From: Thermodesulfobacteriota bacterium
GTDB lineage: Bacteria > Desulfobacterota_D > UBA1144 > Nemesobacterales > UBA2774
Direction of reading: 5' to 3'
DNA: 64,000 nucleotides
NCBI GenBank assembly: GCA_963422265.1
Contig: OY729416.1
Location: 960,001-1,024,000 of the forward strand
The translations under genes were made by a program, and so were the position numbers. The number at the start of each line of letters is the position of its first letter. Within the stretch, counting starts at the first letter, position 1. Shown one piece after another: positions 1-64,000 of this stretch. The notes under the pieces were generated by a model that worked only from the letters and a program-made list of their open reading frames with translations, made no database searches and was not told where the DNA came from.

Positions 1-1990
1 TTACGTTCGCTACACTTGCTGTAGCAGCAGAGGTGAGGGATTCCGATGTCCCACCAGCGTCCGTCCAACTCACTACTACTGTGATCACAGAACCGACGTC
101 CGCCTGTGTCAGAATGTAGGTGCTACTGGTCGCCCCGCTGATGTCAGTCCCACCCCGCTTCCATTGATAGCTGAACGTCAGATTACTCGGACCGTCTGGG
201 TCAACAATCGTGCTGGTATCCGCGGTCAGTGTCTGGCCCTGGGTTGCCGTCCCCGTAATGGTTACCGCACCAGTCGGCAAGTCGTTTACGTTCGCTACAC
301 TTGCTGTAGCAGCAGAGGTGAGGGTCTCCGCAGTGCCGCCCCCGTCAGTCCAGCTCACAGTGACGGTGATTGCCGCCCCGACGTCCGCCTGTGTCAGAAT
401 GTAGGTGCTACTGGTCGCCCCGCTGATGTCAGTCCCACCCCGCTTCCATTGATAGCTGAACGTCAGATTACTCGGGCCGTCTGGATCAACGATCGTGCTG
501 GTATCCGCGGTCAGTGTCTGGCCCTGGGTCGCCGTGCCGGTGATGGTGACTGCACCAGTCGGCGAGTCGTTTACGTTCGCTACACTTGCTGTAGCAGCAG
601 AGGTAAGAGTCTCCACTGTACTACCGCTGTCCGTCCAACTCACGGTGACGGTGATGACAGACCCGACGTCTGCCTGTGTCAGAACGTAGGTGCTACTGGT
701 CGCCCCACTGATGTCAGTCCCACCTCGCTTCCACTGATAGCTGAACGTCAGACTACTCGGACCGTCAGGGTCGGAGATGCCGGAGGTATCCGCGGTCAGT
801 GTCTGGCCCTGGTTTGGGGTGCCGGTGATGGTGACGCTGCCGGTCGGTGGGTCGTTAGCGTTGGTTACGCTCGCTGTCGCAGTCGAGGTAAGAGTTTCGG
901 CAGCACCGCCGCTGTCGGTCCAGCTCACTACTACTGTGATCGCAGAACCTACGTCTGCCTGTTTCAGAACGTAGGTGTTACTGGTCGCCCCACTGATGTC
1001 AGTCCCACCTCGCTTCCATTGGTAGCTGAAGGTCAGACTGCTCGGGCCGTCAGGGTCGGAGACGCCGGAGGTGTCCGCAGTCAGTGTCTGGCCCTGGGTC
1101 GCCGTGCCGGTGATGGTTACCGCACCAGTCGGCGGATCGTTAGCGTTGGTTACACTTGCTGTCGCAACAGAGGTGAGAGATTCCGCCGTGCCGCCCCCGT
1201 CGGTCCAACTCACTACTACTGTGATCGCAGAACCTACGTCCGCCTGTGTCAGAACGTAGGTGTTACTGGTCGCCCCACTGATGTCAGTCCCACCTCGCTT
1301 CCATTGGTAGCTAAATACCAAATTACTCGGCCCGTCCGGGTCGGAGATCGCGCTGGTCACCGCGGTCAGTGTCTGGCCCTGGGTCGCCGTCCCGGTGATG
1401 GTTACCGAACCCGTCGGCGAGTCGTTTAGGTTCGCTACGTTCGCTGTCGCCGCCGAGGTGAGGGTCTCCACGATGCTGCCGCTGTCCGTCCAACTCACTA
1501 CTACTGTGATGACAGAACCTACGTCCGCCTGTTTCAGAACGTAGGTTCTACTGGTCGCCCCGCTGATGTCAGTCCCACCTCGCTTCCATTGGTAGCTGAA
1601 GGTTAGACTGGCCGGGCCGTCCGGGTCGGAGATCGCGCTGGTCACCGCGGTCAGTGTCTGGCCCTGGGTCGCCGTCCCGGTGATGGTGACTGCCCCGGTC
1701 GGTGAGTCGTTTAGGTTCGCTACGTTCGCGGTCGTAGCAGAGGTAAGAGTTTCGGCAGTGCCGCCATCATCGGTCCAGCTCACGGTGACGCTGATGGCCG
1801 ACCCGACGTCGGCTTGCGTCAGGGTATACGACGCCTGGTTGGCGCCGCTGATGGCGGTGCCATCGCGTTTCCATTGGTAGGTGAAGGTTAGATTACTCGG
1901 ACCGTCAGGGTCAACGATCGTGCTGGTATCCGCTGTAAGCGTCTGCCCCTGCGTCATCGTACCCATGATGGTTACCAAACCAGTCAGGGT
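1..1990 (-). repeat. Tandem 285-bp (95-aa) intragenic repeats, ~7 copies visible
   Basis: Motif tgtgtcagaa(t/c)gtaggtg.tactggtcgcccc recurs at ~105, 390, 675, 960, 1245 and 1530, with a diverged copy at ~1815. Confidence 0.95.
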
Positions 1991-3605
1991 GACGACCACG
2001 AAATCGGACTCCACCCCCGTAACACTGCCGGCCACCGCACGGATGCGAAATCTATATATAGTGCCGTTGGTCAGACCCGTCACCGTGTGTGTGATCGGGT
2101 CCTTCCCACTCCCCGATATGTCAACCCAGTTGCCAGGGTTAGGCTCGGTATTGCCAGTCCACTGCTTATACTGATACTTGGTGATGACGGGATTGTTCGG
2201 ATCACTCCAGCTTAACGTTACTTCACCATCACCGGTACTGGCACTGAGGTCGGGCTTGCCTGGGACCACCATGGGGATCACTACTGCGGTGTAAGGGGAC
2301 TGCGACCCCGTAACACTGCCGGCCACCGCCCGAATACGGAAACTATACTCAACGCCGTTGGTCAGACCCGTCACCCCGTAGCGAACAGTGTCCTTATCAC
2401 TGGGATTAATGTCCACCCAATTACCCCAACTGCCTCGCTCGCCACCGCCCGTCCATTGCCTGATCTGATATTTGGTGATGTCGGCGTTATTTGGATTATT
2501 CCAGCTTAACGCTATTTCACCGTCACCTGCCACTACCTTGGGGCGGGTGGGACTTCTTGGAGGCGCGGCCACCGGCGTCGCCCGGACAACATTCGACTCC
2601 GTTACTACAACGCCGTTGGTCAACCCGCGAATACGGAAGCTATACGTCACGCTGTTGGTCAGACCCGTCACCCTGTATTCAATGAGCGTGGTTGATATGG
2701 TGGCTGAAATATCGCGCCAATCCCCCGTCTCGCTACTGCCCGTCCATTGCCTGATCTGGTACTTGGTGATGGTGGTATCCTTCTGATCAGACAGATTCGG
2801 ATCACGCCAGATCAGCTCGATTTGTTTGTACCGGGCCTGCGCACTGATTTTAGTAGGCGCTGCCTGTACCGGCGGTGCCGCTACCAGCTTGACAACGGTG
2901 ACAGTGGACGCCGGCCCATAGGCGGCGGGCCCATGGGCATAGTCGCCAGCCACGGCCCGAATGCGGAAGTAGTATTTGACGCCGGTGGGTAAACCGGTCA
3001 CTACGTGGCTGATGGTGTCTTTGTCGCTGCCCGGGATGTCGCCCCAGTCATTCCAGTCGCCGGTCTTGCTCCCGTCTTGTGCAGTCCGTACGTCGCGTCG
3101 CCGGATCTGGTATTTGATGATGTCAGTATTGTTGGGATTACTCCAGTTTAACGTTATTTGTCTGTCGCCGGGTACCGGTGGTACCACGGTGACGTTAGGC
3201 CTTGCGGTAGGCGCGGTCGGAATGGGCCCGGGGGTCACGGTAATAACGTCGGACGGCGCTCCTGTAACATTGCCGGCGGCTACCGCACGAATGCGGAAGT
3301 GATACTTAACACCGTCACGCAGACCCCGCACCGAGACGCTCTGCGCGCTAATAGTACCTGCAAAGTTAAACCAGCCAAACGGCTCGGTATCGCCATCAAT
3401 CCATTGCTTATACTGATACTTGGTGATGGCGGCATTATCCGGATTATCCCAGCGGAACTTTACCTGACGGATGCTCGCCACCGCCTTGAGACCAGTGAGC
3501 TTAGTGGGGGGGGGGGGCTACCTGCGCCTGAACAACGGCGGGCAGCAACAGAAACAGAGCGACAGCAACACCAAGTAAAGAGAGAGAAAGAAGACGTTGC
3601 ATCAT
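1..3605 (-). CDS. Large secreted repeat protein/adhesin (signal peptide, ~5 FN3-like domains, tandem 95-aa Ig-like repeats); 3' end outside window; frameshifted at C12 tract as assembled
   Basis: Manual translation from ATG 3605 gives MMQRLLSLSLLGVAVALFLLLPAVVQA|QVAPPPH*. Removing one C from the tract at 3506-3517 joins it to TKLTGLKAVASIRQVKFRWDNPDNAAITKYQYKQW (FN3-like). The repeats AVTITGTATQGQTLTADTS..FSYQWKRGGTDISGATSSTY.LTQADVG are in that same frame. The track lists no closed minus ORF here, consistent with a frame running off the window. Confidence 0.85.
3506..3517 (-). repeat. C12 homopolymer (coding strand) just after the signal peptide
   Basis: 12 G on the + strand; C11 or C14 restores the frame. 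Confidence 0.9.
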
Positions 3606-3614
3606 ATCTCTTTC

Positions 3615-3635
3615 GGGGGGGGGGGGGGGGGGGGG
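3615..3635 (-). repeat. C21 homopolymer 9 nt upstream of the adhesin start codon
   Basis: 21 G on the + strand. Confidence 0.9.
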
Positions 3636-3803
3636 TAACTTTTATAATCATAATACCTTTCACTTTAATAACTTTCTAATGTCTTTGTCAACAGGACACC
3701 CCTTTTCTAAAGGAGGAAACAAATGGGGTGCATGACCGGACTTTAACTAATGACGTGGTTTTAGCAAAGAACGGAGTGATAACTCGTTCTACAACCCCAT
3801 TTC

Positions 3804-3831
3804 TGGATTCCCGCCCCCGAGCGGGAATGAC
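3804..3831. repeat. REP-like palindrome
   Basis: Intergenic 8-bp stem attcccgc-ccccga-gcgggaat. Confidence 0.55.
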
Positions 3832-3889
3832 GGATGGGGGAATAGATACCTGTTCAAGGTAGTAATGACAAAGGACGCGACCCTACGCA

Positions 3890-4669
3890 TCACATAACAG
3901 GCTTAATCGCTGAGAAAAATATACGTTGGTAAATATAGAAGATTGGACTTTTGGGATATAACTTGCGAAGTTCCTCACGGTATCTATCTACAAATTTCTC
4001 ATGTAACTCATCGGGCAAACGCTCAAAGTAAGGTAAAAAGGCAGTGCCTGAAAGCCAGTCTATTATCGAATCAACGTCTTTAAGAACGTGAATATAAACC
4101 TTTTCAAATACGTCTATATTCGTGGCTTGGCACTCATACAGCAATCTAGCATACTGCCCTGTAGATAGCACGGACAAACCCCTCTGCCAACCATCTAAAG
4201 CCCCCTTATAAGGCTTTTCATTAGCAACTTGAGCAATTAACCTTTGGGTTGGATGGTTATGATTAGCGGGAAGCTGCACTGCAATCTGCCCCCCACTATG
4301 AAGTAATGAAAACAGCCTTGGTATTAACTCGTTATGGTTTTCCACCCATTGTATCGCCGCGTTTGAGAATATCAGATCCCACCGACCTGATAACTCTTGA
4401 ATTGAAAGCAACTTAAAATCAAGCCCGCGGTGCTTTCTCTCGCTCGCCCCCTCAAGCATGTTAGGGGAGGTATCAATGCCAAGCACCTTGCTATTGGGGA
4501 GTATATTTGAAACCAATTCGGTCAACTCGCCAGTGCCGCAGCCTAAATCTATCGCGTTTAAACCTTCTCTGATCAAGATTAGGTTAATCAAGTCTTGAAA
4601 AGGCGCGAACCGCTCTTTCTGAAATTTATGATACAATGCAGGATTCCATGACATTTGACTCTGCGACAT
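3890..4669 (-). CDS. tam: Trans-aconitate 2-methyltransferase-like SAM methyltransferase
   Basis: WNPALY..F..ER.APF.DL, DLGCGTG and DLIFSNAAIQWV..H motifs. Confidence 0.8.
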   Translation of the reverse strand: MSQSQMSWNPALYHKFQKERFAPFQDLINLILIREGLNAIDLGCGTGELTELVSNILPNSKVLGIDTSPNMLEGASERKHRGLDFKLLSIQELSGRWDLIFSNAAIQWVENHNELIPRLFSLLHSGGQIAVQLPANHNHPTQRLIAQVANEKPYKGALDGWQRGLSVLSTGQYARLLYECQATNIDVFEKVYIHVLKDVDSIIDWLSGTAFLPYFERLPDELHEKFVDRYREELRKLYPKSPIFYIYQRIFFSAIKPVM

Positions 4670-4783
4670 TAGGCTCTACCGATCCTAAGTAGAGGGACAA
4701 ACCCACAGGTTTTCTCCTCATCTACGGATTTCTTTGGGGGAGACATTGCCCTATGTTATAATGTAACATCTCACCAAAATTCT

Positions 4784-5248
4784 ATGAGGTTCAAGGGAAT
4801 GAAAATAGCTGTCGGCAGCGACGAGAAAAATCATCTTACTGATTTTGTAATTGAAGAACTTAGAAAAAGGGGACTTGACCTAGAGCTTCACGGACCATTA
4901 AAGGGAAAGAATATTGAATGGACGGAAGTAGCTCAGAACGTTGCGGAGAGGGTCGCAGAGAGGGCTTGCCATCAGGGCATGCTGTTTTGCTGGACAGGAA
5001 CGGGGGTGAGCATAGCAGCAAACAAGGTGCCCGGCATAAGAGCTGCTTTATGCTGCGACGCCCGGACGGCGGAAGGCGCAAGGAAATGGAACGACGCAAA
5101 CGTGCTTGCTATGAGTCTTAGGACAACTTCACCCACTGTGGCTAAGGAAATAATAGACGCATGGTTTCGCTCGACCCCTGATGAGGACGAAAGATGTAAC
5201 ATTGATAAAGTCAGTGAGATTGAGAATAAGTACTGTGGAAACGCCTAA
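4784..5248 (+). CDS. RpiB/LacA/LacB family sugar-phosphate isomerase
   Basis: KIAVGSD, CWTGTGVSIAANKVPGIRAA, WNDANVL. Confidence 0.9.
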   Translation: MRFKGMKIAVGSDEKNHLTDFVIEELRKRGLDLELHGPLKGKNIEWTEVAQNVAERVAERACHQGMLFCWTGTGVSIAANKVPGIRAALCCDARTAEGARKWNDANVLAMSLRTTSPTVAKEIIDAWFRSTPDEDERCNIDKVSEIENKYCGNA

Positions 5249-6300
5249 TGGTTTTGGCTAAGAATTCGGAGGAGAGGATGAAAAGCAAGGGGTATAACGT
5301 CGCTATAGTTGGAGCTACAGGGGCGGTAGGCCAGGAGATCATAGACATAATTAGGGAAAGGGATTTTCCAATAAACGAGATCAGGTTGCTTGCCTCTAAA
5401 AGATCAGCAGGTAAAAAACTAGAATTTAAGAACGATAGTATCCCCGTCCTGGAGCTCGATGAGAACTCTTTTTCAAATATAGACCTTGCCCTATTTTCCG
5501 CCGGGGGAGCAACAAGTAAACAATTCGCCCCGATTGCATCGGACAAAGGTGCCGTCGTCGTGGATAATAGCTCGGCTTTTCGTATGGAAAAAGACGTGCC
5601 TCTGGTTATACCGGAAATCAACCCTAGTTCACTAGCAGGATATAAAAACAAGGGAATCGTAGCCAACCCAAATTGCACAACGGCAATCGTCGTAATGGCC
5701 CTTAAACCCCTCCACGACGTAGCCAAGATCAAGCGCGTTATAGCGTCAAGCTATCAAGCCGTATCAGGCGCAGGTGCTCAAGCTATTGAAGAGCTTAGAA
5801 ACCAAACTTCGGCATTGATAAACTCGGGTGAAATAAGAACTGAAGCTTTCCCACGCCAAATTGCGTTTAATCTGCTGCCCCACATAGACAGCTTCCTTGA
5901 AAATGGCTATACAAAGGAGGAAATGAAACTTCATGACGAGACTAGAAAAATACTTGAAGACGACTCTATCTCGGTAACCGCAACCACGGTTAGAGTGCCT
6001 GTTTTTAGAGCTCACTCTATATCAGTTAACGTTGAGACAGAAGTGCCTATATCCGTAACCGAGGCAAAAGACGCGCTAAACAATTTTCAGGGCGTGCGGG
6101 TTGTTGATGATCCGCAGAATTTCAAATACCCTACACCTATTGACGCATCCGGAGTGGATGATTGCTTAGTCGGTAGAATTAGGACAGATTACACAGTGCC
6201 TTCGGGGCTTAGCTTTTGGGTCGTTGGAGACCAGTTGAGAAAAGGCGCCGCCCTCAATGCTGTTCAGATTGCAGAGCTGCTAATAAAAGACTACTTATGA
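5248..6300 (+). CDS. asd: Aspartate-semialdehyde dehydrogenase (alternative start 5278)
   Basis: VGATGAVG, NPNCTT, SYQAVSGAG, DQLRKGAALNAVQIAE. Confidence 0.97.
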   Translation: MVLAKNSEERMKSKGYNVAIVGATGAVGQEIIDIIRERDFPINEIRLLASKRSAGKKLEFKNDSIPVLELDENSFSNIDLALFSAGGATSKQFAPIASDKGAVVVDNSSAFRMEKDVPLVIPEINPSSLAGYKNKGIVANPNCTTAIVVMALKPLHDVAKIKRVIASSYQAVSGAGAQAIEELRNQTSALINSGEIRTEAFPRQIAFNLLPHIDSFLENGYTKEEMKLHDETRKILEDDSISVTATTVRVPVFRAHSISVNVETEVPISVTEAKDALNNFQGVRVVDDPQNFKYPTPIDASGVDDCLVGRIRTDYTVPSGLSFWVVGDQLRKGAALNAVQIAELLIKDYL

Positions 6301-6845
6301 TGCGAATAACTGACCTTATAAAAAACGCTTTTAGCCCTCTTGTCACCCGCAATTACACGGAGCTTCCCAATAAGGTAAAGGCAGGAGTTGATAAATATCT
6401 GACGGATGGCGAGGTAATTTTGCTTACGCTTCGCAACCATAGGGCTATACACAAAGCACCTATATGGCTTGATAGTAATACTTTTTTTAACTCTTGGTTT
6501 ATCCTTACGAACTATAGGATTATCATTGCTAGAAGCTCCTCAGAATTCAAACGGTTTAGGGACATACCCCTTAACGAAATCTCGCAGATATCCTATGAGT
6601 TAGATAACCAGGATCCTAAAATTTCAATAACGTCCCCCGGTAAGGAAGACGTAATAGAGTTCACAAAAGGAGCATCTTTGCACTGTGAAGGCATGGATAC
6701 GAAACTAAATGAAGCCATGAGGGACGCAAAGAAATTACGAAATCCCTCAACTAAAGATTCCGTCGTATGTAACAAATGCGCCAGCAAAATACCGAGCACG
6801 AGCAAGTTCTGCCCCGAATGTGGATCTAGAATAGGGAGTTTCTAA
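6297..6845 (+). CDS. Hypothetical protein with PH-like domain and C-terminal zinc ribbon
   Basis: ATGA overlap with the asd stop; ILTNYRII..IPLNEI; CNKC...FCPECG. Confidence 0.7.
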   Translation: MMRITDLIKNAFSPLVTRNYTELPNKVKAGVDKYLTDGEVILLTLRNHRAIHKAPIWLDSNTFFNSWFILTNYRIIIARSSSEFKRFRDIPLNEISQISYELDNQDPKISITSPGKEDVIEFTKGASLHCEGMDTKLNEAMRDAKKLRNPSTKDSVVCNKCASKIPSTSKFCPECGSRIGSF

Positions 6846-6967
6846 ACAAACGCATTGACGTCCCATAGACCCTATATTTCTTGATTTGCTATAATGCTTA
6901 AATATAATGAAGTTAAGCTCTTGAAATCACTTCCCCAACCACGATTGGGAAAAGAGGAGGTCTCTAG

Positions 6968-7846
6968 ATGATTCACGGATCCCTTGTCGCCATAGTAACG
7001 CCGTTTAAGAATGGAGAAATTGACGAAGACGCTCTAAGAAATCTAATAGAATTTCAGATTGAAAATGGAACACACGGAATAGTGCCATGCGGCACAACGG
7101 GGGAATCTCCCACGCTATCCCATGAAGAGCATGAATACGTTATTGACATTACTGTCAACACGGTCAACAAAAGAGTGCCTGTAATAGCGGGAACAGGTTC
7201 TAACAGCACTAAAGAAGCCATAAGGCTTACCCGTTTCGCGGAAAAAGCAGGGGTAGATGGATCGCTTTTAGTAACACCCTATTACAACAAACCTACGCAA
7301 GAGGGGCTTTACCTACACTTTAAGCAAATCGCTTCACAGGTAGATATACCGATCATACTATACAACATACCTGGAAGATCCGTGGTCAATATATTGCCTG
7401 AGACGATGGCAAAACTAGCGCGCGACTGTAGCAATATAGTAGGGGTTAAAGAAGCCTCAGGATCTCTCCCTCAGGCAGGCAGGATTATTCAACTTTGCGG
7501 CGAAGATTTCATAGTGCTGTCCGGAGAAGACTCAATTAATTTCCCACTTCTCGCCGTGGGAGCTAGGGGATTTATCACTGTAACGGCAAATATAGTGCCA
7601 AAAGACGTAGCGAACCTCTATAACCTATTTAATGAGGGCAAGTTTGAACTGGCGAGAGAGATTCATTATAAGCTTCTCCCGTTAAACGAAGCGCTATTTC
7701 TTGAGACAAACCCGATTCCAGTAAAGGCAGCCCTTAGCATGATGGGTAAGGTCAATTATGAATACAGGTATCCCCTTTGCCAAATGTCGGAAAAGAACTA
7801 CAAAGGGCTTAAAAAGGCGCTATCAAATTATGGAATAATAAACTGA
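6968..7846 (+). CDS. dapA: 4-hydroxy-tetrahydrodipicolinate synthase
   Basis: GTTGESPTL, PYYNKP, LYNIPGR, GVKEA. Confidence 0.97.
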   Translation: MIHGSLVAIVTPFKNGEIDEDALRNLIEFQIENGTHGIVPCGTTGESPTLSHEEHEYVIDITVNTVNKRVPVIAGTGSNSTKEAIRLTRFAEKAGVDGSLLVTPYYNKPTQEGLYLHFKQIASQVDIPIILYNIPGRSVVNILPETMAKLARDCSNIVGVKEASGSLPQAGRIIQLCGEDFIVLSGEDSINFPLLAVGARGFITVTANIVPKDVANLYNLFNEGKFELAREIHYKLLPLNEALFLETNPIPVKAALSMMGKVNYEYRYPLCQMSEKNYKGLKKALSNYGIIN

Positions 7847-7901
7847 AGGGTCTTTAACCCACGCCTAGAAGCGTGATTAGCAACTGGGCTTGGGAAGTTA
7901 A

Positions 7902-8531
7902 ATGAGTCCCCCCAATCTAATATACGAACAGGAATTATGGGCTTTAGGACAAATCCCCGCTGGAGTAGATGAAGCGGGTAGAGGACCCCTTGCGGGCCCA
8001 GTCGTTGCCGCGTCCGTAATTCTACCTAAAGACGTTAAAATCCGCGGGATTGATGACTCCAAAAAACTATCTGATGGGAAGAGAAGGCTTATATTTGAGG
8101 AAATCAAAAAAACCGCCCTCTCAATCGCAGTTGGGATTGTAGATTCTGAAGAGATAGATAAAACGAATATACTCAGGGCTGCTCTCCTAGCTATGGAGAT
8201 AGCCGTTCAGAAGTTGGGTAAGACGCCAGACTACCTCCTTATTGACGGCAATCAAAAGACATCTCTGACAATACCTCAGAAGGCAATACCAAAGGGCGAC
8301 TCTAAATCTTCTTCAATAGCGGCCGCATCTATAGTCGCTAAGGTTACAAGAGATAACATCATGGAGGAATACCACCTCGCTTACCCCAAATATAACTTTA
8401 AGAGGCACAAGGGCTATCCGACGAAAGAGCACCTGGAATCGATAAAAATACTCGGACCCTGCCCTATACATAGGAGAAGCTTTAGAGGCGTTATTCAGGC
8501 GGTTGAATCGCAGTGGCGGACTCAATCGTAA
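7902..8531 (+). CDS. rnhB: Ribonuclease HII
   Basis: [41 protein letters not shown]. Confidence 0.97.
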
Positions 8532-9273
8532 TGGTTTCCCGCGGCACGTCGCCGGATCCGGTGCTCACCCTCGCAATCTCATCTACCACTTCCATTCCTT
8601 CTACAACTCTCCCGAACACCGCGTAGCCATAGTCTCTAGTACCATGATCTAAAAATCCATTGTCGGCGTGATTTATAAAAAACTGCGAAGTAGCGCTGTC
8701 AACTACACCCGTGCGCGCCATTGCTATAGTTCCTCTTTCATTTTTAAGCCCGTTGTTAGCCTCGTTTTTAATGGGCTCCCTAGTTGGCTTCTGCCTCATA
8801 TCGCTGGTCATGCCACCACCCTGTATCATAAAATTGTTGATAACACGATGGAAAATCGTTCCGTCATAAAAACCGTCCTCAACATAAGCCAGGAAATTAT
8901 CCACTGTAACGGGGGATTCATCCTTGTAAAGCTCAAATTTAATGTTGCCCTTTGAGGTTTTTAGTATAACCATCTTAGTGCCGCCTCCTTTATCTCCTTT
9001 CTCATTCTGGCTCTTCTGCTGGTTCTGATTCCTTTGTTTCTTGTTATCCTGATCCACCCTATTACGGTTGCAGCCTAAGACAAAGACCATAATGGGTATT
9101 AGCACCAATACGATAATAAACTTAACGACCTTAGAGCATACGACGTATCTCACTGTGAAATACCTCCCTGATACTACACTTGTGCTCAATAACCTATAGC
9201 GATACTGACCAAGTGTCAATAAACCGTCAGGCATCGTAAGGAATGATGGGAAACGCTTCCGCGTAATTTGCAT
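8491..9273 (-). CDS. Cyclophilin-type peptidyl-prolyl isomerase, probably with lipoprotein-like N-terminus (true start likely downstream of 9273)
   Basis: [37 protein letters not shown]; hydrophobic stretch ending VLGC. Confidence 0.9.
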
Positions 9274-9408
9274 AGTTACGCGTATTTTTTTACTTTAATT
9301 CTATACAATTTTATGTATCATACTGTGCTGTTCTTAATGGTAGTAGATTAAATTTGAATTTAGATTGTCTATTGTTTGAATCTTAGATTGTCTATTGGAG
9401 GTGTTAAT

Positions 9409-9798
9409 ATGAAGCTTTTATCTTTTGTTTTTATAATTCTTGTTTCTTTATCTTCTTGCGCTGAAAGGCCTATAGATCCTGTTTCTAAAGGTGTTGGGGT
9501 TGGTTCCGCCGTAGGAGCCGCCGCTGGAGCTATACTTGACAAGGAGAATAGATGGCGGGGTGGCGTAATTGGTGGCGCTCTTGGCGCTATTTTCGGGGGC
9601 GCTATGTCTGACATAGCTGTCCGCGCTTCTACTGAGGCTGCGAGAGAGAATCGCACTGTAGTTTATGAATCAAATGATGGTTTTCGTAGGGTGGAAGCTA
9701 CTCCTGAGACTGTAAAGAACAATTGCACTATAGTTCGTGAGAAAACTTACTCTGACGGAGAGCTGGTATCCGATACAACTCGTGAGGTTTGCTCATAA
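9409..9798 (+). CDS. Glycine-zipper lipoprotein
   Basis: GGAGG RBS, lipobox LSSC, GVGVGSAVGAAAGA..GGVIGGALGAIFG. Confidence 0.85.
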   Translation: MKLLSFVFIILVSLSSCAERPIDPVSKGVGVGSAVGAAAGAILDKENRWRGGVIGGALGAIFGGAMSDIAVRASTEAARENRTVVYESNDGFRRVEATPETVKNNCTIVREKTYSDGELVSDTTREVCS

Positions 9799-9909
9799 CC
9801 CCCTCCCCCGATAGCCGCGCAGGCATCAGGAAGATAGTCTTGCATCACGGGTTATATCCGATATAGTGATACGCTTCACTTCTCATACGCCGGCTTAGGA
9901 TTAGGCCGG

Positions 9910-10269
9910 CTATGACTCCGTTTTTGGCTTTGATAATGCTTTGAGGGATCCGAGCGATTTTTGCGTGTTCTCGTGAAGAAGCCTGAGCTTTTCTTCGCAC
10001 ACAGCTACATCATCCTCAATAGCGTTAATCTGGCCGCATTTTTCCAGAATGGAACCCTCGTTTATCCTTCCCGCATGCTTAAAAGTCCTATAAATAGCGC
10101 TGCCCATTTCCAGAGTTGCATCTGCTTTCTTTTTTCTTAAACGCCTTATCTCATTTTTTATCTTTAAGCCATCGTAGGCTTCCCTTGATCGTATATGGAC
10201 GATTCTTAGCCCCTTGTTCACCTCGCCTCTCAGTCTCGTCAAGAAGTCCCTGGTATCTATCTCAGTCAT
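9910..10269 (-). CDS. Hypothetical coiled-coil protein
   Basis: 119-aa ORF with GGAGG RBS. Confidence 0.65.
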   Translation of the reverse strand: MTEIDTRDFLTRLRGEVNKGLRIVHIRSREAYDGLKIKNEIRRLRKKKADATLEMGSAIYRTFKHAGRINEGSILEKCGQINAIEDDVAVCEEKLRLLHENTQKSLGSLKALSKPKTES

Positions 10270-10547
10270 TGCACCTCCCCTGTGATTGGATTCTAATTAG
10301 CCGCGACATATTAGGCCTGGTCTTGGTAAAAAAGCCACTTGGGTTAATAAAGAAATCTGCAGATTACGGCTCCCTTTGCAAGCTCAGAGACTATGCCTGG
10401 TAATTGTCATACTGAACCAAGCCCATAGCGACAGAGGTCTACCTTTGGGTATAATACATTCTCTTTTTACATACTCAAAATTTTAAACCCTATTAAGACG
10501 CGTTAGCACGTAGTCAGTGCAAGTTTTCCAAAAAACCAGGAGGCAGG

Positions 10548-11780
10548 ATGTTTGGCAAAAAGATATTTTACGGATGGTATATAGTAGTAGCTTCGCTATT
10601 TATAATAATTCTTGATGGCTTGCTTCTCTACTCTTTCGGCGTATTTCTGCCTTATATAAACGAGGAGTTCGGCATGTCTCGGGCATTAGGCTCCTCGCTC
10701 TTTTCATTCCGCTCACTTATCCTAGCGCCCGGCTTTATTATCGCAGGCAGACTCATAGACAAATACGACCCTAGAATTGTAATTTTCGGCGGAGGCTCAA
10801 TAGCAGCTTTGGGGATGATACTTTCGGGCTTTGCCAGCAACGTATGGGAGCTGTTTATCTTCTACGGATTGTTCGTTGGTTTAGGGGACACCGTTCTCTA
10901 CATAACCTGCGTCGCGGTCATAAGCAGGTGGTTCGTGAAAAAACGCACCCTTGCAATAGGGATTATCACAACCGGAGTGCCACTTAGCGGACTGATAACA
11001 AATCCTCTCACGGCATCGTTAATTAACAACTTGGGCTTTAGGTCCGCCCTTATAACGCTTGGAGTCATAATGCTTATCACTCTCCTATCGTCATTCGTCC
11101 TAAGGGGTTATCCAAAGGACGTTGGGCTTAGCCCTTACGGAGAAGAAAATGACGGAACGCAGGAAGATGGATGGGGCGGAAATAAAAGCAACGGAGAATG
11201 GACGGCCACTGAGGCTATCTCTACTCCTAATTACTGGATTATGTATTTGATGTTCGTCTTTGGTTTCATAGCGTTCTTAACAATAGTTACGCAGTTTTAT
11301 AACTTCGAGATTGATCTTAACATTCCAGCGGTGGCAGCAGCCGGTCCACCCGCGGCGATAGGGCTAGGAAGTATCCTGGGAAGAACCATCCTAACGTCAC
11401 TATTCGCAGAATCGCTAGACTACCATAAAGTCCTATTTGTATGCCTCTTAATGCAGGGAAGCTCTATAATTATTCTTTTGACATTTGATAGTATTTGGGC
11501 TTTTTACACATTTGGATTGATGTTCGGCTTTTTTTACAGTGGATGCATACCCATATTCCCCACCCTCCTCGCGAAGTTCTACGGATTAAAGGCGCTGGGG
11601 ACGATCTACGGTATATTCGGCACTGCTTATTCAATCGCGGCTATCGGTGCGCCTATCCTTGCAGGCTACGTCTTTGATATAACAGGGAGCTATTACTACC
11701 CATTCCTGTTCTCAGTATTCTGCTGCTATCTAGCTGCAATCGGTGCTTTTTTGATAAAAACGCCGGTAAAGAAAACATAA
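10548..11780 (+). CDS. MFS transporter (OFA/MCT-like)
   Basis: YGWYIV, GRLIDKYDPR, ISRWFVKKR, ~12 TM segments. Confidence 0.92.
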   Translation: MFGKKIFYGWYIVVASLFIIILDGLLLYSFGVFLPYINEEFGMSRALGSSLFSFRSLILAPGFIIAGRLIDKYDPRIVIFGGGSIAALGMILSGFASNVWELFIFYGLFVGLGDTVLYITCVAVISRWFVKKRTLAIGIITTGVPLSGLITNPLTASLINNLGFRSALITLGVIMLITLLSSFVLRGYPKDVGLSPYGEENDGTQEDGWGGNKSNGEWTATEAISTPNYWIMYLMFVFGFIAFLTIVTQFYNFEIDLNIPAVAAAGPPAAIGLGSILGRTILTSLFAESLDYHKVLFVCLLMQGSSIIILLTFDSIWAFYTFGLMFGFFYSGCIPIFPTLLAKFYGLKALGTIYGIFGTAYSIAAIGAPILAGYVFDITGSYYYPFLFSVFCCYLAAIGAFLIKTPVKKT

Positions 11781-11831
11781 TGGGCAAAGCAAACATCTGC
11801 CTAATAACAGAGCTAATCCGGGGCTCTCAAG

Positions 11832-12827
11832 TTATGGATTCAATATCAACTTGCCAAACTGGTTTCTATCCTCAAGCCTTTTATGAGCTTGAGCCGCTTC
11901 TGACAAATGAAATTTTTCGTCTATAACGGGGTGGAGCCTGCCTAATGAGACAAGGTTGATAACGTTTGTCAAATTCTTGCGAGGAGAGTTAAAAACCGTA
12001 ACCCCTATTATAGAAAGGTCTCTCATAATTATCGGTCCGAAATTCATCTCGGCTTTTCCCCCGCCCACAACACCAACGAGAAGCATACGTCCCCCAGCTT
12101 TTAATGATTTAAGATTCTTTTCCCATACTGAGGCGCCAATTTGATCAAAGATCAAGTCAACTCCTTTTCCATCCGTCACTTTCTTCACCTCGTCGGCAAA
12201 ATCAGAGGCGTTGTAATTAATGGTAGCATCCGCCCCTATCTCCTTTACTTTTTTGAGCTTCTCGTCGCTTCCCGCAGTCGCAATCACGGTTGCCCCACCC
12301 TCTTTCGCAATCTGCACCGCCGCGCTGCCCGTCCCACTACCCGCGGCGTGGACAAGCACCGTCTCGTCCGACCGCATACCCCCCCTGTCAAATAGACCAT
12401 ACCAAGCCGTAACGTAGCAAACCGGAAGAGTAGAAGCATCATCATAAGAAACTTCATCAGGTATAGGCACCACGTTGTGGGCTGGGACAGCTACGTAGTC
12501 CGCGTAGCCACCGTAGAAATTAACGCCGACAACGCTAGGTCCCTTGTCCGTCTTTACCGTAGGATCAACAACGACGCGGGTTCCCTTGTCTAAATTCTTT
12601 ACGCTCCCACCTACTTCTTCTACGTCACCCGCAATATCCACCCCGCCTATATGAGGTAGATCCACTGGTCTAGGAGACTTTCCCGACCTAAGGCGCAAAT
12701 CCAGATGGTTTATTGAGGTTGCCTTCACGCGCACCAAAACCTCCTCGTCTCCTACGCTAGGTTTCTCTACGTCCTCATATTTCAATACTTCAACTTCGCC
12801 AAACTCATGATAACGAATCGCTTTCAT
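11832..12827 (-). CDS. MDR-family NADPH:quinone oxidoreductase
   Basis: MKAIRYHEFG..EVL, VLVHAAGSGTGSAAVQIAK, QFGKLIL. Confidence 0.92.
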   Translation of the reverse strand: MKAIRYHEFGEVEVLKYEDVEKPSVGDEEVLVRVKATSINHLDLRLRSGKSPRPVDLPHIGGVDIAGDVEEVGGSVKNLDKGTRVVVDPTVKTDKGPSVVGVNFYGGYADYVAVPAHNVVPIPDEVSYDDASTLPVCYVTAWYGLFDRGGMRSDETVLVHAAGSGTGSAAVQIAKEGGATVIATAGSDEKLKKVKEIGADATINYNASDFADEVKKVTDGKGVDLIFDQIGASVWEKNLKSLKAGGRMLLVGVVGGGKAEMNFGPIIMRDLSIIGVTVFNSPRKNLTNVINLVSLGRLHPVIDEKFHLSEAAQAHKRLEDRNQFGKLILNP

Positions 12828-13002
12828 CTTTAGTCTCCTTAAAATTAATTCAACATTTTATTTTTACATTTGTTTATTCTAATCTATTGAGAGAAAAATG
12901 TTAAACTACTGCATGCCTAGTTTATATATTTTGTTGAAGACTTATAGCCGATAAGGTAGCTTGTGAGGCAAGGCATTAATAAATGAAGCGTATGAACCGA
13001 CT

Positions 13003-13227
13003 ATGTTTGGAATAGGCACAGGTGAGATATTAGTAATACTGCTTATAGCCCTTTTGATACTTGGACCAAAAGAAATTCCCAAGCTAGCGAGGACACTAGG
13101 AAGGGGGATGAGGGAAATTGAACGCACTAAAGACGAGCTGAAGCAGTCCATCAACTTTGAAGAAGACGACAAAGGGAGAAATAAAAAGTCCACAGAGGAA
13201 AACAATCAGCTTACAAAGGGCAGTTAG
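13003..13227 (+). CDS. Twin-arginine translocase TatA/TatB subunit
   Basis: MFGIG..EILVIL..ALLILGPKEIPKLARTLGRG.RE. Confidence 0.9.
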   Translation: MFGIGTGEILVILLIALLILGPKEIPKLARTLGRGMREIERTKDELKQSINFEEDDKGRNKKSTEENNQLTKGS

Positions 13228-13252
13228 CCCTATTATTCAGAAAGTTATGAAC

Positions 13253-15103
13253 TTAAAAAGCCTGCCCTATGCTTAAAAAGAACCGGAAATTTCTAGTCTC
13301 GGATCCGGAATTTAGAGCATAACCAACATCAAATCCTAAGGGACCTATACGCGTATTATATCTTAGCCCTAGTCCCGGTGCATATTTTAATTGATCAAGA
13401 GGGAGTTCCCACCCCTTCTGGTACACGTTACCGTAATCAAAGAATGCTACTCCACTGAAACTACCGCGTAAGGGAAATCTTAACTCAAGGCTCCCCGTGA
13501 GAAGTGAGTTGCCCCCAAGCGGATCACCGTCCTCATCAAGAGCACCCAACTTCTGGAAGGAAAACCCCCTCATGCTAGAACTACCGCCCGCAAAAAACCT
13601 CTTGAATATAGGCACGTCAAACGTGCTGGTCGAGCCAAATGGTTGTATAACGCCCACACTAAGCCTTTTCGCTAAGACTAAGCGGCGCAGCTTCTTATAC
13701 CTTCTTAACTCGAGGGTGCCTTTTAGGTAGTTAACCTCGGACGCTAGAGCCCTGAATGAAGATTCAAGGCTTGATGAAACCACGGTTCCTCTGGAAGGAT
13801 TCAAAATACTGTCCGTCGTATTCCTCTCAATAACAGTATTGAAGAAAGTAAGAAAGAAATTCTCATGGCGTTTGTAATCGAGGGTCCCTGTCGTTTTGTC
13901 CCGCACGTTTGAAAATTGGACGTTGAAGGAGCCAGACCACAAGTAATTTTTGTAAAAACCTTTTTGCACCCTTCCAGCAACCAAAAAGCCTCTACTCTCA
14001 AAGCTCGACACATTGTTCCTTTCAAAATTGAGAAACCCTGAGACCTCAGAGTCTTTTCCAAGGATAAAAGGCTGCGCTAGGCTAGTCTCTACCTTTTGAG
14101 TAATAAAAGAGAACTTGCCAGATGCCCCTAATCTTCTACTACCCCCGAGAAAGTTGCTATGAGTCCAGACGACCTGAGCCCTGAGTTTATCTTCAGTGCC
14201 AAAGCCACCTCCCACCTTTACGGATCCGTGTTTTCTTTCTTTGACAACCATTTTCACGTTGGCGACCCTATCTTCGTCATTAAATACTGGATCAACTACA
14301 ACTAGCCTGAATAAGCCAAGTTGCAGAATACTAGTCTGCGTATCATTGAGTTTTTCCAGTGAATACGATTCACCCTCCTCGAAATCCGCCTCCCTTTCAA
14401 TTATATGGCTCTCAATATCGTCATTGCCTTCTACCCTTATAGTTCCGAATTTATAAATAGCAACCGGGTCTATAACGAATCTCACACGCGCCCATCTCTC
14501 CCTTCTATTTACAAGCGCCTCACCTTCAACCTCAGCCTTAGGATATCCGTTATTTGAAAGAACCTCTGATATTGCCTGCCTCAACCGCCGGTATGCGATT
14601 ATGGAAAAGACATCGCCAGTCTCCAGGGACAAAGCCCGGCTGACCTCTTTTTTTATTTCGTTACTTAGATTCCATTTATATGCTATATCAAACTCAGTTA
14701 GTATGACCGGTCGTCCTTCCTCTATATTGATAGTAATATTGACGCGCTTTCGGTCCTCACTATAGCTAAGTTCATAAGCAGATTGCACATCGTGGTAACC
14801 GTGATGCGCATAAAGACTTTTTATCCTAGCCATATCATTCTTTAAGATTTCTTCATCTAGCGCAGGTCTCTGCAGCCAGAATTTGGACGAGGGGAACTCA
14901 GTCCGCATATTTCGCTCTATCTCTCGCTCGCCAAGCGCTTTAGCTCCTTTTATCGTTATCTTGGAAATGCGGGCTGAACCCCCTGAGTCTTTCGCTTCCT
15001 GAGCCAAATCTTGAGCTTCTTGGGAGAAAGCGGTGGTTGAATAGCTAAGAGGCATCCCACATAAAGCAAGGCAAAAAAAGATTCCGATTACAAGTCTGGT
15101 CAT
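13253..15103 (-). CDS. Omp85 family outer-membrane protein (BamA/TamA-like)
   Basis: POTRA-like N-terminus, RFFAGG..SMRGF, GLGLRYNT.IGP..FD, C-terminal IGQAF. Confidence 0.9.
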   Translation of the reverse strand: MTRLVIGIFFCLALCGMPLSYSTTAFSQEAQDLAQEAKDSGGSARISKITIKGAKALGEREIERNMRTEFPSSKFWLQRPALDEEILKNDMARIKSLYAHHGYHDVQSAYELSYSEDRKRVNITINIEEGRPVILTEFDIAYKWNLSNEIKKEVSRALSLETGDVFSIIAYRRLRQAISEVLSNNGYPKAEVEGEALVNRRERWARVRFVIDPVAIYKFGTIRVEGNDDIESHIIEREADFEEGESYSLEKLNDTQTSILQLGLFRLVVVDPVFNDEDRVANVKMVVKERKHGSVKVGGGFGTEDKLRAQVVWTHSNFLGGSRRLGASGKFSFITQKVETSLAQPFILGKDSEVSGFLNFERNNVSSFESRGFLVAGRVQKGFYKNYLWSGSFNVQFSNVRDKTTGTLDYKRHENFFLTFFNTVIERNTTDSILNPSRGTVVSSSLESSFRALASEVNYLKGTLELRRYKKLRRLVLAKRLSVGVIQPFGSTSTFDVPIFKRFFAGGSSSMRGFSFQKLGALDEDGDPLGGNSLLTGSLELRFPLRGSFSGVAFFDYGNVYQKGWELPLDQLKYAPGLGLRYNTRIGPLGFDVGYALNSGSETRNFRFFLSIGQAF

Positions 15104-15324
15104 TGCGCTGATTGAATCAGGTGGCTACTAACCTGAGGAGAGGCGCTTGCTAAAAAAAACTAGCCGTCTTTTTTTAAGACTTTCTTAATATACAACCCTA
15201 ATGCGCTTATCGGGAGACGTTAAGGAAGGGAACAGCTTTTGCTGCCTTTCTCTCTGGATTCACATAGTTATGGGAACGGCGTCCCCGAATACGCCAGCCG
15301 TTAATAACCCGTTAACCTCATCTA

Positions 15325-16836
15325 TCATTTCTTCTCGCTATCCTTTCCAGAACCTTCAACCCTGATAGTCATATAAAAGGTGCTTTCTCCCCTTCGTATT
15401 AAGAAAAGGGCAGTTCCACCGCTCTTGACGCTATCTATAGCGGACGCGTAATTCTTCAGATTTTCAATAGGTTTTTTATCTATCTCAAGTATCACGTCAC
15501 CGGGTCTGATACCAGCATACGCCGCTATACTTCCCCGCTCGACCCCTGCTACTATAACCCCTCTAGTATCGCTGAGATTGAAACGCTCAGCAATATTCGG
15601 AGTTATCTCTCTAACGGTAAGACCAATTCTCTCCTTGTTTTCTAACTGCGTCTGCGCCTCTCGCTCGTCTTCAGGTAGTTTGCCGAGTTTGACTCTGACG
15701 TTCTTCATTTTGCCGTTGCTAATGAGTTTAACGTTGACCTCGGTCTCGGGTGACGTAGAGGCAGCCATTGTCCTAACGTCAGTCACGTCTTTAACCTTAT
15801 TCCCGTTAAATTCAATAATAACGTTTCCCCTCTCTATACCAGCCTTCTCAGCCGGGCTACCGGTCATCACGTCGCTTACAAGAGCGCCTTCATTCTCTTT
15901 AATCCCAAAACTTGCGGCAATATCAGGCGTAAGAGGCTGAACGTAAATCCCTAGCCAACCCCTTACTACGCTCCCTTTATTCTTTAGTTGCTCTATTACG
16001 GATTCAGCCATGCTTACGGGTATAGAGAATCCTATACCCTGTCCATGCCTTGCAATAGCCGTATTAATGCCTACAACGTCTCCGTTGAGATTAAAAAGCG
16101 GTCCCCCACTATTACCCGGGTTGAGGGAAGCGTCCGTCTGAATGAAATCTTCGTAATCACTAAGCCCTAGAGAACGTCCCTTAGCGCTTACTATACCGGT
16201 CGTTACGGTGTAGCCGAAACCAAGTGGATTGCCTATAGCTATCACCCAGTCACCTATTCTTAGCTTATCAGAATCCCCAAATCTGACAGCATGCAGTTCT
16301 TTATCAGGCTCAATTTTAAGCACGGCTAAATCTGTTTTGGGATCCTTCCCTATTATTTTCGCTTTATATTTGTCGCCGCTTTGCAAAACTACCTCTATAT
16401 CTTCGGCATTCTGGATCACGTGATTATTGGTAACAACGTAGCCGTCGCTGCTAATGACAAAACCAGAGCCTAAACCCCGATGCCTATACTCCCTCTCTCC
16501 AAAAAACCTCTTGAAAAAATCATCAAAGGGGTGATTCTCGCCAAATGGACTCCTCGGCATCCCATCAAATGGGCCTCTTTGACTAATTACCCCAGTCGTG
16601 CTTATATTCACTACCGACGGTTTGAGACTTTCTATTAAATCCGCAAAGGAAGGAAACTTCTGGGTAACTATTTTCGTATGTGCTTTCCCTTCATCCCTCT
16701 TATTCTCCTCAGCAGACCGCTCCTTCGCGATTGAGTTCTTATTTGATAAGATGGATTTGTCAATATTCTCACAACCAGCCGCCGTGAAAGAAACAGCTAA
16801 CAGGATAATAAGCAACAAACTGAACGATAATCTCAT
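15325..16836 (-). CDS. DegP/DegQ serine endoprotease with two PDZ domains
   Basis: GLGSGFVI, TNNHV, TDLAVLK, IQTDASLNPGNSGGPL. Confidence 0.95.
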   Translation of the reverse strand: MRLSFSLLLIILLAVSFTAAGCENIDKSILSNKNSIAKERSAEENKRDEGKAHTKIVTQKFPSFADLIESLKPSVVNISTTGVISQRGPFDGMPRSPFGENHPFDDFFKRFFGEREYRHRGLGSGFVISSDGYVVTNNHVIQNAEDIEVVLQSGDKYKAKIIGKDPKTDLAVLKIEPDKELHAVRFGDSDKLRIGDWVIAIGNPLGFGYTVTTGIVSAKGRSLGLSDYEDFIQTDASLNPGNSGGPLFNLNGDVVGINTAIARHGQGIGFSIPVSMAESVIEQLKNKGSVVRGWLGIYVQPLTPDIAASFGIKENEGALVSDVMTGSPAEKAGIERGNVIIEFNGNKVKDVTDVRTMAASTSPETEVNVKLISNGKMKNVRVKLGKLPEDEREAQTQLENKERIGLTVREITPNIAERFNLSDTRGVIVAGVERGSIAAYAGIRPGDVILEIDKKPIENLKNYASAIDSVKSGGTALFLIRRGESTFYMTIRVEGSGKDSEKK

Positions 16837-16977
16837 TACTCCCTCCTTGAGTTTCTTTTAACAGGGATAATATAGCAGTGAATACCATATAGGCAAGCGC
16901 CTTACCTTTATGTTGCCGACTCACCTTGCTACGGTAATTATTATGAGATTTCAAAGAGTTCTTTAGGGAAAGGGACA

Positions 16978-19365
16978 TTGATCAAGCTCATTGAAAGATA
17001 TATGAAATGGCTTCATACGCAGTGGCCTGCAGGCGCCTGTGAGAAGCTACCCGAAGTCAATAGCGACTACTCAACAAATATTCCAGGTCTATATGTAGTA
17101 GGAGACCTAACTGGAATACCTCTGCTAAAATTCTCCTCTGATTCAGGAGCTAAAGCCGTTAAGTCTATCCTCTCTGATAACAGCTTTCGCAGTAAACGCT
17201 CGCAAAATCAGAGTCCCGATATACTTGACCTAGTTATAATCGGCGCTGGCGTATCAGGTATGGCAGCCGCCCTTGAGGCGAGAAAAAACGACCTTAATTT
17301 TGAAATACTAGAGGCTACGGAACCCCTCTCAACCATTGTGAATTTCCCTAAGGGGAAACCAATATACGCTTACCCAACCGACATGTCACCTGAGGGTGAC
17401 CTTCAGTTTACGCAGGAGGTAAAGGAGCCACTTGTTGAAGAAATAAAAGACCAGACTTTGAGTAAAGGGATTACGCCTAAAATAGCTAGGGCTGAAAAAG
17501 TTGAACTCAAAGGGGATTATTTTGAGATAACGATCCCTGATGGAGAAAATCTAAAGGCGAGGCGCATTATTGTCGGCATAGGTCGCTCAGGCAACTTCAG
17601 GAAATTAGGAGTGCGGGGAGAAGATAGAAATAAGGTATTCAATCGCCTTCACGATCCAAAGGACTTTGAGGGGAAAAACGTTTTGGTGATAGGGGGCGGC
17701 GATAGCGCGCTAGAGACGTCTATCGCAATAGCCAAGGCGGGTGGACTGGTTACGCACTCCTATAGAAGAGAAGAATTCTCTCGCCCTAAATCAAACAATA
17801 TAGAAGCTATCAATGCTCTTATGACTGACCCGATGGCGGACGTATCAATAGAGACCCCCTCTTCAGAACGCGTTACAACCTGCACGGGGAAGTTTACCTC
17901 AGATGAGCATAAACCCGGAAAGATGAACCTTCTAATGAAAAGCCAGGTTAAGGAAATTGGAGAACAAGGCGTAACGCTGATTGACAAGAATGGAAATGAG
18001 CTGACTATTGCGAATGACGTCGTGTTTACCATGATAGGGCGCGAGGCGCCGCTTGATTTTTTCCGCAGGAGTAAGGTGAAAATAAGCGGTGAGATTGGAG
18101 TTAAGGGAATAATCGGATTAGCAATCTCGCTTATATTTTTCACGTTTATCTATAACTGGAAGGCTGGCGGTTCTCTTACAAAACTCTTTCAGATGAATGA
18201 ATGGTTCCCATACAACCTACCAACGCTACTTAAGAGCATGAGCGAGCCTGTTAGCCAACAAGTTAACGATCCCGCTACATTGATAGGGAATCTATCAATC
18301 ACGCTCGAAGAACCGGGATTCTACTATTCATTTCTATATACCCTAATCATTATCATTTTTGGCATTCTAAGGATTAGAAGGCGTAAAACGCCATATATTA
18401 CAGCGCAAACAATATCGCTTATCTTAGTGCAGGTTATACCCCTTTTTCTTTTGCCGTATTTCACCTTACCCTTACTAGGCGCTAACGGCTTTTTTGACTC
18501 AGGAATGCCGAAGGTAGTAGCCGATTCCTTATTTCCCGAAGCTAACTACGGACACGGGCGGGAATATTGGCGGGCATTTGGACTCATCCTCGCCTGGCCA
18601 CTATTTGTATGGAACGTTTTCAGTCATCAGCCACTTTGGGGATGGCTTGTTATAAGCGTGATACAAACGTTCGCTATCATTCCGGCTATTATCTACTTTT
18701 GGGGAAAGGGGGCATACTGTGGATGGATATGCTCTTGCGGGGCTATGGCTGAGACGCTTGGGGACGCGCATCGCCACAAAATGCCGCACGGCGCCAAGTG
18801 GAATCGGGCGAATATGCTCGGGCAGGTAATTTTAGCGATTGCTTTCATAATACTCTTTACGCGAATAATTAGTTGGGCAACACCTAACAGTAGTATTGGA
18901 CAAACCTTCAATAATCTTTATGTAGGTATGCTTTACGGATGGACGCCACTCGGAATACAACTCAATTATAAATGGGTGGTGGATATACTTTTAGCTGGCA
19001 TAATAGGCTATGGGCTCTACTTTTGGTATAGCGGCAGGGTATGGTGCAGGTTTGCGTGTCCCCTTGCAGCTCTTATGCACGTCTATACACGATTTAGCCG
19101 TTTTAGAATAATAGCAGACAAAAAGAAATGTATCTCCTGTAACCTGTGCACGTCGGTTTGTCACCAGGGAATAGACGTTATGAACTTTGCCAACAAAGGG
19201 CTGCCTATGAACGACCCTGAGTGCGTGCGATGCAGCGCCTGCGTTCAATCCTGCCCTACGGGGGTGCTCCAATTTGGGCAGATCAACAAGGAGACCGGTA
19301 AAGTAATTAAGATTGACAGCCTAGAGGCCTCTCCAGTTATTATGAGGGAAAGTATCAAGCAATGA
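16978..19365 (+). CDS. Thioredoxin-reductase-like FAD/NAD(P) oxidoreductase fused to a membrane 4Fe-4S (NapH/NosR-like) domain
   Basis: IIGAGVSG and VIGGGDSA; TM region; CGWICSCG, WCRFACP; CISCNLCTSVC and CVRCSACVQSCP. Confidence 0.85.
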   Translation: MIKLIERYMKWLHTQWPAGACEKLPEVNSDYSTNIPGLYVVGDLTGIPLLKFSSDSGAKAVKSILSDNSFRSKRSQNQSPDILDLVIIGAGVSGMAAALEARKNDLNFEILEATEPLSTIVNFPKGKPIYAYPTDMSPEGDLQFTQEVKEPLVEEIKDQTLSKGITPKIARAEKVELKGDYFEITIPDGENLKARRIIVGIGRSGNFRKLGVRGEDRNKVFNRLHDPKDFEGKNVLVIGGGDSALETSIAIAKAGGLVTHSYRREEFSRPKSNNIEAINALMTDPMADVSIETPSSERVTTCTGKFTSDEHKPGKMNLLMKSQVKEIGEQGVTLIDKNGNELTIANDVVFTMIGREAPLDFFRRSKVKISGEIGVKGIIGLAISLIFFTFIYNWKAGGSLTKLFQMNEWFPYNLPTLLKSMSEPVSQQVNDPATLIGNLSITLEEPGFYYSFLYTLIIIIFGILRIRRRKTPYITAQTISLILVQVIPLFLLPYFTLPLLGANGFFDSGMPKVVADSLFPEANYGHGREYWRAFGLILAWPLFVWNVFSHQPLWGWLVISVIQTFAIIPAIIYFWGKGAYCGWICSCGAMAETLGDAHRHKMPHGAKWNRANMLGQVILAIAFIILFTRIISWATPNSSIGQTFNNLYVGMLYGWTPLGIQLNYKWVVDILLAGIIGYGLYFWYSGRVWCRFACPLAALMHVYTRFSRFRIIADKKKCISCNLCTSVCHQGIDVMNFANKGLPMNDPECVRCSACVQSCPTGVLQFGQINKETGKVIKIDSLEASPVIMRESIKQ

Positions 19366-20057
19366 AAAAGAAAACATTAGTAATAATCCCTGCGTTTAAT
19401 GAAGAAGACTCCATTGAGAAAGTAATAGGAGATATTCCTCACAATCTAGTAAACGAGGTTGTAGTAGTCAACAACGGCTCGATGGATAAGACTGAAGAAA
19501 AGGCTAGGAACGCGGGAGCAACAGTGGTTAGAGAACACAGAAAGGGATATGGCTATGCCTGTCTTAAAGGGATTGAATACGCAAAGTTTAAACCGGCAAA
19601 TGAACACCCTGACTTTATAGTCTTTCTTGACGGTGATTATTCTGATTACCCTGAGGAGATGGAAAGGCTCGTAACGCCAATAATAAAAGAGAATTATGAC
19701 ATGGTCATAGGTTCCAGAAAACTCGGCAATTCTGAAAAAGGTGCTATGCTACCCCAGCAAGTATTTGGAAACGCCCTTGCCACAACCTTAATAAAGCTCT
19801 TATACGGCGCCGCTTTTACAGACCTAGGACCCTTCAGGGCTATAAAGCTGGATAAGCTGCTGGAGCTTGGCATGGAGGACAAAACCTATGGGTGGACTGC
19901 CGAAATGCAGGTTAAGGCAGCTAAAAAAGGGTATAAATACCTTGAAGTTCCCGTTGGTTATCGCAAAAGAATTGGGAAGTCAAAAATAACAGGCACGCTC
20001 AAAGGCTCAATCAAAGCGGGTTATAAGATTATTTGGACGATATTTAGGTGTTTGTGA
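19362..20057 (+). CDS. Glycosyltransferase family 2
   Basis: VIIPAFNEE, VVVNNGS.D.T, FLDGDYSD, TDLGPFRAI; 4-nt overlap with upstream gene. Confidence 0.92.
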   Translation: MKKKTLVIIPAFNEEDSIEKVIGDIPHNLVNEVVVVNNGSMDKTEEKARNAGATVVREHRKGYGYACLKGIEYAKFKPANEHPDFIVFLDGDYSDYPEEMERLVTPIIKENYDMVIGSRKLGNSEKGAMLPQQVFGNALATTLIKLLYGAAFTDLGPFRAIKLDKLLELGMEDKTYGWTAEMQVKAAKKGYKYLEVPVGYRKRIGKSKITGTLKGSIKAGYKIIWTIFRCL

Positions 20058-20652
20058 GGGGTGGCGGGTTGGGACGCATTAGATTTTTCTAAGCTCTCAA
20101 TTCCCCGCCTGCTTTTTACGGAAGGAGGAAATAATCTCATCTAATTCTTGCTCACCGATGCCGCCAACGCTGGCAGAATTATCTTTCTCATTAGCATTCT
20201 CCTTGTATGGTAACTCAGAAGCAATAGCCTTAGACGCTACTCGCAGCAAAAGAAAAAAGGAAATAATAGAAAGATCCAAGGCAATCGAAAAAGAAATCCA
20301 AACAACAACACTAAAAGAATTGCTAAACTTCCAACTCAATGACCCTAAAAATTGAAAACCCCCTGTATAAACTCCAACAGGGGAGAGCGGGGGAGATCAA
20401 AGGACCGCCTGTATCTCTGTCTTAGCACGATTTAAGCTCACTTAGAAAGCTTTTTAAGGGGCAGATAAATACCCATTAAAATTAAGCTGATTACTTAAAT
20501 TTAGCCGCGTTAGGACAAAGAACCTGTTCCACTTTTTGCCAAAACATCTGTCCAGTTATACTTTTCATGTCTTAATTGCTCTTAAGACTTATTTCTATAC
20601 TTCATACTTCTGAACTCAATTTCTGATTCCTCAGTTAGAAGGGGGTAACCAA

Positions 20653-23295
20653 ATGGAAGCATTGGCTGAATTTTTTCGGAACGCAGGGTGGGAAACTGTT
20701 CACTCTTTTGAGACTCCAGAACGTGAGGCAAAGTATAAAGACCAAGCTTCTCTTAAATTATCAGTGGCTTCAAACTCGGTACTATCACAATTTAAGGAAG
20801 GGATTTATGAACATCAATGGTTAGCAATCAATGAATTTCTCAAAGGAGTAAATATCTTTATATCAACCAGCACATCATCAGGAAAAACGTTGATATTTCA
20901 GATTTGCGGTCTTGAAATTATAAATAAAAACCCTAAAGCTAAAATTTTAGCCATTTATCCTCTAAAAGCTTTAGGCACAGAACAAGAGTCAAGATGGAGA
21001 GAAGTTATTTCAAAATCTGGGATCACCCATCAAGTCGGAAGGATTGATGGTGCGGTAGCACAATCTGAAAGAGAACAAATAATAAAAAACTCAGGCATTG
21101 TTATTATGACGCCTGATATAATACATGCTTGGCTTTTATCCAAGGTGTCAAACCCGTCGGTAATAGCTTTCCTCAAAAATGTAAAACTTCTTGTAATTGA
21201 TGAGGTTCATACATATTCGGGAGTTTTTGGGAGCAATAGCGCATTCCTTTATCGTAGGTTGCAACATCTTATATCTATCGCAGGTGGTAATTATCAGATT
21301 ATAGCAGCATCAGCAACAATCAAAAATCCATCCGAGCATCTTGAAAAACTAACGGGAGTAGGATTTAAAGTTATTGATGATAAACATGAAACTTCACCAA
21401 AGAAAAAAGTTAATACTATGCTTGTTAATGCACCGCAAACTAGTGATCTACTAACATCCCTCAATCTCTTAATGCAGTTCTTGGTAAATGAGACAAAATA
21501 TCAGTTTATAACATTCGTGGATAGTAGAAAGCAGACGGAATACATTGCTAATATGTCTTCTCGAAAGAGTGAAAAAGAGAATGAAATAGAATCCGAGGCT
21601 ATTGATCCTGATCCTGTTAAGAATTTATCTATATACCCTTATAGAGCTGGCTATGAAGAAATAGATAGAAATCAAATACAGGACAAGTTGTCCAAAGGGG
21701 ACATAAGGGGCGTCATTAGTACAAGCGCTTTAGAAATGGGCATAGACATACCATATCTTAATCTTGGCATATTAGTTGGCGTTCCTACTTCAGCTACAAG
21801 CTATTATCAGCGTATTGGGCGTATCGGCAGACATCAAGATGGTATTATCGTTATTGTAAATAATGGATCCATTCAAACTGAGTCTGTATTTAGAAAACCT
21901 GAGAGATTACAAAAAATCCCTTTATCTGAAAGCGCCTTGTATCTGGAAAACCCTCGCATTCAGTATATACACACCCTATGTCTTGCCCGTCAAGGTGGAG
22001 AAGACGAATCTTTAAGGGTAACACTTGGTTTAGATAGCGAGGATTTTATTCCAAATGCCAGTTTTCCTGAGCCATTTATAGAACTGTGTAATTCAGAAAG
22101 AATTGGCGAAATTTCAACGGAGTTTCAAACAATGAAGGCGCAGGCAGGAGAAGATCCCAATCATGTTTACCCTTTAAGAGACATAGATGTTCAATACAAA
22201 GTTGCATATAAGCGAGGACCAACAAGGCGCCCTTTAGGTTCTCTCAACTTTAACCAAGTAATGAGGGAAGCCTACCCCGGGGCAGTCTATTATTATCAAA
22301 CAGAAACATTTAGAGTTTTCCGTGTCAATAATCACGAGCGTTCAATTGAAGTCAGACCAGAAAAAAAATACATAACCAGACCAACGATGCTACCAACACT
22401 GATCTTCCCCAATCTATCGGAGGGTAACGTTATTCAATCGAAAAAATTTGGTGATTTAACCATTGTGGAATGCAACCTTCAGATTCGTGAGTCTATAGAT
22501 GGTTTTAAAGAGAAAAGAGGTCCAAATGAGTTCAACATTCAGTATCCACTGGATAAGTTGCTAGGACTGTATTTTGACATGAAGAGGTTCACTAAAAACT
22601 ATTTCACCTCTGGGATCATAGTAAATCATCCATCACTCAACCAAAATGTAAAAGGCTTATTGTTAGCAGAAATGATCTACGAAGCTTTCTTAATGGTTAT
22701 ACCGTTTGAGCGACGAGATATTAGCTACGGTTCTGATAGTCACAGAGCAGAAAGGAAAGATTTTAGCAAAGGAGACAAATTTATATCCATTTTTGATCAA
22801 ACTTACGGGAGCTTGAGGCTAACAAGTAAGTTTCTTAATTATGACGTAATAGAAAAAGTGTTTTCTTATGCTATAGAAATTGCTGAAAACGACCCTAGAT
22901 ACAATTGCTATCAGGAGGAAATAGATACTATAAAAAGTATCAGGGTAGATTTAAGTAATAATTCTGAGGAGAATCTATTTATTGCAAATGAAGATAATCT
23001 ATCAGCGGATGATAATCACGAGAAGGTTATTCTCCCAGAATCTGTTGGGTTAGATATAAAGAAAGGAAATGAAGAATTCTTTGTAGAAGGCGTATTTTAT
23101 GACCCTAAACTCGGTCTTTCATATAGAGGACGTCATCTATCTGAGACGAGCGACAAATGGACAAAATCAACAAGGAAAGCAAGCCCTCCCGTGATAATTA
23201 TTCCAGTATCTAGGTTACGCGAAGTGCCAGGGTACAGTAAAATGGGGCTTTATAATTATGGAACGGGAGTGATTGTTAAAAGTGATATTTCATAA
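20653..23295 (+). CDS. DEAD/DEAH-box SF2 helicase, MrfA/YprA-like
   Basis: TSSGKT, YPLKALG.EQ, VIDEVHTYSGVFGSN, SATI.NP, STSALEMGIDI, QRIGRIGR; AT-rich. Confidence 0.88.
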   Translation: MEALAEFFRNAGWETVHSFETPEREAKYKDQASLKLSVASNSVLSQFKEGIYEHQWLAINEFLKGVNIFISTSTSSGKTLIFQICGLEIINKNPKAKILAIYPLKALGTEQESRWREVISKSGITHQVGRIDGAVAQSEREQIIKNSGIVIMTPDIIHAWLLSKVSNPSVIAFLKNVKLLVIDEVHTYSGVFGSNSAFLYRRLQHLISIAGGNYQIIAASATIKNPSEHLEKLTGVGFKVIDDKHETSPKKKVNTMLVNAPQTSDLLTSLNLLMQFLVNETKYQFITFVDSRKQTEYIANMSSRKSEKENEIESEAIDPDPVKNLSIYPYRAGYEEIDRNQIQDKLSKGDIRGVISTSALEMGIDIPYLNLGILVGVPTSATSYYQRIGRIGRHQDGIIVIVNNGSIQTESVFRKPERLQKIPLSESALYLENPRIQYIHTLCLARQGGEDESLRVTLGLDSEDFIPNASFPEPFIELCNSERIGEISTEFQTMKAQAGEDPNHVYPLRDIDVQYKVAYKRGPTRRPLGSLNFNQVMREAYPGAVYYYQTETFRVFRVNNHERSIEVRPEKKYITRPTMLPTLIFPNLSEGNVIQSKKFGDLTIVECNLQIRESIDGFKEKRGPNEFNIQYPLDKLLGLYFDMKRFTKNYFTSGIIVNHPSLNQNVKGLLLAEMIYEAFLMVIPFERRDISYGSDSHRAERKDFSKGDKFISIFDQTYGSLRLTSKFLNYDVIEKVFSYAIEIAENDPRYNCYQEEIDTIKSIRVDLSNNSEENLFIANEDNLSADDNHEKVILPESVGLDIKKGNEEFFVEGVFYDPKLGLSYRGRHLSETSDKWTKSTRKASPPVIIIPVSRLREVPGYSKMGLYNYGTGVIVKSDIS

Positions 23296-23342
23296 CAATA
23301 TAGTGCAGCGTTCAGAGAAGAATCTTAGGTGAACACTGAGTT

Positions 23343-23509
23343 GCTCAAGCATGTCTCGTATCTCTCCCGAATGCTTCGCATCATCCGTATCGGTCTGCCT
23401 TCCTTTAGTTTCAAGCACAAGAAAGTCACCACTTACCAGTCGGACGAGAAAATCCGAGCGGTATCTTCCGACCGTACCATTGTAAACGTAAAGAACGTCA
23501 AAACCTAGA
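23343..23509 (-). pseudogene. Remnant second copy of the type III res 3' end with a 78-nt internal deletion
   Basis: Aligns by eye to 28652-28896: LGFDVLYVYNGTVGRYRSDFLVRL..LVLETKG versus LGFDVLYIYNGVVRRYRPDFLIRL..LVLETKG. Confidence 0.9.
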
Positions 23510-23717
23510 CATTGGATAGAGTCGTTGATGCCGCTTTGGTGCGTATTGGTGGTCATGGGCTTGACAATAAAGTTGAGCTAAGGATTTTGAAGCCTATCCC
23601 TACGAAAGTCACTTGAGGTAAAAACTGAAGGAGTCGTTTAATGTGTCGATCCATGCAGAAGTAATAAACGGGGGTGAATAACAACTCCTGTTATAATCAG
23701 GATAGGTCACTGCTGGG

Positions 23718-26005
23718 CTACTCGGGGACATGAATATTGAACTCCGCCTTCCATAGCTGCCCTTCGGCGGTGTATTGGCCGGTTGTCACCCGGGCGATCA
23801 GATAGTCCGGCAACCCGCGCACCGCCACACAGCGACCATCGTCCACAAATCCATAGTGGTCAAAGTAGAAGTCCATGTTGTCGAAATCGTATCTCCTGCG
23901 AAATTTGGGAAGATCCCCTTGATCCACTGGGAAGACGTGCAGGAAGAAGGGTCGCACGGTGTCTGTCTCTGTGCACTGTTCCTTCACATACACCAATCGT
24001 CCCTCGTCAGCATATACATCGAAGCCAGATCGGATAATCGGCTCGCCGGTCATGAGTTTCTCATACGACGAACGGAGCTCGGCTACCTCTAACAAGAAAC
24101 TTGCCTCCCATATCGTTTTCGATACCCCGCTTTTGTGGATGTACTGGCCGGTGCTGATTTGGGCAATAGGGTAGTCGGGAAGGTCGCGCGCCACGACGCA
24201 GACGGCTACCCCTTCTCTTTCTCCGCGATCCATCCGCCGCAAGAAATTGAAGTCCAGGTTGTCAAAACCGAATTGCTTGCGGTCGCTGGAAAGGTCACCC
24301 AGATTAACCGGGTGCAGGTGCAGGAAAATATTTGGAGCTGTGTTATCATTGCCGCACTCTTCTGTGACATAGATCAATTTATCCTCATCATAATAGACCT
24401 CGAATCTTTGCTGGACAATTGGATCGCCAATATCCTGAGATCGGGCTATAAGCGACTCGGCATCGTAGTCGCGATCCACCCAAAGATTCGTCGGCGGGTT
24501 GTGCAGATGCAGCGCGATCGCGAAGGCAAGCAGAGCAATACCGGCCGCGTAGCGCCAGTTGATGCTTTGCCTGAGACGGCTAAGCCACGGGTGTCTGTCC
24601 GCGGCGCTGGAGACCCATTGCGGGATTTGGCTGTACGTAATCGCAAGGATGAAGCACGACCAGCAAAAGGCTAAGGGCACGAACATGAATCGCGCAGTAC
24701 GGAAAGGATGGTTTGTAGGCAGTACAAAGTGGACGCAGGCCAGCAGCATAACGCCGACGAGCCACAGAATATTCCAGACAAGCTCAGGCCGCCCGCGCCG
24801 GGAGCGAAAGCTGGCGAATAATACCGCCCCGAGCAAAGCCAGCGCGGAAAGGATGGTTATAGCAATTCCCACAACCGGGCTGATTGACAACAGTTCCCAG
24901 AAAGTACCTATGTCGCGACCAGATGCATCTGTGGCCTCCGGGGAGATTACCCTGCCTAAATGGTAAGATGATTGGGCAAAGAAACTCTCTGCTACACCCT
25001 TGCCCGGATGAGCAGGTTTGCCGGCAATATCCTCGTCATAATGGTAGTAGATCCCGTCGGCGGCAGCTTGTTCATGAACGATTAGTTTGACAACCTGACC
25101 TGACATAAAGCAAAGAACAAACCCGATGATGTAAAGCGCCATGTAGCCACCTACCCGCCAGGCCCGGTTGATCACGTTCAGACCTTCGTGTCCCAACCAG
25201 CCAATCAGTCCAATCAGGGTAATGGACAGGAAGTTGTGGCCGTCGAACATCCACAGATAGGACGACACCATGCCAGCAACGAAGCAAAACAGCGGCACCG
25301 CCCGCGCGCCACCCCGCCACCTCAGCAGCAAAGCCAGAATGGCCGCCGCTAGCACTGCCCACATATGGGGGAGTCCATTCTCCACACCCGAAAAATACCG
25401 GATGCCGGAGAAGAAAGACCCGAACACAATCAGAGGAGAAGCAACCAGCAACGCCCGCCATCCCAACGGCAGCAAAGCACCGGCGAGCAGCAGATAAGCG
25501 CCATAGGTGGCAAACTGGATGAAGTGAAAGCAATCAACAACAGACACCCAGCGCAGCGCAATAGCGAAGAGCGCCTTGCTGCCCCACCAGTACCGAGGCT
25601 TCAGCCTGGCGGTGTCTGTCACCGTCCCAAAGGACGTGCCCCTTAGTTCAACGCAATAGTCACCACTGGGTACGAATTCTCTTCTGAATGTCAGCGGCAG
25701 CACGGCATCCACCAAAGACCGTTTTTCGCCGGCGACTTCTTCCCCCAACGCACCCGCTATCACCGACAACGACGCTTGACAGTATGCCCACGAAGATGAA
25801 TAGCCCGAGGCGTATCCTACGTAGCTCTCCAGCAGGCTGGCCGCGATGTCGTCGGAGAATCTTTGCTTCGCCTGCCCGTAAGGAAGCTGATTGCCGAGAT
25901 GATGCAGAAAGAAAAAGAAAGCTGTGCCTAGTATGAGGACTTTAGCGTATATCCCAAGAGAGCGACACGTCGAATCCAGGGACTTACCGTCAAGCCGTGG
26001 CAGCG

Positions 26006-26009
<4 letters not shown>
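23718..26009 (-). CDS. Polytopic membrane protein (possible GT-C glycosyltransferase) with two tandem C-terminal extracytoplasmic repeats
   Basis: RYWWG motif and many TM segments; repeat LxYV.E.C.....FLH..PV...DL...R....FDN.DF.F....C...R.LPDY.IA...TGQY occurs twice; overlaps the GT2 stop. Confidence 0.65.
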
Positions 26010-27283
<1,274 letters not shown>

Positions 27284-27366
27284 TACTCCTTTTTATACTT
27301 GTATACGGTTTTACATTTATATGATTGTGAATAATTTATCGTTACTAAATTCAGAGTTATTATAAT

Positions 27367-27657
27367 CTAAAAACTGAAGTCATCGTGAGGTTTGTAAAGA
27401 TATGTGCCACCAAGAGAGATCGGAGATATGGTAAACCAGTCAGGATGCCCGCTAATATAAGATTCTACCTCCTCATAAGATAATTGGGAATCTCGTCCAA
27501 TGCCACCTATGGAACACCACTCATCCCCATCTTCCCCAAACGCGAGGAGAATTTTTTTGCCAATGCCGTCGCTGAAAGGGCTGCTCACCATATCCAACCT
27601 CTTTATAAACTTATCTTGTTTCTTACTTTTTGAAACAATCTTCTCTAATGTTTTCAC
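27367..27657 (-). CDS. Small hypothetical protein
   Basis: 96-aa ORF, GTG start, no recognised motif. Confidence 0.45.
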   Translation of the reverse strand: MKTLEKIVSKSKKQDKFIKRLDMVSSPFSDGIGKKILLAFGEDGDEWCSIGGIGRDSQLSYEEVESYISGHPDWFTISPISLGGTYLYKPHDDFSF

Positions 27658-27829
27658 TTAAGATATCCACATATTTTATCCTCAAAACCTTTCCCCTTCA
27701 ATTTTTTCTTCACAGTATAAGGACGAGCAACCTTGGGAACAGTATTATGAAGCTCGAACGATACGCCTCCTCCGGAATTCGGATTTAGACTTGAAACGGA
27801 ACAGAAATGGTTTTAAGATTTAGATTGAG

Positions 27830-28474
27830 ATGATACTTTCTACCCTGCTCACTGTTCATATCGTAGCGGGATCCGTGTCGCTGCTGATGGCATTGGCTGC
27901 CTTGATCGCAACCAAAGGAAAACGTATCCACATCATATCCGGACGAATTTATGCATCGGCGATGACTTTGGTATTTTTTACGTCCCTGCCTCTATCCATA
28001 TATGAAGGCAACGTGTTTCTGTTGCTGATTGCTTTGTTCAGCTTTTATCTGGTTTTTGCTGGATGGCGTTTTGCTCGCAACCGCCGGGGACATCCTCATT
28101 GGGTGGACTGGACAGCTATGTTCCTTATGGGGTTTACTGGATTGGGGATGTGGATTTACAGCATAATTATGTTGACTCGCGGAGAGGATCAATGGGTAAC
28201 GATGCTTGTGTTTGGGTGTATCAGTATGGGGCTGACTCTTGCAGACGGCAGGTTTTATCTGCGTTCGGCAAAGGGACGCAGCCCTGTGCAGTGGCAACGC
28301 ATCCAGCGGCATCTGACTGGCATGATGGCTGGAACTATCGCTACGGTTACAGCCGTGATGGTGGTTAACGTCGATCTTGGTCCCGTGTGGCTGCCGTGGC
28401 TGTTGTCTACTATAGTTATCTCACCGCTGATAGTATGGTGGAACGTGCGTATTGCGCTGAAAGCTCGCCGTTAG
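27830..28474 (+). CDS. DUF2306-like membrane protein
   Basis: HIVAG..SL...ALIATKG...H...GR.Y; RHL..M.AG.IA..TA; ~6 TM segments. Confidence 0.75.
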   Translation: MILSTLLTVHIVAGSVSLLMALAALIATKGKRIHIISGRIYASAMTLVFFTSLPLSIYEGNVFLLLIALFSFYLVFAGWRFARNRRGHPHWVDWTAMFLMGFTGLGMWIYSIIMLTRGEDQWVTMLVFGCISMGLTLADGRFYLRSAKGRSPVQWQRIQRHLTGMMAGTIATVTAVMVVNVDLGPVWLPWLLSTIVISPLIVWWNVRIALKARR

Positions 28475-28640
28475 CTTTGAGGAACTCAGGATAATCCAAC
28501 CTACACCACGTCGCATTGTCGTAACTACCCTGAAAAAACGTTCAAGGAGAAAACAGATCTGCCATATAAACACAATGAAAAAGCTTGTCCGTAAACTGAG
28601 GAGTCGACGTCCTTACATGCCTGCAATCTAACAAGAGAGA

Positions 28641-31418
28641 TTATATTAACCGCTCAAGCACGTCCCTTATCTCTCCTGGATGCCTTACCACGTCGAACCT
28701 CCACTGTCCAAAACCGCCGTGAGCACTTACGGCTTTGACCCACTCTTTCATATATTCATGCTTTGCATCGTCCGCGTTGGTCTGCTGCCCTTTTGTTTCA
28801 AGCACAAGAAAGTCGCCATTTGCCAGTCGGATGAGAAAATCGGGACGGTATCTTCTGACCACGCCATTGTAAATATAAAGAACGTCAAAACCTAGATGAT
28901 CGTTTTTGACCCATGCAGCAACCGCTTCATTGTTATCTAGCTGAAAAGAGTCGGAAGATTCCCACGGGCTGTCAAATACGCAATAGTTGATATGGCTTTT
29001 TTTCGTCCATTCGCAAGGTTTTCCCGTTCCCCAAGGACGCATATCGCCAGTAGATCTAATAGGGTGGCCAGTATCAAAAATAATTTCCATTTTCTCAGTG
29101 TTGTTAAACTCTATAGCACGCCAAAAATGATTGATAACTTTCGACATGTTTAACTTTATTACAAGCTGTCTCCTCCTTTTATCTCTATTGAAAAGCTCAG
29201 GAGATATTTGAATTCTATCTGAATCTATATACTGCTCTGTGAGGCGTACAAGTTCCGCCATCAGCACGGACGGAGAAGCCTGCCAAGTAGGTTTCATCTT
29301 TTGCCAGATGGATTGAGCCGCTTTGAAAATAGCCGTCTGTTTGCGCAGCCTCTTCATCAACTCTTCAACGTCTATGTCCTTGATTTTGGAAACGTCTGGA
29401 TTATTATCAATTGTTGGAGCAATTTCTACTATTTGCACAGTTTTTGAGGCATTAAGTTCTAACGACCTGACCTTACTCCAATCGACGGAAAGCTCCGGCT
29501 TGTATGTCCTATCTATTCTTATGACGTTGGGCCATTTGATGAAGAATTCTTTTTTCTCTTCAAAGGGTTTGACAACTATTTTAGGCGACGGAGGTGGTGC
29601 ATCTACACCGCCCTCCTCGTGAGGAAGAAAACTGAACGGCACGCCGAATACGTTGACGTATTCCGCATCAAATAGTCCAGTATTTTCGTTAATTTCATAA
29701 GAGGCGCGTCTGAGACCGCGCCCGACTACCTGTTCACAGAGAAGTTGACTTGTGAAGGCACGCAATCCCATGATTTGTGTAACCGTTCGCGCGTCCCAAC
29801 CTTCGGACAACATCCCAACGGAGATAACGTTCTGTATCTTTTCTCCCAGCTCACCGAGTTGTCCAACCGTATTGACTTGCTTTCTGAGTATCTCGGACTG
29901 CTCTTTCTGCGTAATTTTTTGTCCTTTGGTCCCTTCACTATCCGCTGACTTCACCGCTTGTTGTAGCTCCGGTTCATTTTGCTCAGCCTGTTTCAATACT
30001 TTTGAGTCTATGTGCAAAATGCCTTCGGGGGCGCACAGCGAGTCAACCATTATGTCCTTGTTGTCAAACGCGTGCTTGATCCTAGCCGCCGTTTCAGTGC
30101 GGTTGGCAACCGTAATTATCACTGGAGGGGTTTCACGCCCGTCCCAATTCTCTTTTGTTCTTTGCCAGTCCGAACCCAACAAAGCGTAGGCGTTTATTAC
30201 AAGATCGGGTAACGGCTCGTGAGTTTCCGCCCTGCGGTTTAGATCGTCTTTGACTTCGGGGTCGTTGTAAATGTGGTAGAGGCGGGATTTATAGGTTGTG
30301 GCGTCCGGCGCGGCGTCATCGCGCACAACGATGCGCGGCGTTTTGACGAGACCTGATTCAATGGCGTCATTTAGTCCAAAGTCGCTGACGGTCCATCCAA
30401 ACAACGCTTCTTCTGACGTTTTCCTTCCACTCGGCACAAAAGGGGTGGCGGAAAAATCAAAACAGTTCAAAATCCCCCGCGTTTTATGTATGCGGTCAAG
30501 CCCGCCAATCCACTTCGTAGCTTCTTCTATTTCCTCTTTTTTAACGCCTTTTATCTTTGACCCGGCGGGAACGCGCCAAGCATGATGCGCCTCGTCATTG
30601 ATAACAACCAGCTTATGGGAGGTTGCCATATCCCCTAACACTTCACGGACATATGCTTCATCACTTTTTGCACCTCGTTTATCAACACCTTTCTTCTTTC
30701 TTATTCTTTCCTCAGTTTCCCAATTTAGGATGTGCCAGTTTCGTATAAGAATCTTTGCCTGTAAGAGCTTCTCTCTCAAAGACAGCGGGACAACGCCAAA
30801 TTCGTCGTAGTAGCTTGTTTTTGAAGGGATAAGGACGGAAAGGCGTTCCCTGACCGTGAGATTGGGGGCTACAATAAAAATATTCTGAGAAAAACGCCCG
30901 TCCCTTGGGTAGGTTGCGCGGTTAATTGCCTGCCACACAATCAGCATCGCCATAACAACGGTTTTCCCTGTTCCAGTGGCGAGTTTGCAGCACAAGCGGC
31001 GAAACTCTCCTCCGTCAGTTGGAATATCCATACCCGCCTTTTCGGAATCAGGAGATTCAATAAGCCATATCAGCGTTTCAATCGCCTCTATCTGGCAGAA
31101 GAAAAACGGATAACCCCTCTGCTCGTTATCTTTCCAGTGTTCAAGCAGTGTTTTTGTAATGCCGGTAATTCCCGGGTAGCCCGCGTCGCGCCAAGCGTCA
31201 ACGCGCTGGCGTATTTGATTTACAAGCGGCAGTTCAACAAAGACTCCCCAATCCTGATAGGGATTCACCGTAGGATCGGCAATCATATACCCAGCCTTGC
31301 GACGCCCTTGTTTAAGCTCAAGAGGCCTTCCTTCCTCAACAAATTGCCAGTGTTTGGAAGGTTCAGTATATGGGGAGTTGATGATGAGGGTGGAATGGTG
31401 GTAGTTGTCTTTCTTCAT
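28641..31418 (-). CDS. res: Type III restriction endonuclease Res subunit (helicase plus PD-(D/E)xK nuclease)
   Basis: FFCQIEAIET, LATGTGKT, INDEAHH, SATP, MLSEGWD, EQVVGRGLR, YRPDFL...LETKG. Confidence 0.93.
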   Translation of the reverse strand: MKKDNYHHSTLIINSPYTEPSKHWQFVEEGRPLELKQGRRKAGYMIADPTVNPYQDWGVFVELPLVNQIRQRVDAWRDAGYPGITGITKTLLEHWKDNEQRGYPFFFCQIEAIETLIWLIESPDSEKAGMDIPTDGGEFRRLCCKLATGTGKTVVMAMLIVWQAINRATYPRDGRFSQNIFIVAPNLTVRERLSVLIPSKTSYYDEFGVVPLSLREKLLQAKILIRNWHILNWETEERIRKKKGVDKRGAKSDEAYVREVLGDMATSHKLVVINDEAHHAWRVPAGSKIKGVKKEEIEEATKWIGGLDRIHKTRGILNCFDFSATPFVPSGRKTSEEALFGWTVSDFGLNDAIESGLVKTPRIVVRDDAAPDATTYKSRLYHIYNDPEVKDDLNRRAETHEPLPDLVINAYALLGSDWQRTKENWDGRETPPVIITVANRTETAARIKHAFDNKDIMVDSLCAPEGILHIDSKVLKQAEQNEPELQQAVKSADSEGTKGQKITQKEQSEILRKQVNTVGQLGELGEKIQNVISVGMLSEGWDARTVTQIMGLRAFTSQLLCEQVVGRGLRRASYEINENTGLFDAEYVNVFGVPFSFLPHEEGGVDAPPPSPKIVVKPFEEKKEFFIKWPNVIRIDRTYKPELSVDWSKVRSLELNASKTVQIVEIAPTIDNNPDVSKIKDIDVEELMKRLRKQTAIFKAAQSIWQKMKPTWQASPSVLMAELVRLTEQYIDSDRIQISPELFNRDKRRRQLVIKLNMSKVINHFWRAIEFNNTEKMEIIFDTGHPIRSTGDMRPWGTGKPCEWTKKSHINYCVFDSPWESSDSFQLDNNEAVAAWVKNDHLGFDVLYIYNGVVRRYRPDFLIRLANGDFLVLETKGQQTNADDAKHEYMKEWVKAVSAHGGFGQWRFDVVRHPGEIRDVLERLI

Positions 31419-31424
31419 CAGAAT

Positions 31425-31898
31425 TTACGCTCGGCCTTTTACTTCACTCCACGACAACGACTTATCACATTTAACGTGTGTAATTCTCGCTTTTTTGCCA
31501 TTATAACGTATTTTAATCTTCTGAAATTCCCTGCTGGACTTTCCGTGTCCGAGACTTTGAGAGACTAATACCGGATAACACATAAATTGTTTGTTGTGGT
31601 GCTTCTTAAAAAAGTCAATCCCCCCATTCAACTGTTTTTTCACTTCACTCGGCTTCACCCACTTACTTTTAAACTCTACAGGAAGAAGAAATATAGAAGC
31701 GCCCTCCTTAACTACAATTATGTAGTCGCACCTCTTACTTTTAATTTGAGCTAGTTCTTGTTCGGTAACGCGATCAATATCCAGAATAACCTTTTCGCTT
31801 GGAAAGGCATCCAGATTGAGCTTGCATTCCTGTTTTTTGCAAGAGTTGCAGGTGCATTCACCAAATTTGTTTTTCAGGTAGGAGACAATGGAACTCAT
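31425..31898 (-). CDS. Hypothetical protein, possible PD-(D/E)xK nuclease fold, partner of the AAA ATPase
   Basis: RCDYII.......LPVEFKS...VKKQL; ATGA overlap with the ATPase. Confidence 0.6.
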   Translation of the reverse strand: MSSIVSYLKNKFGECTCNSCKKQECKLNLDAFPSEKVILDIDRVTEQELAQIKSKRCDYIIVVKEGASIFLLPVEFKSKWVKPSEVKKQLNGGIDFFKKHHNKQFMCYPVLVSQSLGHGKSSREFQKIKIRYNGKKARITHVKCDKSLSWSEVKGRA

Positions 31899-33355
31899 CC
31901 TTGATGTTCTATATTATCAAGTTTCTCCAAAATCCCTATGCTTTCGTTGTATAAATCTGAAGAGACCTCGTCGTGGTCCTCAGAGAATAGACCGTTTTCC
32001 TTGTCAAAATGCAGTCTCTCAACAATCGTTCCTTCTTCTCGTTGATTAAATACGTAGGCACTAACTTCTTCCTCTTCCAATTTCGTTAATTTGCTACCGT
32101 GTTTGGTTGCCGTCAATTTTGAAGAGCGAACATGGTTCGCAAGTTGATCCAGAAAATAGTCGCTGTGCGTTGTTACCATAACCCGAACGCCTGCACGGAC
32201 TAAACTAACAACGGTTCTCGCGATGCCTCTTTGGGCTTCAGGATGTAGGTGCGCTTCTGGTTCTTCAATAATCAGCAAATCCCCTTTCTTTACTTTGTAT
32301 CTAAGAAAGAGAACAACGGGAGCTAGTTCTGAAACCATCGATGAGGAATGCACCAATGGAACTTTAAGTGTTTTCTGCTTATATGAAAATTGCGGATATT
32401 GGGTCGCTTCTGAAACTTCTGTTTTAATGGAACCATGAAGTATTTTTTTTTCTATCTCGTCCGCCACTGCTGCCACATCGGGATCAAGAATGTGCGAAGT
32501 ATCTATATGTATAATTTCTTCTAAAAAGTCAGATACAATCCCCCTCAAAGGAGGAGAAGTAAGTTGTGATGGGAGAGCAGTTTGTTTTATAAGCGTTCTG
32601 GTTATAAACTGTTGGGTTTCCACAAGTCCGGTCCTTCCCGCTGGTAGGCAGAAAGGTTTTGCCTGAGTGATAGAACTAAAAATCTCTTCTGATATCTGTT
32701 CAAGGAGCTGACATAGTTTTCTTTCAATTTCTCTTTCGGAACGCATGTCTCTCGGTAAATCTCTCAACCTTATTTCAGAGCTACTCAGATAGTTCTTGTT
32801 CACATGGGGAGTTAAGTCATTTGAATTAAGCGTAAGCGTAAAACCTTGTTCATCGTTTTCCATCTCAAGGCTAAACTTATCACTCAAGAAATTAAGATTG
32901 AATTTATCACTCAAGAGACTTTTCCCGTGATAAATGCCCATGCAACGAGAAATCTCTATGTGGAACTTATAATTTACTGCCATTTTTATCCCTTCCTTGG
33001 TCCAGCTTTTAATCCCTTCAGGCAAATCCGACAATTTGACGCTTTTTATATCTCCTTTTAACAACTTTATTAGCCAATTATCTATATTTTCGGGTGCAAT
33101 CCCAACTTCTGTTTCTATACTTATAGTTTCTACTAATCCTTCCCCTATTGGACTACAACCACATATAAATAAGGGGAGAAAATTGAGATTCTCAAAAGAA
33201 TGAAACAAAGAATAAATAAGCACTGCAAGATACGACTTGCCCGTATTGCTTGGACCAATAAAAACCGTCAGCGGACAAAGCTCAATATCTATTGCCTCCT
33301 TAATGGGTCCGTAATTCCTAACAGAAATTTTCACGTTGCTTTTTGGCGTTTCCAT
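31895..33355 (-). CDS. ABC-type AAA ATPase (AAA_15/AAA_21-like)
   Basis: NYGPIK, LTVFIGPSNTGKS, PAGRTG, SSSMVSELAP, IIEEPEAHLHP, TTHSDY. Confidence 0.92.
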   Translation of the reverse strand: METPKSNVKISVRNYGPIKEAIDIELCPLTVFIGPSNTGKSYLAVLIYSLFHSFENLNFLPLFICGCSPIGEGLVETISIETEVGIAPENIDNWLIKLLKGDIKSVKLSDLPEGIKSWTKEGIKMAVNYKFHIEISRCMGIYHGKSLLSDKFNLNFLSDKFSLEMENDEQGFTLTLNSNDLTPHVNKNYLSSSEIRLRDLPRDMRSEREIERKLCQLLEQISEEIFSSITQAKPFCLPAGRTGLVETQQFITRTLIKQTALPSQLTSPPLRGIVSDFLEEIIHIDTSHILDPDVAAVADEIEKKILHGSIKTEVSEATQYPQFSYKQKTLKVPLVHSSSMVSELAPVVLFLRYKVKKGDLLIIEEPEAHLHPEAQRGIARTVVSLVRAGVRVMVTTHSDYFLDQLANHVRSSKLTATKHGSKLTKLEEEEVSAYVFNQREEGTIVERLHFDKENGLFSEDHDEVSSDLYNESIGILEKLDNIEHQG

Positions 33356-33398
33356 AATTCTATCTCTCCGACTACGTTACCTCAAACATACTCAAACT

Positions 33399-34121
33399 CT
33401 AGTGCATAGTAACGTATCTTTCAATGTTTTTTGCAATAGGATCCCTTGACGCAATGGAACTGACTTGAGACCCTCCAATATTTGCATCCATTAACCTGCT
33501 CAAGTGTCTAGGGGGAAGTTCTTCCTGGTCATTGAAAATAAGCAATATTGGTGTTTTACTATTATGAAGCAAAAGATGTTGTAAGGTTATAGTGACCAAT
33601 TTCGCTTTGTCCGCACCTAGAATGCCAAATAGAAACAGGAGTGTTTTCTCTTCGTTCTGTAATGAATAGTCAATAACGTAATTATCGGCGTTTTCTAAAT
33701 CCGGAACTACATAATCTTTTTCTAATTGGAGAATAGGGTGCTTACTGATAATTTGATTCAGTAATTCTTCCAAATCTTTGTAAAAAGTTACTTCGGGACG
33801 ATCTCTGTTGAGGTAGGACAAATCATAAACTTGGCTCAATGCTTGTCCTAAACGAAATATACCATCAGAAATTCTATCAACAGGGATTTCTACATAGAAG
33901 TTTCCATCTTCTTCTTGAATTTCATTTTCTCTTAGTATTTGCTCCATTAATTTTCCTTTATTGCCTTTGAAATACTTACTCACATCTGGAGTGTCATAGC
34001 TTAACCTCATAACAGTATTTGCTTCATCGCTAATGCGAATTTGTCCCTCGTCAACTTCCTTCAAATATATAGAGTAATGATCACCGTCCGGAGAAGAGAA
34101 CGGGGTCGAAATCATCAACAT
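33399..34121 (-). CDS. DUF1828-like protein (frame open upstream to ~34200; start possibly damaged)
   Basis: ISTPF..PDGD.YSIYL......IRISD.A.T.M.L; FY.D. Confidence 0.7.
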   Translation of the reverse strand: MLMISTPFSSPDGDHYSIYLKEVDEGQIRISDEANTVMRLSYDTPDVSKYFKGNKGKLMEQILRENEIQEEDGNFYVEIPVDRISDGIFRLGQALSQVYDLSYLNRDRPEVTFYKDLEELLNQIISKHPILQLEKDYVVPDLENADNYVIDYSLQNEEKTLLFLFGILGADKAKLVTITLQHLLLHNSKTPILLIFNDQEELPPRHLSRLMDANIGGSQVSSIASRDPIAKNIERYVTMH

Positions 34122-34139
34122 GCCATTTTTGCGCTCTAT

Positions 34140-34681
34140 CAGTTGAATATCGGTGCAGAGTTGTTGACGTAGTTCTTTCTGTAAGCTATCCTTGCTGATC
34201 TAAGTATCGCCCCGCAAAGATCGCTTTGCGACCTGGTGTGCCATTTTATATTGTAGTCTTCAAATAGACACTTGAGTGCACCATTTACATCGGAATATCA
34301 GTCAGTAACCTGTGTGTTTTCATGTTCGGGACTTCTATCCCTTCTGTTTATGCTTTCAGAAGTTGCATGATGGATATGACATTCATAATGTGCTATTTTG
34401 TTTTCGTGATTGGGTCCGTTGTATCGAGACAGCCTTATGTTTTCCTTGTCCAGTATCATCACAATGCCGCATGAGAAGTTTTCTGGGTCTCTTTCGTTGA
34501 GCCGAGCAAAAACTTTCAGTAACAACTCCAAGAAAACTTCTTGCAAGAAATTTGCTTCCTTAAATTCAACATCAAAACTCCATTGCTTGCTCTGCTTTCG
34601 AATTTTAGGCGGCGTCTGTTTTATGTTTATGATTTTAGGAGTATCCTTTATCGAACCTAAAATTTTTTCTGACATCTCCAC
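34140..34681 (-). pseudogene. His-rich hypothetical partner of the DUF1828-like gene, with probable premature stop at 34298-34300
   Basis: RYNG..H......HIH.AT motif; after TGA the same frame continues YSDVNGALKCLFEDYNIKW. Confidence 0.55.
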
Positions 34682-34683
34682 TA

Positions 34684-37600
34684 TTACACCTCCACCACCT
34701 TCAAACTCTCAATACCCCTATCATCTACTATTTTAACCGCGACTCTGCGGTTTTTGCCAAGCTCAAAAGGTAACGAGACTGTTCCCCTGTATGCCTCTAT
34801 CAATTCTTGGTCTATCTCGGCTTTCAGGTTTTTGGCAAGCCTTGTCCATCCACCTTTACTGTCCGCCATTGGAAAGAATACCTGACGTGGATAAAGACAT
34901 CTGCCATCATAGTCGGTGTCTAACATCCAGACTGCTATATTCTTTTCATCGCCGGATTCAAGTTTGCCGGTCTTGGTGTTGAAGTAGTCAAAGCCCCGGA
35001 TAGTGATTTGTGAATAGTTCTTAGTTGTCAGTTTTGAGTTTTGAGTCGGTAGTTTTAAGCCTTGAGCGATTTCTTCAAGCTGTAGAGTAACTTTGCTATC
35101 TCTTCGCAATTGCTCAGCAATTCCTTTAAGCTGGCTTCTCCCAGAAATCCCAAATTCCGAGAGATTATCAAAAAAGTCTCTAACTCGGCTAACGAACCCT
35201 GTGCTATCGAGAGAAATTGCAGAAATTCCTTTTTGCTTTGTCTCGCTTGTCCCTCCGCTATGTTTGCTGGGATAGAGGTTCCAGCCCTTCTCACTTGCGA
35301 GGTAATGCCATACTTCTCTTCCTTGGGAAAGGATGAGGTAGAGTAGTAAATCTTGTTGACTAAGCTGATTGACTTTCGCCAAACTATCAAGTCCCGATAA
35401 TTCCTTGAATACGTCATAACTTGCAATCTCCATATCACTAGAAACTAAAAACTCATAACTGCAGACTGCCACATCCGGTTGCCCGACCAGCCAGAAACTT
35501 TCATTGCTCGCGCGTTTTTTCTTCAGGTCATCGGTTTGCATATCGGCGTTCATTTGGACTTTGAGTAAAGTCATGCCAGTTTTTTCAGGCGACAACTCAT
35601 CAATGTCTTTTGCCGCTTCTGGATCAAATTGAAAGGCGGCAAAGATCAACATGCTCGGGCGCGGCATCAAAGTGCGCGCCTCTTCCCAGGCAAGCTCTAC
35701 CTGCCTCTGTTCAAGAGGGGCGTGTTCAGGACCGAATGAAATCACCGCGCGGTGCGGATTATACGCCGTTGCGGCTTCCTTGAATTCGTCCGATCCTGAA
35801 TCATCAGGTTTTGTTTCAGCTTCTGCGTGTAGCCAACGACAGGGGATGGGTTCGACGCGAGAGAAGGAAATATGCTGCCCGTTTTTGCCACGAATGCCGG
35901 TTTTCAGCAGTTCATCGCGCCATTCACTTTGGCGCAGGGTCTCGCCGGAGCGAGATAGAGAAGCGTCAGCTACTTCAACAGAAAGTCTTTCTCCCTCACC
36001 CTTAATCCCTCTCCCAGAAGGAGAGGGAAGCACATCGGAGATGGGTTGAACGGTTGGGGATGGAACAGCTTCTACGGTGAAAGGTCCGGTTACTCGGGCG
36101 CGTTTGTTGTCTTTCAGCGGCTGATCGTAAAGAGTTTCTGTTGCGGGAGGCTCATCATTGGCTATGGATTTCAAAGTAACGTGCGGAACTTTTTTATATT
36201 TAAAGCCACTGCCGACACCCTCATCAGGATACGCCAATTTGTAATAATCAAACGTAGCAGTCATCAACCTTTGCTTAGCGAGTGTAAGAGCCACGCGCGA
36301 GGTATCGCAGGTGATCCAGCGTCTGCCCCATTGCTCGGCAACGTAAGCAGTCGTGCCACTGCCACAGGTTGGGTCAAACACCAGATCGCCAGGGTCGGTG
36401 GTCATGAGGATGCAGCGTTCTATTACTTTAACTGCTGTTTGAACTACAAATATTTTTGTAGATTCGCCCCCTAACTTACTCCACATATTTGACAAAGGTG
36501 TTACTGGATAATCATCTAAGAAACGAACAAAACAAGGAAAAGATCCGCTTACTTCTATTCGGTTATGTTGCGTTAACCTGCTTAGCCCTTCAATGGTTGT
36601 TGTCCAATGAGTCCCTTTTCTGGGGTAATACTTTTTCCCTTCAAAACGAAAAACCTCTTCCTCTTTTCCAGATCCTTGACTACATATATCACTTAGCCTA
36701 TATAATCTTGAGCTTTCTGGGATAATACTAGGATTTTTTATTTCTTCCTTCGAGCATTTTCTACGTATGCCATCTGAATTTTCCAGTCGGTTGTACTGGT
36801 TAATACCAGCACCATGAGTTTTAGGCATAAACAATTGACGATATTTTCTTTTTGCGGACTTAATATCTTTTGAGTACCAAAGCAGAAAATCATAAATATT
36901 TCCGACAAAACTGGAAGCATCTTTTGCTGCTTGTGTAGTATATGTTATCTGTGCTACAAAATTCCTTACCCCAAACACCTCATCCATAATCTCCCGAATA
37001 TGATGCACGTTCTCGTCTGAAATCTGCACAAACACACTGCCGCTTTCCGTAAGCAATTCCCTTGCCAGCAGCAGACGGTCGCGCATATAGGAAAGGTAGG
37101 AGTGAATCCCCAGTTCCCAGGTATCACGGAATGCCTTGATAGTTTCAGGCTCTGTGGTCAAGTCTTCATCTTTACCGTCTTTGACATCACGCTTATTGAC
37201 AAATGGCTGAAAATTGCTGCCGTATTTGATGCCGTAGGGCGGGTCCATGTAAATGCACTGAACCCCCTGACTACCCCCCCCCCCCCCCCCCCCCCAATAT
37301 TTTCCTTTTGCAGCAGCGAGTTCATCACCAGTAGGGAGTCGCCCGCAACCAGTCGGTTTGTCCAGTTGTGGGAGTGTTGGTAAAACTCAATCTCCTGCCG
37401 AAGTGGAATTTCACGTTCTTGCTCAAAAAGAGGCAGTTGATTGCCGTCACCGTTTCCGTTGCGTTTTCTAACCGCTTCCACAATAGTGCGCGGGTCTATG
37501 CGGTCGTGGACGTGAAGCGATACGTTTGGCACTTCAAATGAAGTATGCTCGGCTTTCCCCGCCCATTGGAGTTGCGGGTCTAAGTGCGGATCGTAGGTAT

Positions 37601-37736
37601 AGGCCTTCTTGGCGCCCGTGTCGGGGTCAGTGTTTGGCGTTACAAGCCCTACCGGCGGGTTATTGACGCGCTGTTTGTCTCGATGTTCATAGGATTCAAT
37701 ATGTTGGCGTTTTGCCTTGGGCTTTTTCCGTGACAT
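34684..37736 (-). CDS. mod: Type III R-M DNA methyltransferase Mod, frameshifted at G22 tract as assembled; contains two in-frame insertions
   Basis: ORF 37158-37736 (YDPHLDPQLQWAGK, NRLVAGDSLLVMNSLL) joins ORF 34684-37248 (VQCIYMDPPYG, DPTCGSGTT, VAVKIVDDRGIE) if the tract is G20 or G23. Confidence 0.92.
35001..35470 (-). mobile_element. Intervening-sequence-like insert: four-helix-bundle gene between complementary 7-nt periodic arms, inside mod
   Basis: Sits between mod FWLVGQPDV and RGFDYFN; xAGTyyy heptads at 35001-35056 and ACT heptads at 35436-35468 on the + strand. Confidence 0.75.
35055..35417 (-). CDS. Four helix bundle protein (23S rRNA IVS protein family, Avd-related), nested in the +1 frame of mod
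   Basis: YRDLIVWRKS..L...IY.....FPKEEKYG.TSQ.RRA..SIPANIAEG..R.S.KEF..FL.IA.GSL.ELET; GGAG RBS upstream of ATG 35417. Confidence 0.92.
   Translation of the reverse strand: MTYSRNYRDLIVWRKSISLVNKIYYSTSSFPKEEKYGITSQVRRAGTSIPANIAEGQARQSKKEFLQFLSIAQGSLAELETFLIISRNLGFLGEASLKELLSNCEEIAKLLYSLKKSLKA
35993..36030. repeat. REP-like palindromic element translated in frame in mod (LPSPSGRGIKGEG)
   Basis: ccctcacccttaa-tccctctcc-cagaa-ggagaggga has a 9-bp perfect stem; related copies at ~37848 and ~39168. Confidence 0.8.
37274..37295 (-). repeat. G22 homopolymer (coding strand) in mod
   Basis: 22 C on the + strand, about 9 codons before DPPY. Confidence 0.92.
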
Positions 37737-37758
37737 TAAGCTCCTCCTGCTAATCCTT
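37670..37758 (-). repeat. 89-bp direct repeat, copy 1 (mod RBS plus first 22 codons)
   Basis: Identical by eye to 39006-39094. Confidence 0.92.
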
Positions 37759-37847
37759 TATGAAAAAAGGGGATTTGGCGTTTCACATCTTGGGTTCTCA
37801 TTGATTAGTAATAGCTTGAGACTGCTATATAAAGACACACACTGCTG

Positions 37848-37870
37848 CTCTCTCCCAGAGGGGAGAGGGA
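37848..37870. repeat. Partial copy of the REP-like palindrome
   Basis: ctctccc-agag-gggagag stem. Confidence 0.7.
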
Positions 37871-37896
37871 GAAGGAAGTTGCAATTTTTACACGAT

Positions 37897-38058
37897 TCAC
37901 GGCTTTTTTGGTGGAGGCGTGTTAGTCCGCTTTTCTCCGCCGACTTCTATTTTGGGCTGGTACCCAATAAGTTGACCTTTTATGGGCTGGTACCCTTGGG
38001 TCCGGTACCCTGACTCGTGCCGTTTCTGCTGTTCATCCACAGACTTCTTCTTTATCAT
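37897..38058 (-). CDS. 53-aa peptide with GYQP repeats (below the ORF-track cutoff)
   Basis: AAGGAG RBS; MIKKKSVDEQQKRHESGYRTQGYQPIKGQLIGYQPKIEVGGEKRTNTPPPKKP. Confidence 0.7.
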   Translation of the reverse strand: MIKKKSVDEQQKRHESGYRTQGYQPIKGQLIGYQPKIEVGGEKRTNTPPPKKP

Positions 38059-38073
38059 TGTTTTTCTCCTTTG

Positions 38074-38664
38074 TTATTTACTAAATAGTTCTACTGAAAC
38101 CATCTCGCTTGACAATATAATTATACCCTTGGTTGAAGTTCTCACACGCTCGAATCCACCATCATCATTTAGCTTCCATGCTTCTTCTAAATACAACTGC
38201 TCATCGGCAGGGGCACTTGATGAAAAAGATTTTGAATCGTAGCTTCCCGCTATTTTCGTTCCATTCTTAAGCGTAACAATAATCCAATACGGTTCTCTTT
38301 TAGAGAATACATAATCCCAGGGTTTTTGGGTTGGATGTGGGACGCCTACGTTTTGAAAGAATCGGCTAGTTCTTATAGTTTTCCATAGAAAAACCCAAAT
38401 TACCGGCGCGATAAAAAGAACGAAAAGGCAAGTCAAGTAATATATAAATCCTTGTGAGCTTCTCAAATTATATGAGTTAAAGAAAACGACCAGCGGAGAC
38501 AGCAAAGCGTAGTTTATACAACTGTATGTTATAGCCTCAACAATTTGTTTTGATGACTCTGTTTTTTCAGATGGAAAAAACAACTCGTAGGCTCTCAAGC
38601 TTACGAAGCCTGGAATAACGAATGCTATAAAAAGTATTAGTTTATCTTGTTCCCATATATCCAT
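38074..38664 (-). CDS. Membrane protein, DUF6338-like
   Basis: FIAFVIPGF, PWDYVF, WIIVTLKNG..IAG, EQLYLEEAW; GGAGG RBS. Confidence 0.75.
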   Translation of the reverse strand: MDIWEQDKLILFIAFVIPGFVSLRAYELFFPSEKTESSKQIVEAITYSCINYALLSPLVVFFNSYNLRSSQGFIYYLTCLFVLFIAPVIWVFLWKTIRTSRFFQNVGVPHPTQKPWDYVFSKREPYWIIVTLKNGTKIAGSYDSKSFSSSAPADEQLYLEEAWKLNDDGGFERVRTSTKGIIILSSEMVSVELFSK

Positions 38665-38843
38665 CTTCTTCCTCCCCGTTTACGCCCAATAAACTACAAG
38701 TAGGCACATTGCAATGTGCGCTTATTGAATTTTACTTCTTTTTGTAGTTATATAAATAGCAGAATAAGCAATACTCCCCAAGCAAGAAGGTGTAGGTTCA
38801 GCGCGTATATTAGATAAAAGAGAGTGGGAGAGAGAAAAAAGCG

Positions 38844-39072
38844 TTAATTGATTCCCCATAATTGCACGGCTATACCCGCATGTTTTCTTTGTCTTGATTC
38901 AATTACATTGTGCTCCCCATTCGAAATACTCACCTACGTTTTTGTTAATAGCGTAATTGGTGTGAGACAAGATCTCTTTTTTCTTCTCAAATGGCTGTTG
39001 ACCTAGCTGTTTGTCTCGATGTTCATAGGATTCAATATGTTGGCGTTTTGCCTTGGGCTTTTTCCGTGACAT
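38844..39072 (-). pseudogene. Chimeric relic: duplicated mod 5' end fused to a frameshifted fragment resembling a DUF1524/GmrSD C-terminus
   Basis: MSRKKPKAKRQHIESYEHRDKQ-LGQQPFEKKKEILSHTNYAINKNVGEYFEW, then in the shifted frame VIESRQRKHAGIAVQLWGIN*. Confidence 0.55.
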
Positions 39073-39094
39073 TAAGCTCCTCCTGCTAATCCTT
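39006..39094 (-). repeat. 89-bp direct repeat, copy 2
   Basis: Identical by eye to 37670-37758. Confidence 0.92.
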
Positions 39095-39167
39095 CTGTGA
39101 GAGATAATTTACACAATAAAAGCGTGTAATGGGTTATTTACATTTGTTAGAATTTGTTATAAGCATA

Positions 39168-39276
39168 CCCTCACCCTTAATCCTTCTCCCAGAGGGAGAA
39201 AGAAAACGATCAGCGGAGACAACAACGCGTAGTTTATGCAATTGTATGTTATAGTCTCAACAATTTGTTTTGATGA
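39168..39276. repeat. REP-like palindrome copy followed by a 76-bp diverged copy of 38481-38556
   Basis: ccctcacccttaatccttctcccagagggagaa, then 39201-39276 with 6 mismatches to an internal part of the DUF6338-like gene. Confidence 0.85.
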
Positions 39277-39279
39277 GAC

Positions 39280-39316
39280 AAAAAACCCGGGCTATCTATT
39301 AGCGGATAGCCCGGGT
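39280..39316 (-). terminator. Rho-independent terminator of the substrate-binding protein gene
   Basis: Minus strand acccgggctatc-cgctaata-gatagcccgggt followed by a T run. Confidence 0.88.
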
Positions 39317-39385
39317 CTGAAAAATTTACAAATATAAATTCAGCAACCTCACCAACAATACTCGGCAGTTACTTCAAGGATGTTA

Positions 39386-40768
39386 TTATGGGTTTATTGG
39401 TGTTATTTCTCCGTCTTCAAGTTTAAATGTATCAGTTTTAACTTCCTCAGTATTCTGACCCTTCGTATAAACTTTGTAGAATCCATTGGTTATATCTCCA
39501 TTATCGTCAAAATCTATCGAACCTGAAATTCCATTGTAGTCAATGTCATCATTACTTTCATCACTATCAGTTAGAAAATCGACACACTCTTTGTATTCGG
39601 TACACTCTGTCCCATCCTTAGAAACCTTAATCATCTCAGAGACATATTCAGATGGATCCTTGCTACCTGCAGCTTTGGACGCCAAAGCCAAAAGCACTAC
39701 TGAATCATAAGTATGGGCAGCGTATTCAGTATTGTCTAATTTTTCTCCTAATTCGTTTTTCTTGTCTTCTAGACGTTTTCCAAATGCGCTTTTTTTCGCT
39801 GGATCACCAGTCCCTGTTAGAGATTTGAAACCAGTTTTAACTTCTTCTTCCTCACTCAGAAGATAACCATCGGCTGAATAGTATCTAGCTTGACCTAGAC
39901 TTGTTCCTGGATTTGGAATTCCACTTTCACTTTCCATAGCCTTTATGAGATTCTCTCCCTCATCAAAAACGAGAAGTATTATAGCGTCGGCGGCATTGAT
40001 GGTGTTGCCATTACTTCCGATATCCTTGATTTCTTCTATTACCGTGTCGAGCGTATCTTTATCGCTATCTTTTATCTTCCCATCTTCCCTGTTATCACCT
40101 TTCGCAGAATATGACGCACTCCCAATCAAAGTGAGTTTGTCATAACTAGCGATCTCTGTTTCTATCAATTTTGCCAACCCCGTACCCCATGCGTCATCAC
40201 GATAGACCATTGCTACTTTAACCTCGTTAACAGACCCAAAATCCTTTTTTATCTGTGTTATCATCATTGGCGCCATGTGAACATCTGATAAGGAAGTTCT
40301 GTAGTAATAAGGATATTCTCCAGTAATACCAAGATCACGATAATTTTTATTATAATCTGTGAACCTCGTCGCGGTATTTGAAGGCGATATCATAACGGTT
40401 TTACTCCTGACCACTGGGTCATACATAAGTGTAGAAACTCCAGAAGCGTAAGCTCCGAGGACAGCATGAACACCCATTTCCAAAAACTCATTAGCTGCTT
40501 TTTTACCCGTTTCGCTCTTTCCTTCACTATCCTTAAATAGGACCTTAATGTTTCCGCCAGCCTTATTAATATCGTCCTCCGCCAACAAAGCAGCTACCTT
40601 CATAGCACCAGAGGAACTTGAAGCTGCACCACTAATAGGTAAAACCGCTCCTATACAGAAAGCATCCCCACATGCAGATTCATCATCACTATCACAACCA
40701 AACATCAAAAAACCACTTAAAAGCAATACTGCAAACAAGAAACCCGAAAATAAACTTACCTTTCTCAT
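39386..40768 (-). CDS. Branched-chain amino acid-type ABC substrate-binding lipoprotein (orphan)
   Basis: Lipobox MFGC, IGAVLPISG, LGAYASG, MISPSNT, DIDYNGISGSIDFDDNGD. Confidence 0.9.
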   Translation of the reverse strand: MRKVSLFSGFLFAVLLLSGFLMFGCDSDDESACGDAFCIGAVLPISGAASSSSGAMKVAALLAEDDINKAGGNIKVLFKDSEGKSETGKKAANEFLEMGVHAVLGAYASGVSTLMYDPVVRSKTVMISPSNTATRFTDYNKNYRDLGITGEYPYYYRTSLSDVHMAPMMITQIKKDFGSVNEVKVAMVYRDDAWGTGLAKLIETEIASYDKLTLIGSASYSAKGDNREDGKIKDSDKDTLDTVIEEIKDIGSNGNTINAADAIILLVFDEGENLIKAMESESGIPNPGTSLGQARYYSADGYLLSEEEEVKTGFKSLTGTGDPAKKSAFGKRLEDKKNELGEKLDNTEYAAHTYDSVVLLALASKAAGSKDPSEYVSEMIKVSKDGTECTEYKECVDFLTDSDESNDDIDYNGISGSIDFDDNGDITNGFYKVYTKGQNTEEVKTDTFKLEDGEITPINP

Positions 40769-40914
40769 CTAATTAAACCTCCTCTTGATCAGGTTAAAAC
40801 CTAATGGGTTATTATATCACACAATTTAACATCTGTAAAGAATATATATGATGGATTGTAGGAACAACCGGTTGTCCTTTATCTGACAAAGGGAGTACAG
40901 ATGGATTCCGAACC

Positions 40915-41607
40915 TTACAGCTTCAATTCAATAAAGGCTTCTGCATGCTTCATCTCTGTCAAGCCGTGCCTTTCATCAAAAACCGCTCTGTATCTGTTTA
41001 GCCCTAATATGCCATCGGTGTAGTTTTTATATTCAATCTGGCTCCTGTGCGTTTCTATAGCTCTAATCTTTAGATCAACGTATTGGGATATATCCTCTAT
41101 CCTGTTGTAGCTGTCAAAAGGAGTCCATACCTCGTAACACCAAATACCCAGAGTTGATAAATCTTTATTTGCTGATAATAAATCCTTCAACTCGCCCAGG
41201 GCGAGACGTGAAGCTATTCGATGGGTTGGATGTCTATCTGTTTCGGGGTGGGGCATATATATTTCCCTGGGCGTAAATTTTATAACCGCCTCTCTTAAAC
41301 CATTTCTGAAGCGGCGTTTATTCTCCTCACTTTTAAGATTGTGAAGCACTAAGGGGATCAGAAACTGAATGCCTAGCGTCAAGGCAGCTTTTCTAGCTTC
41401 TTGCAGTCTTGTTTCTGCTAATTCCTCTCTGCTGAGACCGCTAAGAGTAGTGCTTCCACTCCCGTCAGTGGCTACGAGCGACACTACTTCCACACCCCGT
41501 TCAATCAATTTAGCGACAGTGCCACCCATTCCTATTTCAAGATCATCAGGATGAGGAGATATAACAAGGACGCTATTGGTATCCATAGGTCTTTGATTCC
41601 TTGACAA
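40915..41607 (-). CDS. PIG-L family deacetylase
   Basis: ISPHPDDLEIGMGGT, D.HPTH, H.SQ. Confidence 0.92.
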   Translation of the reverse strand: MSRNQRPMDTNSVLVISPHPDDLEIGMGGTVAKLIERGVEVVSLVATDGSGSTTLSGLSREELAETRLQEARKAALTLGIQFLIPLVLHNLKSEENKRRFRNGLREAVIKFTPREIYMPHPETDRHPTHRIASRLALGELKDLLSANKDLSTLGIWCYEVWTPFDSYNRIEDISQYVDLKIRAIETHRSQIEYKNYTDGILGLNRYRAVFDERHGLTEMKHAEAFIELKL

Positions 41608-41657
41608 TTACACAGCATCAATCAGTGTATTAACTTAACTGAAAAGCGGCGTTTAGC

Positions 41658-43109
41658 ATGGAATACGAACCTGTAATAGGGCTTGAAGTTCACGCCCAGA
41701 TCAAGACTGCATCCAAGATTTTCTCACCCGCAGCCAGCGAGTTCGGCGGGTCGCCCAACTCATATGTAAATCCTATATGCCTCGGAATGCCGGGCACGTT
41801 GCCCATTCTCAACAAAAAGGCGCTAGAATATGCCGTAAGAGCCGCAATCGCACTGAATTGCGAGATACACACAACGTCGCGGTTCGCTCGTAAAAACTAT
41901 TTTTACCCCGATCTACCAAAAGGATACCAGATATCGCAATACGAAGAACCTTTCTCTTCAAAGGGGTGGCTCGATATCAGCGTCAACGGCTCGACAAAGA
42001 GAATACACATTACGAGAATACACATGGAAGAGGACGCCGGCAAACTCATCCACGATAACAAAGGGGCTTCAAGCTACGTGGATTTAAACAGGGCTGGCAC
42101 TCCGCTTATAGAAATAGTTAGCGAACCTGATATATCCAGTGCGCAAGAAGCCATTGAATACATTAGGAAGCTACGTTCAATTTTAAGGTATATAGGGGTT
42201 TGCGATGGAAACATGGAAGAAGGAAGCCTTAGGTGTGATGCAAACGTCTCAATCAGACCAAAGGGGTCTGAAGAGCTTGGGACAAAGGCTGAGATTAAAA
42301 ATGTGAACTCCTTTAAGTTTATTCAAAAAGCTATAGATTACGAAATAAGAAGACAAACAATGCTCGTAGAAACGGGAGAGCAGGTTGTTCAAGAAACAAG
42401 GCTGTTTGATTCCGTTAGTAGCGAGACATTCTCTATGAGGTCTAAGGAAGAGGCTCACGATTATAGATATTTTCCGGATCCCGATCTCCTCGCCGTTGTG
42501 ATAGAAAAAGAGAAAATTGAAGAGATTGGGTCTTGCCTACCTGAACTCCCAGACGCAAGGCTAAGTAGATTCAAACACGAATACGACTTGCCCGAATACG
42601 ATGCGAAAATCTTAACCGAATCAAAGGAAATAGCGGATTATTTTGAGGAATCCTTAAAACACCATAACAATCCCAAAACCACAAGCAACTGGATTATGAC
42701 TGAGGTTCTACGAGAGCTAAAAGAGGAAGGGATCTCGGACAATTCTAAGATGAGTTCAGAACGCCGTTTTCCAATCACCCCAAAACGCCTCGCCGAACTT
42801 ATAAGCCTAATAGACAAAGGCGCAATCAGCGGAAAGATAGCTAAAGACGTATTCGCCGACATGGTCGCTACGGGGAAAAGAGCACAAGAAATAGTGAAAG
42901 AAAAAGGTATGGAGCAGATCTCCGATCAATCAGAGATTGAGAAAATCGTCCTAGAGACGCTTAAGAAGCATCCCGATGAAATATCCAGATATAAAGCTGG
43001 AGACCAGAAGTTAATGGGATTCTTTGTAGGGCAGGTTATGAAAGCTACGCAAGGCAAAGCTAACCCGAGAATAGTAAACGAAACGCTGAGAAAAGTGCTA
43101 TCTAGCTGA
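41658..43109 (+). CDS. gatB: Asp/Glu-tRNA amidotransferase subunit B
   Basis: IGLEVHAQ, RKNYFYPDLPKGYQISQ, HMEEDAGK, DYRYFPDPDL. Confidence 0.98.
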   Translation: MEYEPVIGLEVHAQIKTASKIFSPAASEFGGSPNSYVNPICLGMPGTLPILNKKALEYAVRAAIALNCEIHTTSRFARKNYFYPDLPKGYQISQYEEPFSSKGWLDISVNGSTKRIHITRIHMEEDAGKLIHDNKGASSYVDLNRAGTPLIEIVSEPDISSAQEAIEYIRKLRSILRYIGVCDGNMEEGSLRCDANVSIRPKGSEELGTKAEIKNVNSFKFIQKAIDYEIRRQTMLVETGEQVVQETRLFDSVSSETFSMRSKEEAHDYRYFPDPDLLAVVIEKEKIEEIGSCLPELPDARLSRFKHEYDLPEYDAKILTESKEIADYFEESLKHHNNPKTTSNWIMTEVLRELKEEGISDNSKMSSERRFPITPKRLAELISLIDKGAISGKIAKDVFADMVATGKRAQEIVKEKGMEQISDQSEIEKIVLETLKKHPDEISRYKAGDQKLMGFFVGQVMKATQGKANPRIVNETLRKVLSS

Positions 43110-43162
43110 CAAGCCTAAGTTTGACAGTAAAGTTTTAAGAATGTAACTTGCAGTCCGAATTT

Positions 43163-44287
43163 ATGAGCAGAGCATATCTTGTTTTAGAAGACGGCACGGT
43201 TTTTAATGGGCAGGGATTTGGGCATGCTGGCGAAGCCTATGGAGAGGTAGTGTTTAACACTTCAACTACCGGCTACCAGGAAATCCTATCGGACCCTTCA
43301 TACAACGGACAGATAATTACTATGACCTATCCAGAAATAGGAAACTACGGAGTCAACTGCGAAGACGTTGAATCAAAACGACCTTTCGTCAAAGCCTTCG
43401 TCGTAAAGGAATACTGGAAGACGCCTAGCAACTGGCGCTCACAGGGAGACTTAGAGTCTTACCTGACAAAATACGGAGTAGTAGGTATAGAAGGTATAGA
43501 TACTAGGGCTCTTACTAGAATAATACGTTCCAAGGGAGCTCAAAGGGGAATTGTTTCTACTACCGACTCGAACCTGGAAAGTCTACTAAGAAAGGTTAGA
43601 GACTCACAGGGGATTATTGGCGTTGACTTGGTAACCGAGGTAAGTTGTGAAAAAACATACGGTTGGACTACTGGATCAGGACGCTGGAGAACTGAGAGGG
43701 AGGAAGAGATTAAAGAAAGCCATAGATTTAAGGTAGTTGCTTATGACTTTGGACTAAAGCGCAATACACTAAGGAGGCTTATCGACAATCGATGTGAAGT
43801 CTCCGTAGTTCCATCAAGAACTCCACCTCACGAGGTTTTGTCAATGAACCCTGATGGAATCTTTCTGTCCAACGGGCCAGGGGACCCTGCAGCCGTCTCA
43901 TACGCGGTCGAAACAGTTAGGGTGCTTGTTGGGAGAAAACCAATCTTCGGTATATGCCTAGGACACCAGATACTAAGCCTCGCTCTTGGTGCTAAAACCT
44001 TTAAGCTAAAGTTCGGCCACAGGGGGGCGAACCAGCCTGTAAAAGACTTAAAAAGCGGTAAGGTGGACATTACATCCCAAAACCATGGATTCGCCGTAGA
44101 TGCGGATACCTTAACTAAAGATGCTGAGGTTACTCATATAAATTTGAACGACGGCACCGTAGAGGGCATAAGACACAAAAATTATCCTGCATTCTCAGTT
44201 CAGTATCATCCAGAAGCCTCTCCTGGTCCTCACGACGCATCTCATTTGTTCCACGAATTTGTAAATATGATGAAAGAAAACGCTTAA
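43163..44287 (+). CDS. carA: Carbamoyl-phosphate synthase small subunit
   Basis: [39 protein letters not shown]. Confidence 0.98.
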
Positions 44288-44350
44288 AAGACGTGTTTGC
44301 TACTTACTAGCTTCAGCGATTTTTCTCCGACCTTTAAGACTTATACAGTA

Positions 44351-45073
44351 TTATTCAACGGCCGCGTTGCGCTTTTTTTTAAGCTCTGCCACGTATCTAT
44401 CCGCAAGCCTAGTTGGTTCGGGAATTCTATATCCTCTGGCGCATCTAACTATTATTTCAAGCGACGTTATGATATCTACTTTATGCCCTACGGATATAAA
44501 CACCGGCTTGGTTCCACGTTTAGTTCTTAAAACAGCACCAATTCTTCCCCCATCATTAGATAACAGATAACTCCAATCGCCTGCATTTTGTTCCGGGTCC
44601 TCGTATCTGCCATAAAGCCTCTTTTTAGCAACCCCAATTGAGGGAACGTCTAGTATAACGCCAACGTGGCAGGCTATACCGAAACCGCGTGGGTGCGCTA
44701 TACCCTGACCGTCCAGGACAAGAAGGTCGGGCTTAACGTCAAGTTTACGGTAAGCCTCGATAATAGCGGGAGCTTCTCTAAAAGCTAGTAGCCCGGGTAT
44801 GTAAGGGAAACTTTCTTCCGCTACGGCTGAGGACTTTTCTATTACCTCTAAAGCAGGGTAAGAGAAAACAACTATTCCGGCAATGAGTTTATTCTCGTCT
44901 TTGAGTATAGCTATATCAGCGCCCGCCAGAGTCTTTAAGTCTCCAAACGTAGATTTGTCCACAACCTTGTCTTTTAGCTTTGCCTGAATCGCTATTGCGT
45001 CCTCGTAGGACGGAGTCCACCCACCATATAGTCTTTCTTTTATCTCTTTTATCTCTTTTTTGATGGAATCCAT
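44351..45073 (-). CDS. nfi: Endonuclease V
   Basis: FPYIPGLLAFRE, DGQGIAHPR.FGIACH, GVAK, RIPEPTRLAD. Confidence 0.96.
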   Translation of the reverse strand: MDSIKKEIKEIKERLYGGWTPSYEDAIAIQAKLKDKVVDKSTFGDLKTLAGADIAILKDENKLIAGIVVFSYPALEVIEKSSAVAEESFPYIPGLLAFREAPAIIEAYRKLDVKPDLLVLDGQGIAHPRGFGIACHVGVILDVPSIGVAKKRLYGRYEDPEQNAGDWSYLLSNDGGRIGAVLRTKRGTKPVFISVGHKVDIITSLEIIVRCARGYRIPEPTRLADRYVAELKKKRNAAVE

Positions 45074-45240
45074 ACGTTTTCCTCTAACGACTCGCTAATA
45101 ATACATTACTAGTTGACAGCTTTCAGCTAGTAGTTTGGCGTGCCCAAGCACCTTCACAAATATCTGCCCAAGTTACTTGTCCAGAAGAGTAAAATTCGGT
45201 AGAATCAACCATCAATCAGCAAGCTTAAAAAGGCTAGGTT

Positions 45241-46191
45241 ATGAAACTGAAAATGGCTTTCGTCATGGACCCAATAGAGTCTATTAACATTGAAAAAGAC
45301 ACAACCTTTGTTCTTATGCTCGAGGCTCAAAGGCGTGGACACCTAGTTTACTACCTGGAATTAAAAGACTTATTCGTAAAAGAAGCGAAAGCTTATGGAA
45401 ATGCAACGGAACTGGCTCTAAAAAGGGATCAAAGCTTCTACAGGCTGGGAAATTGCAAAACCGTCCCACTTGAGAGCTTTGATATAGTCTGGATGAGAAA
45501 AGACCCGCCCTTTAACCAAGATTATATTTACTCAACTTACTTGCTTAGTCTCATTGACGAGGAAAAGACCAAGGTGATAAACAAACCTTCGGGAATAAGG
45601 GAATCGAATGAAAAGCTTTACGCCCTTTACTTTCCTGAATGGATTCCTCCCTGCACCGTAACGAAGGATATAGAGGAACTTGAAAAATTTCTTTGCGAAG
45701 TCGGCGGAGAAATAGTGGTAAAACCTCTTGACGGCCACGGTGGAGAGGGAATTTTTTACGTCCGCGAGGGAGACAAGAATGCAAACGTTATTCTGGAAAC
45801 GATAACGAATTTGGGAACGGTTTACGTGATGGCTCAGAAGTTTTTAGAGGAAGTCGCCAAAGGCGACAAAAGAATCATTCTTTTGAATGGTGAACCCCTT
45901 GGAGCCGTGCTTAGGGTTGCCAAACCGGGAGGAGAATTCAGATCTAACTTTCATTCAGGCGGAAGCGCGTCGAAAACAGAGCTTACGGAAAGAGAAGTCG
46001 AAATATGCGCGACCCTGTCGCCGAGATTGAGACAGGATGGTCTTTATTTTGTGGGAATAGACGTAATAGGGGGCTACGTAACCGAGATAAACACAACAAG
46101 CCCTACGGGGATTCAGGAAATCAATAGTCTCAACGGCGTTAAACTTGAATCTAAGGTAATAGATTTCGCTGAGCGGTTACGCCTCAATTGA
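45241..46191 (+). CDS. gshB: Glutathione synthetase
   Basis: FVMDP, MRKDPPF, KPLDG.GG, GDKRI, EINTTSPTG. Confidence 0.96.
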   Translation: MKLKMAFVMDPIESINIEKDTTFVLMLEAQRRGHLVYYLELKDLFVKEAKAYGNATELALKRDQSFYRLGNCKTVPLESFDIVWMRKDPPFNQDYIYSTYLLSLIDEEKTKVINKPSGIRESNEKLYALYFPEWIPPCTVTKDIEELEKFLCEVGGEIVVKPLDGHGGEGIFYVREGDKNANVILETITNLGTVYVMAQKFLEEVAKGDKRIILLNGEPLGAVLRVAKPGGEFRSNFHSGGSASKTELTEREVEICATLSPRLRQDGLYFVGIDVIGGYVTEINTTSPTGIQEINSLNGVKLESKVIDFAERLRLN

Positions 46192-46224
46192 GGCGCGCTG
46201 ATTTAACCTTTTAAGGAGTGAAAA

Positions 46225-46515
46225 GTGAAAATTTCAAAGGACGACGCCCTGCACGTAGCGGAGTTGGCGAGACTGGAATTTAACGAGGACGAGCTTGAAA
46301 AACTCACTGGACAACTGGGTAATATTCTAGAATACATAGAAAAGCTCAAAGAGTTGGATACGACCAGCGTCAAACCTACATATCACATCTTATATCTATC
46401 CACACCGTTTAGAGATGATAAAGCAATGGAGTGGCTCACCCCTGACGATGTATTAGAGAACGCCCCTGAAAGACAAGACGAGTTTTTTACCGTGCCTAAA
46501 GTTATCGAGGGTTAA
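46225..46515 (+). CDS. gatC: Asp/Glu-tRNA amidotransferase subunit C
   Basis: HVAELARL..., NAPE....FF.VPKVIE; directly upstream of gatA. Confidence 0.95.
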
Positions 46516-46526
46516 GGAGACGGAGC

Positions 46527-47990
46527 GTGACAGAGCTTCCATACCTAACAATAAGAGAAGCGTCTGAGCTAATAAAAAAGAAAGAGATATCGCCCGTTGA
46601 TATTACAAGATCGGTGCTTGAAAGAATTAGCGATATAGATAGAAAACTCAATTCTTATATAACTGTGATCGCCGATCAGTCTCTGGGAGCAGCTAAAAAT
46701 GCTGAAGAGGCTATAGCTAAAGGCTCTTATCTGGGACCGCTCCATGGAATTCCTCTAGCCTTAAAAGACATCTTCATAACAAGAGGGATTCCCACAACCT
46801 GCGGTTCTAAAATGCTCGAAAACTTTATTCCACCCTACGATGGGTCGGTAACTAAAAGGCTTGTTGACGCAGGGGCGGTAATTGTGGGGAAGAATAACAT
46901 GGATGAGTTTGCCATGGGATCATCCACTGAGACCTCCTATTTTGGTCCCGTCAAAAACCCTTGGGACCTAAATAGAGTCCCAGGTGGTTCAAGCGGAGGC
47001 TCGGCGACCGCGACGGCCGCTTCGCTCTGCCTCGGATCGGTGGGCACAGATACAGGAGGCTCTATAAGACAGCCCGCCTCGCTGTGCGGAGTCGTGGGAA
47101 TGAAACCCACTTATGGAAGGGTAAGCAGGTTTGGCATGATAGCTTTCGCGTCTTCGCTTGATCAAGCGGGTCCAATTACAAAAACAGTAGAAGACGCATC
47201 TATAATTTTAAGCGCTATATCGGGCTATGATCCTATGGACTCCACTTGCGTTGACAAGCCCGTACCCGATTATACTAAACACCTGGAAGATGACGTAGAA
47301 GGAATAAAAGTTGGGATACCTAAGGAATACTTCATTGACGGTATAGACAAAGAGGTAGAAGAAGCATCAAGAAAGGCTATTGAGCTTGTTAAAGACCTGG
47401 GCGGAGAGATAATTGAAATATCGTTGCCACATACTGAATACGCCGTATCTACCTACTATATAATTGCGCCGTCCGAAGCAAGTTCTAATCTTGCTAGATA
47501 TGACGGGGTGAAATACGGTTTCAGGGCGGAAGGCGCTAGATCCTTGGGAGAAATGTATCGCAAAACAAGAGCGGAGGGCTTCGGGGATGAGGTTAAGAGA
47601 AGGATAATGCTTGGGACATATGCCCTTTCCGCGGGCTATTACGATGCTTACTATCTAAAAGCTCAACGCGTAAGAACCCTAATTAAACAAGACTTTGAGA
47701 ACGCATTTAACAAGGTTGACGTCATTATGGCTCCTACTACTCCTGAGACGGCGTTTGAGATTGGGGAAAAAACCGAAGACCCGATAAAAATGTACCTCTC
47801 CGACGTCCTAACTATTCCTTGCAATATAGCAGGTCTTCCCGGGATTTCCGTTCCCTGCGGGTTTTCTTCGGGTGGGCTACCCATAGGAATACAGATAATC
47901 GGTAGGCCATTTGATGAAGAATCCGTTTTGCACGTAGCCCATGCTTATGAACAAGGTGCGAATTTGAGAGAAAGAAGACCGCCTATCTAA
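46527..47990 (+). CDS. gatA: Asp/Glu-tRNA amidotransferase subunit A
   Basis: [39 protein letters not shown]. Confidence 0.98.
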
Positions 47991-48024
47991 GATTGGGTAA
48001 ACTTAATAAACGGAGAAAATCTAT

Positions 48025-48237
48025 ATGACTAAAAAGAGGACTGCTACTAGATCAGTAGAGTCGAGGGTGTGCATGATCTGCGGGAAGCCTTCTGAAGGTT
48101 CTATTTGTGAACCCTGTAAGTCTAACGTTCAGGGCGAAGTCGCTCATAGAAAACAGGAAATGGAAAAACAGGTAAGGATTGGCTCAGAGATTGAGAAAAA
48201 CAAGGCAGTAAAAGAAAAACGTAAAGGTAGCAAATAA
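48025..48237 (+). CDS. Small hypothetical protein with CxxC-x8-CxxC
   Basis: GGAG RBS; CMICGKPSEGSICEPC. Confidence 0.65.
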   Translation: MTKKRTATRSVESRVCMICGKPSEGSICEPCKSNVQGEVAHRKQEMEKQVRIGSEIEKNKAVKEKRKGSK

Positions 48238-48251
48238 TGACGCAACTTGTT

Positions 48252-49085
48252 CTAGTCCCAGATTTTAAGCGCTCGTTTATAGATTTTACTTTTAGAAACC
48301 CCTGTCTCCCAAACAGCTTGTTCCACGGATTCCTTAAGACTTGCCCCTTTATCCCTTAGATCAGTCAGTAATTTCTCTATAGCACCAGAATCGCACTGGA
48401 TGTCATCTTGAGAGGCTCCGCGGACTATTATAGTTAATTCTCCTTTTATAACGCCGCGTTCGCTTAACGTCCTTATTAATTCAGATACCCTACCCCGAAT
48501 AATCTCTTCGTGCAGTTTCGTAATCTCGCGACTGACGGAAATCTCACGATCTCCCAAGGTCTCGTATATTGCCTCTAAAGTTCTTAAAATACGCTTAGGT
48601 GATTCATAAAGTATCAACGTTTCTGGATAACGTCGCACCCTTTGCATAAGCTCAATAATAAGCTTCTTAGATCTAGGAGGGAAACCCAAAAAAGTAAAAC
48701 CTGATGTCGAAAAACCCGAAACGCTAAGGGCGGCAACGGCGGCGGAAGGTCCAGGCACGGGGACAACCCTTATCCCTTCTTGTGAAGCCGATTGGACAAT
48801 CCTGTATCCGGGATCGGAAATTCCAGGCGTCCCGGCGTCCGAGACCAAGGCTACGTCTTTGCCCTGCTGCAAAATCCCCAGAAGCTCCTTGCCTCTACGC
48901 GATTCATTATGCTCATGGTAGCTCGTAAGGGGCGTGCTTAGCCCGTAGCGGGAAAGAAGCTTTTTGGTTATTCTCGTATCTTCGCAGGCTATTAGATCTA
49001 CCTCCCTTAAAACTTCTAGGGCGCGCAGACTAACGTCGCCTAGGTTGCCAATAGGGGTTGAGACTATGTAAAGTATGGAAGGCAC
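48252..49085 (-). CDS. rsmI: 16S rRNA C1402 2'-O-methyltransferase
   Basis: LYIVSTPIGNLGD, ACEDTR, VSDAGTPGISDPG, REITKLHEE. Confidence 0.97.
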   Translation of the reverse strand: MPSILYIVSTPIGNLGDVSLRALEVLREVDLIACEDTRITKKLLSRYGLSTPLTSYHEHNESRRGKELLGILQQGKDVALVSDAGTPGISDPGYRIVQSASQEGIRVVPVPGPSAAVAALSVSGFSTSGFTFLGFPPRSKKLIIELMQRVRRYPETLILYESPKRILRTLEAIYETLGDREISVSREITKLHEEIIRGRVSELIRTLSERGVIKGELTIIVRGASQDDIQCDSGAIEKLLTDLRDKGASLKESVEQAVWETGVSKSKIYKRALKIWD

Positions 49086-49188
49086 CTGTGCTGAAAAACC
49101 CTAATCAAAAGCTGCAACTTAGAATACTATAGTTGTCGAAACAAGTATATAAGTCCCTAGATTGTCAAGGTATGAGCGAAACAAAGTG

Positions 49189-49271
49189 CGGAGGGCGAGG
49201 GATTTGAACCCACAAGTCCGTAAGGACGCCGGTTTTCAAGACCGGTGCATTAGCCGTTCTGCCAGCCCTCC
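49189..49271 (-). tRNA. tRNA-Ser (anticodon TGA), CCA not encoded
   Basis: GGAGGGC acceptor stem; CCGGT-CTTGAAA-ACCGG anticodon arm; variable arm GTCC-TTAC-GGAC; GGTTCAAATCC T-arm. Confidence 0.93.
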
Positions 49272-49302
49272 GAGCATGTTAATTGTAACTGACTGAAAAC
49301 AC

Positions 49303-49914
49303 CTAGCTAACGTAGCTTAACACTTTCTGCACATCTTCATCAGATAACTCTATAGGCTCTACGGTCTCATTTATGTTCTTCTTAAAATTACTGAGAGACA
49401 CTCCCTGCAGATAACAACTTAAGATTGATCTTATGTGTTTGTGCGTAATAACCAGCACCCTTTCACCAGGATATGAAAGCGCTATTTCCCCTATTGTCTG
49501 CACGACACGTTCCTGCACCTCTCGCATAGTTTCAGGAGCGTTAGGTATCGGTATTGAAGTATCACCGTCCATAAACCACTTTTTAAAGTCGCCGTCATTA
49601 TCGGCAAGAAGATCTTCATACCTCTGCCCGTTCCAGTCGCCATGGTCAAGCTCTCTAAGGTCTTGGTGAACGTGTAAAGGAACGCCCAGCTTATCCGCAT
49701 AAAATCTAGAGGTATCGTAAGCCCTTTTAAGAGGGCTAGTAACAATTCTGTCAAAATTGAGACTTTCGATTACAGGACAAGTTTTCTCAACCTCTAGCCA
49801 CCCTTCCTCGCAAAGAGGAAGATCAGTTCTACCTATAAGGCGATTTTCAAGGTTCCACGCCGTCTTGCAATGGCGACCAAGATATATCTTGGTCGCTTGA
49901 GGCAACTCGCTCAT
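49303..49914 (-). CDS. Histidine phosphatase family protein
   Basis: YLGRH..T.WN, SPL.RA, LRELD.G.W.G, VLVITH. Confidence 0.9.
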   Translation of the reverse strand: MSELPQATKIYLGRHCKTAWNLENRLIGRTDLPLCEEGWLEVEKTCPVIESLNFDRIVTSPLKRAYDTSRFYADKLGVPLHVHQDLRELDHGDWNGQRYEDLLADNDGDFKKWFMDGDTSIPIPNAPETMREVQERVVQTIGEIALSYPGERVLVITHKHIRSILSCYLQGVSLSNFKKNINETVEPIELSDEDVQKVLSYVS

Positions 49915-50105
49915 TTAATTTTATTCCTTTGACCTTATTCCTTATTTACAAAATTTACAAAACTTCCAAAGCTCCAAATTCCACAGCCCCGATTGAAACA
50001 TGTTAAGCAGGATTAGGCAAAATATACAAAACGCGCAATGTTTTACAAGACCATTCTAGTAGATCAAATCCACCACTCTCTACCTCATCCCAGCGTAATT
50101 AAACT

Positions 50106-51800
50106 TCATCTCCCGATTGGGAGACTGCTTTCTTTCAAGCTCGGCAGATATGTGCCGCCCAGCTTGACGTGACCTTTATCTACGCCGTCACTAAGCCTAT
50201 TTACCAAATAGTCTCTATTTAGACCTATTATGTTGACACCGTGATCCGACTCAACCAAGCAGAGTAGCTTTATACTTCTAACATTCTTATCCGCAATCTC
50301 ATAAATCGCAGAATAGTTAAGTAGGGCAGCCTCAACCGTGCCACAGGGAAGCGATGGATTTCTAGCACCGGCGTAGTATTCTCCACTACCAAACCAGCTA
50401 GGATTAGGATAGCCGTGAAAATGTAGGATCGGTAAACCATCCTTGATCAGCTCAGGCGTATATAGAGCCGCCGCCATTGCCTGAGCCAGTATCACGTAAG
50501 TGTCAAAAGATGGTCTTATATCCTTCCTGTTCAGGTTCACGCCCCTAGGTGTTTCCAGGTGAAGCTTGCCTTTAATTACACCGATCCGAACTATATCGGT
50601 GGCAGGGTCAAGGTTAGTCTTATCGCTTCCTGAGCGCGACGTTGCAATCCATATATCCGGAACTTGCTGAAAAACTTCTTCTCCCCTGATTACACTTCTT
50701 ACGTGCCACCTACCCTCTTGATTTTCTCTAATAACGTCATCATCAAGGTCTTTAACCTTAGTCATTTTATTCCAAGCCGATTCCGGTACCGTGACGCGCC
50801 CTTCATATCTAGGGGCTTCCGCCAAAGCGATAAAACCATAGGACACCCCCGTCCTACCCTCGAGTATTTTTTCAACAACGTCTCTATGGGACAGCCTTGA
50901 TATCTTTTCACTGAGTTTCGACCCCGCCGGGAATAGCTCAGTCGGTTTCACTAATCTCCCGAGCTCAGCAAGCTGTTTGACGAAAGCTGAATCCGCAGGG
51001 TCATAAACGCCTTTGATAAATCGGTTGAGCACCGGTGGCTTAATAGGAGCGTAAATCTTTGGGATCAGCGAGGTCAACATAAAATCATCGAACTTTTCAC
51101 TGAGATAAATGGAATCAGACAGATTCATGTTAACAAGCGAGAACCTTTCAGGGGCAACCCCTATAACAATTTCAGACATAGTTGAAATAAGGTTATTTAG
51201 ACCTATGGCTATTTTTCGGTCATAGGTCGTATTTGTATCCGCAAACTCGGGATCAAGCGGCATAAGGGTAATTATCTGAGTATTGAACGGATCCTGAACG
51301 TAGCGTGCGGTAAAATCATCAGCCCATCCGCTAATTTTAAGAATCTCCATAACGGACCTATCCCGACCGCGAGTATAAGAGTAAATCTTTTCAGCTAAAC
51401 CACTAAAGAACCTTCTGACAAGAGAATATTCTCTTTTTACGTCAACCACGGCGTGTATGTTTCTCTTGACTTTCCTCGCGCGCAGTATTTTTGAAATTAA
51501 GTCACTCGGCGCCTCAGCCGCCCCGTCCCAGGGAATTACCTGAACGCCGCTCTCCCGTAGCTTTCTCTCCAGCTTTTCTCTAAATCTAATAACAAAGTGA
51601 TTCCCATAACCATTAGGCAATGGCCTGAACGTAACTCTTACTTTCTTTGCCATCTCTAAAGGCTCTCTTGGATTAACTAAGCCTTTTTGCTCTGGCATGC
51701 CAGTAAGGCTGATAATAGTTTTAAGTTCAATATCTGCAAATTGTTCACTAGGCATTATTTGTTTCCTTTTCCCTTTTATTATATATGAATAGCTTGTCAA
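50106..51800 (-). CDS. Hypothetical 564-aa protein
   Basis: Long ORF with HFHGYP, CGT.E and ESDHG motifs near the C-terminus. Confidence 0.75.
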   Translation of the reverse strand: MTSYSYIIKGKRKQIMPSEQFADIELKTIISLTGMPEQKGLVNPREPLEMAKKVRVTFRPLPNGYGNHFVIRFREKLERKLRESGVQVIPWDGAAEAPSDLISKILRARKVKRNIHAVVDVKREYSLVRRFFSGLAEKIYSYTRGRDRSVMEILKISGWADDFTARYVQDPFNTQIITLMPLDPEFADTNTTYDRKIAIGLNNLISTMSEIVIGVAPERFSLVNMNLSDSIYLSEKFDDFMLTSLIPKIYAPIKPPVLNRFIKGVYDPADSAFVKQLAELGRLVKPTELFPAGSKLSEKISRLSHRDVVEKILEGRTGVSYGFIALAEAPRYEGRVTVPESAWNKMTKVKDLDDDVIRENQEGRWHVRSVIRGEEVFQQVPDIWIATSRSGSDKTNLDPATDIVRIGVIKGKLHLETPRGVNLNRKDIRPSFDTYVILAQAMAAALYTPELIKDGLPILHFHGYPNPSWFGSGEYYAGARNPSLPCGTVEAALLNYSAIYEIADKNVRSIKLLCLVESDHGVNIIGLNRDYLVNRLSDGVDKGHVKLGGTYLPSLKESSLPIGR

Positions 51801-51931
51801 TTCACAGGAAGAGAGAGATTTCGACGGGATTCGGAGCGTATAGAGCGCTAATTCAAACTCACCTCTGATTTCCTAATTCCCTTTCTCAAGGGCACATGCT
51901 TTGCTAAAGAAAGATACTTTATATGGCGCAA

Positions 51932-52654
51932 CTATGAGGCCTCAGAGCTTTCATACTCATCTAATACTCCTTGCATCTGGCTTCTCACCATGCTCATCAA
52001 TTCTTCTCTACCAATCCTCCCCGGAGGTAGATCATCTACTTTTATAGGCGGAAAAATTTTTACGCTCATATCGGTAGGATTGATCCATCTCGAGCCTTTG
52101 GAGCGTATTTCCCTTCCCCCAGTAATAACCATCGTAACTAGGGGAACCCTCGCAAGTAAGGCTATGAAAAACCCGCCTTTCTGAAATGGAAGCAATTTGC
52201 CATCGGGGCTTCTTGTCCCCTCAGGGGCAAGCACAACCGCAGGACCGGAGCGAAGATTTTTTACTATTTTCTTTACTTCTCTCGTATCGCCAGCCGACCC
52301 GTCCCTAGCTACTAAGTAGTGCCCGGAGAGCATAGAAACCCATCCGATAAAGGGCATTCTACCGACTTCTTTTTTCATAACGGCCCTCCAGTCAATCGGA
52401 AGAACCGCCATATAGGCAAGCACGTCAAAGATACTTTGATGATTAAACATTATGACGCAAGGCCCCTTAGGAACGTTTTCAATACCCTCAACGTTCACCT
52501 TAACGTCACAGGAAAGAAGCATGAGGCGCGCCCATGGTCTGACTACGTATGGAACTACCTTCTTGGGAGATATAAGCGATAGAGACGTACCGCAAATACC
52601 CGCTATTGTGGTAAGAATTAAAAATGCGATCCAACCTAACATTGTTCTTATCAT
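51932..52654 (-). CDS. plsC: 1-acyl-sn-glycerol-3-phosphate acyltransferase
   Basis: NHQS.FD, PEGTRS, PF.KG.F. Confidence 0.9.
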   Translation of the reverse strand: MIRTMLGWIAFLILTTIAGICGTSLSLISPKKVVPYVVRPWARLMLLSCDVKVNVEGIENVPKGPCVIMFNHQSIFDVLAYMAVLPIDWRAVMKKEVGRMPFIGWVSMLSGHYLVARDGSAGDTREVKKIVKNLRSGPAVVLAPEGTRSPDGKLLPFQKGGFFIALLARVPLVTMVITGGREIRSKGSRWINPTDMSVKIFPPIKVDDLPPGRIGREELMSMVRSQMQGVLDEYESSEAS

Positions 52655-53560
52655 TTAAGCTCTACCCACAGAAAGTATTTTTAGAGATTTAGGAATAACT
52701 TCAATCCTATACACTCCACGCTCCAGAAAAAACGACTCTCCATCCATGTGCGCAGGAACCGTTCGGCGCAGCGAAATCTCCATACTTGGTCCTCGCTTTA
52801 TTGCTACTTCACTCAACCTAGAATGCCCGCCCTTGAGCACCTTAGGAATTTTGGCGAGCCTACTCATTGATGACATATCAGTTATAGCGTGAAAATCAAG
52901 CTCGCCGTCGTCTATCTTAGCTTCAGGAGCGAGCTTGAACCCACCCTGAGAAAAACCGTTTGACGCTCCAGTGAGCAAGACAGAACCTTCGTAGCTCCAC
53001 TCACCTACGCTGATCTTGGCTTGAAAAGCCTTAAAAGCAAGAGCTTCCTGCACGGCGGCAAGCAGGTATCCGAATCGAAGCCTCATGCGTTTTAACCTCT
53101 TAAACCTATGAGACACCGCTCCGTCAAGACCTATTCCCAAGCCGTTTATGAAGTATTCATCCTCAAGCTTTCCGACGTCCACTAACCGCTCGTCACCTGA
53201 GAAAATGTTGCGCAAAGCAAGATCACCGTCGGAAGGAATACCCGCGGATTTTGGAAAATCGTTGCCGCTTCCTAAAGGCAAAACGCCTAAAACTGCTGAA
53301 GAACCGATTAAACCATTAACAATCTCGTGCGAAGTGCCGTCTCCACCTACGGATATGAAATGCGTAAACCCATTGCTCACGGACTCTCTGGCGATCTCTT
53401 CGCCGTCACCCTTTCTTGACGTGCTTATAATCTCATAAGAAACCTTCTTTGCCTTAGCCAAGGATTCAATCTTAGGTATAAAGCTTGCTGCCCTGCCCTT
53501 GCCCGCATGAAGATTGACAATAAAACAATACTTAACGTCTTTCAAATTTGAGCCCTTCAA
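52655..53560 (-). CDS. Diacylglycerol/lipid kinase (YegS/DAGK family)
   Basis: GGDGT.HE..NG, LPLGSGNDF, DGE. Confidence 0.92.
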   Translation of the reverse strand: MKGSNLKDVKYCFIVNLHAGKGRAASFIPKIESLAKAKKVSYEIISTSRKGDGEEIARESVSNGFTHFISVGGDGTSHEIVNGLIGSSAVLGVLPLGSGNDFPKSAGIPSDGDLALRNIFSGDERLVDVGKLEDEYFINGLGIGLDGAVSHRFKRLKRMRLRFGYLLAAVQEALAFKAFQAKISVGEWSYEGSVLLTGASNGFSQGGFKLAPEAKIDDGELDFHAITDMSSMSRLAKIPKVLKGGHSRLSEVAIKRGPSMEISLRRTVPAHMDGESFFLERGVYRIEVIPKSLKILSVGRA

Positions 53561-53706
53561 AGTAAAATCAAGATAGACTCAATATATCACTATTACACGT
53601 TTACGACAAAATTAAGAACTACAATTGAAAACCGACTTATTATATGTTATAAAATCCTGTTTAGTTGAAACGAAATTTGTAAGAAGCTAGGAGGTTATTT
53701 TACAAG

Positions 53707-54696
53707 ATGGCAGAAGAGACTCAAACGTCAGGGCAAGCTATGGACTCCGTGAGTATGAAACAACTGCTTGAGTCTGGAGTGCATTTTGGACACCAGGTAA
53801 GCCATTGGAACCCTAAAATGAAGGGTTTCATCTTTGGCAACAGAAATGGTATCCATATAATTGACCTTCAACAAACAGTTGGATTATTCAAAAAAGCTTA
53901 TGACTTTGCCAGAGACGTCGTAGGTAACGGAGGGGACTTATTATTTGTAGGAACTAAGAAACAAGCACGAAGCATAATAGATGAAGAAGCAACACGATGT
54001 GAAATGCCCTATGTGAATACGCGTTGGCTGGGCGGAACGATTACAAATTTTACGACCATTAGAGCCAGGGTGGATTACCTTCTTGAGTTAAAGAAACTTG
54101 AAGAAGAAGGGCAAATGGAGCGCCTGCCGAAAAAAGAAGCCAAAGGGTTAAAAAGAGAAATACAGAAGCTCGAATACCTACTTGGCGGAATTGTGCAAAT
54201 GAAGACTTTCCCTAAAGCCTTATACATTGTTGACACGAGGAAGGAGCATATAGCCGTGCATGAAGCTAGGAAATTCGGAATACCCATCATAGGCGTTATA
54301 GACACGAACTCTAATCCTGACCACGCGGATTATATAATCCCAAGCAATGATGACGCCATAAGAGCAATTAAACTTTTCACATCTCGCATCGCCGACGCTT
54401 GCATTGAAGGAAAGCATATATACGAGCAGAAATTACAAGCAGGAGAAGCAGTTGAAGAAAAACTCGGGAAGACCGCTGATTTGGTAGTGGAAAGAAAAGT
54501 GTTCGTATTTAAGGAATACGGAGAAGAATCAGAAAAAGAAAGCACAACCTCGGTCGCAGTATCCGAAGGGGGTGCTGAGGAAGTCAAAGCCCAGCCAACA
54601 TCCGATAAGGCATACGCCGAGGCAAGACCAGATGGTGAGGAAACAACTGCTAGCTCGAAGTCCGCAGACGGCACAGAAAATGCTCAAAGCAATTAG
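53707..54696 (+). CDS. rpsB: 30S ribosomal protein S2 with acidic C-terminal extension
   Basis: [31 protein letters not shown]. Confidence 0.98.
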
Positions 54697-54762
54697 TCGT
54701 CAGACAACGATTCTCTAAAGACTAGGGAATAGTCACACAGCATAAGGAGGAGTAAGTAAGAA

Positions 54763-55368
54763 ATGGCTGATATTACGGCTCAGATGGTTAAAGAAATAAG
54801 AGATAAAACCGGGGCGCCCTTTCTTGATTGCAAAAAAGCTCTCGAAGAAGTGGAAGGAGATTTTGATAAAGCTATTGATATACTCAAAATTAAAGGGGTT
54901 ACGAAAGCGTCTAAAAAAATCGGACGAGAAACCCCTGAGGGAACAATCTCTTCATATATACACGCAGGAGGAAAAATTGGGGTAATGGTCGAGGTCAACT
55001 GCGAGACCGACTTCGTAGCAAGAAATGAAGAATTCCAAAATTTTGTCAAAGAAATCGCAATGCAGATAGCCGCTGCAAATCCTTCGTATATAAGCAGAGA
55101 AGAGATACCAAAGCCGGAGCTTGAGAAGGAAAAGGAAGTGATGAGGGCTCAAGTAATTGAATCGGGGAAACCGGCGACCATCGCTGAAAAGATAGTTCAG
55201 GGGAAAATAGAAAAATACTTTGAGGAATCATGCCTGCTTGACCAAACGTATATAAGGGATTCTAAGCAAAAAATCAGCGACCTGTTACAAGCACTTATTG
55301 CAAAGACCGGAGAGAATATGAGAATAAGACGTTTCGCAAGGTTCCAGCTAGGCGAGCCTCTTGATTAA
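54763..55368 (+). CDS. tsf: Elongation factor Ts (short form)
   Basis: [27 protein letters not shown]. Confidence 0.98.
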
Positions 55369-56125
55369 GAAAGTAGGCAATATGGGTTCTCCAAAAACTA
55401 CCGTAGCCAAATATCGTAAGATACTCCTAAAACTAAGTGGAGAAGCCCTGCAAGGACAGAAAGGTTATGGCATTAGCCCTAAGGTGCTTGAAACAATATC
55501 AGATGAAATTGTAGAAATACACGGCTTAGGAATTCAAATCGCGGTAGTTATCGGTGGAGGAAATATCTTTAGAGGGGTTGGAGGTGAAGATTCCACCGGG
55601 GTTGACAGAACTACCGGAGACTATATGGGGATGCTCGCAACTGTAATCAACGCGCTTGCCCTTCAAGATTCTCTTGAGAAAAAGAAAATTCATACGAGAG
55701 TTTTAACCGCTCTTGAAATAAAACAGGTCGCCGAACCTTATATAAGGAGGCGAGCCATAAGGCACCTTGAGAAGGGGCGCGTAGTTATTTGCGCCGCAGG
55801 AACTGGGAATCCCTTCTTCACAACCGATACGGCGGCTACGCTCAGAGCACTTGAAATAGGTGCAGATCTTATACTCAAAGCCACTAAAGTTGACGGTGTC
55901 TATGACAAAGACCCTTTGAAACATAAGGACGCCGTCAAATTCAAAGAACTAAATTACATGGAAGTGCTTAAGCAAGAGTTAAAGATAATGGACGCCACCG
56001 CAATATCCTTATGCATGCAGGGTAATATTCCAATCATAGTTTTTAATTTATTTCAAAGTGGCAATATAAAGAAGGTAGTCATGGGGGAAGAGATAGGAAC
56101 CATAGTGAAGGAGAGTTTAATATGA
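55361..56125 (+). CDS. pyrH: UMP kinase
   Basis: [27 protein letters not shown]. Confidence 0.98.
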
Positions 56126-56694
56126 GTGAGGATAAAGAATTAGAGGGCATTATTCAACGGGCGGATGAAAGGATGAAGAAGTCTTTGAACACCTTTGACT
56201 CTGAGCTTTCAAGGATCAGAACTGGAAGAGCCTCTTCTGCGTTGGTTGAACATATAATGGTGGATTACTACGGAGTCAAGACGCCCTTAAACCAGATGGC
56301 TACTATTTCGACTCCGGAGGCAAGAACGATCCTGATCCAGCCCTGGGATATGAACGCGGTAAGCGAGATTGAAAAAGCGATTATGACGTCTGAGCTTGGA
56401 ATAAATCCCTCTAACGACGGCAAGATTATAAGGCTCGTAATCCCCGTGCTCACCGAAGAACGCAGAAAGGAGCTGGTTAAATTCGTAAGCAAGGTCGGAG
56501 AGGACTACAAAGTCTCGATTAGACAGATAAGAAAAGATACTAACCACACGCTAAAAGAAGTCGAGAAAGAGGATAATATATCGGAGGATGAAGTTAAAAA
56601 GCAGCTTAATAAGGTGCAAGCTATGACCGACAAACACATAAAGGAAGTTGGCGAGATACTAGAAAAAAAAGAAAAGGAAATTCTGGAGATATAA
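56122..56694 (+). CDS. frr: Ribosome recycling factor
   Basis: [22 protein letters not shown]. Confidence 0.98.
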
Positions 56695-56763
56695 AAAGGC
56701 GAGAATCTCAAATGAGTTCAGAACAACTACAATACACCAAACTAAATTAACGTAAAGGGAACA

Positions 56764-57546
56764 ATGTCAGTAAGGATTCTAGTATCAAATGACGACGGTA
56801 TAAACTCGGTAGGAATCCATAAGCTCGTTGAGTTCCTGAAAAGCCTCGGAGAAGTATTCGTAGTAGCTCCTGACAGGGATCAGAGCGCGTCAAGTCATTC
56901 TCTAAGTCTATACAGACCGCTCAGAATTGAAAAAATCGGGGATAGCGTTTACTGCGTCGATGGTACCCCCACTGATTGCGTTAACATTGCCGTAAATGGC
57001 ATTTTGAAAGATAGAAAACCCGACTTAATAGTATCGGGTATTAACAAAGGCGAGAACCTAGGTGACGATATAACCTATTCTGGAACGGTAAGCGCAGCTA
57101 TAGAAGGCGTGCTACTTGGGATACCTTCTATCGCCATATCGCTTGCGAGTAGGGAAAGCATTAATTTTGAAACCGCAGCCCTGCACGCGCAAACAATCGC
57201 CAAATACGTTTTGAATAAATCACTTCCTCAATATACCCTTCTAAATGTGAACGTCCCCGATCTCAGCTTTAAGGAAATAAAAGGAAGGATGGTTACAAGG
57301 CAAGGGAAACGCATATATGGTGATCCTATAGTAGAGAAAATAGACCCCAGGGGCAAGAAATACTACTGGATAGGCGGTGATGAGCTTAGATACGATCATA
57401 TAGAAAAATCAGATATTGCCGCCGTTAGAGAAGGATACGTCTCCATCACCCCTGTAAGCCTCGATTGGACAAAGCACGATTTCCTGGATACACTAGAATC
57501 TCATACCCAGTCATGGCCTAGCGTATATCCGCCACACGATGCTTAA
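56764..57546 (+). CDS. surE: 5'/3'-nucleotidase SurE
   Basis: ILVSNDDG, GTPTDCV, SGINKG.N, YSGTVSAA.EG. Confidence 0.97.
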   Translation: MSVRILVSNDDGINSVGIHKLVEFLKSLGEVFVVAPDRDQSASSHSLSLYRPLRIEKIGDSVYCVDGTPTDCVNIAVNGILKDRKPDLIVSGINKGENLGDDITYSGTVSAAIEGVLLGIPSIAISLASRESINFETAALHAQTIAKYVLNKSLPQYTLLNVNVPDLSFKEIKGRMVTRQGKRIYGDPIVEKIDPRGKKYYWIGGDELRYDHIEKSDIAAVREGYVSITPVSLDWTKHDFLDTLESHTQSWPSVYPPHDA

Positions 57547-58126
57547 GAGACTTTACAACTGGGTGCTTAGCTGGGCTGATACCAAATACGGCACCCCAGC
57601 TTTAGCCTCCGTTTCCTTTGTAGAATCCTCTTTCTTCCCACTACCCCCCGACCCATTTCTTATGGCTCTTTGTCTTGGAAAACCCAGAAAATCCTTTTGG
57701 TATGCCTTCATTTGCTCAGTAAGTTCTGTGCTTGGTGGTTTAGCTGGTTACCTAATTGGTTGGGCGCTTTGGGAGATTGTAGGCGATTTCTTTTTAACAA
57801 ACGTTTTCGGTCAGGAAGCGTTTTCATACGTTAGCAAAAGATATGAAGAAAATGCCTTTCTTGCTATACTGGGCGCAGCCTTCACGCCGATTCCATATAA
57901 AGTATTCACGGTTACGGCAGGCGTCTTCCAAATAAACGTTTTGACGTTGATAATAGCATCATCTATAGGACGCTCGGCTAGATTTTTTCTTGAGGCAGGG
58001 TTAATCTTTTTCTTTGGCGAGAAAGTAAAATCCTTTATAGATAGATACTTTAATACGATCGCGTCTCTCTTTTTTACAGCCCTTGTTTTCGGATTCGTTA
58101 TAGTCAAACTCGTATTCAAGAATTAG
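57539..58126 (+). CDS. DedA/YqaA family membrane protein
   Basis: FVESSFFPLPPD, FTPIPYKVFT, GRSARFF. Confidence 0.92.
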   Translation: MLKRLYNWVLSWADTKYGTPALASVSFVESSFFPLPPDPFLMALCLGKPRKSFWYAFICSVSSVLGGLAGYLIGWALWEIVGDFFLTNVFGQEAFSYVSKRYEENAFLAILGAAFTPIPYKVFTVTAGVFQINVLTLIIASSIGRSARFFLEAGLIFFFGEKVKSFIDRYFNTIASLFFTALVFGFVIVKLVFKN

Positions 58127-58169
58127 AACCCATTAAGCAATGGATTTATAACAATACGGAGGTGTATTT

Positions 58170-59375
58170 ATGGGCGATTTCCATCAAACTGAAACAATTT
58201 CTACGCTGCACAGACTAAATAGAACGAACGCAGAACAACTAGAAGAGCAGCTTAACGTATATTGTAAAGATCGCCCTATAGCCCTTGTGCTACCCTGCCT
58301 CTATTCAGAGCTAAAAAGAGAAGCTCTAAAAGACATCATATCTGAACTAAAAGACGTTACTTACCTTAACGAAATTGTAATAACGCTCGGCAGAGCTAAT
58401 AAAGATGAGTTCAAACACGCTCAGGAGTTCTTCTCTATTCTTCCAAACTACAAACTGATATGGGATGACTCAGAGAGTATCATATCCCTTTTCAACCTGT
58501 TAAAGGAAAACGGGCTTGACGCAGGAGAAAGGGGTAAAGGAAGAGCCGCCTGGATAGCATATGGTTACATCTTGGCACGAGGGTCTAGCGAAGTTATAGC
58601 GCTTCATGATTGTGATATTCTAACTTACGGTAGGGAGTTATTAGCAAGATTGTGCTACCCTCTGGCAAACCCCAACATGGATTATGAGTTTTGTAAGGGA
58701 TATTACCCAAGAGTAACTGACAGATTATATGGTAGAGTGACAAGGCTATTTATCTCGCCTGTAATCAGGGCGCTGAAAAACATCTGTGGATACCTGCCCT
58801 TTTTAGTTTATCTAGATGGCTTTAGGTATCCGCTCGCCGGGGAGTTTTCGATGAAGACTGATCTTGTCAGAATAAACCGTATCCCTGCAGACTGGGGACT
58901 CGAAGTAGGATCCCTCGCTGAGGTGTTTCGTAACGTATCTATGAAAAGAATATGTCAAGTTGACCTTGCCGATAATTATGATCACAAGCATCAGGAAGTA
59001 TCTCACGACGCTCCATCGGGAGGTCTTCTTAAGATGTGCGTAGATATTTCAAAATCGCTTTTCAGAATTCTTTCATCAGAGGGGGTTAGGTTTTCGGAAA
59101 GCCTCTTTAGAACCCTAATAGTTACTTACCTAAAAATAGCCCAAGACACTATCAAAATGTATGACGACGACGCTGCGATCAACGGACTGTTTTTTGACAG
59201 ACACGCCGAGGGTCTCGCCGTCGAGACGTTCGTTCAAGGCTTGTCGCTGGCAAGTAAGGGTTTTCTTGAAGACCCTCTCAGTGCTCAACTTATACCTAAT
59301 TGGAGCAGAGTAACCTCTGCAATTCCCGATTTTCTCGACCAGTTAGAACAAGTAGTAGAAGAGCATAATGCCTAA
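58170..59375 (+). CDS. Glucosyl/mannosyl-3-phosphoglycerate synthase-type glycosyltransferase
   Basis: MGDFHQ...I.TLH, ALHDCDI, FCKGYY.R, RYPLAGEF, YDHKHQ; coupled to the phosphatase gene. Confidence 0.82.
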   Translation: MGDFHQTETISTLHRLNRTNAEQLEEQLNVYCKDRPIALVLPCLYSELKREALKDIISELKDVTYLNEIVITLGRANKDEFKHAQEFFSILPNYKLIWDDSESIISLFNLLKENGLDAGERGKGRAAWIAYGYILARGSSEVIALHDCDILTYGRELLARLCYPLANPNMDYEFCKGYYPRVTDRLYGRVTRLFISPVIRALKNICGYLPFLVYLDGFRYPLAGEFSMKTDLVRINRIPADWGLEVGSLAEVFRNVSMKRICQVDLADNYDHKHQEVSHDAPSGGLLKMCVDISKSLFRILSSEGVRFSESLFRTLIVTYLKIAQDTIKMYDDDAAINGLFFDRHAEGLAVETFVQGLSLASKGFLEDPLSAQLIPNWSRVTSAIPDFLDQLEQVVEEHNA

Positions 59376-60186
59376 TAAACTAGTAATCATCTCTGATCTT
59401 GACGGCACTCTCTTGGATCATCAAACGTACTCCTTCAGTGCGGCGCTGCCAGCGCTGGAGTTAATAAAATCAAAAGGCGTGCCCCTTATTATATGCACAA
59501 GCAAAACACGCGGAGAGATAGAGACCTATAGAAAATTGTTAGATAATAACTTCCCCTTTATATCAGAAAATGGAGGGGGAATATTTATCCCCAATGGGTT
59601 TTTAAAGCACGAATTCAAATATGATAAATCTACGAACGGGTATAGGGTTATAGAGCTTGGAACCAGGCGAGAGCTATTGATAGAAGTGCTTAAGTGCACT
59701 GCGAAAGACGCAGAGATTCAGATAAAGGGTTTCTCAGACATGAAAATTTCTGAAATAGCGGAATTAACCGGGCTAGACGAGAAAGACGCCAAGCTCGCCA
59801 GTGAACGCGACTATAGCGAGCCATTCTTAATTTATGGTAATGGAGATAATGCCAACTCTATAAAACATAATATCCACCTAAAAGCATATCGTCATACTCA
59901 GGGAGGCAGATTCCACCACATTCTGGGGAACAATGATAAAGGTAAGGCTGTAAAAACTCTTTGCAAGCTGTTTGTAAACGAATACGGGGAGCATATCAAG
60001 ACCATAGGCTTAGGGGACAGCTTGAACGATTTGTCCATGCTTGAGGTAGTAGATGTTCCAATACTGGTTCAGAAGCCTAACGGGGAATATGATGATAGAA
60101 TCAAACTCAAAAATCTGATTCCTGCAGATGGTAAAGGCCCTCAAGGTTGGAACTCTGCAATCTTAAAACTACTCGCGAAACACTAA
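59368..60186 (+). CDS. Mannosyl/glucosyl-3-phosphoglycerate phosphatase (HAD-IIB)
   Basis: DLDGTLLD, TSKT..E, R.YSEPF, GGRF.H, GDS.ND, GP.GW. Confidence 0.9.
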   Translation: MPNKLVIISDLDGTLLDHQTYSFSAALPALELIKSKGVPLIICTSKTRGEIETYRKLLDNNFPFISENGGGIFIPNGFLKHEFKYDKSTNGYRVIELGTRRELLIEVLKCTAKDAEIQIKGFSDMKISEIAELTGLDEKDAKLASERDYSEPFLIYGNGDNANSIKHNIHLKAYRHTQGGRFHHILGNNDKGKAVKTLCKLFVNEYGEHIKTIGLGDSLNDLSMLEVVDVPILVQKPNGEYDDRIKLKNLIPADGKGPQGWNSAILKLLAKH

Positions 60187-60239
60187 CAAGAAGAGCTTAT
60201 AACTAACCAAGGCTGATGCGCAACAGTTTTATTAGGTAA

Positions 60240-61202
60240 GTGAACAACGTGCATATATTACGAAAGACAAGATCCCGTGGAAACAGAATGGCTCCGTTCA
60301 TTGTAGGTGCTATAATAATCCATCTACTGATCTTATTTTTAGCATTTATATATCAAACCGTCATCTTTGAAGACAAGAAAGCTAAAAAAGAAGAGAGAAA
60401 ACCGGATTTTATAGAAATTACCGAACTCATTGTGCCAAAGGAGAAAGAAACGCCGCCCCCTGAAGAGCCTAAACGGCTCGCCGAGAGGTCTCATAAGGCT
60501 CAGGAAGAAAAATCAAAGGACGATTGGACTAAGCGCTCCGCAGCCGTGCCCCGCCAGCCGAAACCCGCTCCAGGTCAAAAAGCTAAGCCTAAACCTCTCA
60601 AAAAGGAAATTAAGAAAGCCGAGGATAAACGGAAAAAAGCCCAAAGACAGGCGTCAAAGACTGATCTGCCAGTCGATAAACAACTGGCTTCTTTGCCTAA
60701 AGATAAACCAAAGGACGAGGTGCAAGAATCGCTAGTTCCTAAAATCCAAACGCAAAAGGACAATTACGAAATAGTGGAGGAAGTCCCCTTTAGTGCCTCG
60801 CGGAACACCCCTACTAGAGACCCGCAACGCCAGCAAGACTTAATGGGATCGCGCGACGTTGAGAAAAAAGAAGAAACGGTAGATTTAAGCACGACGGAGT
60901 TTAAATACCTCTCCTACTTCATAAAGCTAAAAAGACAAATAGAAGGGGTTTGGAATTATCCAGAAGAATCCCGAATTCGGGGAGAGCAGGGAAAACTTTT
61001 TCTAGTGTTTAGTATCAACAGAGATGGAACACTCGCAGGCGTAGAACTTCTAACCTCGTCAGGTTACGCTAGGTTGGACGACGAAGCAATGAGATCCATA
61101 CGCGTCGCATCACCCTTTCCCCCATTCCCCAAAAGCTGGGACGGATTAGAAAGACTAAACGTTAGAGCCACATTTGAATACGGCTATGGAAGAATCTTTT
61201 AG
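60240..61202 (+). CDS. TonB family energy transducer
   Basis: N-terminal TM with His, Pro/Lys-rich linker, WNYP...SSG...LD.EA...SPFPP.P. Confidence 0.88.
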   Translation: MNNVHILRKTRSRGNRMAPFIVGAIIIHLLILFLAFIYQTVIFEDKKAKKEERKPDFIEITELIVPKEKETPPPEEPKRLAERSHKAQEEKSKDDWTKRSAAVPRQPKPAPGQKAKPKPLKKEIKKAEDKRKKAQRQASKTDLPVDKQLASLPKDKPKDEVQESLVPKIQTQKDNYEIVEEVPFSASRNTPTRDPQRQQDLMGSRDVEKKEETVDLSTTEFKYLSYFIKLKRQIEGVWNYPEESRIRGEQGKLFLVFSINRDGTLAGVELLTSSGYARLDDEAMRSIRVASPFPPFPKSWDGLERLNVRATFEYGYGRIF

Positions 61203-61223
61203 TTTTGCAAGAGAAGATTAAGC

Positions 61224-62267
61224 CTACAAAATAGCTATACTCGGACCCTGCTTCCTTCTCTTATTAACCTCGCCAATCAAATATGCTTTTTCATTTAATA
61301 TGCTCAGACTCCTTAATATAGAGTCGGCGTCATCCCTCTTAACGATTAAAACCATACCGATTCCACAGTTGAAGGTTCTTAGCATCTCTTGCTTGCTCAC
61401 TTGACCAACTTCACTTATAAGCCTCATTATAGGGGGCATTTCCCATAAAGAGGAATCCAGATAAACGGCGCAACTTTGGGGCACCGACCTTGGCACGTTC
61501 TCGGTTAAGCCTCCACCCGTTATATGTGCCAGAGCCTTAATTTGGAACTCTTCTTTGAGCCTTAGAATAGTTTTTACATAGATTCTGGTCGGTTCAAGAA
61601 GCTCCTCGGCTAATGTTCTTTTGACAAGGGGATAGGGTGAGTCTCTGAGATCAAGCTTGTTTTGCTGTAGAAGCACTAGCCTAGCAAGTGAATAGCCATT
61701 TGAATGAAGCCCACTAGACTCAATACCTATTACGGCGTCCCCCACGTTAACCTGAGAGCCGTCAATAACCTCGTCTCTATTCACGGCACCCACGACAAAG
61801 CCTGCAAGATCAAATTCATCCTCCTTGTAAAAGCCGGGCATCTCAGCGGTCTCTCCACCGAGAAGCACGCAACCCGCTTGCTTGCAACCCTTTGCTATGC
61901 CTTTTACTATTTCGGTGCATGATTTGGGATCGAGATCAGAGGTAGCAAGATAATCAAGGAAGAATAAAGGCTCGGCGCCACAAGTAATGACGTCATTCAC
62001 ATTCATTGCCACAAGATCAACGCCTATGGTATCGAGTTTGCCCGTCATGAAAGCAACCTTGAGCTTGGTGCCTACGCCATCAGCAGCAGCTACGAGTATA
62101 GGGGACTTAAACTTATCTAAAGGAAGGGCATACGCGCCTGAAAAACCACCCAACTTCCCAACCACGTTATTATTAGTTGTCGATTCAGCGATAGGTTTTA
62201 TAAGCTTGACAAACATATTCCCAGCGTCTATGTCAACGCCTGAGCTTTTATAGGTAGTCTTGGACAT
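61224..62267 (-). CDS. purM: Phosphoribosylformylglycinamidine cyclo-ligase
   Basis: Y..SGVDIDAG, DGVGTK, GGETAEMP, HITGGG, TFNCGIG. Confidence 0.98.
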   Translation of the reverse strand: MSKTTYKSSGVDIDAGNMFVKLIKPIAESTTNNNVVGKLGGFSGAYALPLDKFKSPILVAAADGVGTKLKVAFMTGKLDTIGVDLVAMNVNDVITCGAEPLFFLDYLATSDLDPKSCTEIVKGIAKGCKQAGCVLLGGETAEMPGFYKEDEFDLAGFVVGAVNRDEVIDGSQVNVGDAVIGIESSGLHSNGYSLARLVLLQQNKLDLRDSPYPLVKRTLAEELLEPTRIYVKTILRLKEEFQIKALAHITGGGLTENVPRSVPQSCAVYLDSSLWEMPPIMRLISEVGQVSKQEMLRTFNCGIGMVLIVKRDDADSILRSLSILNEKAYLIGEVNKRRKQGPSIAIL

Positions 62268-62441
62268 TACAAGTTCAAAAGATACCGCCTTCCCTCCGTT
62301 AAGACAACCTAGCGGCTAGGCATCCACTTATCAGATAATTAGCAATTTACCCAACCTATGAAATCTATTTGACACTTCAGCGCAAGTTTAGTAGGATGTT
62401 TTTTAAGAAATCTAACGCCAGTATAAGGTAGATAGTTAGAA

Positions 62442-62654
62442 GTGAGTAATGCAACCAAGTGGAAATTTGTCGCCGTGGCGGTATTCATCCTAGCAGCAAT
62501 ATCCTTTACCCCTTTGGTAATCCCCTACGGAATAGCTGAACCATACGTTTTGGGACTACCAAGAACTCTGTGGGCTGGGCTGGTGATATCACTTTCCATA
62601 TACGCCCTGCTTGTTTTGGCGATGTTGACGTCGTGCGGCGAGAACGATAAGTAG
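62442..62654 (+). CDS. Small 2-TM membrane protein preceding a sodium:solute symporter
   Basis: Two hydrophobic segments with EPYVLGLP between them; position typical of symporter small partners. Confidence 0.7.
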   Translation: MSNATKWKFVAVAVFILAAISFTPLVIPYGIAEPYVLGLPRTLWAGLVISLSIYALLVLAMLTSCGENDK

Positions 62655-62684
62655 CCCGTTAGTGAGAAGGGGGAAGATCTATAT

Positions 62685-64000
62685 ATGAGCAGAGGAATAA
62701 CGTTTATTGCGGTTGCGCTAGTATATCTTGCCGTGCTGATAACCCTTGCCGTCATAGGAAACAGGAAAAACAAGGGCGATGAGCATCAGTTTTTTCTCGC
62801 TGGCGGCAACCTTGGGACAATAATAGGCTTTCTAACCTTCTTCGCCACTTTATACAGCACTTTTATTTTAATAGGTATGCCTAACTTTTTCCGCGTTCAT
62901 GGGGTGGGAACGTGGATATTCCTCGGCGTAACGGACATGGTTCTAGCGGTCTTCACGCTTTGGCTCTCCCTTAAGCTACGAGAAAGGATCGCTTCTAGAG
63001 AGTTTCGCAGCATAACGGACCTGTTGAGGGAAACCTATGGCTCTTACGGGCTTTTAGTTTACGTTACGGGGTTGGTTATATTCCTTGTTCCTTACATTGC
63101 TATTCAGATCAAGGGAGCCTCCGGACTTCTAGCAAACGTGGTTCCATACGACGTTCCACAGTGGACGTGGGCAGTAATTATCCTTATGCTCATGTATGTC
63201 TATTCCTCAATAGGTGGACTCAGAGGTATTATGTATTGCGACGCTCTTCAGGGAATCATGCTGTTTACGGTTATTTGGATAATGGCAGCGATCATTCTGG
63301 TAAACTTTGGCGGCATTGGTAAGCTAATCCAATCCGTGCAGGCAACGGAACCCGCTCTGCTGTCCACCCCGGGACCCAAGGGATTATTGTCTGTTCAGTG
63401 GCTCCTTGTGGGATTTATATCCATCGTCTTGCTACCCGTGTCGCAACCTCAGCTAACCTCAAGGCTTAGCATACTTAAGGGCTTAAACGAGAGGCGCAAG
63501 GTGCCTGTGCTGCACGCTTCATTCACCTTTCTACTCCTGATAGCAGGGCTCATAATAGGTCTTTATGGTGCCGTCGCCATACCTGCCACAACGGCTCCAG
63601 AGTTCATCGGCAAGTTGATATTGGAACAGAACGCCGCCATTGGCGCCATTGCCCTTATAGGCATTCTAGCGGCAGCTATGTCAACGTCCGACTCCCAGTT
63701 TTTTGCGCTTGGATGCGAGATCAACAACGCTTTCGCAAAGTTCAGCAGTAAGCTAAAAGTGTCCCCTATAGTATTTGTGAAGATAATCATACTGGTATTC
63801 TGCGTCGCCTCTTTCATCGTCGCTATCAAAAGCTCTCAGGGACTTATATCGCTTGCCGTGTCAGGATTTATGGGAACCGCTCTTATGGCACCGATGGTCC
63901 TCGTTTCAATTTTGTTCAAGAGAAGAAGTTTCGGCGTCTTAATCCCGATTGTTACCGTATTCAGTCTAGTCATATTTCTGACGTCCCTTTTCGGTCTAGC
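62685..64000 (+). CDS. Sodium:solute symporter family protein (runs off window)
   Basis: Manual translation from ATG 62685: FFLAGGNLG, FATLYSTF, YSSIGGLRGIMYCDALQG, GILAAAMSTSDSQ. Confidence 0.9.
   Translation, partial: MSRGITFIAVALVYLAVLITLAVIGNRKNKGDEHQFFLAGGNLGTIIGFLTFFATLYSTFILIGMPNFFRVHGVGTWIFLGVTDMVLAVFTLWLSLKLRERIASREFRSITDLLRETYGSYGLLVYVTGLVIFLVPYIAIQIKGASGLLANVVPYDVPQWTWAVIILMLMYVYSSIGGLRGIMYCDALQGIMLFTVIWIMAAIILVNFGGIGKLIQSVQATEPALLSTPGPKGLLSVQWLLVGFISIVLLPVSQPQLTSRLSILKGLNERRKVPVLHASFTFLLLIAGLIIGLYGAVAIPATTAPEFIGKLILEQNAAIGAIALIGILAAAMSTSDSQFFALGCEINNAFAKFSSKLKVSPIVFVKIIILVFCVASFIVAIKSSQGLISLAVSGFMGTALMAPMVLVSILFKRRSFGVLIPIVTVFSLVIFLTSLFGL

Follow-up and report, generated by a model that had tools for sequence, protein, structure and literature searches.

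How can a complete gene lie inside another gene, on the same strand, while the frame of its host remains open? The question is raised by a locus within a 64,000-nt stretch of DNA from a Thermodesulfobacteriota bacterium (the window, by which we mean this whole stretch), in which a gene of the 23S rRNA intervening-sequence (IVS) four-helix-bundle family, here termed IVP, is nested in a type III mod gene. The rRNA IVSs, together with the S23p/IVP proteins, have been on record since the early 1990s, and the available text of one account gives them neither an assigned function nor a known mode of spread (PMC4990558). Our search of openly accessible article texts yielded no description of a PF05635 gene that lies within a coding gene or is bracketed by heptamer arms.

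The mod gene and the gene nested in it

The host gene and its surroundings comprise the following features:

34684..37248, minus strand: main mod ORF, in which the insert lies; a type III DNA methyltransferase of 854 aa, unbroken
37158..37736, minus strand: N-terminal part of mod, an ORF of 192 aa in a different frame from the main one
37274..37295, minus strand: run of 22 G (mod strand) that divides mod into its N-terminal and main ORFs
28641..31418, minus strand: res, restriction subunit of the same system; 925 aa; Pfam ResIII E=4.3e-9, PADLOC REase_III E=1.2e-10

The host qualifies as the Mod of a type III restriction-modification (RM) system: the main ORF matches the Pfam N6_N4_Mtase (E=4.6e-30) and PADLOC MTase_III (E=1.1e-134) models, its methylase domain contains the DPPY motif (as MDPPYG), and res lies nearby, with four ORFs between the two genes. 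The frame of mod is broken by the 22-G run. The 192-aa ORF matches the N-terminus of the Mod of G019 (KDKERVNNPPVGLV...), an insert-free homologue to which the main ORF is 57-67% identical, and a run of 21 or 24 G would join both ORFs in one frame; given the frameshift, read-through in this genome may be off or phase-variable. An 89-nt duplication is present at the start of mod, and several relatives have broken Mods as well. A DNA contig from a second strain, approximately 96% identical, spans positions 34692-36448 with 71 differences and no gaps. It should be noted that, among the four DNA contig sets compared, sets X2 and X5 join position 34986 to 35469, skipping 482 nt, and may reflect an insert-free relative in those samples; the sides of this join are only 41-47 nt long, with 85% likeness, and we kept this observation out of the evidence.

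The nested gene and the insert that carries it are made up as follows:

35055..35417, minus strand: IVP gene (120 codons and a stop), read in the +1 frame relative to mod
35055..35438, minus strand: ORF holding the IVP gene, nested in the mod ORF on the same strand
35428..35431, minus strand: GGAG Shine-Dalgarno-like motif, 10 nt 5' of the IVP ATG at 35417
35008..35463, minus strand: insert, read in the mod frame as 152 stop-free codons (host residues 596-747) in place of a 13-residue hairpin loop
35431..35471, minus strand: 5' arm; inverted repeats I1, I2 and I13 make it complementary to the 3' arm; host frame encodes ..AVCSYEFLVSS..
35001..35055, minus strand: 3' arm, containing the 7-nt unit AGTTTTG in a tandem array (plus strand, 35030-35046); host frame encodes ..NSKLTTKNYSQ..

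The distance between the two start positions (37248-35417 = 1831 = 3x610+1) places IVP in the +1 frame of mod. The protein matched PF05635 in Pfam (E=8e-41, 139 bits; cut-off 33.8) as well as TIGR02436 (E=1.6e-39, 134.5 bits; cut-off 24) and the subfamily NF008911 (148.6 bits; cut-off 137) in NCBIfam, and the conserved family motif RxxxSxxxNxxE (PMC3936711) is found in its translation as RRAGTSIPANIAE. Its sequence matches in the PDB, 2gsc_A (E=2.3e-23) and 2rld_A, make a pentameric four-helix-bundle ring a candidate structure. Neither Pfam nor PADLOC nor NCBIfam assigned IVP a nuclease or recombinase domain, and no PADLOC model matched it; the 1.78-Mb genome contains this single PF05635 match. 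Among nested relatives, a Shine-Dalgarno-like motif occurred at positions -18..-5 in 31 of 55 and an ATG at the homologous start in 43 of 55. Substitutions between close nested pairs numbered 616, 553 and 1854 at the first, second and third IVP codon positions, and this concentration at wobble positions indicates that IVP is the frame under purifying selection.

The junctions of the insert were set by alignment with insert-free Mods, the check that the first-pass annotation had proposed. The same site holds 13 residues in G019 and in 6/6 partial-coverage database relatives, that is, in seven empty alleles whose loops are homologous and form a beta-hairpin tip. When the IVP of the window was subjected to synonymous-codon shuffling, the host frame remained open in a fraction of 0.0015 of 2000 trials. 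The two arms pair as a stem of approximately 30-45 bp that closes the MFE fold, and across elements their sequences show a heptamer signal (lag-7 autocorrelation of 0.478 vs 0.23-0.30 at other lags). The heptamer unit varies by lineage, yet both arms of an element remain complementary; the mean MFE of pairing was -43.7 with an arm's own partner vs -26.9 with foreign partners. The fold of the whole insert was no better than that of shuffles (z=-0.91), the arm stem had no sense-strand (RNA) preference (40 vs 35, p=0.40), and an Rfam search of the insert found no intron, ribozyme or rRNA, the sole match being a chance-level miRNA outside the insert. The insert peptide encoded in the host frame had no NCBIfam match.

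Most of what had been read from the letters of this locus was thereby borne out. The claimed 120-aa four-helix-bundle CDS (35417-35055) with its GGAG inside mod, on the same strand, was confirmed by the ORF listing, by Pfam and NCBIfam and by the sequence; the open mod frame, for which a chance of about 1e-3 had been estimated, agrees with the 152 stop-free codons and the shuffle probability; and the resumption of mod 3' of the insert as GFDYFN...VAVKIVDDRGIE was seen both in the ORF translation and in the G019 alignment. The statement that related Mods have only a short loop here held for the seven empty alleles, but the segment is carried by 114 of 120 close Mod relatives among the matches listed.

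Recurrence at one Mod site and in unrelated hosts

Our survey drew on public genomes, from which the 82 closest copies of IVP were taken; loci of Pseudanabaena, Leptolyngbya, Brocadia/Kuenenia and Stieleria type are among the carriers. In 38 of these, exactly the same Mod site was occupied, in intact Mod homologues from 16 phyla. The site follows G[QE]PD[VI]xV and precedes QVxVxG[FV]D, and the Mods concerned fall into two deep clades, A and B. All 45 of the sampled full-coverage database Mods had 146-166 residues at this site, and the prevalence of the segment among the 120 listed relatives establishes that the arrangement is old and widespread and not a local accident. Ten further copies among the 82 were nested in genes other than type III mod:

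L067, L088, L096 and L104: MmeI-type enzymes, IVP+2 frame open
L065: Ser/Thr kinase, insert between HRDLKPxN and DFG, IVP+2 frame open
L086 and L093: histidine kinases, HATPase_c split, IVP+2 frame open
L102: giant Ig-like protein, IVP+2 frame open
L082: ABC ATPase, IVP+2 frame open
L130: DUF1156 methylase, IVP+2 frame open

In the 48 of 82 copies with recognisable hosts, the host frame was IVP+2 and stop-free and the length of the insert was divisible by three. A T preceding AA, AG or GA codons was never used in stop-free copies (0/1560 vs 960/5091 elsewhere), and the +1 frame of IVP contained a mean of 8.5 stops. Synonymous shuffles left the host frame open in a median of 0.05 of trials. Within the window's phylum, the +2 frame had 4-19 stops in 27 of 29 IVP loci and none only in the window and L130. 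The survey of nested PF05635/TIGR02436 genes that had been proposed at the outset thus revealed host frames open far beyond chance.

Five planctomycete genomes yielded 23 PF05635 matches, of which only the five already known, one in each genome, were nested. With one copy in the window's genome and a single nested copy per planctomycete genome (n=5), nothing points to active transposition. A Y1 transposase was not detected, and no nuclease, recombinase or adjacent reverse transcriptase was evident; the sole reverse transcriptase in the genome (G000:C1:1038358-1038822) lies approximately 43 kb from IVP. Plasmids contributed 42 records with IVP relatives of <60% identity, and the two records inspected held stand-alone genes located between other genes and not nested in them. 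A res gene was detected within 400 nt after the nested Mod in 5 of 38 loci with two res queries, a count from which we draw no conclusion; clade B Mods probably have a divergent partner.

Insert history and competing explanations

In the flank tree, the window fell into a clade (98*) with six empty alleles. In the insert tree, it joined P0030/33/35/55/62 (99*), and a grouping of the window with P0049 was rejected (p-AU 0.00013), while the flank tree gave the opposite grouping (p-AU 0.0006), the groups of these AU tests having been chosen post hoc, after a first comparison of inserts and flanks. The window and P0049 are sisters by their flanks and carry inserts only 40% alike. This strong conflict between trees implies that the element has moved between alleles, although mosaic recombination of RM genes in general could produce the same incongruence even if the element itself were inactive. 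The IVP trees largely follow Mod clades A and B, so that much of the spread represents co-inheritance with Mod. Collectively, occupied and empty alleles exist at one site and the element's history differs from that of its host, the two features by which homing is recognised operationally. The earlier reading of the insert as a minimal mobile element that spares its host was supported by the survey, by the junctions and by an insert history unlike that of the flanks.

We consider it probable that the locus harbours an IVS-type intervening element that replaces a hairpin tip, is translated through as dual coding, has a history of its own and undergoes homing-like exchange among Mod alleles. Its anatomy, the conserved site, the avoidance of stops, the purifying selection on IVP, the covariation of the arms and the incongruence of insert and flanks are shown by the data. 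The element would consist of two complementary tandem-heptamer arms, a Shine-Dalgarno motif with an ATG, and the gene for the four-helix-bundle IVP. [quoted passage not shown] Ribosomes on the mod mRNA would then pass through it in the stop-free IVP+2 frame and produce a Mod with approximately 139 extra residues, while translation of IVP would begin independently at its own ATG in the +1 frame. In the AF2 model of the host frame (mean pLDDT of 76.9), the arm-encoded peptides join the host strand and lengthen the hairpin into an extended beta ribbon (residues 105-121 with 259-275), the remaining insert peptide sitting on top. Spread into or between Mod alleles at the one site might proceed by gene conversion or recombination, in a homing-like manner, and a sister lineage appears to have entered unrelated genes at comparable hairpin tips.

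A bolder proposal, which we regard as possible but lean against, is that these elements form a new class of intervening element of protein-coding genes beside introns, inteins and bypass elements. Such a hairpin-armed IVP element would invade beta-hairpin tips and be neither spliced nor bypassed but read through in a built-in stop-free frame; a pentameric IVP would bind the heptamer hairpin and promote copying into empty alleles, and the rRNA IVSs would be the same element in RNA hairpin tips.

The most substantial competitor, which we nevertheless judge unlikely, is a domesticated overlapping gene: a single ancient entry into Mod left an element that is now immobile, IVP serves as an accessory factor or regulator of methylase and defence systems, the host-frame peptide is a true Mod domain, host-level selection keeps both frames, and the pair is passed on only along with the RM system. 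The tracking of Mod clades A and B by the IVP trees and the single copy per genome are in line with this, as are the bias of hosts towards DNA methylases (type III Mod, MmeI-type enzymes and the DUF1156 methylase) and the presence of IVP genes in cas operons (PMC3936711). So are the properties of the host-frame peptide. The AF2 model had much of the insert at a pLDDT of 82-92 and was confidently helical in the insert peptide. IVP-synonymous sites were over-conserved among Mod-nested copies (identity of 0.442 vs 0.324 expected; entropy of 1.28 vs 1.68), and the host-frame peptides were more hydrophobic there (0.27-0.40) than in other hosts (0.19-0.26). The AF2 confidence and the excess identity point to some selection on the host-frame peptide itself where the host is Mod, a pattern more in keeping with a co-adapted domain than with a passenger that is purely selfish; the AF2 signal could, however, be inherited from IVP co-variation, the nucleotides being common to both frames. 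The idea of a tolerant loop accordingly stood as far as the junctions lie at a hairpin tip, but the peptide in Mods may exceed a passive loop. Against domestication, empty alleles at 78-82% flank identity indicate that Mod has no need of the insert, the histories of insert and flanks conflict, the flank sisters carry dissimilar inserts, and the planctomycete lineage occupies a set of unrelated host proteins.

The first-pass annotation had left the sparing of the host open between dual coding and removal or bypass at the RNA level; our data favour the former and disfavour the latter, since a stop-free frame in dozens of diverged copies would be needless if the insert were removed or bypassed. 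That the arms pair in the mRNA and the insert is excised, for example by RNase III, with the halves rejoined, or that ribosomes hop over it, is in our view very unlikely. The arm stem closing the MFE fold and the excision by RNase III of rRNA IVSs with the same gene family (PMC4990558) speak for it, but such a route needs neither the open host frame nor the length divisible by three that hold in the 48 copies with recognisable hosts; the available text of the same source has no ligation following the excision, Rfam revealed no intron or ribozyme, and the fold score and the lack of sense-strand bias give it no backing. It is more improbable still that mod is a pseudogene here, its open frame being a coincidence of random insertion, as could be argued from the 22-G frameshift, the duplication at the gene's start and the extra genes between mod and res: this is opposed by the shuffle probability of 0.0015, by the recurrence of this open frame, 38 times in intact Mods and 10 times in other hosts, and by the second strain, which retains the region without indels. 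We give next to no credence to an ordinary Mod domain over which the IVP frame is a spurious ORF. Although the segment is present in most listed relatives and is folded by AF2, the IVP frame matches a curated family with E=8e-41 and owns the wobble pattern, the host-frame peptide has no NCBIfam match, and empty alleles exist.

Likeness to known elements

The closest relatives are the IVSs in 23S and 16S rRNA of Leptospira, Coxiella, Brucella and CPR bacteria, which share the protein family and the complementary borders that form a stem-loop around the ORF. They sit in helix tips of rRNA and are cut out by RNase III, whereas the present element lies in a protein-coding ORF, where Rfam detects no rRNA, and is apparently read through; unlike them, it keeps its second frame free of stops and has arms composed of heptamers in tandem. 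The Coxiella IVS ORF is described as decaying (PMC4990558), while the IVP studied here is under purifying selection. If our reading is true, IVS-type elements also inhabit protein-coding genes in at least 16 phyla, and their harmlessness there would come from the stop-free second frame together with arms that lengthen a hairpin.

Rickettsia palindromic elements (RPEs) and in-frame MITEs are likewise palindromes that lie in frame within ORFs and contribute their translation to the host protein (PMC10969869). Inverted repeats at the ends, insertion in frame and an open host frame were found here too; the many copies and the lack of a gene that mark RPEs, which are approximately 150 bp long, were not, as the present element is single-copy and has a conserved gene in another frame. 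Inteins and homing-endonuclease genes resemble it in their single copy at a conserved host site, in their presence or absence in close alleles and in their incongruent history. The element differs in having no Hint or endonuclease domain and in encoding its own protein in a different frame, and no sign of protein splicing was seen in host or insert (Pfam found only N6_N4_Mtase, with no Hint or intein domain in the 854-aa protein, and NCBIfam found nothing in the insert peptide). Should our reading hold, occupied and empty Mod alleles would offer a tractable system for the role of IVP, and for RM biology it would mean that many type III Mods bear a passenger of approximately 140 residues and may co-express a second protein.

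The Avd protein of diversity-generating retroelements (DGRs) belongs to a related four-helix-bundle fold family. IVP did not qualify as a DGR Avd, as its scores fell below the cut-offs of PF22296 bAvd (33 bits; cut-off 40) and the NF033474 Avd equivalog (23.7 bits; cut-off 80), with no adjacent reverse transcriptase or TR/VR.

STRR arrays occur inside cyanobacterial RNase P RNA. These tandem heptamers of cyanobacteria, Beggiatoaceae and Bacteroidetes (TAACTGA; STRR) resemble the arms in their 7-nt units; they are mostly intergenic and patchy over phyla (PMC4679880). They are described as direct repeats with no linked gene, and the available text of that study makes no mention of S23 or four-helix proteins, whereas here complementary arrays bracket the IVP gene; heptamer repeat arrays would thus, if we are right, be tied to one specific gene family.

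Same-strand overprinted genes, finally, also derive two proteins from one DNA stretch in different frames. The locus would provide a conserved natural example of long same-strand dual coding in bacteria and, for genome annotation, a new category, as gene callers output the host protein while the nested gene stays hidden. It differs from overprinted genes in that the overlap came about by insertion of a pre-existing gene and recurs in unrelated hosts.

A four-helix-bundle gene nested inside mod

The following features define the nested arrangement in the window.

34684..37248, minus strand: mod main ORF, 854 aa, type III
ATG 35417, stop 35055-35057, minus strand: IVP ORF, 120 aa, in the +1 frame of mod and nested inside it
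35431-35471: 5' arm, pairing with the 3' arm
35001-35055: 3' arm

The mod product matched N6_N4_Mtase (Pfam, E = 4.6e-30) and PADLOC MTase_III (E = 1.1e-134), and the nested four-helix-bundle protein, here referred to as IVP, matched PF05635 (E = 8e-41; 139 bits, cut-off 33.8), TIGR02436 (E = 1.6e-39), the subfamily model NF008911 (148.6 bits, cut-off 137) and the solved protein 2gsc_A (E = 2.3e-23). The IVP start codon is preceded by GGAG at a distance of 10 nt, and the mod frame is free of stops over the whole ORF. The closest relative of mod found among related genomes, the Mod of G019 (L003:886-3582), was alignable with residues 1-595 and 748-854, and the 152 residues between these blocks correspond to 13 residues in G019. 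The factual statements of the first-pass annotation, namely a nested same-strand four-helix gene with its own ribosome-binding site, a host frame open through the insert and a short loop in insert-free Mods, are therefore all borne out.

Our search of openly accessible full texts found no description of IVP genes nested in coding genes; an earlier description may nevertheless exist. IVP genes have been reported inside rRNA intervening sequences (IVSs) (PMC4990558; bioRxiv 10.1101/2024.02.27.582315) and, sharing the motif GxxRxxxSxxxNxxE, in cas loci (PMC3936711). IVP proteins have been reported to be relatives of Avd (PMC10053308), Rickettsia has in-frame palindromic elements (PMC10969869), and heptamer arrays have been described with no gene linked to them (PMC4679880).

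Occupied and empty sites

We surveyed the best 80 of 488 confirmed loci related to the IVP protein, on contigs from one genome per species. These hold 82 IVP copies. Of these, 38 are in Mod homologues with an open frame reaching 300 nt or more to either side, and 10 are within other long ORFs, 8 of which pass the same 300-nt limit on both flanks. Another 12 are open through the match with a short flank, mostly at contig ends or in Mods frameshifted elsewhere, and 22 have stops in the IVP+2 frame. The host frame was IVP+2 in every nested case. The 38 Mod hosts span 16 phyla (by record title) and two deep Mod clades, and all 38 share one insertion site, G[QE]PD[VI]xV / insert / QVxVxG[FV]D. Among the 120 best-listed database relatives of Mod residues 440-854, 114 (including the window's own protein) covered the full query with the insert and 6 covered 43-54%. 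Within an aligned subset of 51, the site holds 146-166 residues in 45/45 full-coverage Mods and 13 in 6/6 partial ones, which, with the flanks, sets the junctions that the first-pass annotation had sought by alignment to insert-free Mods. A query with the host-frame peptide retrieved 29 representative proteins; gene calls do span the insert.

Hosts other than Mod homologues (Pfam assignments)
L065: Ser/Thr kinase, insert between HRDLKPANILL and KISDFG
L086, L093: hybrid histidine kinases, HATPase_c cut in two by the insert
L067, L088, L096, L104: four MmeI-type restriction-modification enzymes
L102: protein of >2100 aa with Ig-like domains
L082: ABC ATPase
L032: protein without an assigned family
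L130: DUF1156 DNA methylase, genome from the window's own order

In the IVP tree, the kinase, histidine-kinase and MmeI copies cluster as a single well-supported clade (98).

Not all close Mods have the segment as a normal domain: seven alleles, in G019 and six database proteins, are empty. Had all of them carried it, the first-pass annotation would have considered its reading refuted. The loops of the empty alleles are homologous, E[QY]I[RS]KG[ED]xxG[KQ][WI][QS] or KKIDEGDNKGKYV, and because of this homology the empty state is not a set of independent deletions. Judged by flank sequence, the window Mod belongs to a clade of eight (98) with six empties and P0049, an occupied database Mod, and its best flank match is an empty allele (82%); the flank tree grouped the window with P0049 (99). 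The window insert is 40% like that of P0049 versus 68-72% like those of P0030, P0033, P0035 and P0055, the flanks of which are 64-70% identical to the window flanks, and the insert tree united the window with these four and P0062 (99). Insert data rejected window+P0049 (delta lnL 98, p-AU 0.00013) and flank data rejected the insert-tree grouping (delta lnL 125, p-AU 0.0006); the groups were picked after seeing the similarity data, which weakens the p-values and leaves the size of the conflict unaffected. On a larger scale, most of the IVP copies found in Mod clade B group together, so that co-inheritance with Mod dominates and exchange is occasional.

Several single loci showed further peculiarities. 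L076 (Bacteroidota) has two IVP copies (1869-2192 and 3001-3309) 1.1 kb apart in a scrambled Mod gene. In L025, which is the closest relative (identity 71% for IVP and 89% for the Mod N-terminus), an eight-A run right after the 5' arm and just before the IVP SD breaks the host frame (L025:2359-2431); a sequencing error, decay or a slippery site may account for this. In two Mod family members, other in-frame pieces follow the methylase domain, ahead of the C-terminal region: a DUF559/MTES_1575 endonuclease domain (P0068, residues 627-732) and part of an IS200-like Y1 transposase (P0130, residues 737-793). Inserts of several kinds seem to be tolerated in this stretch of Mod.

Two reading frames in the insert

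A host-frame stop arises where an IVP codon with a final T is followed by one that starts with AA, AG or GA. The window IVP gene has T at 0/36 such risk positions, while 20/83 other codons end in T, and of 2000 synonymous-codon shuffles a fraction of 0.0015 kept the host frame free of stops, close to the chance of roughly 1e-3 estimated in the first-pass annotation. The phylum of the window, sampled with 120 genomes, gave 29 IVP-family loci that were scored; the +2 frame was stop-free in the window and L130 alone, and the other 27 carried 4-19 stops. Five planctomycete genomes yielded 23 PF05635 matches, nested only in the 5 cases already known, and their divergent paralogues are free-standing. 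In the survey of nested copies proposed in the first-pass annotation, host frames were thus open far more often than by chance. The stop-free second frame therefore characterizes a single subfamily of IVP and not the family as a whole. Free copies of this subfamily, which lie mostly between co-directional genes (as do two inspected plasmid copies), have T at 96/868 risk positions versus 562/2359 elsewhere and on average 4.0 stops in +2 versus 8.7 in +1; both figures are consistent with descent from nested ancestors.

We counted substitutions in 57 close nested pairs, all with an IVP identity of 80% or more. IVP codon positions 1, 2 and 3 had 616, 553 and 1854 of them, respectively, and host-frame identity was 43-92% where IVP identity was 80-97%. 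IVP is therefore a genuine gene subject to purifying selection, and the insert does not have the host frame as its primary coding frame. There are signs of some constraint on the host frame as well, at least in Mod hosts. Third-base entropy at 28 conserved four-fold codons was 1.28 bits versus 1.68±0.01 in within-sequence shuffles, and in ModA x ModB pairs the third bases agreed at a fraction of 0.442 of the four-fold non-risk sites versus 0.324 expected, figures that may partly reflect shared ancestry; the excess was only 0.02-0.05 for comparisons with free copies or other hosts at equal IVP identity. Host-frame peptide hydrophobicity was 0.27-0.40 in Mod hosts versus 0.19-0.26 in other hosts.

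An AF2 model of Mod residues 483-854 (372-residue construct, own numbering; 51 relatives) reached a mean pLDDT of 76.9 and a pTM of 0.65. It predicted a long two-stranded ribbon pairing residues 105-121 (host strand and 5'-arm peptide) with 259-275 (3'-arm peptide and host strand), and helices at 129-170 and 207-248, with low confidence over ~171-206. The model is consistent with insertion at a hairpin tip and lengthening of the hairpin by the arms; the high confidence of the helical part may be borrowed from IVP-fold co-variation, because host-frame columns inherit it through the common nucleotides.

The first-pass annotation had proposed an element that spares its host either by dual coding or by RNA-level removal or ribosomal bypass. 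Production of the host protein by read-through is the most likely route, because the host frame is stop-free and in register in dozens of diverged copies and in unrelated hosts. Removal from the RNA or bypass would make such a frame needless, and Rfam revealed no known intron or ribozyme in the insert, so that of the two proposed routes the evidence favors dual coding. Like rRNA IVSs with an S23p/IVP ORF, which replace a helix-tip tetraloop (PMC4990558), the element has complementary borders around the ORF, but it sits in protein genes. Its population biology resembles that of inteins and homing genes (a single conserved site, alleles with and without the element, conflicting histories, a kept ORF), although it has no recognizable nuclease or recombinase. 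There is no reverse transcriptase beside the IVP gene, and no Y1 transposase is present; the only RT match of the genome (G000:C1:1038358-1038822, a 507-aa open frame) lies ~14 kb past the window end. Domestication of the element by its hosts is also a live explanation, favored by the over-representation of DNA methylases among hosts and by the signs of host-frame constraint in Mods.

The arms and the mod locus

The window 3' arm contains a 7-nt array, and across 75 elements the lag-7 autocorrelation of the arms was 0.478 versus 0.23-0.30 at other lags. The heptamer unit changes by lineage, while complementarity between the two arms is retained.

Examples of arm unit pairs
GTGGTTA/TAACCAC
GGGAGAC/GTCTCCC
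CAGATGG/CCATCTG
CCGTTTT/AAAACGG
AGTTTTT/CAAAACT (window)

When 13 arm types were folded in all partner combinations, 9 folded best with their own partner (mean -43.7 versus -26.9 kcal/mol off the diagonal). The stem was not better on the sense than on the antisense strand (40 vs 35, p = 0.40), and it may therefore act either as RNA or as a DNA hairpin. Complementary arms are also present in free copies: free IVP genes between operon genes (L054, L071, L080, L098, L103 and others) have complementary heptamer arrays on either side, again with units specific to the lineage. Cyanobacterial and Beggiatoaceae heptamer arrays may partly be arms or relics of such elements.

In this genome, a 22-G run at 37274-37295 splits mod, separating an N-terminal ORF from the out-of-frame part with the DPPY motif; a tract of 21 or 24 G would bring the two parts into one frame. 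Relatives lack the tract at that place (consensus ...EKEGLxGKVQM...), and it may reflect phase-variable mod or a homopolymer assembly error. Read-through in this genome depends on it. In a second strain, represented by a contig ~96% identical, the insert region is retained and free of indels. Contigs from further strains or samples have 481-535 unrelated letters in place of mod part 36448-36939, as would be expected of a swapped target-recognition region. A perfect 89-nt direct repeat (37670-37758 / 39006-39094, spacing 1336 nt) duplicates the mod start and upstream sequence and encloses a DUF6338 gene (38074-38664), part of which is duplicated in a second repeat (38479-38556 / 39199-39276, 92%). 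Four ORFs lie between mod and res (31425-34681).

ORFs of the mod-res interval
127 aa, without a family match
DUF1828 protein, resembles PADLOC PDC-M24B
AAA_15 ATPase, resembles PD-T4-4_A/PDC-M47A/AriA
157 aa, weak likeness to PDC-M47B

These are candidate defense genes lodged in the RM operon. In five Mod clade A relatives, res is likewise non-adjacent, 500-1800 nt downstream.

What the first reader, a model, noticed from the sequence alone, without database searches (positions are those of the whole stretch)
35001..35468. Complementary 7-nt periodic arms enclose the nested gene
Seen on the mRNA: 5' arm CAGTCTG CAGTTAT GAGTTTT TAGTTTC TAGTG and 3' arm AACTACC GACTCAA AACTCAA AACTGAC AACTAAG AACTATT CACAAAT CACTATC. 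AGT and ACT recur every 7 nt, and CAGTTATGAGTTTT matches the reverse complement of the other arm at 13 of 14 positions. The arms encode low-complexity VCSYEFLVSS and LPTQNSKLTTKNYSQ. Inference: a long-range stem looping out the gene, like rRNA IVS stems cut by RNase III. The heptad period could allow register slippage or binding by an oligomeric protein.
Basis: partly seen in the sequence, partly recalled or inferred. Interest (0 to 1): 0.7.

Follow-up and report, generated by a model that had tools for sequence, protein, structure and literature searches.

The report
Heptad-armed gene cassette inside a methylase
A small gene of the "23S rRNA intervening-sequence protein" family, bracketed by two complementary arms built from 7-base repeats, sits in frame inside a DNA methyltransferase gene, and the same armed cassette recurs across many bacterial phyla, linking a puzzling class of 7-base repeats to one protein family.

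Summary
AGT recurs every 7 nt five times before the nested gene and ACT six times after it. Nowhere else in 64 kb does this pattern occur (0 expected), and the arms pair with high probability in three fold contexts.

The nested gene is an intact PF05635/TIGR02436 four-helix-bundle protein, the family first found inside 23S rRNA intervening sequences. It lies in the turn of a beta-hairpin of a type III-like Mod methyltransferase, whose reading frame stays open through the whole insert.

In 79 related loci from many phyla, heptad-periodic flanks are the rule. 48 of 79 have significant, locus-specific arm complementarity. 21 of 82 cassettes are nested in longer ORFs, always with the host in frame +2 and mostly in restriction-modification genes. 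The other 61 sit in operon spacers, co-oriented with their neighbours.

On a tree of 186 Mod proteins the insert needs at least 15-20 gains or losses. The window's closest relatives lack it, so the cassette is mobile or recurrently acquired.

Cleavage of the stem by RNase III, as in rRNA, is plausible but untested. Splicing-like removal is contradicted by the open host frame. Binding of the arms by the pentameric protein is an attractive, untested idea.

The parts
35434..35468 (-). 5' arm: five heptads, each with AGT at the same position (CAGTCTG CAGTTAT GAGTTTT TAGTTTC TAGTGAT). Read in the host frame as VCSYEFLVSSD.
35469..35475 (-). Outer extension of the stem (GATGTGG, host codons for D-V-A). 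It pairs with 34999-35006.
   Evidence: pair probabilities 0.5-1.0
35428..35431 (-). GGAG, a likely ribosome-binding site 10 nt before the ATG of the nested gene. Purine-rich GGAG-like motifs sit at the same place in related cassettes.
   Evidence: read from sequence; function inferred
35055..35417 (-). Nested gene: 120-aa four-helix-bundle protein (23S rRNA IVS protein family) plus stop, in frame +1 relative to the host ORF. The ORF listing gives a longer GTG start at 35438.
   Evidence: PF05635 E 9.7e-41; NF008911 148.6 bits, cutoff 137; TIGR02436 134.5 bits, cutoff 24; all 20 columns invariant across the 50 aligned rows, the window's own row included; PDB 2GSC E 2e-23
34999..35054 (-). 3' arm. 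It starts directly after the stop codon. Six ACT heptads (35054-35013) are followed by two CAC heptads (35012-34999), which also encode the returning beta-strand SQITI of the host.
35014..35463 (-). Approximate extent of the insert relative to insert-free Mod homologues: about 150 codons in place of about 12 residues in the turn of the hairpin GQPDVxV-[EQIRKGENxGKW]-QVxVxGFDYFNTKTG.
34684..37248 (-). Host ORF: type III-like Mod DNA methyltransferase from motif DPPY onwards, open through the cassette.
   Evidence: PF01555 E 5e-30; PADLOC MTase_III E 1e-134
37158..37736 (-). N-terminal piece of the same Mod gene, thrown out of register by a 22-nt G run (37274-37295).

Best explanation
This is a selfish, probably mobile gene cassette of the same kind as the ORF-bearing intervening sequences of 23S rRNA, but lodged in a protein-coding gene.

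The unit consists of:
- about 5 heptads of the form AGTNNNN;
- a short spacer with a ribosome-binding site;
- a four-helix-bundle (IVS-protein/Avd-like) gene;
- about 5-6 complementary heptads NNNNACT, starting at the stop codon.

Shown:
- The arms are complementary, and this architecture is the rule for the family in many phyla.
- The cassette has replaced the turn of a surface beta-hairpin of a type III-like Mod methyltransferase.
- The Mod frame is held open through all about 150 inserted codons, while the nested protein is the more conserved reading. The stretch is therefore dual-coding.
- Presence or absence at exactly this site changes many times on the Mod tree.
- Elsewhere the cassette sits in operon spacers, co-oriented with the host genes.

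Inferred:
- The cassette has no promoter of its own and rides on host transcripts.
- In the transcript the arms pair and hold the host's flanks together at the base of a stem, as in rRNA. This limits damage to the host and offers RNase III a substrate that would release the nested mRNA.
- When ribosomes read through instead, Mod is made with an extra domain on a beta-ribbon stalk encoded by the arms.
- The nested protein starts at its own RBS in the +1 frame.
For: Identity of the nested gene.

The arms in the window.

The arms are family-wide. 79 elements with both flanks were examined. They come from 83 tblastn hits, 4 of which were dropped for short flanks.
- Mean lag-7 autocorrelation of the flanks is 0.44 upstream and 0.43 downstream, against 0.25-0.29 at the other lags.
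- 48 of 79 have arm complementarity z>4, and 53 of 79 have z>3.
- Matched arms score a mean of 32.2 against 15.4 for mismatched arms. A locus's own partner is the best of 79 in 33 loci and in the top 3 in 46.
- AG runs of 3 or more units at period 7 occur upstream in 51 of 79, against 2-6 of 79 at periods 5, 6, 8 and 9.
- 3 of 3 cultured-cyanobacterium plasmid loci show the same arms.

Nesting:
- 21 of 82 cassettes lie inside a long ORF, always in frame +2.
- Stops in frame +2 are 0 in all 21 nested cassettes. In the 61 free ones the mean is 5.16, and 1 of 61 has none.
- Of the 20 host ORFs scanned, 10 are PF01555 methylases, 5 are Eco57I/MmeI-type enzymes, 1 is LeuRS and 4 have no match.
- IVP-frame identity exceeds host-frame identity in 78 of 78 pairs (0.56 against 0.35).

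Insertion site. All 83 of 83 insert segments resemble the window's.

Gains and losses:
- Among 186 Mod proteins the insert state needs 20 changes, at least 15 of them forced by well-supported branches.
- The window lies in a 95%-supported set of 8 proteins of which 7 lack the insert.
- 97 of the 120 closest N-terminal relatives lack the insert.

Free cassettes: the upstream ORF is co-oriented in 48 of 55 and the downstream ORF in 42 of 58 (p 1e-8 and 9e-4).

No promoter-like or terminator-like site lies at the cassette.

Precedent: the Coxiella 23S IVS has 2-3 tandem heptamers before the ORF, a 28-bp terminal stem, and RNase III cuts within it (PMC4990558, passages).
Against: - No expression or cleavage data exist for this locus.
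- The whole-region fold is not more stable than shuffles (z -0.91).
- G.U-type mismatches do not significantly outnumber A.C-type ones in the arms (60 against 49, p 0.34; by locus 24 against 11 of 48). Selection on the sense RNA rather than on DNA is therefore not demonstrated.
- 26 of 79 loci show no significant arm pairing (z<3), and a few have the arm types in the reverse order (9-11 of 79; L008 and L011).
- Translating ribosomes would melt the stem in nested copies.
- The Mod gene here is out of frame at a G run, so the host may be off or decaying.
- Recurrence at one site could partly reflect survival of insertions only in a permissive loop. Other small inserts occur in the same loop.
- The sample of Mod proteins came from two searches, biased in opposite directions.
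Confidence: 0.7

Rival explanations
1. The arms act on DNA, not RNA. They are terminal inverted repeats, or single-strand hairpins, used by a recombinase or transposase supplied in trans, or by the nested protein itself, to move the cassette. RNA pairing is then a by-product.
For: - Arms and gene travel together. Cassettes of one clade share the unit type AGTTTNN but sit in unrelated contexts: WIN and L001 in a methylase, L003 between an amidohydrolase and an aldo-keto reductase gene, L005 after a POR gene.
- There are many gains or losses at one site.
- G.U-type mismatches show no significant excess over A.C-type.
Against: - No transposase or recombinase lies in the cassette or next to it.
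- No target-site duplication was seen at the window's junctions (read; not tested systematically).
- The one experimentally studied relative is processed at the RNA level (PMC4990558).
- This rival is not exclusive of the best explanation.
Confidence: 0.35
2. The heptads are binding sites for the nested protein itself. A ring of five subunits reads one AGUNNNN unit each on single-stranded RNA (or DNA), in competition with the stem. This would control the protein's own translation, the processing of the transcript, or the cassette's mobility.
For: - Two solved relatives have 5 chains per entry. PMC4990558 describes the Xanthomonas protein as a homopentameric toroid.
- The commonest long run of period-7 AG or CT is 5 units: 18 of 79 upstream and 16 of 79 downstream.
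- The AGT core is conserved while the other four bases vary.
- The arm orientation relative to the gene is biased: 51 of 79 against 9 of 79.
- From memory, not from a call: HutP binds UAG triplets spaced 7 nt apart and TRAP binds spaced GAG/UAG triplets. The DGR relative Avd is a nucleic-acid-binding pentamer.
Against: - Nothing here tests binding.
- Runs of 3, 4 and 6 units are also common.
- Some loci have heptads without AGT (for example L080).
- The match between unit type and protein clade is explained equally well by common descent.
Confidence: 0.3
3. The periodic arms exist for the host protein. They encode the two strands of a beta-ribbon that carries an acquired insertion domain, and their nucleotide complementarity is incidental.
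For: - The AlphaFold2 model of the host-frame C-terminal region puts the two arm-encoded peptides in long strands (76-87 and 224-241) flanking helices, with block pLDDT 82-92 for most of the insert.
- The host-frame pattern S-x-E-F/W-L-V-x-S recurs.
Against: - The same complementary heptad arms flank the 61 cassettes that lie between genes, where no host protein is encoded.
- The host-frame sequence of the insert is far less conserved than the nested frame (78 of 78 pairs).
Confidence: 0.03
4. The stem lets the ribosome or an RNA-processing step skip the insert (bypassing or splicing), so that Mod is made without it.
For: The arms bring the two host junctions together at the base of the stem.
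Against: Skipping would remove any need for an open host frame, yet frame +2 has no stop in 21 of 21 nested cassettes, against a mean of 5.16 stops in free ones. Nested arms also expand in 7-residue (21-nt) steps that preserve the frame.
Confidence: 0.03

Closest known systems
ORF-bearing intervening sequences (IVS) of 23S rRNA (Leptospira, Coxiella and others; PMC4990558 read in passages; Ralph & McClelland 1993 known only as cited there)
   Same: - Same protein family in the loop.
- Terminal inverted repeats that form a long stem.
- Tandem heptamers in front of the ORF, with variable copy number.
- Carried on a host transcript.
- Sporadic, horizontally spread distribution.
   Different: - The host is a protein-coding gene, not rRNA.
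- The insert is in frame and read through, so it is dual-coding.
- RNase III cutting is not shown here and would split an mRNA rather than a ribosomal RNA that stays assembled.
Bacterial heptanucleotide repeats: GGGAATC arrays of Xanthomonas, including 70-75 convergent pairs, and GGGGA(C/T)T of Nostoc (PMC4692102, passages); TAACTGA repeats of Beggiatoaceae and cyanobacteria (PMC4679880, passages); cyanobacterial STRR (recalled)
   Same: - Period 7, mostly about 4 units.
- Intergenic within operons, transcribed, and sometimes in inverted pairs.
- Units such as AGTAGGG/CCCTACT around the Nostoc edaphicum cassette resemble STRR-type units.
   Different: In the passages I read, those papers describe the repeats without a cargo gene and name no partner protein. 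A word search of them found no mention of 23S, S23 or four-helix terms. Here the repeats bracket one specific gene family.
Avd of diversity-generating retroelements
   Same: Related four-helix-bundle fold family (PF22296 E 1e-7). It is a pentamer that binds nucleic acid (recalled).
   Different: The Avd model scores 23.7 bits against a cutoff of 80. No reverse transcriptase domain appears in the window's ORFs, and no template/variable repeat pair was looked for.
In-frame palindromic mini-elements such as Rickettsia palindromic elements (recalled)
   Same: Small inverted-repeat elements inserted in frame into protein-coding genes and translated as surface insertions.
   Different: Those carry no gene of their own. 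This cassette encodes a conserved protein in a second frame.
Inteins and free-standing homing-endonuclease genes
   Same: A selfish insert at one conserved site of a host gene, with sporadic presence among close relatives.
   Different: No intein or endonuclease domain is found. The insert is not removed from the protein as far as sequence can tell, and the nested gene is out of frame with the host.

Membership tests
PF05635 / TIGR02436 four-helix-bundle (23S rRNA IVS) protein | Score above the curated cutoffs of the family models | tested here: met
   PF05635 138.7 bits (cutoff 33.8). TIGR02436 134.5 bits (cutoff 24) and NF008911 148.6 bits (cutoff 137).
PF05635 / TIGR02436 four-helix-bundle (23S rRNA IVS) protein | Homopentameric ring | not tested
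   Only by relatives: 2GSC and 2RLD each have 5 chains. No complex prediction was run.
23S rRNA intervening sequence (IVS) element | ORF of the S23p/IVP family enclosed by terminal inverted repeats that form a stem | tested here: met
   (z 4.3)
23S rRNA intervening sequence (IVS) element | Located in a 23S (or 16S) rRNA helix | tested here: not met
   It lies inside a PF01555 methylase ORF. No rRNA match in 34000-38000.
23S rRNA intervening sequence (IVS) element | Excised from the precursor by RNase III | not testable with these tools
   Needs RNA end mapping or an in vitro assay.
23S rRNA intervening sequence (IVS) element | Tandem heptamers ahead of the ORF (reported for Coxiella only) | tested here: met
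   Five units in the window. The published case is in PMC4990558.
DGR accessory protein Avd | Score above the cutoff of the Avd equivalog model, and a reverse transcriptase nearby | tested here: not met
   NF033474 23.7 bits against a cutoff of 80. No RT domain among 56 ORFs of the window scanned.
Autonomous IS or transposon | Encodes a transposase or recombinase between its inverted repeats | tested here: not met
   The only ORF with a family match is the 120-aa four-helix-bundle protein.
Autonomous IS or transposon | Target-site duplication | tested here: inconclusive
   None is evident at the window's junctions. There was no systematic test, and the boundaries of intergenic copies are fuzzy.
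Intein | In-frame insert with splicing blocks or a Hint domain | tested here: not met
   The host ORF matches only PF01555 in Pfam.
Overlapping (dual-coding) genes | Two long frames open over the same DNA, with evidence of selection on both | tested here: met
   Frame +2 is stop-free in 21 of 21 nested cassettes against 1 of 61 free ones. The nested frame is the more conserved in 78 of 78 pairs. Translation itself is not shown.
Phase-variable simple-sequence repeat (for the heptads) | Several exact tandem units prone to slippage | tested here: not met
   The longest exact lag-7 run in the window's arms is 10 positions, fewer than 3 exact units. The nested-versus-free difference is not significant (p 0.10). 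The separate 22-nt G run is another matter.

The most novel reading that the evidence does not exclude
The four-helix-bundle pentamer is the missing partner of the over-represented bacterial heptanucleotide repeats (STRR-, TAACTGA- and GGGAATC-type). Each subunit reads one AGUNNNN unit. Gene plus arms form a self-insulating mobile cassette that targets structured RNAs, operon spacers and one hairpin-coding site of restriction-modification genes. There it persists as a true dual-coding insert that may tune or hitch-hike on the defence system.
Probability: 0.25. Interest if true: 0.9.

Novelty: new variant of a known kind. Interest (0 to 1): 0.8.

Why it matters
- Heptanucleotide repeats have been noted as oddly abundant in bacteria, with no known partner or purpose. 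PMC4692102 and PMC4679880 both say so in the passages I read. Tying complementary heptad arrays to one widespread, structurally solved but functionally unknown protein family gives both puzzles a direct experiment: does the pentamer bind the repeats?
- The result extends the rRNA 'intervening sequence' from a ribosomal curiosity to a general cassette that also lives in mRNAs.
- It supplies a large natural set of bacterial same-strand overlapping genes. More than 80 distinct Mod proteins are read through the cassette.
- It shows that annotated 1000-residue 'methyltransferases' of this family hide a second gene.

Tried and rejected
- Rfam scan of 34000-38000 at E<=1: nothing at the arms, only three sub-threshold hits elsewhere.
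- PADLOC: no defence-system model matches the nested protein.
- Foldseek of the host-frame model against the PDB: no match with E<=0.001.
- Promoter and terminator scan: nothing at the cassette.
- G.U against A.C asymmetry, to tell RNA from DNA selection: not significant.
- Whether nested arms are less perfect than free ones, as selection against frameshifting slippage would predict: the trend is not significant (medians 7.5 against 10, p 0.10).
- Tandem Repeats Finder sees only 2.4 units in the 3' arm (35030-35046), because the units are imperfect. The periodic-core search was needed.
- Chance or low complexity as an explanation: rejected.
- DGR membership: rejected.
- Six literature searches found no paper that links this protein family to heptad arms in general or to nesting in restriction-modification genes. 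Only the single Coxiella case turned up. The library lacks most subscription journals, so this is not proof of absence.
- Not used: complex prediction, the protein-representative search, the protein atlas and supplementary files.
- Not searched: the metagenome and viral contig collections, which were closed. The one genome scan kept the best 80 of at least 596 confirmed matches.
Full report
**What is in the window.**

All coordinates here are on the minus strand. An 854-codon ORF (37248-34684) encodes a DNA methyltransferase. It matches PF01555 (E 5e-30) and the PADLOC type III MTase model (E 1e-134). It lies upstream of a BPTD_3080-family restriction endonuclease.

Inside it, in frame +1, lies a 120-codon ORF (ATG 35417, stop 35057-35055). 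This ORF is a full-length member of the 23S rRNA intervening-sequence protein, or 'four helix bundle', family:
- PF05635, E 9.7e-41;
- TIGR02436 and NF008911, both above their cutoffs;
- PDB 2GSC, E 2e-23;
- all 20 columns that are invariant across the 50 aligned rows, the window's own among them.

GGAG lies 10 nt before the ATG. The host frame has no stop anywhere in the insert, whereas the third frame has many.

Five heptads with AGT at a fixed position precede the nested gene (35468-34). Six heptads with ACT, plus two with CAC, follow its stop codon directly (35054-34999).

- The AGT-every-7 pattern has five matches in 64 kb, all in these arms, against 0.00 expected.
- The looser AG pattern also has five matches, all in the arms, against 0.16 expected.
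- The arms pair in the MFE and in the ensemble. 25.6-30.0 arm-arm pairs are expected in three contexts of 491-901 nt, with core pair probabilities above 0.9.
- The arm duplex is -24.7 kcal/mol, against -15.0 +/- 3.3 for shuffles; 5 of 500 shuffles are as low.
- The fold of the whole region is not special (z -0.91).

**The architecture is family-wide.**

A scan of one genome per species returned the 80 best of at least 596 confirmed matches, which make 79 distinct loci from many phyla. With the window there are 83 tblastn hits. 79 have both flanks, and 4 were dropped for short flanks.

- Mean flank autocorrelation peaks at lag 7 (0.44 upstream, 0.43 downstream) and at lag 14 (0.40, 0.39). Other lags give 0.25-0.29.
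- 48 of 79 have upstream-downstream complementarity with z>4; the window's z is 4.3.
- The heptad unit differs from locus to locus (AGTTTTC, AGTGGTT, CTAGGGG, TTAGCTG, GTAAATG and others). Each locus's own downstream arm is nevertheless the best partner among 79 in 33 loci, and in the top three in 46. This is locus-specific covariation.
- A core is shared. Runs of at least 3 AG at period 7 occur upstream in 51 of 79, against 2-6 of 79 at periods 5, 6, 8 and 9.
- The orientation is biased: CT runs of that kind occur upstream in only 9 of 79.
- The commonest long run is 5 units.
- Three plasmid loci of cultured cyanobacteria show the same arms. Nostoc edaphicum, for example, has AGTAGGG x8 upstream and CCCTACT x5 downstream.

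**Two kinds of home.**

Nested cassettes. 21 of 82 cassettes lie within a long same-strand ORF that stays open through them. The host is always in the nested gene's frame +2. Of the 20 host ORFs scanned, 10 are PF01555 methylases, 5 are Eco57I/MmeI-type enzymes, 1 is a leucyl-tRNA synthetase and 4 have no match. Two of those four (L012, L018) share the methylase junction sequence.

Frame +2 of the nested gene has no stop in 21 of 21 nested copies. In the 61 free copies it has a mean of 5.16 stops, and only 1 of 61 has none. Frame +1 is never open.

There is a simple reason why frame +2 is the cheap one (my reasoning). A stop there needs a T at the nested gene's wobble position before a codon starting AA, AG or GA. 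It can therefore be avoided by synonymous changes.

Among 13 methylase-nested copies the nested-frame protein is more conserved than the host-frame peptide in 78 of 78 pairs (0.56 against 0.35). The nested gene is thus the main constraint, and the host frame is mainly kept open.

Free cassettes. The 61 free cassettes sit in spacers of ordinary operons, for example nuoC-nuoD, nuoG-nuoH, PDH E1 alpha-beta, murD-ftsW and upstream of hisS. They are co-oriented with the neighbours: 48 of 55 upstream ORFs and 42 of 58 downstream ORFs.

**The site in Mod, and mobility.**

Insert-free homologues read GQPDVxV-EQIRKGENxGKW-QVxVxGFDYFNTKTG, a beta-hairpin. Insert-bearing ones replace the turn with 143-172 residues.

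The two searches sample the family differently.
- When searched with the C-terminal part, 111 of 119 other proteins carry the insert, read through in the host frame.
- When searched with the N-terminal 400 residues, 97 of 120 lack it, 19 are truncated or lack the motifs, 3 have other short inserts, and only the window's own protein has it.

The window's flanks are closer to insert-free proteins (about 82-86% identity) than to insert-bearing ones (about 69-74%), right up to the junctions.

On a tree built from the flanks only (186 proteins, 84 with the insert), the state needs 20 changes, at least 15 of them across well-supported branches. The window sits in a 95%-supported set of 8 proteins of which 7 are insert-free. 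All 83 other inserts resemble the window's.

In the tree of the nested proteins, the window falls in a 95%-supported set of 17 that mixes methylase-nested and free cassettes. Cassettes at the equivalent site of a second methylase subfamily fall in two separate groups.

Together this argues for repeated acquisition or loss at one site, that is, for a mobile cassette with a site preference. A caveat is that the same loop also tolerates other small inserts, so survival in a permissive loop contributes. The protein sample is also biased by the way it was gathered.

**How it probably works.**

Shown: the unit, its conservation, the dual coding, the co-orientation with host transcription, and the turnover.

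Inferred:
- The cassette depends on host transcripts. No promoter-like or terminator-like site lies at it.
- The arms pair in the RNA, so that the host's two flanks meet at the base of a stem. This is the arrangement that lets rRNA tolerate such inserts and that RNase III cuts.

In the published Coxiella IVS the stem is 28 bp, 2-3 tandem heptamers (GACAGAT) precede the ORF and vary in number among strains, and RNase III cuts at the first repeat (PMC4990558; abstract and passages).

RNA-level and DNA-level function of the arms could not be told apart: G.U-type mismatches number 60 and A.C-type 49 (p 0.34).

Removal of the insert before translation is contradicted by the open host frame, and by arm expansions in 7-residue (21-nt) steps in nested copies (P0127, P0133).

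An AlphaFold2 model of the host-frame C-terminal region, built on a 58-row alignment, has mean pLDDT 78. It places the arm-encoded peptides as long strands (76-87 and 224-241) that carry a helical insert, with low confidence at 141-170. No PDB fold matches it. The confidence may partly echo constraints that come from the other frame.

**Relation to what is known.**

The protein family, its rRNA-borne copies and its pentameric ring are known (PMC4990558 passages; PDB entries).

Abundant bacterial heptamer repeats are also known:
- convergent GGGAATC pairs in Xanthomonas and GGGGA(C/T)T in Nostoc (PMC4692102, passages);
- TAACTGA arrays in Beggiatoaceae and cyanobacteria, whose binding protein that author explicitly left open (PMC4679880, passages).

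In six searches I found no paper that joins the two, or that describes these cassettes in operon spacers or nested in restriction-modification genes. The library is incomplete, so this is a statement about my searches only.

The cassette fails one defining feature of an rRNA IVS, its location. I therefore file it as a new variant of that kind, not as a member.

**Verdict.**

The cleavage and protein-binding steps remain to be tested.

Noticed in passing
window 37274-37295 (also 27155-27189 and 3615-3635): A 22-nt G run (coding strand) splits the Mod gene. The upstream ORF 37736-37158 and the downstream ORF 37248-34684 are out of register, and 20 or 23 G would fuse them. Homologues have no such run at MAGKVQ. 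Two more long G runs lie in the window: 35 nt inside a glycosyltransferase ORF, and 21 nt. The cause could be phase variation or homopolymer assembly error.
   Followed up: partly
window 35992-36029 (-): A small hairpin (CCCTCTCC-TTCT-GGGAGAGG) is read through in Mod as PSPSGRGIKGEGE. It gives a weak Rfam whalefall-1 hit (19.2 bits, E 0.16). Homologue P0238 carries a DUF559 endonuclease gene at this very site, flanked by similar peptides. P0272 has the same peptide motif in the hairpin loop where the window has the cassette.
   Followed up: partly
proteins P0220, P0233, P0129, P0138 and others: Other members of this Mod family are annotated as single proteins that contain a Y1 (IS200-type) transposase domain, DDE transposase domains or DUF559+MTES_1575 endonuclease domains. 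This methylase family seems to collect in-frame selfish inserts at two or more sites.
   Followed up: no
window 28641-34681 (-): Several ORFs sit between the BPTD_3080-family endonuclease (28641-31418) and Mod: a PDC-M47B-like ORF (31425-31898), an AAA_15 ATPase resembling PD-T4-4_A/AriA/PDC-M47A (31895-33355), a DUF1828/PDC-M24B-like ORF (33399-34121) and an unassigned 127-aa ORF (34298-34681). This looks like defence cargo wedged into a type III-like R-M operon.
   Followed up: partly
L066 (Kapabacteria) 811-4623: One type IIG (MmeI/Eco57I-like) ORF carries both a four-helix-bundle cassette and a DUF559 endonuclease domain in frame.
   Followed up: no
L008 and L011, flanks of the cassette: The arm types are in reverse order or doubled: ACT-type heptads upstream, AGT-type directly after the stop, and further ACT arrays beyond. 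This suggests nested or compound cassettes.
   Followed up: no
proteins P0127, P0133: In nested copies the 3' arm is expanded by exact 7-residue repeats (for example NWPLKTK x2), that is, three heptads at a time, which preserves the host frame.
   Followed up: partly
window 1-1985: A 285-nt tandem repeat, 7 copies at 83% match, lies within a long minus-strand ORF with fibronectin-III/Ig-like domains that runs off the window.
   Followed up: no
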